Below are positions 1 through 64,000 of a stretch of DNA of 64,000 nucleotides, in pieces. Source of the stretch: an uncultured Gemmatimonadales bacterium (GTDB lineage: Bacteria; Gemmatimonadota; Gemmatimonadetes; Longimicrobiales; RSA9); the NCBI GenBank assembly GCA_963798085.1, contig CAWCRS010000005.1:704001-768000 (forward strand). Direction: 5' to 3'. The translations under genes were made by a program, and so were the position numbers. Position 1 is the stretch's first letter, and each line of letters begins with the position of its first letter. The notes under the pieces were generated by a model. It was given only the letters and a program-made list of their open reading frames with translations. It was not told where the DNA came from and did not search any database.

Positions 1-1803
1 CCAATCCGGGGCCGCGCTCTGCAGCAGCGCGCGGATCCCGCCGATCAGCTTCACGCGCGCCACATCGCCGCCTGCGGCGAGCGGCCACAGCACGACGTTC
101 CCGGCGCTGTCCTCGCCTGCCACGAACCGGCTGTCAGGACTCACCGTCATGGCGACGGTCGCGACCGGGATGATGGTGGCTTCGGCCAGCGCCAGACCGC
201 ACAGAATGGCAATGGCATGGCCGCCTGTGGCGAAGCAGACGCTGTCGCGGCCCGCCACCGGGGCGATGGAGTGCAGCGTGAGCGGCTTGCGCGCCACGCG
301 CTCGAGCGTGCTTTGACCCGGAGCGGTTCGCGTGCGCCACAGCTCGAGGCCCTGCCCGGCCGTAGCCAGCAGGTCGCCGTCGGGCGCGAAGGCCATGCCC
401 CATACCAGTCCGCCGATACCGGCCTGTGCTAATGCTTTGTCAGGCGCCATTCCCGTCCAGAGGCTCAGAGTCGAGCCGCCGGCCACGGCCACAACGTCGC
501 CATCCGGACTGAAGGCCACGCTGAAGATGGACGATGCCGCGTGCGCAAATGTCCCGAGCGGCTGCCGCGAGCGCGCGTCGTAGAGGTATGCGTCGTTGGC
601 ACCGTAGCTCGCGGTCGCCAGACGGCGGCCGTCCGGCGAATAAGCCGCGGACCACAGCATCGAGCCCTGGCGAGGAAGCCTTGCGAGGAGCGCGCCGCTG
701 GCGGGATCGACGATGCACGCCTCCAGCTGGCAGCCCACGAGCAGCCGAGCGCCATCGGGGCTGAACGCGAGTGTCGTCCGGCCTGCCGCGCTGCGTGCCG
801 CCGCAATGGTGCGCAGCAGGCGACCGCTCCCTGCATCCAGGATCTGCACGATGCTGGCGCCATCCGCTTCCGCGAGCAGCTTCCCGTCCGGACTGAACGC
901 CAGCACTCTGGCGTGTTCACTGGTGGCAGCGGATCCGCCATCATGCGGCAGCTGCTGGCGCCAGAGCGGCGCTCGGGGCGCGAGGCCCATCATTCGCATC
1001 AGAGAGATCTCGCCATTCACGGTAGGCGAGGCGCGCAATGAAGCCACCGCGAGGAGCGTCGCCCGCACCCAACCCTCGCCCGTCTCGTCGAACGCCAGTC
1101 GCGACTGCACTTCGTACTGTCCTGCTAACGCGAGATTGCGCTGGCGGATTGCCTCGGCGCGGGAGAGCAGGGCCCAGATCGCGAGGGCGCTCAGCGCCGT
1201 GATGATGCCGGTCACACCGGAGGCGACGATGCGCCGCAGCCTCGCCGCGCGTTTCTGCTCACGCTGCTCGACCTGGCCCCGGTCGACGCCGTGTTCCGCG
1301 TACAGGTCGGCCAGCAGCTTGAACCATGCTGGCGCGAACCGGCCCTTCTGCAGCCTGTCCGACTTCGCGCTGAAGCCGCGATAATCACTGGCCAGCGGCA
1401 TGGGCAGCCGGCGCAGCAGCTCCTCCGGAAACGCCTTGCGATCCGCGTCGGCCGGCCCGGCATCATTGTTGGGAACGCCGTCCACCAGCACCGCGATGAT
1501 GTGGTCGCTGCCGTGCAGCTCGGCGAAGCGCCGGATCTCATCGCTGACGTACGCGCTGGCTGCAGCGGCGGGCGAGCAGAGCACGATGAGCTTGGCGGAC
1601 GCGCGCAGGTTGCGCTCGAGCGACGCATGGTACTCGACGCCGGAGAAGTCGGACTCGTCACGGAACACGCGCAGCCGGCGCTGCGGCACGGCGAGGTCGC
1701 GGGGCGGGCGGTAGGCATCGAGGGCCGCCTCGAAGCGGCGCGCGAAATCCGCGTCGCGCCGGGAGTAGCTGATGAACGCGTCGTAACCGGATTCCTCTGT
1801 CAC
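1..1803 (-). CDS. TIR domain - transmembrane helix - WD40 beta-propeller protein (3' end runs off the window)
   Basis: Not in the ORF track because it has no stop in the window. My translation from GTG 1803: VTEESGYDAFISYSRRDADFARRF...RVFRDESDF...KLIVLCSPAAAASAYVSDEIRRF (TIR). Then RAARLRR-IVASGVTGIITALSALAIWALL (TM) and repeated AFSPDG/AYSPDG/AFAPDG WD40 blades. The start overlaps the upstream TGA (GTGA). Confidence 0.9.
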   Translation of the reverse strand, partial: MTEESGYDAFISYSRRDADFARRFEAALDAYRPPRDLAVPQRRLRVFRDESDFSGVEYHASLERNLRASAKLIVLCSPAAAASAYVSDEIRRFAELHGSDHIIAVLVDGVPNNDAGPADADRKAFPEELLRRLPMPLASDYRGFSAKSDRLQKGRFAPAWFKLLADLYAEHGVDRGQVEQREQKRAARLRRIVASGVTGIITALSALAIWALLSRAEAIRQRNLALAGQYEVQSRLAFDETGEGWVRATLLAVASLRASPTVNGEISLMRMMGLAPRAPLWRQQLPHDGGSAATSEHARVLAFSPDGKLLAEADGASIVQILDAGSGRLLRTIAAARSAAGRTTLAFSPDGARLLVGCQLEACIVDPASGALLARLPRQGSMLWSAAYSPDGRRLATASYGANDAYLYDARSRQPLGTFAHAASSIFSVAFSPDGDVVAVAGGSTLSLWTGMAPDKALAQAGIGGLVWGMAFAPDGDLLATAGQGLELWRTRTAPGQSTLERVARKPLTLHSIAPVAGRDSVCFATGGHAIAILCGLALAEATIIPVATVAMTVSPDSRFVAGEDSAGNVVLWPLAAGGDVARVKLIGGIRALLQSAAPDW

Positions 1804-3416
1804 TCGGCTCCCATGAGCTGGAACCGGATGAGCGAAATCGGAATCAGGCCCAGCGCCGTGAATTCATCGAGGAAGCTCTGAAGCGTGAAGCTGCTGCCCT
1901 GCTGGCGAGCGCGATCGCCGAGCAGACGTTCGATTTCGATCTTGCCCATCAGATAGCTCGTCCCGTACGTGGGCTGCTGCAGATAGAGGTGCTGCTCGCC
2001 CCACACGGTGCTGCCATCTTCGCGCAGCCAGCCGCGCGGCGTCTCGGAGGACACGAATTTCACCGACTGCGCGATGGTGTAGCGGTTGGCCTGCATCATC
2101 AGATCGCCCAGGGCGCGGGCCGCGCGCTCCGCCACGAGTATGTAGATCATTTCGCGGGCCCGCGGATGCGTGTCCAGGAAGCCCGCCTGCATCATCATCT
2201 CCTCGAGCGCCGTGGCAAAACCTTCCGTGCGCGTCGTGAAGATGTTGTAGAGGAGCGGACTCCGGCGCAGCGGGCTCTCGGGCGGCTCCCGTTCCAGTCG
2301 GGCCAGGTCGATCCAGTGAAAGTCGTGTGTCCGCATCACAATGGGATCGCGGTAGCTGACTTCGTTGAAGAACTCGCGCGGCCCGGGCGCGAAGTGGCCG
2401 CCGCGCGCGCGCAGTGCCGGCTCCATGTAGTCGCGCACGGTCAGGATGCCGTGCTCGCGCAGGAACGAAACGTATTCCGACACGGCCGCGTTGAAGCCGC
2501 GCTGCCACTCGGCATCACTGGCAACCGGCGAGAGCGGCGCCAGATTGCGGTTGCGCTGTTCCTCGAGCGCCAGCGCCGCGCGCGCCCGGCCCAGCTCGCG
2601 ACGCATCAGCGTCACTTCATCCTGCCAGGTGTACGGCAGCTGCTGCACGTGCTTCAGGTACCAGTCGTAGTTCGCGATGCCGATGCCGGAGGGGCCCGTC
2701 TTCGCGGGCGCTTGTGACTCGAGCCAGGCGCGGAAGGCATCGGTCGCGGCCTGCGCACTGCGCGCGGCGCCCACTAACGCCGCGTTGTCGCCCAGCTGTG
2801 CCGCCAGCGCGGCCAGCGCAGCCGACTGCTCGCGCACGCTGCGGATGCCCATGGTCCAGAGGTCATGGGCATTTCCCGTGAGGTTGGTCCTCGCCTGCTG
2901 CAGCAGTCCGGGAATGACCCGCAGCCCGCTGCCGATCTCCGCCGCAGCCGTGGCCGACAGCGGGAACGTGTAGCGCCACAGCTCAACGGCGCCATCCGCG
3001 TGTGGCCCTTCGCGCGCGGGCTGATCGCTCTGCTCCGGGAACACGGTGACATAGAACGCGGGATTTCGCGTCCAGGGCACCAGCACGCGCTGATCGAAGT
3101 CCATCCCGTTCAGCTCGGCCTGCAGGATCCGGTAGTCCGTCTGCTGCGGCCGCGTCCAGCGCGCGGTGTCCATGGCCGTCAGACGCCGCTGGTAGGTGAG
3201 CAGGCCGCGGCGCTGCGCCGCCATGGCCGTCGCCGTGTAATCCGGAACGCCATTGACGGCGCGGGCGTGCTGGAACTCACGCCACTCACGGAACAGCGCG
3301 ACCAGATCCTCGTAGCGCGCCGGCCGTGCAGCCTGCTGCGCGTGAGCTTCGCCTGCGCCGGCGAGCGCCAGGATCGCCGCAGCGCCACACACGACACCCC
3401 GCAACCTGAGCGACAT
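1800..3416 (-). CDS. DUF885 family secreted protein (putative metallopeptidase-like)
   Basis: Signal peptide MSLRLRGVVCGAAAILALAGAGEAHA; C-terminal TEGFATALEE..., ERAARA..D and PTYGTSYLMGKIEI segments typical of DUF885. Start moved from 3716 to ATG 3416. Confidence 0.75.
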   Translation of the reverse strand: MSLRLRGVVCGAAAILALAGAGEAHAQQAARPARYEDLVALFREWREFQHARAVNGVPDYTATAMAAQRRGLLTYQRRLTAMDTARWTRPQQTDYRILQAELNGMDFDQRVLVPWTRNPAFYVTVFPEQSDQPAREGPHADGAVELWRYTFPLSATAAAEIGSGLRVIPGLLQQARTNLTGNAHDLWTMGIRSVREQSAALAALAAQLGDNAALVGAARSAQAATDAFRAWLESQAPAKTGPSGIGIANYDWYLKHVQQLPYTWQDEVTLMRRELGRARAALALEEQRNRNLAPLSPVASDAEWQRGFNAAVSEYVSFLREHGILTVRDYMEPALRARGGHFAPGPREFFNEVSYRDPIVMRTHDFHWIDLARLEREPPESPLRRSPLLYNIFTTRTEGFATALEEMMMQAGFLDTHPRAREMIYILVAERAARALGDLMMQANRYTIAQSVKFVSSETPRGWLREDGSTVWGEQHLYLQQPTYGTSYLMGKIEIERLLGDRARQQGSSFTLQSFLDEFTALGLIPISLIRFQLMGAE

Positions 3417-3589
3417 TGGGAAGCTCCTCGGCAGGTCAGACAGTCCGGAGAATCGGAAGGGCTGCACCAGCAACGTGACACCGAGCCGCCCGGACTTCAA
3501 CCGCTCGCACGGCCGGGCTGGTGCGCCGGCAGCGAATGTGTGTATCCTGCAACACGCGGCAGCGGACGCGGCCGAGCACGGAGGACGAT

Positions 3590-4171
3590 ATGCGAGCAGA
3601 CGTCGACGAAGCGACACTGTCACGGCGCTATTTCCTGACACGGGCCGCGCTCGCCCTCGGTGGCCCGGTCGTCTTCGCCGCCTGGCGAGGGCGAGGGCTG
3701 GCGGTGCAGCCCGCACGCGAGGACGTCGAGATCGCGGAATTCTCGAGTGCCGGTGCGCGGCTGCGCACCGTGCGCGTGCCCAAGGTGGTGAAACCGGAGA
3801 GCGAGTGGCGCAAACAGCTCTCGCCGCTGGCCTACCAGATCACGCGCGAGGCGGGAACCGAGCGCCCCTTCTCGGGCGCCTACTGGAACCTGCACGAGAA
3901 GGGCCTCTTCCGCTGCATCTGCTGCGACACGGCGCTCTTCAGCTCCGCGGTGAAATTCGATTCCGGCACCGGCTGGCCCAGCTTCTGGGATGTGATCGCG
4001 CGCGAGAACGTGGTCACGCACGAGTCGCGCAGTCGCACGTACGTGGACAGCGAGCTGACCTGCCGCCGCTGCAATGCGCACCTGGGCAATGTGTTCGATG
4101 ACGGTCCCCGGCCCACGGGACTGCGCTACTGCATCGATTCCGTCGCGCTGCGCTTCGTGAAGTTCAGCTGA
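3590..4171 (+). CDS. msrB: peptide-methionine (R)-S-oxide reductase MsrB with Tat-like signal
   Basis: GTERPFSG, CxxC, KFDSGTGWPSF, CxxC, GPRPTGLRYCIDS; N-terminal SRRYFL twin-arginine motif; GGAGGA RBS before ATG 3590. Confidence 0.92.
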   Translation: MRADVDEATLSRRYFLTRAALALGGPVVFAAWRGRGLAVQPAREDVEIAEFSSAGARLRTVRVPKVVKPESEWRKQLSPLAYQITREAGTERPFSGAYWNLHEKGLFRCICCDTALFSSAVKFDSGTGWPSFWDVIARENVVTHESRSRTYVDSELTCRRCNAHLGNVFDDGPRPTGLRYCIDSVALRFVKFS

Positions 4172-4241
4172 CGGTGGCTTCACGCGCGCTGCCCGCTGCG
4201 CCCGGCAACAGGCGCAGGGTCCTCGTGCCCGCGCGTCCGGC

Positions 4242-7200
4242 TCATTCTCCCATCAGTGTCGCCAGTTCGCTGCGGATCTCGCGGATCGCTTCGATCAGCG
4301 ACTGCCGCTGACGCTGCCGTTCCGCAGCGCCCGTCTTTGCCGCCCCGCCGTCACCCTCGCCATCCGTTGCGACCGGCTCGGGCGGTGCGCCCGCCGCCGC
4401 TCGGCCGAGTACGTCGGTGAGCCAGTCCAGGTGTTCCAGCACACTGCGCATCTTGCGCGGCGAGCCGCCCCGCTGCCAGGCTCGCCTGTAACCGGCTGTT
4501 ATCGTGGCGGGGACCGCGATCTGCAGGCTGGCCATGCCCTGGATCAGCATGACTTCCGGTTCCGCCGCCAGCTGCCAGAAGTCGGCGAATTTTTCCTCGG
4601 CCTTGCGCGCGGCGGCCCGGATGCGTTCGCCCTCGCCGCTCCAGTCCGGCGGCTGCACGTCGAGCAGACCATGGGCCTGCAGCACCGCACACGCGCTCAG
4701 CCAGTTGAGCGCCGGGTAGGCATCGAGGCCCCTGGCCAGACGGTCCGCATTCTGGTAATAGCGCATCATGCGGCGCAGCGCCGTCACCCACTCGTCAAGC
4801 TCGAGCAGTGCGGTGAGCCGCTTCTGCGCGGAGCCGAAGAGCGCCAGTCGCTCCGAGGTGAACACATCCGCATGCATGCGTGCTTCGGTGAGCCGGCCCG
4901 GAGGCAGCGCATCGAGGTCGCTGATGGCGCCGCGGATTTCCCGGGTGGCTGCCACGTGGTCTTCGTGCCGGCGGCCCGAGGCCAGATAGGTGCGGAAGGC
5001 GATGCGCGAGCGCAGGTTGGCGGCCTGCTCGAGTTCCCGGATCGAGATCTCGGCCACCGTGGCAGACCGGGCCGCGTCATAACACCGTATTGCCTGGTCG
5101 AAACAGTCCAGCTCGCGGTAGGCCCTGGCAAACGCCGTCAGCACGCTCGCGTCGGCGAGCCATTCCGCGCGGTTGTCGCGCACCCACGCCTCGATGCGTC
5201 TGACGCCCGCGTCCGGCTTTTCGGCGCCGTTCCGCTGCGCCAATGTCTCCGCGTCCTGGGCAATGTTGTGAAGCTCCACGATGACTTCGCTGCGCGCGGC
5301 AAAGCCCGCGACGGTCGGTTCCCCCTCGTACTCGTCCTTCGCCATGTCGAGGCGGAAGCCCGGATCGCCGTAACACTGGTACGCGCCCCAGGTGTTCACC
5401 GCGGGATGCTCGCGATACGTCGTTTCGCGCGCCTCCTTCACCGCTTCGCCGAAATGACGCCCGCTCAGCAATACGCGGTAGAAGGTGGTGGCGAACGTGA
5501 TCGCGGCGTCGTCGTCTACGGCCCAGCCCGCGGCAATGACGGCGCGCACGCCCATGCGAATGAACTGCGCCGCGATGTTGGCCGCCAGGCGATGGCGCAT
5601 TCTGCGCTGGTCGGCCTCCGTCCCCTGGTCCTTCTCGTCCGTGCGCCCGAGGTGGCAGCAGTTGACGAAGACCAGTTCGGGCACCGCCCGCATCTTCTCG
5701 ATTTCCGCGGGCGTCAGCAGGGTGTAGTTGGGGCCGATCACCATGCCGCTGACCTTGCGCGTCACCGGCGTGTCCTCAGGCGTCCTCGCCTCGCGCACCG
5801 TGATTTCGTACTCGTGCAGGCCGTGCGCGGCAAAGTGCAGGATGCGATAGTCGCGCGCGAACAACTGCCCGACGACATCCTGTGCACTCGGTCGCGAAAG
5901 ATAGGTAACACTGAGTTTCTTCTCCTGCAGCAGCGCGTTCACCGCCTCCGCTTCCCGCTGTGCCCCCTTGAGCTCCGGCAATTCGCTGGGCGGGTCGCCC
6001 ACGACGAAGGCGTTCTTCACCGTGACGGTGCCCGGCCGTTCGCGGAACGTGTCCACCAGGAGATTGCGCACCAGCCCCGTGCGCACGGCAATGGGCAGCC
6101 CCTGACCGGAGCGTCGGTCCTCCATCAGCTCCCACGGGAAGCGTGCGGACGCCTCGTCCACCGCCAGCACCAGATCATTCTGGTCAGGCGCGTACTCCTT
6201 GAGCGCGTTGGGTACGAGCAGCTCGAACAGCGCCCCCGCCGTAACCGGATCGGGTCTTGGTAATGCGATGGCGCTGCTGACGAAGCTGTCGATCAGCTGC
6301 TTCTGCGTCGGCTCGAGGTAGGATTCCGCGCGCGCGCGTTGCGTGAGGTTGCGAAACTCGAGGGCGCCATCCTCCAGCCTCTCGGTGACCTGGATGTGGT
6401 TCCACCAGCGACCTTCTTCCTCGAAGCGGACGCGCCGACGACCGCCGGACATGATCTCCAGCGCGGGCATCGCCACGATGTGCCCGGTGTAGCGCGCGTC
6501 CGACTGCAGGCGCTGCAATGCGCTCACGGCCTGCAGCGCGATGTCTTCGTACAGCTCGATGAACTGCAGCTGCTGGATTCTGACACGCTTCATTTTCTGT
6601 GCACTGCCCAACCGGTCGCGTGCGGCCGTCACGCCGGCGACAATCGCGCGCACGGAATCTTCGACCGGCATGCCGCCGCGGCCGGAGCCGATCAGCAGCG
6701 CCGCGACGCCCACCGACATTGGTCGTGTCGCGGTGTAGTCTCCCTCCAGCTCCACCAGCTTGGACGCGAAGGCGAGGGTACCGTGCAGCACGGTGCGCTC
6801 GAGCGTGCCGGGCGCCAGACTGCCAGGCTTGCCCAGCCCCACGACCAGCGCTCCGTGCGCGCCGCTGCCGTCGTTGCGCAGGAATATCCCCAATGTGCCG
6901 ATCGCATCGGCATAGAGATCCAGCCGCTGATGCTCCGTCAGCAGACCCTCGAGGCGCTGGTCGAGCGCCAGTTCGGCGCCGGCAATCGTGTCGCCCTGGT
7001 AGTGCCCCACCATGACGGGATAGCGGGCAAACGCGAGATTGCCGTGCGCGATGGTGACAGTCAGCGGTTCCGTGCTGTCCACGGGAGCAATGCGTACCGC
7101 GTCTCCCATCAGCGCGACGGCCTCGAGGTCCGCCTGCTCGGGGAACGCCGTCACTTCGTCATCGGGCAGTACGAACTCGCGTGGCGCACCGCGATCCGCG

Positions 7201-9693
7201 GCCGGCGGCTGCTGCGGCAGCTCGTTCGTGTCACCGCGCTCGAGCAGCGCCTGGATGGCGCCGAACCAGCGCTGCACATTCGCCATGTCACCGTGCTTCA
7301 CGGGCATGTAGAAGGTGGGCACGCCCTCCAGCAGGCCCAGGCTCCAGGGCACGGTGCCGTCACCCTGTGACGTGGCCATGAATTCGATGCTGGCGCCACT
7401 CGTGCGATAGCGGAAGGGCGTGGCCGGCGCACCACCGGCCACGTACACCATGTGCCGGGCATCGACGGAATCCGGCGATTCCAGCAGCTGGCGAGTCGCG
7501 CGCGCGGCCTGCAGCACGGCTGCCGAGGGCAGCGCCTTCGTGTGTCGCGCATCAATGTCGAGTGTGCGCCAGCCGGCTTCCGTGAACAGGTCGTTATCAG
7601 GATCGGCGGGCAGCATCTCGATCAGCCCGGCAAACGCCGCCACCGTCTGCAGCAGCTGCTGCTCGTTGCTCTTCAGGTCGATGAGCGAGAGGATGCGTGT
7701 GAGACGATCGCGGCCCAGCAGCAGCCGGGGCACCACCCAGGCGCCGCGATTCGGTGTTCCCAGCATCACCAGGCGGCTGGCATCGCGCTCGACCACGCGG
7801 CCCCAGAGCGCCGGGTACTTCGCGATCATGGTGCGCGCCACCAGTCCGCCCATCGAGTGCGCCAGGATGCGGATGGGCTGCCGCGTATCGCGCAGCGCGT
7901 CATCGACGGCGCGGGCCAGCGCATCCGCGGACTCCGCGACCGTGCGCCGCCAGTCATAGGGGAACTCGAGCACATCGTGCGAGGCGGCGAGGTACTGGCT
8001 CAGGCGGGCGTACGAGCGTGCCACCAGCGCCGTCGCCTTCACATCGGTTCTGGCGATGGCGAGGTTGTCGAAGCGGCCCGCCGCAATGCGGAAGAGATCG
8101 ATCCAGACCCGGTCGCCTGCAACCTGCAGCTCCGAGCCCATGATGCCGGGCAGCAGGAACACAACAGGCCGTTTGCCGGTGATCGCGGGCGCCGCCGCGC
8201 CTGCATCGCGCCGGCGCAGCTCGTCGGCGGTCTGCGTGGTGATGGGCTCGAAGCCTGCGTCGCTGTTATCACCGCGCACCAGGCCGAGCAGCATCTTCTC
8301 GGCGGTGGACGATGTCCTGAAATAGTGAAAGTGATTGATGTCCTTGCTGTTGTCGAAGTAGAGCCGGGCCTTGCCATCCTTGCGCGGTGCACCGCCCACC
8401 ATGGCGCGCGTGGGCACCACCAGATCGTGGTCTTCCGCGTAGAAGAGATCGGTCACCAGCGCGGTCAAATGGTGCCAGATCGAGCCGCCCGCCAGGTCGC
8501 CGGCGATCACCGACAGGTCCGCGCTCACGGTCACATCGCGCCGGTTCAGCACCGCGATGAGCGGCGATTCCGGCATCTGCGCTTCCAGACCCGGCAGTGT
8601 GGCCGGGTTCGCGCGCTCCTTGATGAGCGCAGGAATCAGCGCATTGAGGAAGCTGACAACGGGATGCGCCGGCAGCACGAGACGGATGCCGTTCAGCAGA
8701 ATGGAGAGGTAGAGATCGAGCCGGCCGGAGGCGAGCGTGGTGCCGTTCGCGGGACACGCGACACGCACGAAGCGCTCGATCACAGGACGCCGGTCCGCGA
8801 GCAGGTCGGACAGCGTCTTCAGGTCCGCCGCCTGCTGCAGGTAGATCGGCTCGCGCGCAGCGCCCGCCTGTTGCGCGGCGCGCTCGAAGAAACCGGTCTC
8901 GACCGCATTCGAACGGATCGCCATCGCGCATGGAGCGGCAGAGCAGTTCACCGACAATGCCGCCGCGCGAATGACTGACCATGTGAACGCGCGCGCCGCG
9001 CGGCAGGTGCTCGACGAGGTCAATGGCGTTGCGAACCGGGCTTTCGCTCAGCGTGGCGTGCTGCAGTGCGAAGATGCGATCACCGTACCTCGCCTTGAGC
9101 CGCTCCCAGACATTGTCCGGCAGCTTGCCGAAGCTGCCGTCATAGCTCGACGCGGTGCCGTGCAGGAACAGCAATGACACGCCGTTATCATTCAGCGTAT
9201 CGTCGATTCGCTCGGCGAAGGATGACTGCGTGGCGCAGCGGTACAGTCCGGGGCCGCTGCTGCCGCCCGTGTCGAGCAGATGGCGTTCGACGCGCGCCGC
9301 GACCGCGGTGGCGCCGACCTCCGCGATCTTCTTGCGCACATCCAGCTTGCGCAGTGTCTGAATCACCCACTTGCCGAAGCCGCGCGAAGGCGCTCCGATG
9401 GGCAGCACGGCCGGCATGAACAGCGAGCCATCGCGTGCCACCTGCTGGCCGCCCGCCTGGAACAGCTCGCGCAGCGTGCTCCCCGCCAGCCACAGCTGGA
9501 TCCCGCCATCCAGCGAAATCTCGGCGACGTCGCTGTCCTCCAGGTCCACCGGAATCGTGGACGCGTCTCGCGCCTCACCCAGGCGGTATTCCTTGTCCGT
9601 GCCAATGTCGACGAGATCGCCGAACTCGCCCGGATCGAGTGTCCTTGCGCCGGTGCTGACTTCGGTGCCGCGGAAGAGCAGTCTGGTGGTCAT
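4242..9693 (-). CDS. giant multidomain protein: two alpha/beta-hydrolase (lipase-like) domains + CHAT caspase-like protease + TPR-like C-terminus; frameshift at ~8908
   Basis: Joins ORFs 8269..9774 and 4242..9023 by removing one base (PF-gaat-AV becomes PFDAVETG). Motifs: LHGTASS/SHSRGG; PGIMGSEL/AHSMGG/GDGTVP; FPWELM; HFAAHG and FVNCCHLG (CHAT His/Cys dyad); WGAYQCYGDP. About 1816 aa when corrected. Confidence 0.88.
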
Positions 9694-9910
9694 TGGGAGT
9701 ACCGGGTTGGCGAGGGGCCGTCGCGCGCTGCCGTGGCAGGCGAACAATCTGTTCCCGCGGCGCGGCGCGGGCAAGCATCTTCGCTGCGCACGTCTGCCCT
9801 TCCCTGCGGCCCAGCGGGCCGGCGCAGGCCGGCCGGGAGCCTCACCGCCGTCGCCGGCAGCGGGCGCGGGGAGCGCGGCCCGGCGAGGCGCCGGGCCGCC
9901 TAATCGTGTG

Positions 9911-10189
9911 TTAGTTCTTCTGCAGCGTCAGCCGGATGCGCAGCCCGGCGAAGGTCTGGTCCAGCGTCAGTCGATCCGGATCCACGGCTGTGAGCTTCAT
10001 TTCCCGCGGAATCGCGTCCTGCGCCTCGCGGACCATGTGCGCGGTTTTCGCCGAGAATGTCCACGTACCGCTCGGATCGACGTCCCGGTCGCTGCCGTCG
10101 TTCGCTTCACCGGCGCGCGCCCGTGCACCTGCGCGCCGGGCACACACGACGGCCTGCCCGCGTCTCCTGCATGAAGCCTCCTGCCCCAC
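9911..10189 (-). CDS. possible small hypothetical protein or gene remnant
   Basis: The C-terminal half (DPSGTWTFSAK...MKLTAVDPDRLTLDQTFAGLRIRLTLQKN) looks like a real beta-rich protein. The N-terminal half does not, and the RBS-preceded ATG lies in another frame. Confidence 0.3.
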   Translation of the reverse strand: MGQEASCRRRGQAVVCARRAGARARAGEANDGSDRDVDPSGTWTFSAKTAHMVREAQDAIPREMKLTAVDPDRLTLDQTFAGLRIRLTLQKN

Positions 10190-10376
10190 GTACGGGAGTT
10201 GGCCGCCGCCGTGCGTCGTCGCCGCGGCGTATGGGTCGTGTTAGTTGATCCCGGTCGGGATGCGGCAGGGAAAGCGACGTGCGCATATCCCCGCCCGGCT
10301 GGGCAGGCACGCTAACGCACAGCCGACGCGCCGCGCCCGGCAGGCGGGACGAGCCGGTATTATCCGGTGATGGCGA

Positions 10377-10793
10377 TCAGGCGGGTGTTGCGAGACTGTA
10401 GTCGAACTGGTAGCTGTGTTTCCCGTCGGCGATGATGATGGCCATGCTGCCGGCCAGGCCGGTCAATTGACCGGTTCCCGAGTCAGGCACCACCGTGATG
10501 CCCAGCTGCGGCGCACCCCGGTTCATCGTACCGCTGTGCTGCAGTGCGAAGCTGCCGCTCCGGCCATGCAGTGTCCCCGTGACCCGCTCGACGGCCACGT
10601 AGCCGGCCGATCCCTTCACATCGGTGCCCACGCTGAGCATCTGGCCATGGCTGACGGCCTCGAGATCGCCATGGAACTGCTTGTCGAGCCGCATGCGGGC
10701 CATGGCGGGATCCGCGCCCGCCTCCGGCGGCTGCTGCGTGAGCTTCACATCGAATGACCCGCTGGCCCGCGTCGTCTTCAGCAGCACTCCCAT
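10377..10793 (-). CDS. DUF3224 family protein
   Basis: ASGSFDVKL...LDKQFHGDLEA...SAGYVAVERVTGTLHGRSGSFALQHSG...VVPDSGTGQLTGLAG...GKHSYQFDY. Confidence 0.9.
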   Translation of the reverse strand: MGVLLKTTRASGSFDVKLTQQPPEAGADPAMARMRLDKQFHGDLEAVSHGQMLSVGTDVKGSAGYVAVERVTGTLHGRSGSFALQHSGTMNRGAPQLGITVVPDSGTGQLTGLAGSMAIIIADGKHSYQFDYSLATPA

Positions 10794-10797
10794 CGGT

Positions 10798-11289
10798 TCA
10801 GCCCCACTTCTCATCGGCCGTCGGGCCGTAGATGGAGGGCAGGGGCACATCGACCAGCCGCAAATACACGGTTAGCTGGCCGCGATGATGGATCAGATGG
10901 CTCAGGTGCTGGCGCGTCACTGCACCGCGCGGCGCCGTGAACAGCACACGCTCCCCCATCTTGAGGGACCACGGCACGGCCAGCTCCGCATCGGTCACGG
11001 CCGCCAGTGCACCGCGCGCGTCGTTCACGTTCCTGTCGAACTGACTCAGCAGCGTTTCTGTCGATTCCATGCTGTAGCCGCCGGCGTTCGCGAGGTTGAT
11101 CTCGGTGGCCCGCAGCGTCTGCGTGATCCAACCGGGAATCCAGGAAACCAGCTGCGCCAGGTGGCCGAGCGCGAACGATTTCGCATGCGGCTTCCACTCG
11201 CCCTTGTCGGAAGGCACGCGCTCCAGCAGGCGCCGCGTCGCTGCCATTTCCTGATCGAATTCCGTCAACGGTATGGCGGGTTCGTGCAT
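10798..11289 (-). CDS. DinB family protein
   Basis: EMAATRRLLERVP...WKPHAKSFALGHLAQ...HLIHHRGQLTVYLRLVDVPLPSIYGPTADE. Confidence 0.9.
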   Translation of the reverse strand: MHEPAIPLTEFDQEMAATRRLLERVPSDKGEWKPHAKSFALGHLAQLVSWIPGWITQTLRATEINLANAGGYSMESTETLLSQFDRNVNDARGALAAVTDAELAVPWSLKMGERVLFTAPRGAVTRQHLSHLIHHRGQLTVYLRLVDVPLPSIYGPTADEKWG

Positions 11290-11552
11290 TGTCTTTTCCG
11301 GCTCCGGCGCAGGACTGTGTCGATGGACTCGCTCTCGCTGCAGCATCCTATGCGAACCGCACGGTTCCGCCAAGGCCCGCACGTCCAGCCTGGCCGGCTC
11401 CCTGCCGTGTTTCAGGCGACGCTGTCGGTCCTCTCTTCACCACGCCTCGGTCCATGCCGCAGCAGCCGCGGCGCGCACGACGGTCCGGATGCACGAACGT
11501 CCGGACCAGCGGCCCGGACGTTCGCTCTCGCTGCCTGCGCGCGGACCTGCGA

Positions 11553-12596
11553 TCAGTGGCTGATCGCGAAGAACCACGCACCCACGATCGGACCGCGCCC
11601 GCGACCCCGGCCACCCGCCGGCGGCGGACTGTTGGGATCGGGCGGACCATACTCCGGCTGGAACAGATACGCGATGTGCGTCACCGGATCCACACTGATG
11701 GTCTTCGCGCCCGTCATGGTGGTCACCGTGGCCACCACCGTGTACTTGTCCGGACCATCCTGATGCGCAACCGTGACGTTCCCGCTGCGTCCCGCCGGGA
11801 TGTAGATCAACTTCTGCTGCGGATCCCAGCCCAGCGCGTCGACGCCCTCGCCGTTGGCAATCGTCGCCACCACCTTGCCCGAGCCCGGATCCACGACCAC
11901 CGAATTGTTGCCGCAACCCGAGAAGATGCGGTTGTTGGCGGGATCGTAGGCAATGCCCGTGGGACCCTCACACGGCGCCAGCGGCCAGGATGCCACCGCT
12001 TTCATCGACTTCTCGTCGATCACCTGGATCGTGCTCGTGCCTTCATTGTTCACGAAAAGACGACCCTTGCCATCACTCGCCGCGCCTTCCGGTGCGTTGT
12101 CCTCCAGCTCGGCGGTACCCACAATGTCGCCCGTCTTGGCATTGATCGCCGTGACTGTGCCGATGGGCCGGCTGTGGTTCGTGAGGATGACATGGTCGGA
12201 AAACGCGTCGTACATGATCCCGTCCAGACCACCCGTGTGCGTCGGAATCTTCTTGATCACCGCCAGCGTCTTCAGATCGAACATCGTAACCGTCGAATCG
12301 CCGGCGTTCGTCGTGAATCCGTGATTCGACTTCGGCGCCAGCGCAATGCCGTGCATGCGCGGCGTGTCCGGAATGTCGCCAAGCACCTTCCCCGTCTTGC
12401 CGTCCACTACCATGACGTGTGTGCCGCGCGAAACGAACACCCGGCCCGTGCCCGGCTCCGCCGTCAGATAGTCCGTGCCGCCTTCACCGCCGATGTTCCA
12501 CTTCTGCACCTTGAAATCCTGCGCGCGTGCGCTGACGGGCATGGCCAGTGCGCACGCGCTGGCCATGACAACTGCGCTGAATGAGCGTCTGCTCAT
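11553..12596 (-). CDS. secreted YncE/YVTN-type beta-propeller protein
   Basis: Signal peptide; GGEGGTDYLT, HGIALAP, WPLAPCEGPTGIAYD, GAKTISVDP; GGAGG RBS before ATG 12596. Confidence 0.85.
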   Translation of the reverse strand: MSRRSFSAVVMASACALAMPVSARAQDFKVQKWNIGGEGGTDYLTAEPGTGRVFVSRGTHVMVVDGKTGKVLGDIPDTPRMHGIALAPKSNHGFTTNAGDSTVTMFDLKTLAVIKKIPTHTGGLDGIMYDAFSDHVILTNHSRPIGTVTAINAKTGDIVGTAELEDNAPEGAASDGKGRLFVNNEGTSTIQVIDEKSMKAVASWPLAPCEGPTGIAYDPANNRIFSGCGNNSVVVDPGSGKVVATIANGEGVDALGWDPQQKLIYIPAGRSGNVTVAHQDGPDKYTVVATVTTMTGAKTISVDPVTHIAYLFQPEYGPPDPNSPPPAGGRGRGRGPIVGAWFFAISH

Positions 12597-12838
12597 GGGA
12601 CCCTCCATGGTGGACCGGTGGCACCGCCTCGAGCGCTTTGCCCGCTGTGCGTGCGTCCACCCGCAAACTAAGGCTCGTGCGCCCGCCCGCCAGCATCCGC
12701 GGCTGCACCGCCTCCCGCGCCGTGCCGCGGAAGCACCCGCGGCGTCCTGCTGTCATCCTGGCGTCATGTGGCGGCTCCGGCCCGACTCGCCTGACCGGCC
12801 GCAATAAACAGCCCGCTAGCCACACTGCGGATCTGCCA

Positions 12839-15289
12839 TCACACATCCTGCTCGTTGCGCATCACGCGCAGCGGATCCGTGCGCATCGCGAGGCGAGCGG
12901 GGCTCGCGGTCGCGAGCAGGCTCGCGCCGAGCAGCGTGGTGGCAGTCAGCGACAGTACCAGAGGATCGGTTGCAGTGACGCTGTAGAGCAGCGGCTGCAC
13001 CAGCCTGCCGAGCAGCGTTGCACCCGCGATTCCTGCGAGCACGCCGCTCCCGCCAATGGCGAGGCCCTGCCGCAGCACGAGTGCGCGTACACTGGCTGCC
13101 TGCGCGCCCAGCGCCATGCGGATGCCGATCTCGCGCGTACGCTGGCGCACGGAGAAGGCCAGCACGGCGTACGTGCCTACGACGGAGAGCAGCAGCCCGA
13201 GCAGCGCGAACGCAGCGCTGAGTGCGGATTGGAAGCGTGGTCGTGCGAGGGGTGCGGCCAGCAGGCGAGGCAGCGGTGTGATGCCGAGCAGGGCGGCGCC
13301 CGGCTCTTCCTGTGCGACGGTACGACGCAGTGTCGCGGCGAATGCGGCGGGATCGCCGGCCGTGCGCAGCGCGACATAGCCGGGGAACACGGGAATGCCC
13401 TGTTCGTACGGCACATACACGCTGGGGCGCACTTCGGTGAGGTCGCGGTAGCGCGCATCGGCAGTGACCCCGACGACGGTGCGCCAGGGATCGGTTGACT
13501 CCGCCATGCCCAGTTTGATGCGCCGGCCGATCGCGTCCGCACCCGGCCAGTACAGGCGGGCAAACGCCTCGTTAACCCAGACCACGGGTGCACTGCCGGC
13601 GCGATCATTCTCGCGGATGGCCCGGCCGCGCACGATGGGCAGACCCAGCGTCCTGAAGTAGGCCGCATCCACGGCCTCGTAGTTGGCGTATGGATTGCTC
13701 GCGGCCGCGCGCGTCTGGCCCTCGGCGTACCAGACCGCATCGACGCCACCGTTGACTGCGAACGGCTGCGTTGCCACGGCACTCGCACTGCTGATGCCGG
13801 GCACCGCGGCGATGTGCTCTGCGAGACGCACCATGGCGCGCTGAAACTGCGGTGCTTCCGTGTGCAGACCCGGCGGCATGGCGATATCGACGAGCGCCAC
13901 GCTCTGTGCGTCGAAACCGGCGTCCAGATGAAGCATGCGGTCGAGGCTGCGCAGCAGCAGCCCCGCGATGGAGAGAATGATCGTGGTCACGGCGATCTGC
14001 CCCGCGACCAGCGTGTGGCGCAGCAGGCCGCCCCGCCCATCGGAGGCGTGGCCGGCGCCGCGCACACGCAATGCCTCGCCTTGCGCTGCCCGTGCTGTCC
14101 GTACGGCTGGCAGCATGCCGAACAGCACGGCTCCGGCGAGCGCAATCGCGGCCGTGAACCCGAGCGCGCGACCATCCAGCGCGATCTGCGAGAGGCGAGG
14201 CAGTTCCGGCGGCGCGAAGGCGAGCAGAACGTGCAGTGTCGCATACGCCAGGCAGAGTCCCGCGATGCTGGCGGCCACCACGAGCACGGTCGCTTCCGTG
14301 GCGAGCTGGCGCAGCAGCCGGCCGCGGCTCGCACCCATGGCGCTGCGCACGGCCAGCTCGCGCGCCCGGGTGAGTCCGCGCACGAGCAGCAGGTTCGCAA
14401 CGTTCACGCCGGCTACCAGCAGCACGAGCAGCACCGCGGCCGCGAGCACCAGCAGTCCGGGGCGCACATCGCCCACCACGACATCGGCGAACGGCACTGC
14501 ACGAACAAGCTGTTGGGTCTCCAGTCCGGTGTCGACCTGCTGCGTCGCGGCAGCCAGCTCGGCCCGTGCCTGCGCCACGGTGAACCCCGGCGCTACGCGG
14601 GCCACGATATCCCAATCCACCTGGTCGGCATCACGCAGCGAATGCGCGCCGGTCAGCCGCGAGAGGTAGAAGGGAACGGCCGCGACCCACGCCTGCGCGC
14701 CCCCCGGGTACTCGAATCCGGGCGATGCGATCCCGGCCACGGTGTACGTCACGTCGTCAATGCGCAGCGTGCGGCCCGTGACTGCCTCCCTGCCGAACAG
14801 GCGGCGTGCGGCGGCGTCCGCTAACACAATGACAGGCGAGGCGCCGACGCGGTCGTCACCGGCCGTCAGCATGCGACCGGATGCGGCCCGTACGCCCAGC
14901 ACCCCGAACCAGTCGCCGGTCACGGGCGTGACCGCGAGCGGCACGGCGCGATCGCCCAGCTGCAGCGCCGTGCGATTGGTGCCGTTGTACGGGTGTGCCG
15001 CCAGGTCGCTCACTGTGCGCAACCGGCCGCGCAACGCAGCGTATGCCTCGTACGTGAACGGCATGTGCGCAAAGCCGCGCTGCGGCAGCGACGTCCAAAC
15101 CACCAGCAGCTGCGCCTGGTCCTGCACCGGAAGCGGTTTGAGCAGCACGCCGTCCACCACGCTGAAGACGGCGGTGGTTGCCCCCATGCCCAGCGCCAGC
15201 GTGAGCACGGCCGTAGCCGCGAAGCCGGCGCGCGCGCGGAATGTGCGCAGCGCAAACCTCACGTCCTGGCGCAATCCTTCGAAGGGCAT
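12839..15289 (-). CDS. ADOP family duplicated ABC permease (MacB/FtsX x2)
   Basis: DVRFALR...LTLALGMGATTAVFSVV, NVANLLL..R.RELAVR.AMGASRGRL, QRTREIGIRMALGA, DPLRVMRNE. Confidence 0.93.
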   Translation of the reverse strand: MPFEGLRQDVRFALRTFRARAGFAATAVLTLALGMGATTAVFSVVDGVLLKPLPVQDQAQLLVVWTSLPQRGFAHMPFTYEAYAALRGRLRTVSDLAAHPYNGTNRTALQLGDRAVPLAVTPVTGDWFGVLGVRAASGRMLTAGDDRVGASPVIVLADAAARRLFGREAVTGRTLRIDDVTYTVAGIASPGFEYPGGAQAWVAAVPFYLSRLTGAHSLRDADQVDWDIVARVAPGFTVAQARAELAAATQQVDTGLETQQLVRAVPFADVVVGDVRPGLLVLAAAVLLVLLVAGVNVANLLLVRGLTRARELAVRSAMGASRGRLLRQLATEATVLVVAASIAGLCLAYATLHVLLAFAPPELPRLSQIALDGRALGFTAAIALAGAVLFGMLPAVRTARAAQGEALRVRGAGHASDGRGGLLRHTLVAGQIAVTTIILSIAGLLLRSLDRMLHLDAGFDAQSVALVDIAMPPGLHTEAPQFQRAMVRLAEHIAAVPGISSASAVATQPFAVNGGVDAVWYAEGQTRAAASNPYANYEAVDAAYFRTLGLPIVRGRAIRENDRAGSAPVVWVNEAFARLYWPGADAIGRRIKLGMAESTDPWRTVVGVTADARYRDLTEVRPSVYVPYEQGIPVFPGYVALRTAGDPAAFAATLRRTVAQEEPGAALLGITPLPRLLAAPLARPRFQSALSAAFALLGLLLSVVGTYAVLAFSVRQRTREIGIRMALGAQAASVRALVLRQGLAIGGSGVLAGIAGATLLGRLVQPLLYSVTATDPLVLSLTATTLLGASLLATASPARLAMRTDPLRVMRNEQDV

Positions 15290-15490
15290 GCTGCCTCCCG
15301 TGAACCTCTGGCTGCGACGCGCCACCGTGCTCGAGCGTGTGCCGTTCAATGTGACGGACCCGGAGCGCCTTTGCCAGTCGACGCGCTGCGCCGACAGGCA
15401 CGCCCGTCACCAACGCGCTGCGGTCGCGCGGCTGGCCGGCGCTACGACCGCTGGCTATGGTTTGCGCTCGCTGCCAGCAACGGAGTGTGC

Positions 15491-16075
15491 GTGAAGACAC
15501 TGGTGTTTCTGATCGGCCCGCCCGCGGTGGGCAAGATGACGGTCGGGCACGCGCTCTCAGCGCTGACCGGACTGCCGCTGTTTCACAATCACCTGAGCAT
15601 CGAGGCAGTGCTGCCCATCTTTCCCTTCGGTTCGCCGGCGTTCGGGCGACTGGTGGGGCAGTTCCGCGAGCGGGTCTTCGAGGAAGTGGCGGAGAGCGAC
15701 CATCCGGGCCTGATCTTCACCTTCGTGTGGGCATTCGATGAGCCGCGCGACCTGGCGTACATTGAGGGGTTGAAAGCGATCTTCGAAACGCGCGGCCACC
15801 GCGCGGTGTTCGTCGAGCTGTACGCCAATGTGGAGACGAGGATGCGGCGCAACATGACGGAGCCGCGCATCACTGCCAAGCCGTCGAAACGCGATCTGGA
15901 GCAGTCACGCGCCCGGCTGCTCGACGCGGACACGCGCCACCGTCTCAACTCGACGGGCGATTTCCCCTTCGCGGATCACCTCCGCATCGACAACTCCCGC
16001 CTCGAGCCGGCAGCCGTGGCCGAACAGATCGTGGCGCACTTCGGCATTCCGACCCGCCACAGCACCTCCGCCTGA
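15491..16075 (+). CDS. P-loop kinase (shikimate/nucleoside kinase-like, AAA_33-type)
   Basis: GTG start after GGAG; LIGPPAVGKMTVG Walker A, LFHNHLSIE, IFTFVWAFD, FVELYA, RIDNS. Confidence 0.85.
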   Translation: MKTLVFLIGPPAVGKMTVGHALSALTGLPLFHNHLSIEAVLPIFPFGSPAFGRLVGQFRERVFEEVAESDHPGLIFTFVWAFDEPRDLAYIEGLKAIFETRGHRAVFVELYANVETRMRRNMTEPRITAKPSKRDLEQSRARLLDADTRHRLNSTGDFPFADHLRIDNSRLEPAAVAEQIVAHFGIPTRHSTSA

Positions 16076-16149
16076 ACCGCAGCGTCGCGCTTCCCCACCC
16101 TCGCACGCAGGCCGCGCGCAGTTCCTCACGCCCTGCCCGCACGAGACGG

Positions 16150-16872
16150 GGCTCATGGCCTGTCCATTGCCGCCGGTGGTGATTTGGCGATCGGCGTGAC
16201 CGGGCCGTGGCCGCAACCGCCCGGATTGGGATCAGCGTAGGGTCCCATGCCATCAATGAAGATGGTGCCGTGCAAATGCCGCACGGTGTCACGGTGATGC
16301 GCAATGTGCCGCCGTGACTGCCCACAAACAGCGGGTTATCGGAGGGCCCCCCGTTCAGGGCGTGGGTGATGATAGGGTCAGGAACGAAATTGACGTTGGG
16401 GAACAGTGGTTGCCGGTTGCACCGGGCGCGCCTGACCTGCCCAGCGTGATGGCGAAGAGACCGGTCACGCCGTCCGCGCCGGCATGGCCGCCTTTCAGCA
16501 GCACGGCGCCACCCCCGCCGCCGGGCACAGCGGCCCATTCCTGATCGATCGTGATGGAATTGCGAGCGGCGATGCTCACGCCGCCGCCAGGGCCGCCATT
16601 TCGTGGCCATGGCCGGACCAGCGCGCTCTGGTCCGTGGCTCGCGTTGATCGCACCTTTCGGCATTTTCACGACCGGGCCGTTGCTGAGCATGTCCTTGCC
16701 CTGCGTCCGACTCCCCTGCGTCCCCGGCGCCCGCCCGCCCGCACCATTCCGGACAGCTGCAGCGGGAGCGGCGCGTTGTCGCGCACACCCAGCACGAGAT
16801 CGGCACTGACCCCACCCGCGCTCGCCGTGATGTGAACGTCACCGGGCGCGGGCTGGATGTCGCGTGCTCATG
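16150..16872 (-). pseudogene. probable decayed fragment of a glycine-rich secreted/surface protein
   Basis: Protein-like segments lie in alternating frames: PGDVHITASAGGVSADLVLGV / VVKMPKGAINASHG / NGGPGGGVSIAARNSITID...GGGGGAVLLKGGHAGADG / LFPNVNFVPDPIITHALNGG...GGTLRITVT. There is no continuous ORF. Confidence 0.3.
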
Positions 16873-16972
16873 ACGCTCCCGCTCCGGTTCCGCGTTTCAG
16901 GCTGCGCGGTTAACGCATGAAAACCCGCGGGGAGTGATCATCAGGCAGGTCCGGTGTGGCAGCCGGCGCCTT

Positions 16973-18163
16973 TCAGCGACCGCCTGTCTGGATGCGTGCG
17001 CGCACCAGCGTCTCCGCGCCCAGCGAGTCCGTGCTCACGCCATACAGGGCGCCGCGCGCGAACATGGGCAGCGCCGGAAAGAGCACGAAGCGCACGTCCG
17101 ACTGCATGCGCCCGAGGTAGCGGCCCTCACTGTCGAACACGTCGAAGATGCGGCCATCCTCGGCGCCCGTGCCGTTGGGCTGGACGATGACGTGGCCCGT
17201 GTCGTCCGTGTAGATGCGTTCGAATGCCGGTTTCACGTCCGGGATGTCGCGCCGACCCGGTCGCGCATCCGGGCCCGGCGGCAGCTCCAGCACTTCGCGC
17301 ATGATCGAGTCCTTCTCGGCTTCGCTGACCGGCGCAGGAGGCCGGTCCACATCGATGATGCGCAGCGTGTCACCGCGCAGCGAACGCTGCACGAACTGAT
17401 AACGGTCGTTTACGCCGAACCAGAGGTAGCCGGCGGGATCGAAGTGGAAAATGAGGCGGGGCAGGAGGTGGAAGAGCGCGGTCGTGATCTGGCCGGTCGG
17501 ACGAGGCGGTGACAACATGGGCGGGAGTGTGTCAATGATAACACCCGTGTTCGCGGCCTTGCGGTAGTAGCGGAACGCGACCCGCCCATCACCCTCGAGT
17601 CGCGCCGCGGCATCGTACAGGAAACCATCGCGGCCCAGTCCACCCAGCCACGGAATCAGCGCGCTCGGCGTGCGCATTGGACGGTCCTCGAGGTGCGTGC
17701 CTGCGCTGTCATAGAGTGCATAGCGCGCATTGCCAATGTCGGCGACCCAGAGCCGGCCAGCCGCATCCCACGTCAGGCCCGTCACATTCTTGAATTCACC
17801 AGGTCCGGAACCGCTGCGCCCCAGCGTGCGCACGTATTTCCCGTGCGCGTCGAACATGCGCACCTCCGAGCTCGAACCGTCGGCCGCGACAATGTCCCCG
17901 TTGGGCGCGCCGCCCACGGCCACGATCTGGCTGAACAGCAGCGGACCACTGTGTGCGCCCGCGCCGATCTCGAGGTCGCGCACGATGTGCCAGCGCTCAC
18001 TGGCCTTCCAGATCCCGTCTCGCGGATTCGTCACGTGCAGCGCGCCGTTCGCCAGGGTGTCGACGCGCACCTTTCCGCCGCTGTCGCCTCCCTCGACTCC
18101 GTGGCAGGCCGCCAGCGTCAGCAGCAGCACTGCGACAATGCTGCAACACGATTCAAGGCGCAT
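16973..18163 (-). CDS. six-bladed beta-propeller (NHL-like) lipoprotein
   Basis: Lipobox LLLTLAAC; VRMFDAHGKYVRTLGRSGSGPGEF; FDVFDSEGRYLG. Start moved to ATG 18163. Confidence 0.85.
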   Translation of the reverse strand: MRLESCCSIVAVLLLTLAACHGVEGGDSGGKVRVDTLANGALHVTNPRDGIWKASERWHIVRDLEIGAGAHSGPLLFSQIVAVGGAPNGDIVAADGSSSEVRMFDAHGKYVRTLGRSGSGPGEFKNVTGLTWDAAGRLWVADIGNARYALYDSAGTHLEDRPMRTPSALIPWLGGLGRDGFLYDAAARLEGDGRVAFRYYRKAANTGVIIDTLPPMLSPPRPTGQITTALFHLLPRLIFHFDPAGYLWFGVNDRYQFVQRSLRGDTLRIIDVDRPPAPVSEAEKDSIMREVLELPPGPDARPGRRDIPDVKPAFERIYTDDTGHVIVQPNGTGAEDGRIFDVFDSEGRYLGRMQSDVRFVLFPALPMFARGALYGVSTDSLGAETLVRARIQTGGR

Positions 18164-18195
18164 GGCGGAGACCGTAGCGCACAACCGACGGCATA

Positions 18196-19188
18196 TCAAG
18201 GCTGTCCCTCTCGACGCAACCAGATGGCCCACGACGGGCAGATCCCGGGCATGCGGCAGCGAGCGCAGCTGTTTTGCTCGTTTTCTGATGTCTGCGGCCG
18301 GCACGTGCAGCTGCTCGAGGAACGTCGCGGACGTGGCCAGCAGCGAATCAATGGCACTCGGCGTGACTCGCCGCCGCGGCGCACGGAATCGAATGCGCAC
18401 GGGCCCCCGGTCGTGAGCGCGAATACGTCCACATCGATCCCATCCGGCCGCGTGCCGCAGGCTCTGTCCTCCGAAGCCACAAAGAGCGGATCGGGTACGA
18501 AGAGAGCGTTGCTCACGCCGCCTGCGTGGCGGTACTGCTCCGGCCACGCTGCGCCGGATATGGGGTCGCTGCTCATGCCCGTTCCCGGATCGAGCATGAA
18601 GAGTCTGATCGTGTCGCGGCCGGGCAGGCCGCGCATGCTGGCATGATCAGGAAAAATGACGAGCAATCCGATCCGCGAGTGTGCGAGGAAGTACGCATGC
18701 TCCACGCCATTGGCCGCTATCCGGGCTCCGGGCGGATTATGGATGGCAATGCGGTCGATGAACGTGCCGCTCGCGGTGAAGCGATTGAGGCCATGGAAAT
18801 CGATCACGAACAGCGTGTCATGCGCCAGCGCCAGCAGCGACGGGACGCGCAGCTCACCAGGCCCATCGCCGATACCACCGAGCTGGCGGATCAGCCGGCC
18901 GCTCGCATCGAACACGCGGACGTTCGCGGCACGCGCATCCACCACGAACGTCTCACTCATGGCGGACACGGCGATTCCCGGGACATTGGAGAAGCTCGAC
19001 GCCTCCGCGTCACCGTTGATGCGCATCTCCTGCTCGAGCCTCAGCGCGGGCGCAGCGGCCAGCATCTCTGCAGAAAGCTCCACGACCGGCACGCCGTCGT
19101 CGGGTTCCGGAATGACGACGACGCCCCCTCCGCCGCACGCGCCGCAGACACAGACGATCAGCGGCAGCATCAGATCGCTTTGCCTCAT
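18196..19188 (-). pseudogene. six-bladed beta-propeller lipoprotein, frameshifted near 18400 and apparently C-terminally truncated
   Basis: GGAGG RBS, VCGAC lipobox, VRVFDASGRLIRQLGGIGDGPGEL. The natural continuation (RFRAPRRRVTPSAID...LPVVGHLVAS) is in the frame of the next gene and lacks the usual last blades. Confidence 0.65.
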
Positions 19189-19332
19189 CGGGCCTCCGGG
19201 GATGAACACGGAGGTGGTCCGGCGAACCCGCAGACCGACAACTGTTGGGCCGGGAATCAGCGACCGCTGAGCACCTTCGCCCTGCGTCGCTCATCGATCA
19301 GGCGCGCGCCCGGCCCGCTCGATTCCCCGCGG

Positions 19333-22029
19333 CTACTCGGCGCGCAGCGCGACCGCGGGATCGACCCGGGCGGCGCGCGCCGCTGGCAGCCAGCAGGCGG
19401 CGACGCCGACGGCGGTGAGACCCAGCGCGACGGCCCCGAGCGTGAGCGGGTCGTGCGGCGTGACGCCATAGAGCAGGCCGCGCAGCAGCCGCGTCGCCAG
19501 CAGTGCGCCGACCAGACCGGCCCCCAAACCCGCCGTTAGCAGTACGCCGCCCTCGCCCAGCACCATGCGCTGCACACGCGGCGGGTTCGCGCCCAGACTC
19601 ATGCGTATGCCGATCTCCGCGGTTCGTGACCGCACGGAGAACGCGAGCACGCCGGCAATGCCCACCATCGCGATCAGCAGCGCCAGCGTGCCGAACGACG
19701 CGATGAACAACGCGTTGCGACGGCGCGGCGCCACGGTTTCGTCGCGGATCTGTTCCACTGTCTCAATGTGCTCGATCAGCTGGCGCGGGTAGATCTCGTG
19801 GATCGTGCGCACGATCGCCGGCTGCAGCGCCACGGGATCCGCAGCCGTCCGCACGACCAGCGCGCCGCCAATGATGAACTCCTGTGCGAACGGCTGGTAC
19901 ATGGTCGGCGCAGGATCGCTTTCCAGGCCCGCATCGCGGGTGTCGCCCACGATGCCCACGACCGTGCGCCAGTCGTCCGTGAAAGGAGTGAACTTCAGCA
20001 CCGCGCCGGTCCAGGCGACACGCCGGCCGATCGGATCCACATCGCCGAAGAGCAGTCGGGCGAGTGCCGCGTTCAATATGACGACCAGCCCCGTGCCCCG
20101 TCGGTCCGTCGTCTGGAATGCGCGACCCCCGAGCAGCGGGATGCCGCTCGCTGTGAACCAGTCATGGTCGACCGTCTTCATTGCGGCGTGCGGCGTCGGC
20201 CGGTCCGGCGGCACGGTGCGGCCCTCGGCTTTCACTTCGAGGTCGATCATCGATCTGCGCAGCGGCGCCACGCTGCCGAGCGCCGCCATCCCCGCACCGG
20301 GTATCGCGGCCACATGATCGCGTATGCCTTCGTACTTTGCGAGGTTCTCCGGCTGCTTCATCAACTCACGCAGGAGGTCGCCCTCCAGCGGCAGCTCGAG
20401 CGTGAGCACGTGCTCGGCGTGCACCCCACTGTCCACCGATTCGAGCTTGCTCAGCGTGCGCATCAGCAGACCCGCGCCGGTGAGCAGCACCACGCATGCG
20501 GCAATCTGCGCAATCACGAGCGCGCCCTGGAAGCGGCGCCGCCCGCGGCCGAGCGTGATGCGGCGCCCCGCCGGCGCCAGCGACGCGGCGAGCCCGCGGT
20601 CACCGCCGATCCCCGTGACAAACGACAGCGCGATCGCGGCGGCAATGCTCGTCAACAGCCCGACCGCGAGCACAACGCCGTCGACGCGGATCTCGGAGGC
20701 GCGCGGCGAAAGCTGCGCCGCAAACGCCACGAGTATCCTGAGGCCGGCATACGCGATGAGCACACCGAGACCGCCGCCCAGCAGTGACAGACCCAGATTC
20801 TCGACGAGCAGCAGACGGCGCAGCCGCACACGACCGGCCCCGAGCGCCGCGCGCACCTGCATCTCGCGCTCGCGCCCGACGCCACGCATGAGCGTGAGAC
20901 TGGAGACATTGGCGCAGGCAATCAGCAGCACGAATGCCGCCGCGCTCATCAACAGCCAGAAGGTGAGCGACGCACGCTCGTTCAGCGCCTGGCGCAGCGG
21001 CTTCACCGTGATCGTGTACCGTGACGCCTTCTCATACGTCTCCGGATGATCGCGGAACATCGTGGACGCAATGCGGTCGATCTCGTCGCGCGCCTGCGCG
21101 ACCGTGCTGCCGGGCGCCAGACGCGCGAACATCTCCGTCATGCGGTGCGAGCGGTCGGTTACCATCGTCGCACTCAGATGATGCGGGCTCGTCACCGTGT
21201 TTACGAACACGTCATTGCGCTGCGGGTAGTCCGGCGCGGACTGCACGACACCGATCACCGTCGTCACCTTGTCGTTGAGGCGGACTGCACGCCCCACGAT
21301 GCCCGGGTCACCCCCGAAGTGGTCCTTCCAGAACGGCAGCGTCAGCACCGCGACAGGCGAGGCCGCCGCACCGTCGTCCTGAGGATTCGTCAGGCGACCC
21401 AGCACCGGCTGCAGACCCATGACCTCGAAGAAATCGCCGCTGACAACGCCCGTCCGCACGCGTGTCGACACGCCGTCGCTGCCGATCATGGTGAACGGCA
21501 GCACGGAAGAGTATTCGGCAATGTTGGAGAGTGTCTTCGCCAATGTGCGGTAGTCCTCGACCTCGGGAACCGAGAAGAGCACGTTCTGCTGCCCCGTCCC
21601 CTGCGCCGACTGCCGCAGGTACAAGAGTCGGCCACCCTCACGATTGGGCAGTGGCCGAAGCAAAGTGCCGCGCAACAGCGTGAACATGGCCGTATTTGCA
21701 CCAATGCCCAGCGCCAGCGTGAGGATGACCGTCAGCGAGAAAACCGGCGCACGTCGCTGACTGCGCAGAGCGAACACAATGTCGCGACCCAGCTCCTCGA
21801 GCCAGCCTGTGCCGCGCGTGTCGCGCACCTGCTCCTTGCGCAGGTCAATGCCACCCAGGGCCCGCAGCGCCGCGGTCCGCGCCGCCCGCGCCGGCATGCC
21901 CTGCCGCAGATTCTCCGCAATCTGCTGCTCCAGATGGTACCGCAGTTCCTCATCGAGCTCGCGCTCGACTTCGCTCCGCCGGAAGAGTGTGCGCAGGCGG
22001 AGCCGCACAATGCGCAACCATCGACCCAT
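19333..22029 (-). CDS. ADOP family duplicated ABC permease with N-terminal prefix domain
   Basis: LFRRSEVERELDEELRYHLE, LALGIGANTAMF, LIACANVSSL, RTAEIGIRMSLGA, VDPAVALRAE. Confidence 0.95.
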   Translation of the reverse strand: MGRWLRIVRLRLRTLFRRSEVERELDEELRYHLEQQIAENLRQGMPARAARTAALRALGGIDLRKEQVRDTRGTGWLEELGRDIVFALRSQRRAPVFSLTVILTLALGIGANTAMFTLLRGTLLRPLPNREGGRLLYLRQSAQGTGQQNVLFSVPEVEDYRTLAKTLSNIAEYSSVLPFTMIGSDGVSTRVRTGVVSGDFFEVMGLQPVLGRLTNPQDDGAAASPVAVLTLPFWKDHFGGDPGIVGRAVRLNDKVTTVIGVVQSAPDYPQRNDVFVNTVTSPHHLSATMVTDRSHRMTEMFARLAPGSTVAQARDEIDRIASTMFRDHPETYEKASRYTITVKPLRQALNERASLTFWLLMSAAAFVLLIACANVSSLTLMRGVGREREMQVRAALGAGRVRLRRLLLVENLGLSLLGGGLGVLIAYAGLRILVAFAAQLSPRASEIRVDGVVLAVGLLTSIAAAIALSFVTGIGGDRGLAASLAPAGRRITLGRGRRRFQGALVIAQIAACVVLLTGAGLLMRTLSKLESVDSGVHAEHVLTLELPLEGDLLRELMKQPENLAKYEGIRDHVAAIPGAGMAALGSVAPLRRSMIDLEVKAEGRTVPPDRPTPHAAMKTVDHDWFTASGIPLLGGRAFQTTDRRGTGLVVILNAALARLLFGDVDPIGRRVAWTGAVLKFTPFTDDWRTVVGIVGDTRDAGLESDPAPTMYQPFAQEFIIGGALVVRTAADPVALQPAIVRTIHEIYPRQLIEHIETVEQIRDETVAPRRRNALFIASFGTLALLIAMVGIAGVLAFSVRSRTAEIGIRMSLGANPPRVQRMVLGEGGVLLTAGLGAGLVGALLATRLLRGLLYGVTPHDPLTLGAVALGLTAVGVAACWLPAARAARVDPAVALRAE

Positions 22030-22036
22030 ACTTGCC

Positions 22037-22372
22037 TCAGATCCCCTGCAGACGCACTAACGCAGTGATAGCACCGGCCAGGCGGTCCCAGTTGCCAGCC
22101 TCGACCTGCAGCTGCTTCCGGCCGGCCCGCGTCAGCGAGTAGAACTTGGCACGCCGGTTGTTCTCGCTCGGCCGCCACTCCGACGTGACCCACCCCTCCT
22201 GCTCCAGCTTGTGCAGCGCCGGATACAGCGAGCCGTCACTCACCTGCAGCGCATCCGCTGACAGCTGCTTCAGCCGCTGCCCGATCGTCCAGCCGTTCGA
22301 CGGCTCCAGCGCCAGCAGCTTCAGGATGAGCAGGTCCAGCGTGCCCTGCACCAGGTCGGTCGGTTTGCTCAT
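22037..22372 (-). CDS. PadR family transcriptional regulator (acidobacterial type)
   Basis: [12 protein letters not shown]...GSLYPALHKLE..GW...SENNRRAKFYSLT..GRKQL. Confidence 0.95.
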   Translation of the reverse strand: MSKPTDLVQGTLDLLILKLLALEPSNGWTIGQRLKQLSADALQVSDGSLYPALHKLEQEGWVTSEWRPSENNRRAKFYSLTRAGRKQLQVEAGNWDRLAGAITALVRLQGI

Positions 22373-22381
22373 GGCGTATCC

Positions 22382-22426
22382 CTCGGTTACCGAGATAAGA
22401 TACAGTTCGACCTCTCGGTAAGCAAG
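22382..22426. promoter_or_regulatory. paired 13-bp palindromic boxes, candidate PadR operator
   Basis: CTCG-GTTAC-CGAG (22382-22394) and CTCG-GTAAG-CAAG (22414-22426), directly upstream of the padR start. Confidence 0.65.
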
Positions 22427-22714
22427 TGGAACGACAACGCAGGCACTCTCCCGCAGCGCCGGTTCAGCCCGATGCGGAGCGCGGCCGCAAGGGCGCAGCG
22501 CAGCCGAGCAGGCCGGCAACCGATCCCACCCTGATCGAATGGAAGCGGGCGGTGGATCGCGCGCGCCGAATGCCGGCGACTGCAGTGTGTGCCGGTCGGT
22601 GGGCAGCGGCGCCAGGTCGACCGCGCAGCGCACGCCAGCGGAAAGCAGGCCCCGGCCTGGTGTGGGCCGCGCGGCGTGTGCGGGGAAGGTTTTTCTTCGC
22701 GTTCAACGACTCTC

Positions 22715-22759
22715 TTGACAAACCCCTGCATCGCGGCAATATCTCCTACCATTCTAGGA
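22715..22759 (+). promoter_or_regulatory. candidate sigma70 promoter followed by a palindromic operator-like site
   Basis: Perfect TTGACA at 22715-22720, AT-rich CAATAT/TATCTC 16-19 nt later, then TCCTA-CCATTC-TAGGA (22744-22759). Confidence 0.45.
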
Positions 22760-22843
22760 AATTATCTCGACGGACGGCCACGAATTATGTGTTGTTGACC
22801 GATGGAAATGGGGCCCTGTTATACCTATATGCATAGGAGACAC

Positions 22844-24154
22844 GTGGTCGGGCAGGGCCTGTCGCGATCTGCGGCCGCAGGCGCCGCGCTGATCCGTCTG
22901 CGCACGCGTGTACTCGGCTTGTGCGTCTCGTCCGTTGTTGCGGCGCCGGCGTTCGTGGCGGCGCAGCAGACCGTCGACCTGCCGGCGCGCGACAAGCGCC
23001 TGACCGAAACCGCGGCGGTCCTGTACACGGTCGGAAGCGATGAAGGTGAGGACTGGCAGCTGCTCTCGGGTGTGCGGTCGGTTGCGTTTGATGCGGTCGA
23101 CGACCTGTACGTGCTGGATGGAAACAACTTCCGCATCCTCGTTTTCGACGCGGCAGGCAAGTACCTCCGGACGATCAGTCGCAAAGGCGATGGCCCCGGT
23201 GAACTGATGGCGCCAGTTGCATTGACGGTGCTGTCGGACGGAACGATTGCCGCCGGCGATCTGGTCCGTCGCACGTTCTCGCTGTTCCGGACGGACGGCA
23301 CGTTCGTCGGGGATGTGTCCTTTCCGGCGCCCGAGGGGATGGGCGGTCTGCAGCCGATACTCCACGCGCACCCGCTGCGCGGCGTTGTCGCACTGATGTT
23401 CGTTCGCCCGCCGCCACGCGCCGACCCGACCGTGCCGACCGGCGAGCGAACGGCACGGGCCGAGTGGTTCGACTTCGCAACGGCAGCGATCACGCCGGCT
23501 TCTCCGCAGGACGCGGAGAAGGCCTTGTCGCTGTATGCGTTCACGGTGCCTTCGATAACACCGGTAACACGGGTGCAGGACGGTCACCTGCGCGGGATCT
23601 CGACCGTGCCGCCGCACTGGACACCGCCGATGGCGTTTGCCGTACTGGCGGACGGAGGCCTGGCGGTCGTACACGACCCGCGTTATCGCGTGGAGGTCAT
23701 CAGCCCGGCCGGCAAGCTGGAACGCACCCTCGTGCGACCACTCGCGCCGCGCAAAGGCACCCTGAAAGACAAGGAAGCGTTCATCAGGAGCGAGCGCAGG
23801 AATCCCGACCCGCGCATGCAGCTGTCGAGAAACGGCGGCGGCGCATCAATCGCGACGCCAGAAGTGCCGATCGACGAAGCCGTTCGCAACGCAACGTGGA
23901 TGGAAACGATTCCGGTGTTGCGTGGCGTGAGTGCGGATCGCGCCGGCCGCATCTGGATTGCGCGGACGCCTGCGGATTTCGACGTGCAGGGACCTGTTGA
24001 CATCGTGCGGGCCAATGGTTCCTACATCGGTACCATCGCGCATTCCGCTCTGCCCGGCGCATTCAGCAGCAGCGGACGGGCGGCATACATCGAGCGTGAT
24101 GCGCTCGGTGTCGAACACGTGACTGTGAAACAGCTGCCCGCGGGCTGGAAATAG
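22844..24154 (+). CDS. secreted six-bladed beta-propeller protein
   Basis: AGGAGA RBS before GTG 22844; LYVLDGNNFRILVFDAAGKYLRTISRKGDGPGEL; GRIWI; DIVRANGSYIGT. Confidence 0.85.
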   Translation: MVGQGLSRSAAAGAALIRLRTRVLGLCVSSVVAAPAFVAAQQTVDLPARDKRLTETAAVLYTVGSDEGEDWQLLSGVRSVAFDAVDDLYVLDGNNFRILVFDAAGKYLRTISRKGDGPGELMAPVALTVLSDGTIAAGDLVRRTFSLFRTDGTFVGDVSFPAPEGMGGLQPILHAHPLRGVVALMFVRPPPRADPTVPTGERTARAEWFDFATAAITPASPQDAEKALSLYAFTVPSITPVTRVQDGHLRGISTVPPHWTPPMAFAVLADGGLAVVHDPRYRVEVISPAGKLERTLVRPLAPRKGTLKDKEAFIRSERRNPDPRMQLSRNGGGASIATPEVPIDEAVRNATWMETIPVLRGVSADRAGRIWIARTPADFDVQGPVDIVRANGSYIGTIAHSALPGAFSSSGRAAYIERDALGVEHVTVKQLPAGWK

Positions 24155-24404
24155 CCTCAGCAGCGAGCGCGGCGCGGCCGGTTTACTGGTTCTCCTTCCG
24201 TGCCGGACCGCTGCGCCGCATCTCGATGGAGCAGAGCTGCTGCCCGTGACCGCCTACATCCTTCGCGCGGATCACGAACGAGTCGGCTCCGGTGCGTAGC
24301 CAGGTGCATCGCAGCTCACGATCGCCGCCTTTCGGCGACCCGGTGCGCCGCATTGTGGAGCGACGCGCGCTGAAGACCGGTGGCGCCGGACCGCGGGCGC
24401 GCCT

Positions 24405-27024
24405 CTATCCTGCCCTCAGCGTAACGCCGGGATCGACGGCCGCTGCACGCCGGGCGGGAATGTAGCTGGCAAGGCCGGCAACCAGCAGCAGGAACAGCGC
24501 TGCGCCCAGAAGAGTCAGCGCATCGCGTGCTGCGACGCCGTAGACCAGACTGGTGACGAGGCCGGCGGCCCCCATGGATAGCACGAGGCCGGCGGCCACA
24601 CCGATCATGGCAATCGACAGACCCTGCCAAACTACCTGTTGCGTGACGGCACCGGGGCTCGCTCCGATGGCTGTCCGTATTGCAAATTCGCGTACGCGTT
24701 GCGCCACGTTGCAGGCCACGACCCCATAGACCCCGACCGCGGCCAGGAGCAGGGCCAGCCCGCTGAACCCGACCATCAGCAGCGTCGTCAGCCATCGCTG
24801 CGCCTCGGAGAGGTCCACGATCTCCGTCATGGTGCGCACGTCGTAGACGCTCTGCTCCGTGTCGACCGATCGGATCGCCCGGATGACCGGGCCCGTCAGC
24901 GCAGCCGCTGCCGTCACGCTGCGCACGGCCAGCACCATGCGGTCCTGTGTCCACTGACGATAGCTCCAGTAAACCTGCGCCGCCGGGTCGACCTCCAGCG
25001 CCGTGGACCGCACATGCCTCACGACACCGACGACATTGACCCATCGACCACCCAGCCCTGCCGGTTCGCGGAAGCGCCTGCCGATTGCCGATTCACCCGG
25101 CCAGATCGCATGCGCCACGCGTTCATCGATGATCGCGACTGCGGGACCGCTGGCGTCATCGTGGTCATTGAAACCACGCCCGCTGATGAAGCGAATCCCG
25201 AGCGTTGTGAAGTAATCCGGACTCACTGTGCGCGTGTCGACGTTCGTCAGTTCATCCGGCCGGCTGGTCGCGTTCTCGAAGTACACGGGATTCGTCTGGC
25301 CTCCGGAGAGCGGGATGCGATTCGCCAGACCCGCGCTCGTGACGCCGGGTACGGCGCGCACCGCCTCCAGCACCCGGGCGTAGTAGTCCGCGACTTCCGG
25401 ATCCGTGCGGTGTCTGCTGCGCGACACTTCGAACTTGAACGTCGTGACCTGCTCCGACCTGAAACCGGGGTCCACATGCAACACGTTGATCGCACTCCGG
25501 AGCAACAGGCCCGCGCCCACGAGCAGCGGCAGCGCAAACGCAATCTGCGCTGCTGCCGCGGCGCGGCTCGCCCTTGCGCGGCCTCGACCGGAAGTGGACG
25601 TGCGGCCACCATCCCGGATGACCATCGCGAAATCCGATGCCCATGCCTGAATTGCGGGCACAGCGCTCGCCGCGAGGCCGGTCAGCACGAGCAGCGCAAG
25701 CGAGAATGCGACGACCGGCGCGCTCAACGCGATGCCCTCGACTCGCGGCAGCCCCGCCGGTCGGTTCGCCACGAATTCCCGGACTGCCCACTCGGCCAGA
25801 CCCATGCCGGCCAGTCCGCCTGATAGCAACACTGGCGTCGCTTCCGCAAACGTCTGCGCGAGCAACCGCCTGCGTGATGCACCGAGCGCCAGCCGCACGG
25901 CGAATTCGCCTCGCCGTGCGCCGCCTCGGGCCGCGAACAGATTCGACAGGTTCGCACACGCGATCACCATGAGCAACGATACCGCTCCCAGCAGCAGCAG
26001 CAGCGCGGGCCGCACATCGCGCACGGCATCGTCGAGCAGCGAATCGACCGTCATGCCGCCGTTGCCCGGATAGCTCGCCGCCAGACGCGTGGCCAGCACA
26101 CCCGCCGCCTGACGCGCCTGATCCAGCGTCACGCCCGCGTGGAGCCGCGCGACCACTCGGTAATTGTCTGTTGCCTCACGGGTCAGCTCGCGCGGATCCA
26201 GCACCAGCGGCACCCACGCCTGATGGGCGCTCGACGGATAGCGAAAATCCGGCCGCATGACACCGACGACCGTACTGGCCGCGTCGTTGAGCCGGATCTG
26301 TCGCCCGATCGATCGCAGAGTCCGCGCCGAACCGGCCGCGCCACAGCCCGTCGCTCAGCACCACCACACGCTCTCGGCCCGCCTGATCCTCGCCCTCCGC
26401 AAACGTCCGGCCCAGCGCCGCAGTCACACCGAGCACCCGGAAGAGATTCGAGGAGACGCTCGCAGCCTCGAGCCGCTGCGGCTCGCCATTCTCCACGAGG
26501 TTCAGGTTCGTGTTCTCGAAAAACGCGACGTCGTCGAAAACAGCGCGCTGTTGTCGCAGCTCCATTGCATCCGCCGCCGCCGGGTAGTTGCGAGCGTCGT
26601 GTCGCGTCAACCGAATGCTGACCAGGCGTTCCGGCGCACGGAAAGGCAGCGGCCTGAGCATCACGCCGTGCACGACGCTGAAGACCGCGGTGGCGGCGCC
26701 CACGCCGAGACCGACAATGCCGATCGCGGTGACGCCGAATACCGGAGCCTTGCGCAGAAGCCGGATGCCGTACGAAAAATCCTGCAGCACCTGACGGAAG
26801 GCCGCGCCGGGTCTCTCAGCGCGTGCGACTTCCTGCACCGCATCAACGCTGCCGAATACGAGAAGCGCTGCGCGGCGCGCGTCTGCTGGAGTCATGCCGC
26901 GGGCGAGGTTCGCATCCGTCTCGCGATCCAGGTGGAAGCGCATCTCTTCGCCCAGGTCCGCGTCCACGCGCGCACTGCGGAACAGCGCGCGCCACAACCC
27001 GATCAGCCAATGGAGCACTCGCAT
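24405..27024 (-). CDS. ADOP family duplicated ABC permease; frameshift at ~26310
   Basis: ORFs 26176..27024 and 24405..26258 join by removing one base (DSAI-g-IGRQIRLN). Prefix domain, IACANLSNL, QRVREFAIRTAIGA, VDPGVTLRAG. Confidence 0.9.
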
Positions 27025-27039
27025 TCGCCCCTTCGCCGT

Positions 27040-27369
27040 TCACGCGGTTCGCATGACGAGCGAGATCGCCGCCGACAGACGGTCCCAGTCCGCGCGTTCC
27101 TGTTCCAGCTGTCGCCGGCCGGCCGCCGTCAGCCGATAGAAGCGCGCGCGCCGGTTGCTTTCCGACGCACCCCAGTCCGCTGTGATCCAGCCCTGTCGCT
27201 CGAGCCGCTGCAGTGCCGGGTAGAGCGAGCCCTGATTGACCCGCAACACATCGTTCGACAGCTGCTGGATGCGCTGCGCGATCGCCCAGCCGTGCAGCTT
27301 CCGGCCGGCAATGGTCCGCAGAATCAGCAGGTCGAGCGTACCCTGCACCAGATCGGCGGGTCGCGTCAT
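27040..27369 (-). CDS. PadR family transcriptional regulator
   Basis: [13 protein letters not shown]...HGWAIAQRI...[15 protein letters not shown]...[13 protein letters not shown]. Confidence 0.95.
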
Positions 27370-27374
27370 CTCTC

Positions 27375-27430
27375 TCCCCTTGGTTATCTACACGCCAAGC
27401 TACCCCCACTGTTGTAGATAAACAAGGGGA
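27375..27430. promoter_or_regulatory. 18-bp inverted repeat containing two candidate PadR boxes
   Basis: TCCCCTTGGTTATCTACA (27375-27392) and TGTAGATAAACAAGGGGA (27413-27430), 17/18 complementary, overlapping the padR RBS. Confidence 0.7.
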
Positions 27431-27707
27431 ACGACACGCGCCCGCCACGACCACCCGCCCAACAATGGCCACGCCGCTGCGTCTGCGAATCGTGCGCGCT
27501 GTGCTCCCGGCGCGTGGACCCCGGATGCAACGCAGCCGGCGGGTTGCCCCACCGGCTGCGTTGTTCACAGACTGCTGCTTCCGGATCCCGACTACCGGGA
27601 CCTCTCCCCGGCCCGCGCGTTCGGATCGCGCCGGGCCGACCACCCCACCCTGCGACGCGGCGCCGGCCGCCGCGCTGCGGCCGGGCCCCATCGCCTAACG
27701 GCCTGCT

Positions 27708-30313
27708 TCAGCCGCACTCACTGTAGCCGCAGGCCAGACACTTCATGCAGCCTTCCATGTACTGCAGCTCGGACTTGCAGTCCGGGCAGGTGCCGAGGAA
27801 GTGTCTGGCCCGGGTCGTAGCCATAATCGAAATCGATCTGCGTACCGGCCTGTGTGCCGTCATCACCCGCAGTCCCGGCGTAACCCGGCACACGGGCCGG
27901 TGCGCCGGCGGACGGACCGGATGTCGTCGCCTGCGGCATGGGAAGTTCCTGCTGCACACCTTCCTTCTCGCGCTCGTGCTGGATCAGCGCCTGCGCAATG
28001 GCATCCGGCACCGATAGCACCTTGTTAGGGCCGACGCCCACGGCGCGGTCGCAGGAGATGCCGCGCATCTGACGGTAGATCTCCGACATGGGAATGCCGC
28101 TGCGCAGCCCCAGCGAGATCAGCCGGCCGATGGCCTCGACATCCGCCATGGCGGCGCCGCCGGCCTTGCCCAGGGTGGCGAAGACCTCGAAGGGCCGGCC
28201 CGTCTCGTCCTCGTTCACGGTCACGTAGAGATCGCCCAGCGGGCTGGGCATGCGGCGCGTCATGCCGGTGAGCAGCGCCGGCCGCTGCCGCTTCATGCGG
28301 CGACGCTGATTCCTCGCCTGCTCGTCGACCAGCGCCCGCTTCAGCTCCTCGTTGTCGTGCATGATGCGGTGCAGTTGCTCGCGCGCGTCCGCCAGCTGCG
28401 CCTCGAGATCCACTTCCAGTGCGCTCTTCTCCGGCGTACCCGCCACTTCCTTCGCCGTCTTGCCCGTGGACAACACCTGCATGGGCCGCGAGGCATCGCG
28501 GTAGACGGTCACGCCCTTGCAGCGCAGGTCGTACGCCATGACGTAGATCTCGCGCACATCCTGCTCGCCGGCTTCGCGCGCGAAATTGCAGGTCTTGCTG
28601 ATGGCGCTGTCGACAAACTCCTGGAACGCCGCCTGCGTACGGATGTGCCACTCGGGCGTCACATCGTGCGCGGTGACGAACACGCGCTGCACGTCCGCCG
28701 GCACTTCCTCGAAGTGAATGTGCCCTTCCCCCGCGATGCGCGTCATCAGGTCGTCGCTGTACCAGCCCTGCTGCCTCGCCACGCGCACAAACTCGCGATT
28801 CACATCGGGCATGAGCACGCCCGCCTGGTTGCGCATGAAGGCGACGGCGAAGAGCGGCTCAATGCCGCCCGAGCAGTCCGCGAAGATCGAGATCGTGCCC
28901 GTGGGGGCGACCGTCGTGACATTGCAGTTGCGCAGGCGACGCGCGGGACGCACGCGCTCACCCCGTGCGTCCCGCGCGCACGTCTCGTCCGGTCCCCAGA
29001 ATGCTGCGCTCCCATTCCGGGAACACGCCGCGCTTCTCCGCCAGCCGCTCGCTCTCGCGCTTGCTCTCCTCGTCCACGAACTGCATCAGCGCGCGCGCCA
29101 CCTCGATCGCTTCATGGCTGTTGTAGGGCACACCGACGCGCACCAGCAGATCGGCGTAGCCCATGATGCCCAGGCCAATGCGGCGGATGCGCTGCGCCAG
29201 ATCCGTGATCTCGTCGAGCGGGTAGTTGTTGGCGTCGATGACGTTGTCCAGGAAATGCGTACTGGTGGCAACCACCTGGCGCAGCCCGTCCCAGTCGATG
29301 CGTTCCCGCCAGGGCAAGGCGTCGGCCACATCACTGCGCGCGAAGAGCCCGACGTTGACGCTGCCCAGATTGCACACGTCATAGGGCAGCAGCGGCTGTT
29401 CGCCGCACGGATTCGTCGCCTCGTAGCTGCCCAGGTGCGGCACCGGGTTGTAGCGGTTCGCGGCGTCGATGAAGAACACGCCCGGCTCACCCGTCGCCCA
29501 GGCGCCGTGCACGATCAGGTCGAAGATCTCGCGCGCGTCCTCCTGTCCGGCCACATCGCCGTTGCGCGGGCTGATCAGATCGTACTTCGTGCCCGCCTTC
29601 ACCGCCTCCATGAACGCATCGGTGACCGCTACCGAGATATTGAAGTTGGTGATCTGGCTGACATCGAGTTTGCAGGTAATGAAATCGCGGATATCCGGAT
29701 GGTCGACGCGCAGGATGCCCATGTTGGCGCCGCGACGGGTGCCGCCCTGCTTCACGACCTCCGTGGAGGCATCGTACAGACGCATGAAGGAAACCGGCCC
29801 GCTCGCCACACCCATCGTCGAGCGCACCACATCGCCTGCCGGACGCAGCCGGCTGAAGCCGAACCCTGTGCCCCCGCCCGACTGGTGCACCAGCGCCATC
29901 GCCTTGAGCGTGTCGTAAATGCCATCGTGCTCGTTGGAGATGGCGTCCGTCACGGGCAGCACGAAACAGGCGGACAGCTGCCCCAGCGGCCGCCCCGCGT
30001 TCATGAGCGTGGGGGAATTGGGCTCGAACAGGCGCTGCGTCATCAGCCGGTAGAACTCGCGCGCCAGCTGCTCAATGCCGCCATCACTCGCGCCGTAGCG
30101 AGCGTCTTCTTCGGCAATGACGTGAGCGACGCGCCAGAACATCTGCTCCGGTTCCTCCACCGGCCGGCCGCGCTCGTCCTTCTTCAGGTACCGCCGGGCC
30201 AGCACGATGCGCGCGTTCTCCGACAGGTCGGCCGACGGCAGATCGTCCGGCAGCAGCTCGCGACGACGGAGTACCTCGGGTGAAACCGAAACGGGCGTGA
30301 TGCTGGCGTTCAT
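27708..30313 (-). CDS. nrdJ: class II (adenosylcobalamin-dependent) ribonucleotide reductase with TSCPD-like and Zn-ribbon C-terminus; frameshifts at ~29000 and ~27801
   Basis: PNSPTLMNAG..GQLSACFVL, QSGGGTGF, QGGTRRGANM, EATNPCGEQPL...CNLGS, TVAPTGTIS, SAISKT, KGVTVYRD, terminal CPDC...EGCMKCLACGYSECG. Three ORF pieces join with two single-base corrections (~867 aa). Confidence 0.93.
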
Positions 30314-30408
30314 CGGCGACCTCGACTCGTGCTTTCCGGCAAGAACGTTGAACGGACGTGAGGACCGTCCGTATCCGATTCGTGGTTGTAGGCTTGACCG
30401 CGCTGCCG

Positions 30409-30460
30409 ACCCAACATCTTGTGGGGTGCGTATCATAGCCAATCCAGATCTTGTGGTCAA
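30409..30460 (-). promoter_or_regulatory. nrdJ promoter TTGACC-N17-TATGAT overlapped by tandem NrdR boxes
   Basis: Minus-strand -35 TTGACC (30460-30455) and -10 TATGAT (30437-30432). Boxes ACCCAACATCTTGTGG (30409-30424) and AATCCAGATCTTGTGG (30441-30456), 32 bp apart, match the NrdR-box consensus. Confidence 0.85.
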
Positions 30461-30490
30461 GAGGCTCGTGACGGCCGAGTCGCGCCTCCG

Positions 30491-30733
30491 TTACGCGACC
30501 GTGGCCACCCCCGCCGTTGGTGAGGTCCTGCCTCGCAAACGGCGCGTCCGTCCGCCTGATTCGGCGTTTGCGGCGCGCAGCCGGGCCTGGGAGCCGGCGA
30601 CCGTCCCGTACAGCTCCTGCTGCATGGGTGACGACACCGCATGGGCCGTCCTCCGCGACGGCACTGACCTGCCGTGCATGAAGTACCGGCCTCGGACCGT
30701 CTTGGCGTTCTTGGGTTTGGCCCGCGGAGCCAT
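30491..30733 (-). CDS. possible small basic hypothetical protein (80 aa)
   Basis: ATG 30733 with AGGGG upstream; MAPRAKPKNAKTVRGRYFMHGR...; fills the pntB-nrdJ gap on the same strand. Confidence 0.35.
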   Translation of the reverse strand: MAPRAKPKNAKTVRGRYFMHGRSVPSRRTAHAVSSPMQQELYGTVAGSQARLRAANAESGGRTRRLRGRTSPTAGVATVA

Positions 30734-30977
30734 ACGATGCCCCTGTTTGGAGGCGTGTTTCCCCACGCCCTGGCCGCGCGTGTCCCATATCATGCATCGC
30801 GTCGCCCCGTTCTGCAGGTAGAATGGAGCGTCATCGTGCCTGGCAGGCGTGGGGCGCCATGCAAAAGGGGTCACGCGCATGAGGCAATGTGACAAACCCG
30901 GCAGCTGCCAGGCCCGATGCGACGTTCTTCCATAACCCGATGTAGCACAAGGAAAGAACGCCAAGACGGTCCGGGCC

Positions 30978-32387
30978 CTAGTGCCCGCCCTTCGACTCCG
31001 CCAGCTGCTTCACCAGATCACCCACCACGTTCTTCGCGTCACCAAAAAGCATCCACGTCTTGTCGTCGTAGTACAGCTCGTTGTCGATGCCCGCGAAGCC
31101 CGGGTTCTTGCTGCGCTTGATGGCGAACACCGTGCGCGCCCGGTCCGCATCAATGATGGGCATGCCGTAAATGGGCGTGGTCTTGGCGTAGCGCGCTGCG
31201 GGATTGACCACGTCATTGGCGCCGATCACCAGCGCCACGTCGCACTGCGGCATCTCGGGATTGATGTCGTCCATCTCGACCAGGTCGGTGTACGGCACAT
31301 CCGATTCCGCCAGCAGCACGTTCATGTGGCCCGGCATGCGACCCGCCACCGGGTGTATCGCGAACTTCACGGTTATGCCACGCTTGCGCAGCTGCTCGTA
31401 CAGCTCCTTCACACGCTGCTGCGCGCGCGCCACCGCCATGCCGTAGCCCGGGATGATGACGACGAAGTTCGCCTGCTCCAGGATCTGCGCCGCGCCTTCC
31501 ACGGTCTCGGCCTTGTAGTTCTTCGTGCTCGTGCCCGCCTCCAGCGCCTGCACCTTGCCGAATGCGCCGAACAGCACGTTGACGAACGAGCGGTTCATCG
31601 CCTTGCACATGATGATCGAGAGGATGAGACCGCTGGAACCATCCAGTGCGCCCGCCGTGATCAGCAGTTTGTTGTCCAGCACGAAGCCCATGGCCACAGC
31701 GGAGAGTCCGGCATAGGAGTTCAGGATCGAGATCACCGTGGGCATGTCGGCGCCGCCAATGGGGATGATCAGCAGTACGCCGAAGATCAGCGAGATCACG
31801 ATGATGATGGGGAACAGCGTGGTGCCTGAGGCGGCGGTCGGGTTGACCACCAGCAGCGCGCCCAGTCCGAAGGCGGCGACCAGCATGCCGATGTTGGTGA
31901 AGTTCTGCAGCGGATAGGTGACCGGGCGCTGCGGAATCCATTTCACCTCCTGCAGCTTGCCGGCCGCCATGAGGCTGCCCGTGAAGGTGAGGAAGCCGAG
32001 GATGATTTCCGCGACAATCGCGCCTGTGCGAAACGACGTCAGGTTGCCCGGACCCTCGCTCCGCCACAGATAGAACTTGGCGGTTCCCACCAGGCCCGCG
32101 GCGAGTCCGCCGAAAGCGTGCGAGAGCGCCGTCCGCTGCGGCACCGCCGTGAGCGGCACGAGGGACAGCGGCACGCCCACGAGCACGCCCACCGCGATCG
32201 CAATGATGATCCAGCCGTGGTGCACGACCTCGGGCTGCATCCATGTCGCCAGGATGGCGATGCTCATGGCGACGACACCGGCGTACACCGCGCGCCTCGC
32301 CGTGCCGGGTGTGTTCATCCAGTGCAGCGAGAAAACGAACAGGATGGTGGCGACAATGTAGGCCGCCTGGGCGAGGGCGTGAATCAT
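30978..32387 (-). CDS. pntB: NAD(P) transhydrogenase subunit beta
   Basis: HAFGGLAA, TFTGSLMAAGKLQ, IGGADMP...LNSYAG, PGYGMAVA, HPVAGRMPGHMNVLLAE, GANDVVNPAA, KRS..GFAGIDNEL. ATGA overlap with the upstream gene. Confidence 0.96.
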   Translation of the reverse strand: MIHALAQAAYIVATILFVFSLHWMNTPGTARRAVYAGVVAMSIAILATWMQPEVVHHGWIIIAIAVGVLVGVPLSLVPLTAVPQRTALSHAFGGLAAGLVGTAKFYLWRSEGPGNLTSFRTGAIVAEIILGFLTFTGSLMAAGKLQEVKWIPQRPVTYPLQNFTNIGMLVAAFGLGALLVVNPTAASGTTLFPIIIVISLIFGVLLIIPIGGADMPTVISILNSYAGLSAVAMGFVLDNKLLITAGALDGSSGLILSIIMCKAMNRSFVNVLFGAFGKVQALEAGTSTKNYKAETVEGAAQILEQANFVVIIPGYGMAVARAQQRVKELYEQLRKRGITVKFAIHPVAGRMPGHMNVLLAESDVPYTDLVEMDDINPEMPQCDVALVIGANDVVNPAARYAKTTPIYGMPIIDADRARTVFAIKRSKNPGFAGIDNELYYDDKTWMLFGDAKNVVGDLVKQLAESKGGH

Positions 32388-32900
32388 GATTCTGCCCCGG
32401 GCTTCGTGGACTTGAACATCTTCAGCATGCGGTCCGTGATGAGGAAGCCGCTCACAATGTTCGTTACCGATGCGAAGAGCGCGACCGCACCCAGCATCCG
32501 GATCTCGAGCGGGTAGTCGGCGCCCGTCACGATAATGGAACCCACCACCGCGATCGCCGAGAATGGCGTTGGTGAGCGACATCAGCGGCGTATGCAGGAG
32601 TCGCGACACCCGGCGGATCACGCCCAGCCCGATGAAGCTGGAGAGGATGAAGACGAAGAGCAGCGACCAGTAGTCCGGCGCGGGCGGATTTTCGGCCTGC
32701 GCGCCTGCCGCCTCACCGCCACCGACCGCCGGCGCCGCCGGCGCCGCCACCGCGCCCGGCGCGGTCAGCGCCATGGTGACAAGTTGTCGAGGAGCCGGGT
32801 CTGCTGCCCCGCCGGTGAGTGAGGTGCCCGCCGCAAGCGAGGCTGCCGGCAGGCTCGTTGTCAGCGCAACGCACAACGCGAGCAACGTACGGGTTGACAA
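32384..32900 (-). CDS. pntA: NAD(P) transhydrogenase subunit alpha part 2 (membrane part) with N-terminal extension; frameshift at ~32562
   Basis: LHTPLMSLTNAI-(extra base)-SAIAVVGSI...NIVSGFLITDRMLKMF; TTG start after AAGGAG. The apparent fusion to pntB in the ORF track results from the frameshift. Confidence 0.88.
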
Positions 32901-33153
32901 TGGCCGGTCTCCTTTGAGAGTGCGCCGGTCAATCTGCGAGACAAATCGTCCGCAAACCAGAGTCCGTACGGTGAGTCCGAGATATTACGTGCGTTGCCGG
33001 AAAGATCTGGAAATGTTGTACGGAAAGTCCCTGCAGAGCCCGCCGCCCCGGCTGTGCAGCGTCCGGCGCCGCGGGGCGCGAAGCGGCGGCGGCGTGGCCC
33101 GCATGTCCCCTGCGTGCTACCTTCGCGGTCCACTTTTCATGGGAGCGGAAGAC

Positions 33154-33582
33154 ATGCCGACCAGCAGGGCGTCGGCCGTCTGGGAAGGCGGCCTGAGGAA
33201 CGGGCAGGGACACTTCAAGGCGGGATCGGGCGCGTTCGCGGGCGATTTCACATTCCTCACGCGCTTCGAGGGCGCCGCCGGCACCAACCCCGAGGAGTTG
33301 ATCGCCGCGGCCCACGCCGCCTGTCTCTCGATGGCGCTGGCCGCAGGTCTGGAGCGCGCCGGCACGCCGCCCACGCAGATCGCGACGACGGCGTCCTGCA
33401 CCATCGAGCGCAAGGAGGCAGGCTTCCGCATTACCACAATGAAACTCGAGGTGCGAGGGACCGTGCCGGGCATCGACCAGGCCGCATTCCAGCAGGCGGC
33501 GGAGGCGGCCAGGGAAGGGTGTCCCGTGTCCAACGCGCTCAAGGGCAACGTCGAACTGCAGCTGGACGCACGACTGGCCTGA
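33154..33582 (+). CDS. osmC: OsmC family peroxiredoxin
   Basis: ASAVWEGGL..G.G, GTNPEELIAAAHAACLSMAL, A...CPVSNAL. Confidence 0.95.
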   Translation: MPTSRASAVWEGGLRNGQGHFKAGSGAFAGDFTFLTRFEGAAGTNPEELIAAAHAACLSMALAAGLERAGTPPTQIATTASCTIERKEAGFRITTMKLEVRGTVPGIDQAAFQQAAEAAREGCPVSNALKGNVELQLDARLA

Positions 33583-33715
33583 CGCCACAGCACGTCTAAC
33601 AGACTGTCAGGCGCTGCCCCGCTCGGACCGGGGATGAACCATCGCGGGCGCGCGGGCTTGGGCAGTGGCACGCGGCGATTTCGCTCCCGCCGCAGGGCTG
33701 CGGGCGCGCGCCCGT

Positions 33716-35530
33716 CTACGCCGCGCGCGTGGACCGAGGCTTGATGCCCGTAATGCCCCACTCCAGACGATCCAGCGCGTCCTCGCTCAGGCCACCGCGC
33801 AGGTCGACCCAGGTGAAACTGCGCAGGAACAGCGGCAGCACCGGCCTGGCCGGCGCACCCGGCAGCAGCACGGGAATCACGGGCATGCGCCTCGCCACGC
33901 ACTGCTCGAGGCAGGCGCGCAGCTCCGGCTCCTCCCAGGGGCCGACGCCGTGCTCCCCGAAAATGATGAGCGCACTGCGCACTGTGGCGATGGCCTGCTC
34001 GATCCCTTCCTGCCACGGCCGGCCGGGCGCCAGCTCCCAGACGTCCAGCCACACGCGCAGCCGGCGCTGCCGCAGATGCTCGCCCAGCTGCAGCACGGCA
34101 TCGCGCTCCTGCCCGTTGTAGCTCACGAACACGTCGAACGGCTCGGCCACCGGTGCTGGTGCTTCGCCCGCGGCCGCATCCGGCGGCGCGGGCGCCGCCA
34201 CCCGCGAGAGCGCCGGGCGGGCGCTGCGCCGCGCTCCCTGCAGCGTCGCGCCACCGGCTAACAGAATCGTCAGGAGGATGGTGGCCGCTACCGGGTAGTC
34301 AATGTCCGCCCACACGCGCCCCAGCCGCATGGCCAGTACGGCGCCCAGCACGAGAACCGCGATCATGATGCCGGCACTGCGCAGCAGCGCGGGGGTGCCC
34401 CCGCCGCCCGCCTGGACCACCGTGAGCAGCCAGCATACTGCGAACACGAGCGTCAGCAGGAGCCAGAGCGGCAGGTGTGTGATGAGGCTGCCCGTACGCA
34501 GGGCCTGCGCCGCCCATGTCTGGATGGTGACGCCGGGGAGCGCGCCCCAGGGCGTGTCCCAGGTGTCGCCCGGGCGGTAGGCGCCAACGAAAACGAAACG
34601 GTCGCGCAGCAGCGCCAGCGTGGAGTCGTCGGGCAGACCGTCGATCTGCACGGGTGTGCTGGCGGGGGGAACGAACTGCACGAGACCGTTCGCGGGAACG
34701 GCAACGGGTGCGCCCGCCAGCAATGTGGCGGCACGCACGGCCATTGAAGGCGACGACGGGTCGTCGGGCCTCGACGCCAGCACATTCCGGATTCGGCCAT
34801 CCGCCTCGCGCACGCCTATCACGCTGGCCAGGTTCTCGTCGTGCAGACAGGGTTGCAGCGTGGACGGCAGCGCCTCGCGCACCCAGGCACTGCCGCGCTG
34901 CCGCAGTTCGTACGCGAACACCACCGGCAGGCCCGCCTGACGCGCGCGCTCGACCAGCACGCAGAACACGCGATCGAAGCTCAATGTATCGCGCAGCGCG
35001 AAGTCGAAGATCATGCCCCTGGCGTGCTGCTCGATCCCCTGGCTGATCAGCCCCGCCAGCGTGCGCCTGGCTTCGGCGACGGGGGTGCCCGCAAACGAAG
35101 GCAGCAGCACGATCGCCACGTCGCCACCGCCGCGCGCCGGCGGCGCCAGCCCGTAATGCCAGTCGCCCAGGCGGTTGAGGCCCAGGAAATTGCCGGGCGT
35201 GGCATCCTCATAACCCGTGATTATCGCGCGCCGGCCATCCAGAATGCGTGTGCCCGCGGCAATGGCGAAGAACGTGAAATACGCGAGGAAGAAGAGCAGG
35301 AATCCGCCGCCCAGCAGCAGGCGTCGTTCGCGCAGGAGCGGCCGGCCCAGCAGTACGAGCGCTGCGGCCAGCGGCGCCAGCAGCGCGAGCACGGCCAGCG
35401 GTCGCTGGGAAAAGGAGCCCAGCGCGCGCGTCAGCAGGTAGGCGCCCGACCCCGCGGGCAGCGCAATGAGCAGCGCGATCCAGCGCTCCCGCCGCAGCGC
35501 GCGTTGGCGGCCCGCGTCAGCGAGCGCCAT
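33716..35530 (-). CDS. membrane receptor: 3 TM - CHASE2 - 3 TM - TIR domain
   Basis: CHASE2 motifs RRTLAGLI...ARGMIFDF, EADGRIRNV, LRDRFVFVGA...DTWDTPWGALPGVTIQ, followed by three hydrophobic helices. C-terminal FDVFVSYN...LRVWLDVWELAPG.PWQ.GIE.AI...GPWEEPEL...PVIPVLL...TWVDLR (TIR). Confidence 0.88.
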   Translation of the reverse strand: MALADAGRQRALRRERWIALLIALPAGSGAYLLTRALGSFSQRPLAVLALLAPLAAALVLLGRPLLRERRLLLGGGFLLFFLAYFTFFAIAAGTRILDGRRAIITGYEDATPGNFLGLNRLGDWHYGLAPPARGGGDVAIVLLPSFAGTPVAEARRTLAGLISQGIEQHARGMIFDFALRDTLSFDRVFCVLVERARQAGLPVVFAYELRQRGSAWVREALPSTLQPCLHDENLASVIGVREADGRIRNVLASRPDDPSSPSMAVRAATLLAGAPVAVPANGLVQFVPPASTPVQIDGLPDDSTLALLRDRFVFVGAYRPGDTWDTPWGALPGVTIQTWAAQALRTGSLITHLPLWLLLTLVFAVCWLLTVVQAGGGGTPALLRSAGIMIAVLVLGAVLAMRLGRVWADIDYPVAATILLTILLAGGATLQGARRSARPALSRVAAPAPPDAAAGEAPAPVAEPFDVFVSYNGQERDAVLQLGEHLRQRRLRVWLDVWELAPGRPWQEGIEQAIATVRSALIIFGEHGVGPWEEPELRACLEQCVARRMPVIPVLLPGAPARPVLPLFLRSFTWVDLRGGLSEDALDRLEWGITGIKPRSTRAA

Positions 35531-36602
35531 CCGAGCCGCCCACGCGCGAGCGCGTGGCCGTGGCCGATGTAGTCCTGCTGAGGGTGTCGGACGAACCCGT
35601 CTTCACAGCGGCGCGTGACGCCGCCGTCGTCGCTTTCCCGGCCGTCGCCTTCTTCGCGGTATCCGGCGCCGCCGAGCCGGCCGTGCCGGCGTTCGCCGCA
35701 CGCAGTGCTGCGGTGGTCGTGCCCGCGGCGCTGCCGCCACTCCGCATGCGCCCGACCCTGAGGATCGCCGGATCAATGTTGTAGCGTCTCGCGGCGTCGT
35801 CGGTGGTCACGCCTGCCCGCCGCAGGTTGAAGTTCGCGTGCTCGGGTACGCGGTAGCGGATCTGCGCCCTGGCCAGGGCCACCCGCCGCTCGGTATCGCC
35901 CGGGTTGGCCAGCACCTCGTAGTGCAGCACGCTGAGACTGTCGTACGAGGCGCTTCGGTTGTTGACGATAACACCCTGTTTCAACCCCTCGTCCATGTCG
36001 AAGTTGGCGTAGATCCCGGCCCAGCGCTTCAGCTGTTGCGGTGTGGTCCGGCCCAGTGATGGCCTGGCGCTGCGCGGACTCACGTCGAGGTTCATGCCCG
36101 GCCTCGCGGTGAGCGTGTCGCCGCTGCTCGTGCGTGCGGAAACCTCGCCGTCGAAGACGACAATGCGCGGCGCAATGCCGGCACTGTCGCGGCGCACAAT
36201 GATGGCGTACTGCGTACCATGACTGGTCAGGTTGACGGCGCCCACGGTCTGACCGGTCGGCTCTTCCGCGATCACGTTGGCATCGCCACTGAGCAGGTTC
36301 ATGTGACAGTGTCCTGCCGTGTCGGGCACATCAATGAAGAAGCGGAACGGCCCGCGCAGACGGTAGGTCGTCGACCCGGCTGGCATGCACAGCAGCTCGA
36401 GGTACGAGGTGTCTGCCGCGGTGAGCAGGTCACCGGGCTGCAGGTCGAGACCCGCAGTGGCGCGGATGGCGCGCGCTGCACCCAGCTGCTGTACGGCGAC
36501 CCGGCTGGGATCCGGGAACACCGCCTCGATCCTCGCCTGTGCCCTCGCGGCGGCGGGCGGCAGCGCGAGGAGCAACGCGATGGGGACTGCGCCTCGAATC
36601 AT
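35517..36602 (-). CDS. secreted FecR-domain-like protein with a TPR-like helix pair and an Ala/Thr/Lys-rich tail
   Basis: AGGAGG RBS; signal peptide ending ARA-Q; GLDLQPGDLLT...LELL...LLSG...HGTQYAI...IVVFDGEVS...LT..PG (FecR pattern); NPGDTERRVALARAQIR. Its stop overlaps the CHASE2-TIR start by 14 nt. Confidence 0.7.
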   Translation of the reverse strand: MIRGAVPIALLLALPPAAARAQARIEAVFPDPSRVAVQQLGAARAIRATAGLDLQPGDLLTAADTSYLELLCMPAGSTTYRLRGPFRFFIDVPDTAGHCHMNLLSGDANVIAEEPTGQTVGAVNLTSHGTQYAIIVRRDSAGIAPRIVVFDGEVSARTSSGDTLTARPGMNLDVSPRSARPSLGRTTPQQLKRWAGIYANFDMDEGLKQGVIVNNRSASYDSLSVLHYEVLANPGDTERRVALARAQIRYRVPEHANFNLRRAGVTTDDAARRYNIDPAILRVGRMRSGGSAAGTTTAALRAANAGTAGSAAPDTAKKATAGKATTAASRAAVKTGSSDTLSRTTSATATRSRVGGSDGAR

Positions 36603-36829
36603 CAGGGCCTCCTGCAGGCGGGGGCGGGTGACTTCGCGTACTGCGTCCACGCGCGATCACCCTGCTTCGGAAGGCGCACACGTGCGCGCCAAGCGGTCAC
36701 GCCGTCGTTCTGCAATCTAGACGGTGGTCCGGCAGGTGGCCACGTGTGCGCCGATGCGACGGCGGCCGCCTCACGCGTGCAAGGCGGCCGTCGTGTCTGC
36801 TGGATTCCGGCGCGCGCTGCGCGCGCCGT

Positions 36830-37450
36830 TCAGCCGTCCGACTTGTTCCAGCTCACTTCCCGGTTGATCTCGCGTCCGCACACGGTGCCGACGACGGTGC
36901 GCTTGCCCACATCCGGCAGGCGAGTGGAAGTGATGTGGAAGTCGCACTCGCCGCTCTTGCCATTGGTCGCGCTCCACGTGAAGTGGCCGGACTTGGTGGC
37001 GGTCTGCGGGCCCACCGGCTGGCCGTTCTCGAAGTGGCGCGTGGCGTCGAAGCTGAAGGTGCCGTTCACGGTGCGTGTCACATCACCGCGTGCGTGCGCG
37101 CAGTCATTCCAGGCGCCACTGGCGGTCGCGTGATAATCCGCTATGCCCTGGTCGTTGCGCGTGCGCTCAATGCTGCCCTCCAGCGTGATGGTACCGCCCG
37201 CGGGGCAGTCATGAGAGCGCGAGAATGTGCGCGTGTCCGCGCCGGCAATCGAGAGACCGGCATCGAGGCCGAAGCCACCCAGCAGAATCTGGCTGAACAC
37301 GATCTGACCCGTCATGGCATCGGTGTCGAGCGCGACCGCCACGGCGTCATCCGTGGTCATTCCATCGGCCGGTCCCGTACTGTCGTTGCTGCACGCCGCG
37401 ACGGCCAGCAGGGCCGCAACCGCGGGCGCCATCCAATTGACGCTGCGCAT
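36830..37450 (-). CDS. hypothetical lipoprotein
   Basis: GGAGGAG RBS; LLAVAAC-SNDSTGP lipobox; beta-rich body with four Cys (CPAGG, WNDC, EC, VCGR). Confidence 0.8.
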   Translation of the reverse strand: MRSVNWMAPAVAALLAVAACSNDSTGPADGMTTDDAVAVALDTDAMTGQIVFSQILLGGFGLDAGLSIAGADTRTFSRSHDCPAGGTITLEGSIERTRNDQGIADYHATASGAWNDCAHARGDVTRTVNGTFSFDATRHFENGQPVGPQTATKSGHFTWSATNGKSGECDFHITSTRLPDVGKRTVVGTVCGREINREVSWNKSDG

Positions 37451-37589
37451 GATCTGCATCTCCTCCCATTCTTGCGGCCATCCCCGCCGCTGCTTCCGAG
37501 GCCCCGCTTTTTCGGGACCTTCACCGATACGGATGCCGGATGCGCCACGGCCGTTAAGTGCGGGCGCATTGTGTGGATAATCATGCCAT

Positions 37590-37606
37590 TGCGAATGCCG
37601 TGCCGT
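37590..37606 (-). promoter_or_regulatory. possible sigma54 -24/-12 promoter
   Basis: Minus-strand ACGGCACGGCATTCGCA fits GG-N10-GC with a GGCACG core, ~140 nt upstream of the lipoprotein start. Confidence 0.3.
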
Positions 37607-37711
37607 CCTTGCGGCGAACGCGCTGCGGCGGGCCATGGGCGGGCTCCCTGACAGCGCGTTTTGTGTGCCGTCGGGGAGTAGCGTTGCTGCGCAATCAGTA
37701 CAGAGGGCGGG

Positions 37712-40171
37712 CTATTCAATGCGCAGGGCCGTGAGCGGATCGAGAGTGGCCGCTCGCCGTGCCGGCGTGTAGCTGGCGAGCCCGGCCACGGCGACGAGGA
37801 TGAGCGCGACAGCGCCGAAGGTGATGGGGTCGAACGCGTGCACGCCGAACAGCAGTGTCGACATGAGCCGGGTGAGCGCGAGTGCGCACGCCATGCCGAT
37901 GGCCACACCCATGCCGGCGAGCGTGAGACCCTGGCCCAGCACCATGCCGGCGACGCGTCGCGTCTCTGCGCCCAGCGCCATGCGCACGCCGATTTCCCGT
38001 GTGCGCTGCGCCACGATGTAGGCCATGACGCCGTACAGCCCGATGGCGCCGAGGAACAGGCCCACGAACGCAGCGATGGCCAGCAGCGTCATGGTGAGGG
38101 CCGTGCGCGCCATCGACTTGTCCACGATCTCCTGCAGCGTACGCGTATTGGCGAGGGGCAGGTTGGGGTTCACGCTCCAGACGGCCTTGCGCAGTTCCGG
38201 CAGCAGCGCCGCGGGCAGGCCGCGTGTGCGGACGACGTAGGTCAGGCTGCGCTCCACGGTGAGTCCGGCGCTTTGCTGACCCCGGTCTTCCTGCAGCAGC
38301 GGGAAGTAGGCGAGGCCGGGCGCATCCTGGTCCAGACCCGCGTCGTGCTCGTCGGCGACCACGCCGACGACGGTGTACCACTCGTCGGTCGGGTCCTGGC
38401 GCAGTCGCCGGCCCATGGCCTTTTCCGGCGAGCCCCAGAACTGACGCGCTAACGCTTCGTTAACGACCACCAGGCGGGCGTGGCTGTGCAGGTCGGCCGC
38501 GGTCAGCGCGCGACCGGCGCGCAGGGACAGACCGAGCGTGCCGAAGTAGTCGCCCAGCACCCACTTGGTGCGCACGATGGGCGGCACACCCCCGTCCGCC
38601 GTGGGATGATCCTCGATCCAGGTGCCGCTCTGCGATTCCTCGTCCTCCATGGGTACGGACGAGGTGGCGCCGGCCGCGACCACACCCGGCAGCTGCGTGA
38701 TGCCTGCCAGGATCTGCTCGTACGCATTGGCGACGGCGGTGGCATCGGCGATCTCGGCGGTGGGTATGGCAACGCGCGTGGTAATGATCTGTTCCGGCGC
38801 GCGGAATCCCGGATCCACGTGGCGCAGCGCCAGGAACGAGCGCACCATGAGACCGGCGCCGGCCATCAGTACGAGCGCGAGTGACACCTGGGCCACGACC
38901 AGGCTGTTGCGCGCGCGATGGCGCTCCCGTCCCGCGCTGGAGCCACGGCCGCCCTCCTTCAGTGCCGCGCTCAGCCGGGGCCGGGCATGGCGCATGATGG
39001 GGAACGCGCCGAAGAACAGACCGCAGAGCACGGAGACGGCGGCGGCGAAGACGAGGATGCGGCCGTTGATCGTGATCTCCTGCATGCGCGGCAGGTCGCC
39101 ACCCAGAGAGGCGAAGGCGCGGATGCCCACCCTGGCCAGCACCACGCCCAGCGCGCCGCCCAGCAGCGCCAGCGTGAAGCTCTCGAGCAGGAACTGCCCG
39201 GCGATATGGCGCCGCCCGGCACCAATGGCGGTGCGCAGTGCGACCTCGCGCTGGCGTCCTTCGGCGCGGACCAGCACCAGGTTGGCGACATTGGCGCACG
39301 CCACGAGCAGCACGATGCTCACGGTGCCCAGCAGGATCCAGAGCACGCGGCTCACGTCACCGGTAACTTCCTGTTTGAGCGGGTGGATGACGGGCGCGAG
39401 CTTCGCGCTCTCCATCATGGCGCGCGAGATGGGGCCGGGGTAGCGGTCGGGCAATGCCGGCAGCACGCGTTCCATGTCTGCCTGCGCCTGCGTCATACTC
39501 ACACCCGGACGGAGCCGTGCGATGCCGTCGTAGTTGAAGCTGCCCGAGCTGGTTTGCGCGGCGTCGAACTGCGCCGGCACCCAGACCTGCGGATCGTCAT
39601 TCAACCGGAAGCCGCGCGGCATGATGCCAATGATCTGCGAAGTCTGACCGTCGAGGCGCACGGTCTTCCCAATGACGCCGCGGTCGCCGCCGAAGCGCTG
39701 GCGCCAGAACTGCCAGGAGAGCACCAGCGTCTGGGGGGCGCCCGGCCGCACGTCTTCCGCGGTGAACGCGCGACCCAGCGCGGGCTTCACGCCCAGCACG
39801 CCGAACCAGCCGTCCGTGACCAGCCGTGCGCGCAGACGTTCGGGCGAGCCGTCACCGGTGAGGCTCACCTGTCGCGAAGCGGAGACCGCGATATCCTCGA
39901 ACACGCGGTTATCGGATCGATACAGCAGGTAGGTGGCGTCGGAGTGGCCCACTCTGGGCACATCGGCGCCGAGCGCGGAGAACCCGGAGTAGACGAGCCG
40001 CCCGGGATCGGGGAACGGCAGCGCGCGAATGAGCACGGCATCCACCACGCTGTAAATGGCGGTGGTGGCGCCAATGCCGAGGGCCAGGGTGAGGACCGCA
40101 ATGGCCGTGAACGCGGGCGCGCGCCGCAGGCGGCGCAGGACGAAGCGGAATTCGCTGGCAAGGCCCGACAT
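37712..40171 (-). CDS. ADOP family duplicated ABC permease
   Basis: RRAPAFTAIAVLTLALGIGATTAIYS, ACANVANL..R.EGRQREVALR, QRTREIGVRMALGA, LDPLTALRIE. Confidence 0.95.
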   Translation of the reverse strand: MSGLASEFRFVLRRLRRAPAFTAIAVLTLALGIGATTAIYSVVDAVLIRALPFPDPGRLVYSGFSALGADVPRVGHSDATYLLYRSDNRVFEDIAVSASRQVSLTGDGSPERLRARLVTDGWFGVLGVKPALGRAFTAEDVRPGAPQTLVLSWQFWRQRFGGDRGVIGKTVRLDGQTSQIIGIMPRGFRLNDDPQVWVPAQFDAAQTSSGSFNYDGIARLRPGVSMTQAQADMERVLPALPDRYPGPISRAMMESAKLAPVIHPLKQEVTGDVSRVLWILLGTVSIVLLVACANVANLVLVRAEGRQREVALRTAIGAGRRHIAGQFLLESFTLALLGGALGVVLARVGIRAFASLGGDLPRMQEITINGRILVFAAAVSVLCGLFFGAFPIMRHARPRLSAALKEGGRGSSAGRERHRARNSLVVAQVSLALVLMAGAGLMVRSFLALRHVDPGFRAPEQIITTRVAIPTAEIADATAVANAYEQILAGITQLPGVVAAGATSSVPMEDEESQSGTWIEDHPTADGGVPPIVRTKWVLGDYFGTLGLSLRAGRALTAADLHSHARLVVVNEALARQFWGSPEKAMGRRLRQDPTDEWYTVVGVVADEHDAGLDQDAPGLAYFPLLQEDRGQQSAGLTVERSLTYVVRTRGLPAALLPELRKAVWSVNPNLPLANTRTLQEIVDKSMARTALTMTLLAIAAFVGLFLGAIGLYGVMAYIVAQRTREIGVRMALGAETRRVAGMVLGQGLTLAGMGVAIGMACALALTRLMSTLLFGVHAFDPITFGAVALILVAVAGLASYTPARRAATLDPLTALRIE

Positions 40172-40366
40172 GTCGCAGCTCCATGGTACGACGGCACGGA
40201 GCGCGCCCGGACGTGCCGGGTCGCGAAAAACTGGAGCAACTACGGCGGCAGGCGACGACGGGTTTCCGATCCTCCCGGCGAGCCGTCGACGCGCCGGAAC
40301 TTGAGCGGACGCGTCGTCGGCTCCATCTTGGGCGGCCGAACCCACCCGCACAGTGAGGAACGCGCT

Positions 40367-41692
40367 CTGGAAGCTGCACACGGCAACGGGCTGCGCCGCG
40401 CGCTCGGGCTGCCGCACGCCACGGCCATGGTGGCGGGCACGATCATCGGCGCCTCGATCTTCGTGCAGCCAGCGGAAGTCACCAGCCGCGTGCCGTGGGC
40501 GCCGGGCATCTTTCTCGTCTGGTCGGTTGCCGGATTGCTGACGCTGGCCGGCTCGCTGGTCTGCGCCGAACTGAGCACGCGCTTCCCGGACAGCGGCGGC
40601 GTGTACGTGTTCCTGAAGGAATCACTCGGTGCGCCGGTCGGCTTCCTCTGGGGCTGGGCCATGTTCTGGACCATGCACACGGGAATCATCGCGGCCATCG
40701 CGGTGATCTTCGCGCGTTATGCGGCGTTCTTTCTGCCGCTGGGCGATGCCGGCCTGCGCGGCCTCGGCATTGTCGTGATTCTGCTGCTCTCGGCCATCAA
40801 TTATGCGGGCGTCCGGCGAGGCGCCACGCTGCAGGCGCTGTTCACCGCGGGCAAGCTGCTCGCCGTGCTTGCCATCATCGCGACCGGTTATGCGCTCGGC
40901 CCTCGCCAGCCGCTGGCACCGGCGCCGGGAAGCGCGTCCGCTCTCGATGCGCGGAATTTCCTGCTGGCGGTGGGTGCGGGCCTCTTCGCCTTCGGCGGCT
41001 GGCACATGGTCACGTACAGCGCGGGCGAGACCGTGCGGCCCGAGCGCACGCTGCCGCGCGCGCTGGTGCTCGGCGTGCTGGTGGTAACCGTGTGTTATAT
41101 CGCCCTCAATGCGGTATACCTGCACGTGCTGCCGCTGGCCACGGTGGCGCATTCCACGCGCATCGCCGCGGACGCCGCCAATGCGGTGCTGGGCCGGGGC
41201 GGCGGCGCACTCATGTCGGCCCTGGTGATATTCTCGACGCTGGGCGCCCTGTCCGGCATCATCCTGCTGGGTCCGCGGGTCTATTATGCCATGGCCCGCG
41301 ACGGCCTGGCCTTCCCCTGGCTGGGCGCCGTGCACCCGCGCTACCACACCCCGCACCACGCCATTGTGCTGCAGGCCGTGTGGTCCGCCGTGCTGGTCGC
41401 AACAGGCAGTTACAGGGCGCTGTTCACGCGCGTGATCTACACGGAGTGGATCTTCTTCGGCCTCATGACCATCGGCCTGATGCGACTGCGCCGGCGCGAG
41501 GGCGGACCGCCCGCGTGGGGCGTACCCGGCTATCCCGTCGTGCCCGTGCTGTTCGCCGCCGCGGCCTTCGGCATTGTGGCCATGCAGGTGGCGGCCGATC
41601 CGCGCTCCAGCGGGCTGGGCCTGCTGTTCGTGCTGGCGGGCCTTCCCGTGTACCTTGTATGGACCCGAACGAAAGCGAAGCGTCCGCCATGA
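40367..41692 (+). CDS. APC family amino acid permease (start uncertain)
   Basis: LRRALGL...GTIIGASIF, AELSTRFPDSGGVY, FAFGGW...GETVRPERTLPRA, PRVYYAMARDG, PGYPVVP. CTG start inferred from a GAGGAA RBS. Confidence 0.9.
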   Translation: MEAAHGNGLRRALGLPHATAMVAGTIIGASIFVQPAEVTSRVPWAPGIFLVWSVAGLLTLAGSLVCAELSTRFPDSGGVYVFLKESLGAPVGFLWGWAMFWTMHTGIIAAIAVIFARYAAFFLPLGDAGLRGLGIVVILLLSAINYAGVRRGATLQALFTAGKLLAVLAIIATGYALGPRQPLAPAPGSASALDARNFLLAVGAGLFAFGGWHMVTYSAGETVRPERTLPRALVLGVLVVTVCYIALNAVYLHVLPLATVAHSTRIAADAANAVLGRGGGALMSALVIFSTLGALSGIILLGPRVYYAMARDGLAFPWLGAVHPRYHTPHHAIVLQAVWSAVLVATGSYRALFTRVIYTEWIFFGLMTIGLMRLRRREGGPPAWGVPGYPVVPVLFAAAAFGIVAMQVAADPRSSGLGLLFVLAGLPVYLVWTRTKAKRPP

Positions 41693-42672
41693 GCCTCGTC
41701 GACTTTCACAACCATTTCTATCCGCCGGAATACCTGCGTGCCCTGCGCGAAGGCGGCTCCAGCGTGCGCGTGACCACGGACCGCGAGGGCAACCCCGTAC
41801 TGCACTATCCCGGCGACTACAACGTGGCGGTGCGCGGCCATCGCGACATCGTCTATCGCCAGGAAGTGCTGGAAGAGGCCGGTGTCGACCGGCAGGTGCT
41901 CAGCTTCACGTCGCCGGGCACACACGTCGAGGAACCGAAGCGCGCGGTGGTGCTCGCGCGGCTCGTTAACGACGCGTTTGCCGAGATCGTGCGTGCCCGC
42001 GGCGAGCATTTCACAGCGCTGGCGACGCTGCCGCTCAATGATGCGCCCGCGTCGCTGCGTGAATTCCAGCGGGCCACCGACGAGCTGGGGTTGCCGGGTG
42101 CCATGCTGTTCAGCAATGTGAACGGTCTGTCCCTGGCGGATGAAGGCTACTGGCCGCTGTACGAGGCGGCGGCGGCGCGCGGGGCCGTGCTCTACATCCA
42201 CCCCATCCATCCGGTCGGCGTGGAAGCGATGACCGAGTACTGGCTCATGCCGCTCGTCGGGTTTCCCTTCGACACGACACTGGCTGCGGCCAAGCTGGTG
42301 TTCAGCGGCGTGGTGGAACGCTTCCCGGGAATCCGCTGGGTGCTCACCCACCTGGGCGGCGCCATTCCCTACCTGGCGGAGCGGCTGGACCGTGGCTTCG
42401 AGGCCTTCGAGGAGTGTCGTCGCTTCATCGATCGGCCGCCCAGCGACTACCTGCGCGCGTTCTGGTACGACACGGTCAACTTCAATCCCGCGGCGCTGCG
42501 GCTGGCGCTGGAATTCGCGGGACCCGGTCAGATCGTCGCGGGGAGCGACTATCCGCACGCGATCGGCAGCCTGGCGAAGATGAAGGAGAGCCTGGCTGCG
42601 CTCGAGCTGGCGGCGGATGCGCGGGCCGCCGTGACCGGCGGCAATGCCGAGCGACTGCTGAAGCTGCGTTAG
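41689..42672 (+). CDS. amidohydrolase family 2 protein (ACMSD-like decarboxylase/hydrolase)
   Basis: DFHNH, YIHP, THLGGAIP...RLD, GSDYPH; ATGA-coupled to the permease. Confidence 0.9.
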   Translation: MSLVDFHNHFYPPEYLRALREGGSSVRVTTDREGNPVLHYPGDYNVAVRGHRDIVYRQEVLEEAGVDRQVLSFTSPGTHVEEPKRAVVLARLVNDAFAEIVRARGEHFTALATLPLNDAPASLREFQRATDELGLPGAMLFSNVNGLSLADEGYWPLYEAAAARGAVLYIHPIHPVGVEAMTEYWLMPLVGFPFDTTLAAAKLVFSGVVERFPGIRWVLTHLGGAIPYLAERLDRGFEAFEECRRFIDRPPSDYLRAFWYDTVNFNPAALRLALEFAGPGQIVAGSDYPHAIGSLAKMKESLAALELAADARAAVTGGNAERLLKLR

Positions 42673-42691
42673 CGGGCGGGGGACGCCGGGC

Positions 42692-46647
<3,956 letters not shown>

Positions 46648-46651
<4 letters not shown>

Positions 46652-48147
46652 GATGCCATCCTCGTACGCACCGCTTCCTCGCCCGCAGCGATGGGCTGCC
46701 CCGCCGCGGTGCGCTCCAGTTCCGCTTTCTGGTCAGCATTCCAGCTGCCAGTTCGCGCCATCCGTCCCCAAGAAGAATCGGCGCGTCGGAGCCAGCGCCA
46801 CATACCCTGGACCCGCCAGACCGCCGTGAGCTGCCGATACCCGAGGTTCTCGAAGACCGCGGCGGCCATGAGGGCCAGCACCTGGCGGACGCTCGGATAG
46901 GTGTCGTAGGAGGCTTCTTCCAGCAGCACGGCGGTGAGCGTCAGCACGATGCCCAGGCCCAGCGCCACGAGCGTGAACGCCAGGAAACCACCTGGTGTGA
47001 TCAGGTGGAGCGCGAAACCAATCCCCATGACCAGGTAGCCGGCGACCTCGAACAGCGGACCCAATCCTTCGAACAGCAGCAGGAAGGGCATGGCGAACCA
47101 GCCCAGCAGGCCGGCGCGCGGATGGAAGAGCAGTTCCCGGTGCAGCGTCATGCACTCCATGAGGCCGCGATGCCAGCGGATGCGCTGGTTGCGCAGCGTG
47201 CGCAGGTCCTCGGGCGCTTCCGTCCAGCACACGGGATCGGGCACGAAGCAGACGCGATAGGGCTTGCCCTGCAGGCGGAAATGACGATGGATGCGCAGCA
47301 CCAGGTCCATGTCTTCCGCGAGCGTTTCGTGGCTGTAGCCGCCCAGCTCAATGACCGTCTCCTTGTGGAACATGCCGAACGCGCCGGATATGAGCGGCAG
47401 TGCGTCGAGCGCGGAAAAGCCGATGCGGCCGAAGAGGAACGCGCGCAGGTACTCCACGATCTGCACCAGCGCCAGCGGATTGCGCGGCAGTCCCACCCGG
47501 GTCAGGAAGCCACCGCTCACTTCGCAGCCATTCAGGATGCGCACGATGCCGCCGGCGGCGACGGTGCGCGGGTCGTCCAGGAAGGGCTGCACCAGCAGGC
47601 GGATGCTGTTGCGCTGCAGCACGCTGTCCGCATCGAGAGGACAGACGAGTGGATAGCGCGCCGCATTGATGCCTGCGTTGGCGGCGTCGGATTTGCGCCC
47701 GCCATTTTCCTTGTCGACGACGCGCAGCTCAGGATGGATGCGCGACTGGTAGATGGTGCGTACCGGCTTGTGCGGCACGCGCGGACGGAAGGCTTCGGGA
47801 AAAGCGACGAGGTCGAATTCGCGTGTCAGAACGTCGAGCGTACCGTCCTTCGAGCCGTCGTTGACCACGATGATCTCGAATTCGGGATAGTCGGTCTGCA
47901 GCAGTGAGTGAACCGAGTCCGCAATGACGCTTTCCTCGTTGAATGCGGTGACAATGAGACTGACGGGCGGCTCGAAGCCGCTCTCGGGCTGTGGCAGACC
48001 GGAGAGCACGCGGCGGCGCACGTAGGGCGGCAGCGTGAAAAACGTCACGACATTGAGGATGATGTAGCCGCCGTTGATGCCTACGAAGAAGCCGAGTGCG
48101 ATCCACTGGAAGGCGTGAAAGAGGGACAGTGCAATGGCGGTCAGCAT
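46648..48147 (-). CDS. processive GT2 glycosyltransferase (PgaC/IcaA-like)
   Basis: VNDGSKD, KENGGRK, LDAD, EDMD, WTEAPE...QRIRW; C-terminal TM helices. Confidence 0.93.
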
Positions 48148-49217
48148 GCCAGCTCCCGTTCCGCGATCACCTGGCGCAGGATGTCGCGACCGTAGGGATC
48201 CTCGACCGTTTCGCTCAGCCGGCGCAGCCGGCGCGTGTCCATGAACGGCAGGCGCGCCAGGCTCTGTGCCACGCGGTAGCGCACCCACCACTGTGAATCG
48301 GCGAGCGCCACCACGAGATGTACCTCATCGTCGCGCGTTCCCATGCGGCCCAGGGTGAGCGCGGCCTGCAGGCGAACCTGCCAGTGCGGGCTGTACAGCA
48401 GGGCTCGCACGTCATCCAGCAGTGAGGGATCTTTCACGACGCGCAGTGCCGTGCTCACGACTTCGACAGCGTCGCTCTGCTGCAGGAAGCGGCGTATTAC
48501 GGGGGCGGCGGCATCCGCGTGCGCCAGCTCGAGCAGGCGTATCAGTCGCGGCGCGAGCGCCGGATCGGCGGCGGCCGCCGCCGCGGTGAGCGGCCCGGAA
48601 ACCGCGGCCGGCCCCGCCTCGGCCAGCACGGTCGCGACGCCCGCCGCCGGCCAGTCCTCGCGCTGTGCGATGAGATTCACGATGAGTGGTGCGGCGCGCA
48701 CGCCATCGATACGGGCGAGCGCCTTGGCTGCACACAGTGAGACCGTGGTGTCGGATTCCTGCACGATGCGCTCGAGGTCCGCACTCAGGGCGAGGTCACC
48801 CAGGTGACCGGCCGCGGTGAGCGCAACCAGCCGGTTGCGCACGCCGCCGTGGCGCACGAGCCGCGCGACCTGGCGGTCCGCGCGCACCCGGATGGCCACG
48901 CGGTTGAGCCGGTCCCTCGCCTGATCGCGCAGGGTTTCCTGCAGAAAATTCCAGATCAACAGAAACTCCGGGACATCGCGCCGCCGCAGGCGAGGCAGTC
49001 GCGCGGGAAAATCATCGACGCAGGAGGCCAGCAGCGGCTCCCACACGGCGCGGAACTGCTGCGCCCGGCGGCGCCGCCTGGCCAGCAGCAGGCGCAGTCC
49101 CAGGATCTGGGCGAGCAGTACAGCCAGCAGCGCGGCGACGATGCGGAACAGCGACCACGCCACGGACTCGAAGACCACGGACGAAGCTGCGACCGGAATC
49201 AGGGCCGGAAACACCAT
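48141..49217 (-). CDS. membrane-anchored HEAT repeat protein
   Basis: N-terminal TM; repeats such as WQVRLQAALTLGRMG and WWVRYRVAQSLARL. Confidence 0.9.
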   Translation of the reverse strand: MVFPALIPVAASSVVFESVAWSLFRIVAALLAVLLAQILGLRLLLARRRRRAQQFRAVWEPLLASCVDDFPARLPRLRRRDVPEFLLIWNFLQETLRDQARDRLNRVAIRVRADRQVARLVRHGGVRNRLVALTAAGHLGDLALSADLERIVQESDTTVSLCAAKALARIDGVRAAPLIVNLIAQREDWPAAGVATVLAEAGPAAVSGPLTAAAAAADPALAPRLIRLLELAHADAAAPVIRRFLQQSDAVEVVSTALRVVKDPSLLDDVRALLYSPHWQVRLQAALTLGRMGTRDDEVHLVVALADSQWWVRYRVAQSLARLPFMDTRRLRRLSETVEDPYGRDILRQVIAERELAC

Positions 49218-49249
49218 GCGGCAACCCGCCGGACCGGGTTAACAGTGTG

Positions 49250-49681
49250 TCAGGGCAGAAAGCGACGGACGCGCGCGGCCAGTTCCTCGAGCTTGAACGG
49301 CTTGACCACGTAATCGTTGGCGCCGGCATCCAGCGCGCGAACGACGTTGCGCTCCTGCGCCTTCGCCGTGAGCATGATGACGGGGACTTCCTCCCAGCCG
49401 GGCGTGGCGCGCATCTGCTTGATGACCTCGAAGCCGTCCTTGTAGGGCAGCATGAGGTCGAGCAGGACGAGACCCGGCGGCTCACCATTGAGACGCGCGA
49501 CGGCCTGCCGCCCGTCCACCGCGGTTTCGACGCGGTACCCACGCCGCTCCAGCAGATGGCGCAGCATGGTCACGATGATCCCGTTGTCCTCTACCACCAT
49601 GACCGTGCGCGGGCGATCGCCCTGCGCCGGTGTCGCTTCCTCTACCGGCTTCACCATGGCTGCATCTTCACTGGCCATCAT
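49250..49681 (-). CDS. single-domain response regulator
   Basis: VMVVEDN, VLLDLMLP.KDG, IMLTA, GANDYVVKPF; no output domain. Confidence 0.93.
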   Translation of the reverse strand: MMASEDAAMVKPVEEATPAQGDRPRTVMVVEDNGIIVTMLRHLLERRGYRVETAVDGRQAVARLNGEPPGLVLLDLMLPYKDGFEVIKQMRATPGWEEVPVIMLTAKAQERNVVRALDAGANDYVVKPFKLEELAARVRRFLP

Positions 49682-49895
49682 GCCGTATTTCCCCGCGTCC
49701 GATCAGGGTGCGAACCGCTCGTGCGCACGCACCTGCCGCCGCCGCCGGATTCCGGCCAACGCCGCCAGCTGTCTCCTGCCTGCGCGCACACGACTCGCGT
49801 ACGCCTGTGAGGAGTATCGGCCGCGTACGGGGAGTTCCTTAGGTCGCGGGAAAACGCTGCGGGTTGCCGGGCGCTGGTTGCTGGGGCAACGAATT

Positions 49896-51989
49896 TCAAT
49901 CCGTTCCGACCTGCCACTGCCAGAACAACAAGGCGTCCGTCATGTCTTCGATCTGCTTGTTGACGGGAGCGCCGCCGGAGTGGCCGGACCTGGTGTCGTA
50001 CAGGAGCAGCACGGGATGCCTGCCGCTGGTGGCGGCCTGCAGGCGGGCGGTCATTTTGCGCGCGTGCAGGGGCGCGACGCGCGTGTCGCCATCGCCGGTG
50101 ACCAGCAGCACGGCAGGATAGTCAACACCCTGTTTGACGTTCTGGTAGGGCGAGTAGGCGAGCAGCGCGGGGAACTGGTCGGCATTGTCCGCGGAGCCGT
50201 ACTCGGGGACCCAGAAGGACGCGACCAGGAATTTCTGGTAGCGGATCATGTCGAGCAGCGGATACTCGCAGATGACGGCGCGGAAGAGATCGGGCCGCTG
50301 CGTGAGCGCGGCGCCCACCAGCAACCCGCCGTTGCTGCCGCCCTCGATGCCCAGCTTCTGCGGATTCGTGTACTTCTGTTCGACCAGGTATTGCGCAGCG
50401 CCAATGAAGTCATCGAAAACATGCTGTTTGCCGCCCAGCATGCCGGCCTGGTGCCAGGCTTCCCCGAATTCGCCGCCGCCGCGCAGGTTGGCCAGGGCAT
50501 AGACACCGCCGTGTTCGGCTACGATCACGGCTTCTGTGGAGAAGCCGGGTGTCAGGCTGATGTTGAAGCCGCCGTAGCCGGTGAGCAGCACCGGGTTCTG
50601 TCCGTTCCGCTGCAGATCCTTGCGATGCACGAGGAACATGGGCACGCGCGTGCTGTCCTTCGAGCGATACCAGACCTGTTCCACGGTCAGATCTTCCGCG
50701 TGAATGGGCACGCGTGGAGCGAACCAGACGCTGCGCTCGCCGGTGCCGGCGTCGTAGCGGTAGGTCGTGGCCGGGATGTAGAACGATGTGAACGTGTAGA
50801 ACACCTCGCTGCTGCCCCAGCGTCCGCCCACGCCCGCCACACTGCCGACCGCAGGCAGCTCCATGCTCTGCTGGTGGCGGCCATCGAGGTCATACGTGTC
50901 GAGGCGCGACTGCACATCCTTCAGTGTGGTGACGAAGAGTCGGCCGGCCACCGCGGAAACCGCTTCGATCACGGCATCGCCGGCCGGCACGATCTCCTTC
51001 CAGGCCGCGCGCTCGGGATGCGCCAGCGATACGCGCAGCACGCGACCGTTGGGCGCGTTCCAGTTGGTCTGCAGCACGACATCGTTGCCCGCGAACGACG
51101 GCAGGAAGCGCGCGGGTATGTCGGAAACGAGTGTGCGCACGGGCCCATCCCGGGTCAGGTCCTTGTAGTGCACCTCGGTCTGGTCCGCCGCGGATCCGTG
51201 GAACACGATGATGCCCAGCCAGTGCCCGTCGTCCGTGGTCGATGTGATGATGATCTTCTCGGGGGTGTAGCCCTCACCGAAGATCAGCCGGTCGGGTGCG
51301 CTGCCGTGCATGTCGTGATACCAGACGCGCGCACCCGTGCTGTCGCCGCGCGAATAGTAGACGCCGCTGCGATCGGGCAGCATGCTGACACCGTAATAGC
51401 GGGCACGCGGCAGCTTGTAGTCGAGGTCCTTTGCCGTCGCAACATCGAAGAAGCGGACCTCGGTCTCGTCTTCCCCACCCTGCCGCACGTCGTAGGTGAC
51501 GAGGTCTCCATTGCGCGAGACGCCGTTCAGGCTCACGCTGGTGCGCATGTCCGGGCTCATGCCCGCCGGATCGATAAGCCTGCGGTCGACGCCCTGGCGG
51601 CCTTCCCGCATGTAGATCACCGGCAGCTGCTGGTCCGCCGCGCGCTTCATGAAGAAGTAGCGGCCGCCATGCTCGACGGGCGGCGTGACATCGTCGACGC
51701 GCAGCAGCTCGGCAATGCGGTCCTGCAGGGCGGCGCGACCGGGCACGGTGTCGAGAATCGCGTGCGCGTAGCGGTTCTGCGCATCGATCCAGGCGCGCGT
51801 CTCCGGACTCTGCTGATCCTCGAGCCAGCGATAGGGATCCGGCACCGGCGTGCCGTGCAGCGTATCGGTCACCACCGTGACCCGCGTCGCTGGCGGCGCG
51901 TTAGCGCTCCGGCCTTCGCCACACGCCGCAGCCAGCAGCGCGAGCACCAGCACCCCCAGCCGCAGAACCCGCCCATCCAGACCGTCCAT
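49896..51989 (-). CDS. prolyl oligopeptidase (S9A), probable lipoprotein
   Basis: LLAAAC lipobox; PDPYRWLED, GYGGF, NLRGGGEFG..WH, GGSNGGLL, DTRV.P.H..K, GHSGG. Confidence 0.95.
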   Translation of the reverse strand: MDGLDGRVLRLGVLVLALLAAACGEGRSANAPPATRVTVVTDTLHGTPVPDPYRWLEDQQSPETRAWIDAQNRYAHAILDTVPGRAALQDRIAELLRVDDVTPPVEHGGRYFFMKRAADQQLPVIYMREGRQGVDRRLIDPAGMSPDMRTSVSLNGVSRNGDLVTYDVRQGGEDETEVRFFDVATAKDLDYKLPRARYYGVSMLPDRSGVYYSRGDSTGARVWYHDMHGSAPDRLIFGEGYTPEKIIITSTTDDGHWLGIIVFHGSAADQTEVHYKDLTRDGPVRTLVSDIPARFLPSFAGNDVVLQTNWNAPNGRVLRVSLAHPERAAWKEIVPAGDAVIEAVSAVAGRLFVTTLKDVQSRLDTYDLDGRHQQSMELPAVGSVAGVGGRWGSSEVFYTFTSFYIPATTYRYDAGTGERSVWFAPRVPIHAEDLTVEQVWYRSKDSTRVPMFLVHRKDLQRNGQNPVLLTGYGGFNISLTPGFSTEAVIVAEHGGVYALANLRGGGEFGEAWHQAGMLGGKQHVFDDFIGAAQYLVEQKYTNPQKLGIEGGSNGGLLVGAALTQRPDLFRAVICEYPLLDMIRYQKFLVASFWVPEYGSADNADQFPALLAYSPYQNVKQGVDYPAVLLVTGDGDTRVAPLHARKMTARLQAATSGRHPVLLLYDTRSGHSGGAPVNKQIEDMTDALLFWQWQVGTD

Positions 51990-52067
51990 GATCGCATCGT
52001 CCTTTGCCAGTGCCGAATCGCGCACCACGCACCTGACCATCAGTTAAGCGCTACGCAGTTCAGTCCG

Positions 52068-52562
52068 TCAGAAGTCCAACCCCGAATCATCGACATGCGC
52101 GGGATCGTCCTCGCGTCCCATGCGGCGCGCCTGGTCGGCGGTGAGCGGCTGGCGTCCGGCGAAACCGCCGTCGACCTCGTGCCAGGCGGCGATACGGCGC
52201 TCGCCACTGCGCCAGCAGAGGTAGACCCAGCGACCCTGCCAGGTGGTGGGAAAATCGAGCAGTCCCTCGGCGAGTCCGCCGGCGGGAAAGCGAATGCCGC
52301 GCGCCGCAATCTCCTGTTCCACCAGCGCCTCGATCTCGTGCGCCGCGGTACGAATGGCGGACTGGTGCTGATTGAACTCGGCGTGATCCGGATTGTCCGG
52401 CTGGCGCACGCGCTCGCCCCACAGCACGTCGAGCAGCTGCAGCTGTTCGTGCCGGTCCTCGAGCGCGTGAGCGTGCTCACGCATGCCCGCGATCACCTCT
52501 TCCAGGCGAGGCAGCAGCTGATTGGCTTCATCGACGGTGTAGGCCTTGCGCATGTCGCTCAT
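52068..52562 (-). CDS. DUF2203 family protein
   Basis: [11 protein letters not shown]...GLLDFP...[29 protein letters not shown] overlap with the upstream gene. Confidence 0.9.
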
Positions 52563-55558
52563 CAGTAATTGGAACCCAGTTCCAGATAGAAGCGCACGCC
52601 ATCCGATGGTCCGCGCACGGGCGCACCGAAACCGCCGCGCAGCCGGCCCGTGAAGATGCCGGCGAATCCGATGTCGAAGACCAGTTCGGCGCCCGTACCC
52701 ATGATGGGGGTCGGCACACTCTCGGCAAAGGCGCAGGTCGCACTGATGCGGCGTTGCGCGCTCGTGCACCAGGCATCGCCGGCGTCGAGGAACGCGGCGG
52801 CGGACACGCGGTCGATGAAGAAGGGACTGAGCAGCGGGCGCCGTCCCATGAGTGCGAGCGGCACGCGCCATTCGGCACTCGCCGTCCAGGCGCGCGAGCC
52901 GGCCAGCGCGCCGTAGCGGAAACCACGCACGGGCAGCAGTCGCGAGCCGCCCGAGATGCCGTAGCCGAGGACGTTCGCCGCGCCACCGGTACTGCCGCCC
53001 ACGCGCTGCAGCGAAGCACCCGGCCCGTCGCTCAGGAAGCCGCTGGCGCGCAGCGCCAGCACATGGTGCGCGAAAGCGCCCAGCGAGACCGCCCGGTACA
53101 GCGCAGCCAGGCCGCGCAGCTCATTGAAGTCACGCGGGTGTGCGCCCGTCGAGTCGCGGAACACGGTGCCCGCATCCTCGAGCGAGCGCTTGGCGCTCAG
53201 CGCCAGCAGCACGCCGTTCTCCCGGCTCACTGCCAGCGGTGGCGTTCGGGTGTTGGCGAAGGACAGCCGGCCCAGCAGGTCGAACTGGTGATCCTCGGGA
53301 TCCGCCAGGCGGAATCCGGGCGCGTCCAGCCGGTCCTTGAAGATCTCGCGCTCCACGCCCACCGAAAGCAATGTCGTGTTACGCCAGCGCCGGCGCTGCA
53401 GCGTGATCAGGCCGGCCAGCGCGTCGTCACGCTCCAGCAGCTGCCCGAACGACGTGTCCGGCGGCGTCCGCCGGGTGTCGATCAGGCGCAGTGTGCCCAG
53501 GTCATCCCAGCTGCGGCTGGCCTCGATGCTGAACAGCGGATTGCCTAACCGTGCGTTTGTGTAGTCGAAGAAGCCATTCCAGCGGCCCGAGCCCTGCACG
53601 TCGAACGTCAGCTCCGCCGTGAAGGCGTGACGGCCCACCAGATCCTGGCCCGCGATGGCGGCACCCAGGAAAGTTCCGGCGCCGGCATTGTCGTACAGCA
53701 CGGGCTGCCACGCTTTCGGTGCGAGCGACTGCCAGGGTGAGTAGGCCCGCCTCGCAAGAGGCGCCGCGACATCGCCATCACCACCCGATTCGCTCTGCTG
53801 CGCCAGCACGCGCGCGGGCTGCGGATCACGCCACGCCGCCGGATCGAATGGCATGCGCTCGATGGCGTAGCCGTTGGCGTGGTAGCCGGAGAAATAGATG
53901 GTGCGGCCGTCGCGCGAGATCTCCGGATCGAAGGCGCCGCCCAGAACGCTGGTGACCTGACGCAGCCTCGGAGGCGCATCGTCGCCCGCACTGACGGCAT
54001 AGAGGTTGGCGATGCCGGTACGGTCCGACGAGAAGAGGACCCAGCGACCGTCGGGTGACCACGTGGGCGCCACATTCAAGGCGAGGCCTGTGGCCAGTGT
54101 GGCCTGTACCTGGCCGGTCGTGTCCAGCACGACGATGTCATAGTCGCCGCCGCGGCGGAAGCGGCCCGCGGCGATGCGTGTGCCGTCGGGTGACCAGCGC
54201 GGGAACGTCCAGAGAACGGCGGGATCCGCGGCCGTGAGCGGCGTCGTGGTGCGCGTGGACATGCGGAACAGCGCGAGACGAGCCGCGCCGTCCCCATTCT
54301 GCACGGCGATCACGCGCTCGCCATCGGATGCGACGTCCGGATTCTGCAGTCGTTGGCCATGCGTGAGCCGACCATCACCGCCCTGCATCTGCCACAGGTC
54401 GGAGCGAATGCGGTAGCTGCCATCGAATTCGAGCTGCGAGAGTACGATCGAGCCACGCGGCGTCCAGCTCATGGGCGCGAGCCCGTTGGTGCGCCATGAT
54501 GCGACTCGCCTGCCGGTGGCGAGATCGATCACGTACGTGGCCGTCACGTTGGCGCCATCTTCCGCGGCGTACGCGAGGCGCGCGCCGTCGGGAGAAACGC
54601 GCGGGCGACTGGCCCAGCGACCGTGTGTCGTGAGCCGCTCCGATGTTGTGAGGCCGGTTGCGCGCAGCGCGTCGGCCTGCTGCCGGAAGCGCTGCTCGAG
54701 CGCCGCACGCCAGGCGGCGTACGCATCGTCGAAGCTCATGCCGAACGTGCGCCTCGCCACCTGATCGAAGAACAGGAACGGGGGCAGCGCGGCACTCGCG
54801 GTATTGTTAACCATGCGTTTGTGCACGTCCGCGCCGAAGCGCTCGCTCAGGTACTCCATGAAGAGCGAGCCGTAAACGTACGCGCGTTGATCGCCGGGCC
54901 AGATGGGCGACGACTCGTTGAGCCGGTCCATGTGATCCGGCTCGCCTTCCAGCATGGCCATGCGCACGATCATCTCGTGGTTGCTGCCATGCGCGCGCCC
55001 CAGTCCGGTGAACGCCGATTCCACATCCACGGCCAGGCCTTCCGTGCTCCAGCGCGGTGTGTTCACGGCGGGAAACATGGGGAAGAGCAGCTGCATGCGG
55101 CCGAACACCGCGCGCATCGCGCGGCCCAGGCCGCCGCTGCGATCGAGATGGAAGATGTGCGTGACCTCGTGCGAGACGACGAGATCGATCCAGTCGTTGG
55201 TGTAGCCCAGCGCGGCGTCGTCCACGGCGGGTCGCGCGTAGATGGTCACCCGTGAAGAGGGGAAGACGCTGGCGAAGCCGTTCGAGAAATCGACATCGTC
55301 CGACAGCACAATGTCGATCCTGCTTCGCGGCGGACGCGTCAGGTCCTGCGCCAGGAACGTCCACGTCTGCTCCGCCACGCGCGACGCGCGCCGGGCCACG
55401 TCTTCGAGGCCCGGACCGTACGTGACACGGAAATGCGTCGACTCGAGCACGCGATACGGCGAGTTCGGGCGCACCTGTGCGACCACTGCCGCCGGCCCGG
55501 CGACGGACAGCGTCAGCAACCAGGCCAGCAGGGCTCGTTTGCGCATTCTCGTCGGCAT
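52562..55558 (-). CDS. outer-membrane Omp85-family protein with N-terminal HExxH zincin-like domain and TolB/PD40 propeller
   Basis: Signal peptide; SHEVTHIFH...W.TEGLA; PRVSPDG/PRWSPDG/PTWSPDG repeats; LLPVRGF and AFLDAGDAW barrel motifs; aromatic C-terminus. Confidence 0.82.
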
Positions 55559-55761
55559 GCGTGCTGCGTTGTGGTCGTCTCCAGCGCCCCAAGATAGGCC
55601 AACGCCGGGGCAGGTGCGAACCGGACGGGCCGGTCCGGGTTGCCACCGCGCGAGAGGCATATGAACCTTATGGATTCCGGAGTGCAACGTTCCTGGCAGG
55701 AACCCATGTCAAACCGGGCACGATACCCCTAATCTCGCGATGGGTGTGGAGGCTGCAGAAA

Positions 55762-56112
55762 ATGAGTGAGTCGATCAGGCTGCTGCGCGGTACGCTGGAC
55801 GTGATGGTGCTGAAGGCGCTGTCCTGGGGCCCCCTGCACGGGTACGCGATCTCGCGCTGGATCGCGGACACGACCGAGGACGCGTTCAGCATCCAGGAGG
55901 GTGCGCTCTATCCGGCGCTGCGCCGTCTGGAGGAGAAAGGGCTCGTGGAATCGCGCTGGGCTGTGACGGAAACGGGTCGCGAGGCACGCTTCTACCAGCT
56001 CACCGCCACGGGCCGCCAGCAGCTGGGCGCGGAAGTGCGGTTGTGGTCGCGCTACGTGCACGCCATGTCGCGCGTGCTGCAGGCGCTCTCGCCGCGAACG
56101 GAGGGCGCATGA
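55762..56112 (+). CDS. PadR family transcriptional regulator
   Basis: LLRGTLDVMVLKALSWGPLHGYAI...EGALYPALRRLE...GREARFYQLT; GGAGG RBS. Confidence 0.95.
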   Translation: MSESIRLLRGTLDVMVLKALSWGPLHGYAISRWIADTTEDAFSIQEGALYPALRRLEEKGLVESRWAVTETGREARFYQLTATGRQQLGAEVRLWSRYVHAMSRVLQALSPRTEGA

Positions 56113-58802
56113 ACGGAGGATTCAGGCGACGCTTCGGCGCTCGTCGTTCGCCGCGCGGCGGTGGCGCCGGTGCTGGGCCACCGTCGACCCGCGGCCGCGT
56201 GTTCGACCTGCCGCTGTCCGAGGATGTACAGCGCGAGCTGCGCTTCCACATCGACATGAAGGTGCAGGAGCTGACGGCGAAGGGCTGGACGGAAGAGGCG
56301 GCGCGCGCGGAAGCCATGCGCCTGTTCGGCGATGCGCAGGCGGTGGAGGCGGAGTGCCGCACGATAACAGAGCGTCAGCGGCGCGCCTTGCGCCGGGCAT
56401 GGCTTCTGGACGCGCTGCGCCAGGACCTGCGTTTCGGTGCGCGCATGCTGGCACGGCGGCCCGGCTTCGCGCTCGGTGCCATTCTGACACTGGCGTTAGG
56501 AATCGGCGCGAATGCGGCGGTGTTCAGCGTGCTGAACGGGCTGCTGCTGCGGCCTCTTCCCTACGCGCAGGCGGACCGCATCACCACGCTGCGGGAACTG
56601 AACGCCGGCGGCAAACGGATTCCGGTGGCCGAGCCCAACTACTTCGACTGGAAGGAACGCGCACACGCCTTCGAAGCCATGGCAGCGTACCGCGGACCCG
56701 GCTACACGCCGGTGCAGGCCGGTCACGGGCCCGTGCGTCTGCCGTATTCCATCGTGTCCGGCGAATTCTTCCAGGTGATGCGCGCACTGCCGCTGATCGG
56801 AAGGCTGCCCTCGCCCGCGGAGGTGACGGCGGGCGCACCGGATGTCGCGGTCGTGAGTCGCGCGTGCTGGCAGGAAGTGCTGGACGCCGAGCGCGACCTC
56901 GCGCACGTCAGTCTGCACATTGGCGCGCAGCCGGTGCCGGTGGTCGCGGTCCTGCCCGACGAATTCAGCTTCCCGGGCGGAACGCAGATCTGGGTCGTGC
57001 GCTACCCGGATGCCGGCGGCACGCGCACCTCGCACAACTACGAGGCCGTGGCGCGCTTGGGGCCTGGCATTTCGCTGAATGCGGCGAGGCGGGAAATGGC
57101 GGACATTGGCAGCCAGCTCGCTGCCGCGTACGCCGGCCAGATCGATGCGCAGTCGGTGGCGGTGACGCCGCTGGCGGAGGACCTGTACGGCGCGTATCGC
57201 GACCCGCTGCTGCTGCTGCTGGCCGCGGCCGGTGTGGTGCTGCTGGTCGCGTGCACCAATCTGGCCAGTTCGCTGCTGGCGCGCGCCACGGCGAGGGAAC
57301 GCGAAGTGGCGGTGCGCGCATCCCTCGGTGCGTCCCGCCTGCGACTGCTGCGCCAGCTGCTGACCGAGAGTCTGCTGCTCTCCGTACTCGGCGGTGGTGC
57401 CGGTCTCGCGCTGGGCGAGCTGGGACTGCGCGTGCTGCGCGCACTCGCGCCCGCGGCTGCCCTGCAGCTGCGCGAGCTGCACATTGATCTGGCGGTGCTC
57501 GCGTTCACGCTGCTCGCATCCGTGGGCGCAGCACTGCTGTTCGGGCTGCTTCCCGCGCTGCGCGCACGACCCGAGAATGCGGCCTCGCTGCTGCGTGGCG
57601 GCGACCGCGGCGGGACCGGCCGGCGCAGTCGTCTCTGGGATGCGCTGATCGCGGTGGAAGTGGCGCTCGCGCTGGTGCTGCTCGTCGCATTAGGTCTGCT
57701 CGTGCGCAGCTTCCGCAGCATCCTCGCCGTGGACCCCGGCTTCGATGCGCACAACGTGCTGACGGTCGACGTCTATGTACCGACCGCGATGCAGCCAACG
57801 GACACAGCCGTCGGCCTGCTGGAGTCGCAGCTGGTCACGGCATTCCAGCGACTGCCGGGCGTCAGCGCGGCCGGCGTGATCAGCCAGCTGCCCGTGCTGG
57901 GCGGCCTCAACGGCGTTCTCGAAATCGAGGGCCGCAGTGAAGGATACGCCGAGTATCGCGCGGCGAGCGAAGGCTATTTCCAGGCCATGCGCATTCCGCT
58001 CCGCCGGGGCCGCATGTTCGAGGCGGCGGATCGCATGGGTTCTCCCGGGGTGGCACTGGTCGATGAAACGTTTGCGGCGCAGTTCTTTCCCGGCGAGGAT
58101 CCCATTGGACGGCGCATCCGCAATCTCAGCAACGATGCGTTCTACTATCGCGGACAGGACTGGCTCACGATCATCGGCGTGGTGGGCAGCGTGCGCCAGC
58201 GCGGCTTCCTCAGGCCACCGGATGCCAGCGTGTACGTGCTGTCACGGCAGCGGCCGCTGCGCACGCGCGACGGCGTCCTGACGCTGCGTGCCGGGCGCAT
58301 CACGCCCGGACTGGTGCAGGGCGTGCGCGCCACAATGGCGAGCGTGGCGCCCGGTGTACCGTTCGACATCGGCAACGCCGAGGACCGCATTGAAGCGACC
58401 TTCTCGGATCGTCGCTTCGCGCTGCTCGTCATACTCGGCTTCACCGCCATTGCCCTGACACTCGCGGCCGCCGGCATCCACGGCGTCGTCTCCTACTCGG
58501 TGGCCAGACGCACACGCGAGATCGGCATCCGCATCGCGCTGGGCGCCGTGCCCCGCGGTGTGGCGAGGCGCATCATTGGCGAAGCCATGCGCGTCGTCGC
58601 ATTCGGACTGCTGCTGGGGCTGCTCGGTTCGCTGCTGGCCACCCGGCTGATCACCGGCCTGCTGGTCAACGTACGGCCCACCGAGCCGCTCACACTCGGT
58701 ACTGTAACACTACTGTTAGCGGCCGTCGCCAGCCTCGCCAGCGCAGTGCCCGCGCTGCGCGCGACGCGCGTCGACCCCATTCAGGCGCTGCGCAGTGACT
58801 GA
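56109..58802 (+). CDS. ADOP family duplicated ABC permease with prefix domain
   Basis: ELRFHIDMK...FGD, LALGIGANAAVFS, ACTNLASSLLARAT.REREVAVR, RRTREIGIRIALGA, VDPIQALRSD; ATGA-coupled to padR. Confidence 0.95.
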   Translation: MNGGFRRRFGARRSPRGGGAGAGPPSTRGRVFDLPLSEDVQRELRFHIDMKVQELTAKGWTEEAARAEAMRLFGDAQAVEAECRTITERQRRALRRAWLLDALRQDLRFGARMLARRPGFALGAILTLALGIGANAAVFSVLNGLLLRPLPYAQADRITTLRELNAGGKRIPVAEPNYFDWKERAHAFEAMAAYRGPGYTPVQAGHGPVRLPYSIVSGEFFQVMRALPLIGRLPSPAEVTAGAPDVAVVSRACWQEVLDAERDLAHVSLHIGAQPVPVVAVLPDEFSFPGGTQIWVVRYPDAGGTRTSHNYEAVARLGPGISLNAARREMADIGSQLAAAYAGQIDAQSVAVTPLAEDLYGAYRDPLLLLLAAAGVVLLVACTNLASSLLARATAREREVAVRASLGASRLRLLRQLLTESLLLSVLGGGAGLALGELGLRVLRALAPAAALQLRELHIDLAVLAFTLLASVGAALLFGLLPALRARPENAASLLRGGDRGGTGRRSRLWDALIAVEVALALVLLVALGLLVRSFRSILAVDPGFDAHNVLTVDVYVPTAMQPTDTAVGLLESQLVTAFQRLPGVSAAGVISQLPVLGGLNGVLEIEGRSEGYAEYRAASEGYFQAMRIPLRRGRMFEAADRMGSPGVALVDETFAAQFFPGEDPIGRRIRNLSNDAFYYRGQDWLTIIGVVGSVRQRGFLRPPDASVYVLSRQRPLRTRDGVLTLRAGRITPGLVQGVRATMASVAPGVPFDIGNAEDRIEATFSDRRFALLVILGFTAIALTLAAAGIHGVVSYSVARRTREIGIRIALGAVPRGVARRIIGEAMRVVAFGLLLGLLGSLLATRLITGLLVNVRPTEPLTLGTVTLLLAAVASLASAVPALRATRVDPIQALRSD

Positions 58803-58820
58803 GCGCGGCACCCGCGAGCA

Positions 58821-59479
58821 CTGCTGGCGCGCTTTCAGCCCACGAAGATTGCCGTGGAACGGCAGGCCGATCGGCAGTCCTCGCTCGATTCGGCGCATGC
58901 CGCGTTCCGCGAGCGAGGCCGGCCCGCTCGGCGCGCGAAGTCGAGCAGCTGGGCTTCCGCCTCGCCGATCGTCCGGGACACAAACGCGTCTGGGCCATGG
59001 ACGCGCCGGCGCGCTGGTACGACACGGCCATGAACAGGGACACGCTGGCGCACCGGGCCCAACGCTTCGGACAGGCGGCCTTGCTCACGCGCGCCCGGCA
59101 GTGGGACAGCGCGTACACGCAGTACTATGCAGTGGAGGATTCGATCAAGACGACGATGTCGCTGCGTGATTACCTGCTGCGCCTCAACGCGCCGGCTTCG
59201 CTGCGCGCGCTGCTGGGTGCCTGCCTCTCCGGCTCCATCGACGTGGGTGGCGGCGGCGACTACACCGGCGCCGACATGCGCGCCGCCTGGTACGACCGCA
59301 ACCTGCGCATCTTCAGCAACATCCTCCGCCTGCGGGCCGACCCCGGCGAGCGCATCCTCGTCACCATTGGCGCCGGCCACGCGCCTCTGCCGGGCCACTT
59401 CATCAGCAATGCTCCGGAACTGCGGCTCGTGGACGCGGGGGAGCTGCTGGGTGGCGGAGGGACGGGAGGGCGGCGTTGA
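58821..59479 (+). pseudogene. 5'-truncated, frameshifted DUF5694-like gene
   Basis: LLARFQPTKIAVE (58821 onward) in one frame, then EVEQLGFRLA..GHKRVWAMD...WYDRNLRIFSNI...RILVTIGAGH in another. No start codon or signal peptide between the ADOP stop and this fragment. Confidence 0.6.
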
Positions 59480-59713
59480 GAGCCGCTGGTTGAGGCGGGC
59501 GAACGAATAACAGATTGTTTCACACAGGGGCCACAGTGGGACGGAGGGGCGCCTGGATCTGGCGGCGAGGCTGTGTACGGGGGCTGCGATCACGGTCGGT
59601 CAACGTGCAAGGGCGGTCAGGTCAGGCCGCTGCCGGACCCAGCCAGCTGGCGCGAGCACACTTCGTTGCGCTCGCCGGCAGACCCGCGCGCGGACGAGTC
59701 CCGGCGGGACGGG

Positions 59714-59811
<98 letters not shown>

Positions 59812-60185
59812 ATTTGTAATGCACGGTTAGAGCGCGCCAGAGAATGCCAGTGCAACGGGTTCAGGCCTCCCGCTCCACAGGTCGCTGCGTATTCATTCCC
59901 GGCCTGTTTGCTGTCGCGGCTCCCGGCCCGCCCGCGGAGCGGCCGCGCGACACCCACCGCCGACCACGCATCCGTCCTCTGATGCCCCCGTGGCCACGCC
60001 GCATTCCACTATGTGATACTGAATGCCGTTCCCCCGCGTCCTCTCCGTTGACCTCCCGCGCCACGCTGCGCACCGACACGCGCGCCGGTTGCGGCCCGGC
60101 CGGGAAACGCCGGAAGAGTGGCGCGCGCTCCGCGTGGTGCCTCCGGTTGGCCGGGAAACGCGGCGTCACGTTCCGGTGGAGCGGT

Positions 60186-60500
60186 TCAGCGGCTCCGGCG
60201 CGAGCGGGCCGTCTTCTTCGCGCGGGCTGGCTTGCGCGCGGCGCCCCGGGCGGGGCTGCGGCGTGCCGCGCCGTCCGCGTCGCGGGCCAGCTGGTCGACG
60301 AGCTTCGACAGCTCGGTGGCTCGACGGCGCGCCAGCTTGAGTACGGCGCCTTCCCAGCCCGACGGCGGATTACGGTAGCCCGGGTTGTCGGGATCGAGGC
60401 GGGAAAGGCGCAGAAACCCGTGCGTCACGCCGGTCTCGCGGGCCAGGTCCTTCAGTGTCACACCCGAGATCAGGCGGGTCGTGGCTTGGCCGAATTCCAT
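60186..60500 (-). CDS. small HTH-like protein with a basic histone-like C-terminal tail
   Basis: GGAGG RBS; VTLKDLARETGVTHGFLR (HTH-like); tail RRSPARGAARKPARAKKTARSRRSR. Confidence 0.7.
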   Translation of the reverse strand: MEFGQATTRLISGVTLKDLARETGVTHGFLRLSRLDPDNPGYRNPPSGWEGAVLKLARRRATELSKLVDQLARDADGAARRSPARGAARKPARAKKTARSRRSR

Positions 60501-60558
60501 TTGGGCAGCACCTCCGAGAGGGTGGATGCGTACTCTTCAAACACTCCGTTACGCCGAC

Positions 60559-61722
60559 TCAGCGCGAGCACACGCCCGGCTGTGGCTGTTCATCACGCTG
60601 ACAGGGCCGCATACCCGTCTTCCATTCCGGTCGCGCCCCGTTGGCGAGCAGCCGCACGGCGCGTGCCGCGGCATTGATCACCGCTGCCATGTGCGCCGCG
60701 TCGGTCTTCGACACCTCGTCGCCGGGGCGATGGTAGTCCGCGTGCAGGTTGAAGGTGGACAGCGTGTGTGCGGGAATGCCCATCTGCGCAAACGCGATGT
60801 TATCGCTGCGCCGGAAGAAGTTCTGCTGCGGCCGCGGGTCGGGCACGATGGGGATCCCGTTCGCCGCGAGCATTTCGCCCATGGTGCTGCGTTCGTAGCC
60901 GGTGAGCCAGGCGCGGCCGGGGCCGCCCGCGAGGGAGTCGGGCCGGCCGATCATCTCGATCTCCAGGTTGGCGGCCATCTGATCGAGCGGAATCGCCGGG
61001 TGCTGGATGAACCAGTGCGTACCCAGCAGGCCCACTTCCTCGCCTGTGGTCGCCGCGAACACCACGGTTCGCGCCGGGCGGGGCCCGCGCGCCAGTGCGT
61101 GCGCGATCTCCAGCACCGCCACGACGCCCGAGGCGTCGTCGTCCGCACCATTGTAGATGGAATCCCCGTTCACCGGCCGGCCGATGCCCAGGTGGTCGTA
61201 GTGCGCGTCCACCAGCACGTACTGCTCGCGCAGGTGCGGATTGCTGCCGCGCAGAATGCCGACCACATTGACGGAGCGCTTGCGCCGTTCCGGCGGGATG
61301 GTGTCCAGCGCGTGGAAGTCGGGCATCAGCACGAGCCGCTCGCTCTGCACCTGCTGGCCATTGCGATTGCTGGTCACCATGAGCAGGGCGACGGGTACGC
61401 GCTGGAACCAGCCGCTGTCGCCGGCCGCCTCGAGGCCGCTCTCCTGCATACGGCGCGCGATGATGGTCGCGGCGCGCAACGCACCGGGCTCACCGGTCCT
61501 GCGTCCTTCCAGCGAATCGTCCGCGATCTGCGATAACAGCGTGTGCACGCGTTCCGGTGTGGTGGCGGCTGTCCCCGCATCCGCGGCGGCCGCACCCGCC
61601 GGTGCGGGCGAGGTTACGGCCACAGCGCGGTGACTCGCGCACGCAGTCATGCCGGCCAGGCCCAGGCCCAGCAGCAGCGACGGGAGGCGAGGCTGCATCG
61701 TCGCCTGCGATCCGTGCATCAT
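60559..61722 (-). CDS. M28 family metallopeptidase, probable lipoprotein
   Basis: GMTAC lipobox; AHYDH, NGADDDASG, GEEVGLLG, LEIEMIGR, RSD, YHRPGD. The start may be 61698. Confidence 0.93.
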   Translation of the reverse strand: MMHGSQATMQPRLPSLLLGLGLAGMTACASHRAVAVTSPAPAGAAAADAGTAATTPERVHTLLSQIADDSLEGRRTGEPGALRAATIIARRMQESGLEAAGDSGWFQRVPVALLMVTSNRNGQQVQSERLVLMPDFHALDTIPPERRKRSVNVVGILRGSNPHLREQYVLVDAHYDHLGIGRPVNGDSIYNGADDDASGVVAVLEIAHALARGPRPARTVVFAATTGEEVGLLGTHWFIQHPAIPLDQMAANLEIEMIGRPDSLAGGPGRAWLTGYERSTMGEMLAANGIPIVPDPRPQQNFFRRSDNIAFAQMGIPAHTLSTFNLHADYHRPGDEVSKTDAAHMAAVINAAARAVRLLANGARPEWKTGMRPCQRDEQPQPGVCSR

Positions 61723-64000
61723 CGGTTCGGCACGCTGGTCTTTACGGTGGCGGCATTACTCACGCGCTCACGCTCCCGTTCAATGTAGGGTACGCCCTCG
61801 CTCATCCAGCGCGGCTCCGGCGTGCCCTTGAGATAGTGATCGAAGAACTGCTTCATGCGAATCTGGAAGTCGATCTGGTTTTCCTTCTTCGCCAGGTGAT
61901 GCCCCTCGCCGTTGTAGGAGAGGAAGATCACCTTCTTGCCCAGTCTGCGTGCTGCATTATAGAACTCGAGGCCCTGGTCCCAGTCGACCGCGCCATCATC
62001 CGTGCCCTGCAGGATGAGGAACGGCGACTTGATGTTCTCCGCCTGGTGCACGGGCGACTGGCTCTCGTACAGCTCGCGGCTGGTCCAGGGCGTCACGTCC
62101 TCACCCATGCGCACCTGCCCGACTTCCGTTATGCCCTGCTGCACCGTGCCGGTACTCTTGTACAACTCATCGTAGAAGCTGACAAGGTCTGTGGGCGGCG
62201 CGCCGGTCACGACGGCCGCAAACATGTCTGTTTGCGTGACAATGTAGGAGGATTGATAACCACCCCAGCTGTGGCCCTGCAAGCCAATGTGCGCCGGGTC
62301 GGCGTAGCCCAGCTCGATCACCTTCTTGACGGCGCTGGTCACGTCATCCACAGCGGAGGAGCCGGGCTTGCCAATGGTGTAGACGACGTCGGGCTCGAGC
62401 ACGAGGTAGCCGTCACTGGCATACGCGGACATGTGCGGCCGGTCGTCGTACACAGGCATCGAGAATCAATGGTGGTCCTGTGACAGCTTCTCGTAGAAAT
62501 AGACGAGCATGGGGTAGCGTCTGCCCGCCTGGTAGCTGGCGGGCAGCGCCAGCGTCGCCTGCAGCCTGTTGCCGCGCTGGTCCGTGTAATCCACGAGAAT
62601 GCGCCGGCCCCATGCATAGTCGGCCAGCTGCGGGTTCGCGTCCGTGATCTTCTTCGGTGCGGCAAACGACGTGTTGCTGAGCCAGTAGTCCGGGAACTCG
62701 GCAAAGGTCTGCTCGGTGAAGATCACGCGGTCGGTGCTGTCCGCCTTGCTCAGCTGACCGATCTGCCTGTCCTCGAAGATCAGTGGGCGGGGCTTGCTGC
62801 CGGCCTTCACTTCGTAGTAGCCGGATTTCTTGGTCCATTCGCCGTACGCGGAGAGCAGGACCGGCTTCGTGATGTCAATGCCGCGGTCCTCGAGGTCGGC
62901 ATTGCCGAAGCCGGCGCCGCCGCCGCGTCCACCGAAGCCACCGCCGCCGTTCAGGTTCTGCACGCGGAACTGGATCTGCTCGGCGTCACCCATGCCGGCG
63001 GTGAGGTTCACGGCCTTGCCGCCCTCCAGCGGCAGCAGCCACAGATCGAAGCGATGGTTCACGATCACGGACTTGCCATCTTTGGTCCAGCCGCCAATGC
63101 CGTACGCGGGCAGCTCGTAGTCGTGATCGTCCGTGGTGTCGACGAAGGAAACGCCGGCGAGCGCGCTCAGATCGACCGTGCGACCGCTGGCGACATCCCG
63201 CGCCTGCAGCTTCCGGTCCTTGAGATAAACGAACCATTTGCCATCGGGCGAACTGCCCATGGCGCGCATGAGGCCGGACACCATGAGCTGGCGGTCGCCG
63301 GTCGCCGGATCAATGCGATAGTAGTCGGCGCGCGAGCCGCCCCAGCTGATCTGGTCGCGATACGGCTTGTCCAGCCGGCCAACACCCCAGCGACCATCAC
63401 CGCTGAGCGTGACTGTGCGCATGTCGTCATCGGCGAGACGCACGAACCTGCGCGAACCGAGATCGAACACGCTCGTGTAGGTGAAGCGTCGGGCCTGATC
63501 GGCGCGCACCTTCTGTACCGACTGTATGTCCGCGTCCTTCCAGTGCCAGACCTCGAGGTCGGCCTGTGGCTCATCGGTCTTCGGCAGCTCTGATTCCTGC
63601 TGCTTGATGCCCAGCTGAATGCGCGCGTTGTCGCGGGTCCAGCGCACGCCACCCAGCTCACTGAGGACGAACCCGCCCGGGAACGCGGCGTCCTTCGTCG
63701 GATCGTACTCGACCGTGGCGACCTTCGCGCCCAGCCCGGTAAACGCGAGCAGCGTGTTCTGGCGGTACATCTGGCCGGCGGGCTTCGTGCCACGCAGCAC
63801 GGCCAGCGCATTGCCGTCGCGGTTCCAGCTGAGCTGCGTGTACTCGCTGGCACCGGTGCTCAGCGGATTGAGCACGCCGCTGCGCAGATCGAGCACAAAC
63901 GCGCCGTTACCCGCGTCATCGGCCGCATCGACGGTCCACGCGAGTATGCTGCCCGCGCGGTTGAACGCGTATTCGCTGACGTTGCCAATGTTCTGCGCGG
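61719..64000 (-). CDS. S9 family peptidase (5' end off window) with an in-frame TGA at 62466-62468
   Basis: ORFs 62466..63896 and 61719..62459 are in the same frame (KLSQDHH*FSMPVY). GHSWGG, GTDDGAV, GEGHH triad. The frame stays open to the window end. Confidence 0.9.

What the first reader, a model, noticed from the sequence alone, without database searches (positions are those of the whole stretch)
33716..36602. FecR-like protein + CHASE2-TIR: a Toll-like-receptor-style two-gene signalling module
Seen: two overlapping genes (14-nt overlap). One is a secreted FecR-pattern protein. The other has 3 TM, a CHASE2 domain, 3 TM and a C-terminal TIR domain that keeps the catalytic WxxxE (GPWEEPEL). 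Helix counting puts CHASE2 outside and TIR inside. Established: CHASE2 receptors normally end in an adenylate/guanylate cyclase, His kinase, Ser/Thr kinase or GGDEF domain and often lie beside FecR-domain genes. Bacterial TIRs are oligomerisation-activated NADases or signal makers (Thoeris, CBASS, Pycsar). Inference: a periplasmic or envelope cue relayed by the FecR-like partner clusters the TIR, causing NAD+ cleavage or a cyclic-ADPR-type signal. I know of no characterised CHASE2-TIR system.
Basis: partly seen in the sequence, partly recalled or inferred. Interest (0 to 1): 0.87.

Follow-up and report, generated by a model that had tools for sequence, protein, structure and literature searches.

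The report
FecR partner plus CHASE2-TIR receptor
Two tightly linked bacterial genes encode an exported FecR-fold protein and a six-pass membrane receptor whose inner end is a probably NAD+-cleaving immune-type TIR domain instead of the usual cyclase or kinase, so a poorly understood outside-in sensing module appears to have been rewired to a self-defence-type output; this is untested.

Summary
Window 35530-33716 (-) encodes 3TM-CHASE2-3TM-TIR (Pfam CHASE2 and TIR_2 above cut-off; W532/E536 invariant in 23 of 23 homologues). Window 36602-35517 (-) has no Pfam FecR hit, but its model has the FecR/PupR fold (Z 13). The genes overlap by 14 nt. The partner lay directly upstream in 11 of 11 full-length receptor loci from GTDB (Gemmatimonadota, Acidobacteriota), with no conserved third gene. 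New here: the TIR comes from the pool used by bacterial NLR-like proteins, and two sister loci keep partner and six-TM receptor with no cytoplasmic domain, so the TIR was probably added once to an older cassette. Best reading (about 45%): the partner gates receptor clustering and the TIR depletes NAD+. Binding, activity and a defence role are untested, and most loci are not in defence islands. FecR/CHASE2 pairs with cyclases or kinases are in print. A reversed TIR-TM-CHASE2 fusion is listed in supplementary tables of PMC8195603. This scan noted a different CHASE2-TIR (barrel partner, Verrucomicrobia) before. Verdict: new variant of a known kind.

The parts
35517..36602 (-). Partner gene, 361 aa: signal peptide (about 1-21), FecR/PupR-CJM-type beta domain (about 23-187), helical TPR-like region (about 188-285), Ala/Thr/Gly-rich disordered tail (about 290-361)
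   Evidence: (pLDDT mostly >90 over about 21-280, about 40-50 in the tail)
36540..36602 (-). Predicted Sec signal peptide ending in A-x-A; the next residue, Q22, is Gln in 75 of 124 family members
   Evidence: read from the sequence; no signal-peptide predictor was run
36213..36218 (-). Gly129-Thr130 of the partner, aligned with the 'GT' motif of canonical FecR-domain proteins; candidate self-cleavage site
   Evidence: alignment; T130 in 123 of 124, G129 in 72 of 124; that this is the FecR G181/T182 site is recalled, not tested
33716..35530 (-). Receptor gene, 604 aa: 3 TM - CHASE2 - 3 TM - linker - TIR
35249..35482 (-). N-terminal three-helix membrane segment (about residues 17-94), two helices more than in canonical CHASE2 receptors; also present in the TIR-less relatives
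34475..35248 (-). CHASE2 domain (about 95-352), predicted periplasmic; C190 and C228 invariant in the 23 near homologues
34220..34468 (-). Three C-terminal TM helices (355-437) typical of CHASE2 receptors
33737..34141 (-). TIR_2 domain (about 464-598) with W532-x-x-x-E536; the most conserved part (72% mean pairwise identity vs 53% for CHASE2)

Best explanation
A self-contained two-gene trans-envelope module with a catalytic TIR output. SHOWN: two co-oriented, tightly spaced genes that travel together; a FecR-fold partner with a signal peptide; a six-TM CHASE2 receptor; a TIR with an invariant catalytic Trp/Glu, drawn from the TIR pool of bacterial NLR-like proteins. INFERRED: the exported partner binds the periplasmic CHASE2 domain and sets the receptor's assembly state. 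Its constant core (FecR fold plus one TPR-like hairpin) would be the contact part. Its variable C-terminal part (TPRs, Ig-like domains, PPIase, or a mere tail as here) would meet the cue. I favour a restraint ('guard') arrangement: a protein cue, protease or envelope damage removes or refolds the partner, receptors cluster, the TIRs self-associate and hydrolyse NAD+, and the cell slows or dies. The opposite sign (partner plus ligand clusters the receptor) is not excluded. The cue is unknown.
For: Pairing: partner directly upstream in 11 of 11 full-length receptor loci, in 5 of 5 metagenome loci that extend past the partner (only one is long enough to show the TIR, and two look like the same protein), and in G948. 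Gaps are mostly within about -14 to +55 nt. In 401 genomes of the window's phylum, strong matches to receptor and partner fell in the same 2 genomes. WxxxE is present in 34 of 34 CHASE2-linked TIRs scored, and the TIR is the most conserved region. The nearest non-CHASE2 TIRs (about 43-64% identity) sit on TIR-NB-ARC-TPR, TIR-NACHT-FGE-sulfatase, CHAT/SIR2, LRR-Roc-COR and EAD11 proteins. No third gene is shared across lineages in 17 loci, so no dedicated signal reader is linked. Patchy distribution and variable insertion sites, one copy between IS elements next to an integrase. TIR NADases depend on self-association (passages, PMC12847820). CHASE2 has been fused to conflict effectors before: caspase-CHASE2 (passages, PMC3501461, PMC8195603) and TIR-TM-CHASE2 beside LRR-Roc-COR genes (supplement tables). 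In FecR signalling, dissociation of a self-cleaved periplasmic fragment is the trigger (passages, PMC12036975).
Against: No activity or binding data. Neighbourhoods are mostly housekeeping or generic genes. Of 47 neighbour proteins scanned against PADLOC, only L027 showed a plausible defence gene (PDC-S06, split by an IS, plus a Uma2-type nuclease); the other hits were generic kinase, subtilase, TPR, ABC-ATPase or TIR matches. Neither gene matches a curated defence model over its length. TIR-less cassettes persist intact in two genomes, so the module can be kept without this output. Characterised FecR/CHASE2 relatives do ordinary regulation (cAMP, two-component), not killing. A Glu motif does not distinguish bulk NADase from signal synthesis.
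Confidence: 0.45

Rival explanations
1. Same receptor, but the TIR makes a low-flux ADPR-derived second messenger (cADPR isomer or conjugate) read by an unlinked protein. It would be a like-for-like replacement of the adenylate cyclase of NsrA/CyaK-type modules, used for regulation rather than killing.
For: Sister FecR-TPR + CHASE2-cyclase pairs occur in the same phylum (L138, L139). Loci are mostly outside defence islands. Many bacterial TIRs make such signals (passages, 10.64898/2025.12.03.692087, PMC12847820).
Against: No conserved reader gene nearby, although the cassette moves between lineages as two genes. The nearest TIR relatives are on NLR-like proteins.
Confidence: 0.22
2. The six-helix membrane core is itself the effector or signalling unit (for example it perturbs the membrane, or acts in trans on another receptor). 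The TIR is a later accessory.
For: TIR-less receptors in G439 and G1230 (55% identical to each other, intact, partner directly upstream, no shared third gene) and P0025 lie outside the TIR clade (SH-aLRT 96) but inside the six-TM clade (100) in a quick tree. TM1-3 is as conserved (58%) as CHASE2 (53%).
Against: Only 3 TIR-less sequences were seen, and P0025 has no context. The two genomic ones differ in composition, which can distort the tree. They could be decoys or have lost another output. The TIR is under the strongest constraint where present.
Confidence: 0.13
3. TLR-style scaffold: the TIR nucleates other cytoplasmic TIR proteins without a catalytic role.
For: The genome has 17 TIR_2 matches. 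Top structural matches include MyD88, MAL and Hydra TRR-2, tied with SARM1/TIR-1.
Against: The catalytic Trp/Glu is invariant. A separate TIR gene lies close by in only 2 of the paired loci scanned (L013, L094). The other 16 TIRs of this genome look unlike this subfamily by eye.
Confidence: 0.1
4. The two proteins are co-inherited but do not bind directly; a third, unlinked envelope protein (for example a TonB-dependent transducer or barrel) is needed.
For: FecR-type domains of anti-sigma factors contact outer-membrane transducers (passages, PMC7186176). NsrA-type partners carry their own barrel, which this partner lacks.
Against: The PupR contact with its transducer needs the STN subdomain as well (PMC7186176), and the structural match here ends near PupR residue 251, before most of that subdomain. 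The pairing is strict, with no third gene.
Confidence: 0.1

Closest known systems
NsrA with CHASE2 cyclases CyaK/CyaD1/CyaD2 of Sinorhizobium meliloti, and the FecR-protein + CHASE2-cyclase clusters of Campylobacterota (passages of PMC13001267, PMC9239204)
   Same: CHASE2 inner-membrane receptor coupled to an envelope protein (FecR-domain in the Campylobacterota clusters; for NsrA that domain is recalled); protein-type cue; outside-in signalling.
   Different: Output is a TIR, not a cyclase. The partner is small and has no beta-barrel. The receptor has two extra N-terminal helices and belongs to a separate CHASE2 clade.
LysM-FecR protein + CHASE2 histidine kinase 'BiofilmReg' operons (Burkholderia; Pseudomonas PA4035 type; passages of PMC5192318)
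   Same: Secreted FecR-domain protein encoded immediately upstream of a CHASE2-3TM receptor; a two-gene minimal form exists.
   Different: No LysM, no kinase, no response regulator; TIR output.
Cyanobacterial caspase-CHASE2 and TIR-TM-CHASE2-3TM proteins (passages of PMC3501461 and PMC8195603; the TIR form only in supplementary tables of PMC8195603)
   Same: CHASE2 fused to a cytoplasmic conflict-type effector, including TIR.
   Different: There the effector is N-terminal with one TM before CHASE2, no FecR partner is listed, and the TIR form is not discussed in the main text. Here the TIR is C-terminal and a dedicated partner is constant.
Oligomerisation-activated TIR NADases (SARM1, AbTir, BtTir, SpbK) and TIRs of bacterial NLR-like STAND proteins
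   Same: TIR fold (Z about 14-15 to SARM1/TIR-1), catalytic WxxxE, nearest sequence relatives on NLR-like proteins.
   Different: Membrane-anchored behind a periplasmic sensor; no STAND, SAVED, STING or APAZ switch.
FecR/PupR/FoxR anti-sigma factors (cell-surface signalling)
   Same: Periplasmic beta-domain fold (Z 13.2 and 12.9, rmsd about 3 A over about 135 residues); GT motif.
   Different: No cytoplasmic anti-sigma domain or membrane anchor, no linked ECF sigma factor or conserved TonB transducer; a helical region follows instead of STN.

Membership tests
CHASE2 receptors | PF05226 above gathering score | tested here: met
   37.5 bits vs 26.3; homologues carry PF05226
CHASE2 receptors | Domain followed by three TM helices, extracytoplasmic | tested here: met
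   sidedness inferred from charge bias, helix count and conserved cysteines, not measured
CHASE2 receptors | Usual output (cyclase, His kinase, Ser/Thr kinase, GGDEF/HD-GYP) | tested here: not met
   Only TIR_2/TIR found; 26 of 26 distant CHASE2 hits from the Thermoanaerobaculia sample that were scanned were kinases
Catalytic TIR domains | TIR fold and PF13676 | tested here: met
Catalytic TIR domains | Catalytic Glu in WxxxE | tested here: met
   E536 aligns with the Glu of BtTir/AbTir; 23 of 23; 34 of 34
Catalytic TIR domains | NAD+ cleavage on self-association | not testable with these tools
   needs assay
FecR domain (PF04773) | Pfam profile match | tested here: not met
   no hit for the window protein at E<=1; 16 of 124 relatives hit weakly, best 9e-5
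FecR domain (PF04773) | FecR/PupR periplasmic fold | tested here: met
   Foldseek E 1e-5; VIA Z 13.2 and 12.9, next hit 5.4
FecR-type anti-sigma factors | Cytoplasmic anti-sigma domain, TM anchor, linked ECF sigma and transducer | tested here: not met
   signal peptide then mature domain; no conserved linked gene
NsrA-CyaK type system | Outer-membrane barrel partner and adenylate cyclase | tested here: not met
   partner family median about 400 aa, no barrel among the top Pfam families; no cyclase
Thoeris | Adjacent signal-reading effector gene | tested here: not met
   no conserved third gene in 17 loci; ThcB4 model 19.8 bits vs cut-off 220
Anti-phage defence system | Defence-island context | tested here: inconclusive
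   1 locus with PADLOC candidate genes, 1 in an IS/integrase island, 1 beside a DUF6036 nucleotidyltransferase; the rest not
Anti-phage defence system | Protection against phage | not testable with these tools
   needs assay
Toll-like receptors | LRR ectodomain, single TM helix, non-catalytic TIR recruiting adaptors | tested here: not met
   CHASE2 ectodomain, six TM helices, catalytic Glu kept

The most novel reading that the evidence does not exclude
A dedicated bacterial 'guarded' surface receptor for envelope attack. An exported, possibly self-cleaving FecR-fold protein with swappable bait domains holds a six-helix CHASE2 receptor in check. The ancestral cassette acted through its membrane core alone. 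One lineage captured an NLR-type TIR, so that a periplasmic event (phage injection, predator or T6SS contact, protease) triggers NAD+ destruction inside. This would be outside-in innate immunity built from the FecR/CHASE2 chassis, and it would show that the CHASE2 ligand is the FecR-fold protein itself.
Probability: 0.2. Interest if true: 0.88.

Novelty: new variant of a known kind. Interest (0 to 1): 0.64.

Why it matters
What CHASE2 domains bind is a long-open question, and the known FecR/CHASE2 modules are large or have diffuse outputs. This cassette is minimal (two genes, no barrel, no third gene), has an output that is easy to score (NAD+ loss, E536A control) and has natural TIR-less sisters as controls. 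It therefore makes the question directly testable. If the TIR acts in defence, it would be a bacterial receptor that senses outside the inner membrane and answers with TIR chemistry; the characterised bacterial TIR systems in the papers I read sense in the cytoplasm.

Tried and rejected
Frameshift as the cause of the partner's low-complexity tail: the other two frames encode no TPR-like continuation, and close homologues end at 291-295 aa, so loss of the C-terminal TPRs looks natural in this subclade. Reads could not check it: one run with share 0.07 covered only fragments; no RNA holder listed. Longer, fused forms of the partner: none by word search (weak evidence); longer multi-domain relatives did appear. 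Viral contigs: no relative. Sigma-70 promoter scan: none; terminator-like hits lie inside the genes. STALD search in the own genome was uninformative because the control did not ring. No solved CHASE2 structure surfaced, but the TIR filled the lists, so this is inconclusive. Apparent exception to pairing, L009: a 99% identical IS-linked partial copy of L008, dropped from the count. L029 starts inside the receptor and could not be tested. L006 (receptor) and L014 (partner) are split by frameshifts in their assemblies and were counted as pairs. TIR tree: 7 rows dropped for failing a motif cut (one CHASE2-linked, L027), and duplicate loci left out; it is the quick tree with weak support (87, one non-CHASE2 row inside). 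Literature: CHASE2+TIR gave 2 papers, CHASE2+'Toll interleukin' 0, FecR+'TIR domain' 1, judged unrelated from the listing, CHASE2 since 2019 gave 47 with 40 listed; none describes this pair.
Full report
Observation. The 604-aa receptor hits Pfam CHASE2 (155-369, 37.5 bits, cut-off 26.3) and TIR_2 (467-589, 85.2 bits). Its model has three helices before and three after CHASE2. Charge bias over 23 homologues mostly fits N-terminus in, CHASE2 out, TIR in, and CHASE2 carries an invariant cysteine pair. Topology is inferred, not measured. The TIR motif W532-E-E-P-E536 aligns with the catalytic Trp/Glu of BtTir and AbTir. The window has frameshifts elsewhere, but these two frames are intact.

The receptor is a family. 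The word search returned 22 homologues with the same two Pfam domains at 44-59% identity, plus one CHASE2-only relative, P0025 (only 8000 candidates were scored). W532, E533 and E536 are invariant in 23 of 23. Mean pairwise identity is 72% in the TIR, 58% in TM1-3, 53% in CHASE2, 54% in TM4-6 and 20% in the linker. The ESM Atlas holds an 80-member cluster with CHASE2 99% and TIR_2 99%, and two similar TIR clusters of 87 and 108 members (a lead only). The architecture may therefore be wider than I sampled.

The partner. It has no Pfam, NCBIfam or PADLOC hit. A profile search found 273 clusters at E<=0.001 (best 150 listed, 124 aligned). A confident model matches the anti-sigma factors BDI_1681 and PupR (Foldseek E about 1e-5; Z 13.2 and 12.9 against 5.4 for the next hit). 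So 'FecR-like' is right by fold. It has a signal peptide instead of an anti-sigma domain, a cysteine pair in 114 and 115 of 124 members, and Thr130 in 123 of 124. G129-T130 aligns with the GT motif of canonical FecR-domain proteins. FecR self-cleaves between G181 and T182 (passages, PMC12036975); that it is the same position is my recall. One paper calls the corresponding FoxR residues non-conserved (passages, PMC7186176). Behind a constant core, the C-terminal part varies: TPRs in 21 of 124, carboxypeptidase-regulatory or Ig-like domains in 10 each, others rarely. The window's subclade has lost it.

Pairing and context. Of 75 GTDB loci, 11 carry a full-length receptor, and all 11 have the partner directly upstream: five Gemmatimonadota and six Acidobacteriota by record title. 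Of 7 metagenome loci found with the partner, 5 extend past it and all 5 continue into the receptor. G948 adds another. The cassette is rare: strong matches in 2 of 401 genomes of the window's phylum (including this genome) and 3 of 381 in the class of G401 (including the centre genome). No third gene is shared across lineages in 17 loci. Neighbours are mostly housekeeping or generic. One locus has PADLOC candidate genes, one lies between IS elements beside an integrase, one lies beside a DUF6036 nucleotidyltransferase, and two have another TIR gene nearby. This is weak support for mobility and no clear support for defence islands.

Where the parts came from. The other TIRs caught sit on NLR-like and conflict-type proteins: TIR-NB-ARC-TPR, TIR-NACHT-FGE-sulfatase, TIR-CHAT-SIR2, LRR-Roc-COR-TIR, EAD11-TIR and nSTAND1. 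In a quick tree the 34 CHASE2-linked TIRs fall in one weakly supported group with one outsider. A wider search found the same six-TM receptor with no cytoplasmic domain in G439 and G1230. These are 55% identical to each other, each with a partner homologue directly upstream (2 of 251 genomes in that order). Rooted on canonical CHASE2 kinases and cyclases, the six-TM receptors form one group (100), the TIR-bearing ones a subgroup (96), and the three TIR-less ones lie outside it (quick tree, composition warning for two rows). The simplest reading is one gain of an NLR-type TIR onto an older partner + six-TM cassette. More distant partner relatives are FecR-TPR proteins of about 1150-1200 aa beside CHASE2 cyclases (L138, L139), which ties the cassette to the NsrA/CyaK kind.

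Mechanism. Shown: anatomy, pairing and constraint on the catalytic motif. Inferred: direct binding of partner to CHASE2, control of clustering, and NAD+ cleavage. I put 0.45 on direct NAD+ depletion gated by the partner, because no reader gene travels with the cassette and the TIR's kin are NLR-type effectors. I put 0.22 on a second-messenger output, 0.13 on the membrane core being the real effector, 0.10 on a scaffold TIR (the genome has 17 TIR_2 matches) and 0.10 on an indirect link. I lean to a restraint role for the partner, by analogy with FecR fragment dissociation and from the gene order, but the sign is open.

What is in print. I read passages only (no whole texts) of PMC8195603, PMC5192318, PMC9239204, PMC13001267, PMC7075850, 10.64898/2025.12.03.692087, PMC7186176, PMC12036975, PMC5498481, PMC3501461, PMC12847820, 10.64898/2026.10.19.760177 and PMC11350192. 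I searched supplements of PMC8195603, PMC7159879 and PMC7075850; one file was cut when stored, one CHASE2 hit each in files 1 and 3 was not viewed, and bioRxiv supplements are closed. FecR-protein + CHASE2 pairs with kinases or cyclases are described. Caspase-CHASE2 fusions are described. The supplements of PMC8195603 list TIR+TM+CHASE2+3TM in two cyanobacteria as neighbours of LRR-Roc-COR genes, and TIR+DrHyd before nSTAND1-TM-CHASE2. So a TIR-CHASE2 fusion is not new to print, although there the TIR is N-terminal, it is not discussed, and no FecR partner is listed. Searches found no description of a C-terminal TIR on CHASE2 or of this pair; most subscription journals are not covered. This scan earlier noted a Verrucomicrobia CHASE2-TIR with a FecR-TPR-barrel partner, which I did not test. 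If it holds, CHASE2 and TIR have been joined at least three times.

Verdict. A real, conserved, undescribed two-gene cassette: a new variant of FecR/CHASE2 trans-envelope signalling with a TIR output. It works like NsrA/CyaK on the outside and probably like a TIR NADase on the inside, but it is a member of neither NsrA/CyaK, Thoeris nor the TLR family. Interest 0.64.

Noticed in passing
L137:6653-9664 (G439) and L182:9469-13513 (G1230): Partner + six-TM CHASE2 receptor with no cytoplasmic domain. The G439 partner carries a PPIase domain. The G1230 partner is 901 aa with repeated TPR-like blocks, and by ORF inspection the pair sits inside a type IV pilus gene cluster.
   Followed up: partly
window 27718-30460 and 30978-32900: The ribonucleotide reductase is split over two frames and the transhydrogenase alpha-2/beta region is merged by a frameshift; these look like assembly indels.
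   Followed up: no
window 1-1803 (-) and 4242-9023 (-): A TIR-WD40 protein and a large lipase-like/CHAT/caspase/TPR-S protein lie at the window's left end, about 25-30 kb from the cassette.
   Followed up: no
G000, several contigs: 17 TIR_2 matches in one 6.2-Mb genome, but only one CHASE2 match.
   Followed up: partly
L008 and L009 (G403): The cassette lies between inverted IS3-type elements near a phage-type integrase; a 99% identical partial copy with the same IS elements lies about 1.17 Mb away.
   Followed up: partly
proteins P0079, P0100, P0070: Partner relatives with two or three tandem copies of the FecR-like unit.
   Followed up: no
L138:8873-11044 and L139:2640-6260: STIG1-like Cys-rich repeat proteins lie directly upstream of FecR-TPR + CHASE2-cyclase pairs in two Acidobacteriota genomes.
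   Followed up: no
window 36830-37453 (-): A predicted lipoprotein without a Pfam family on the same strand upstream of the partner; not shared with other loci.
   Followed up: partly
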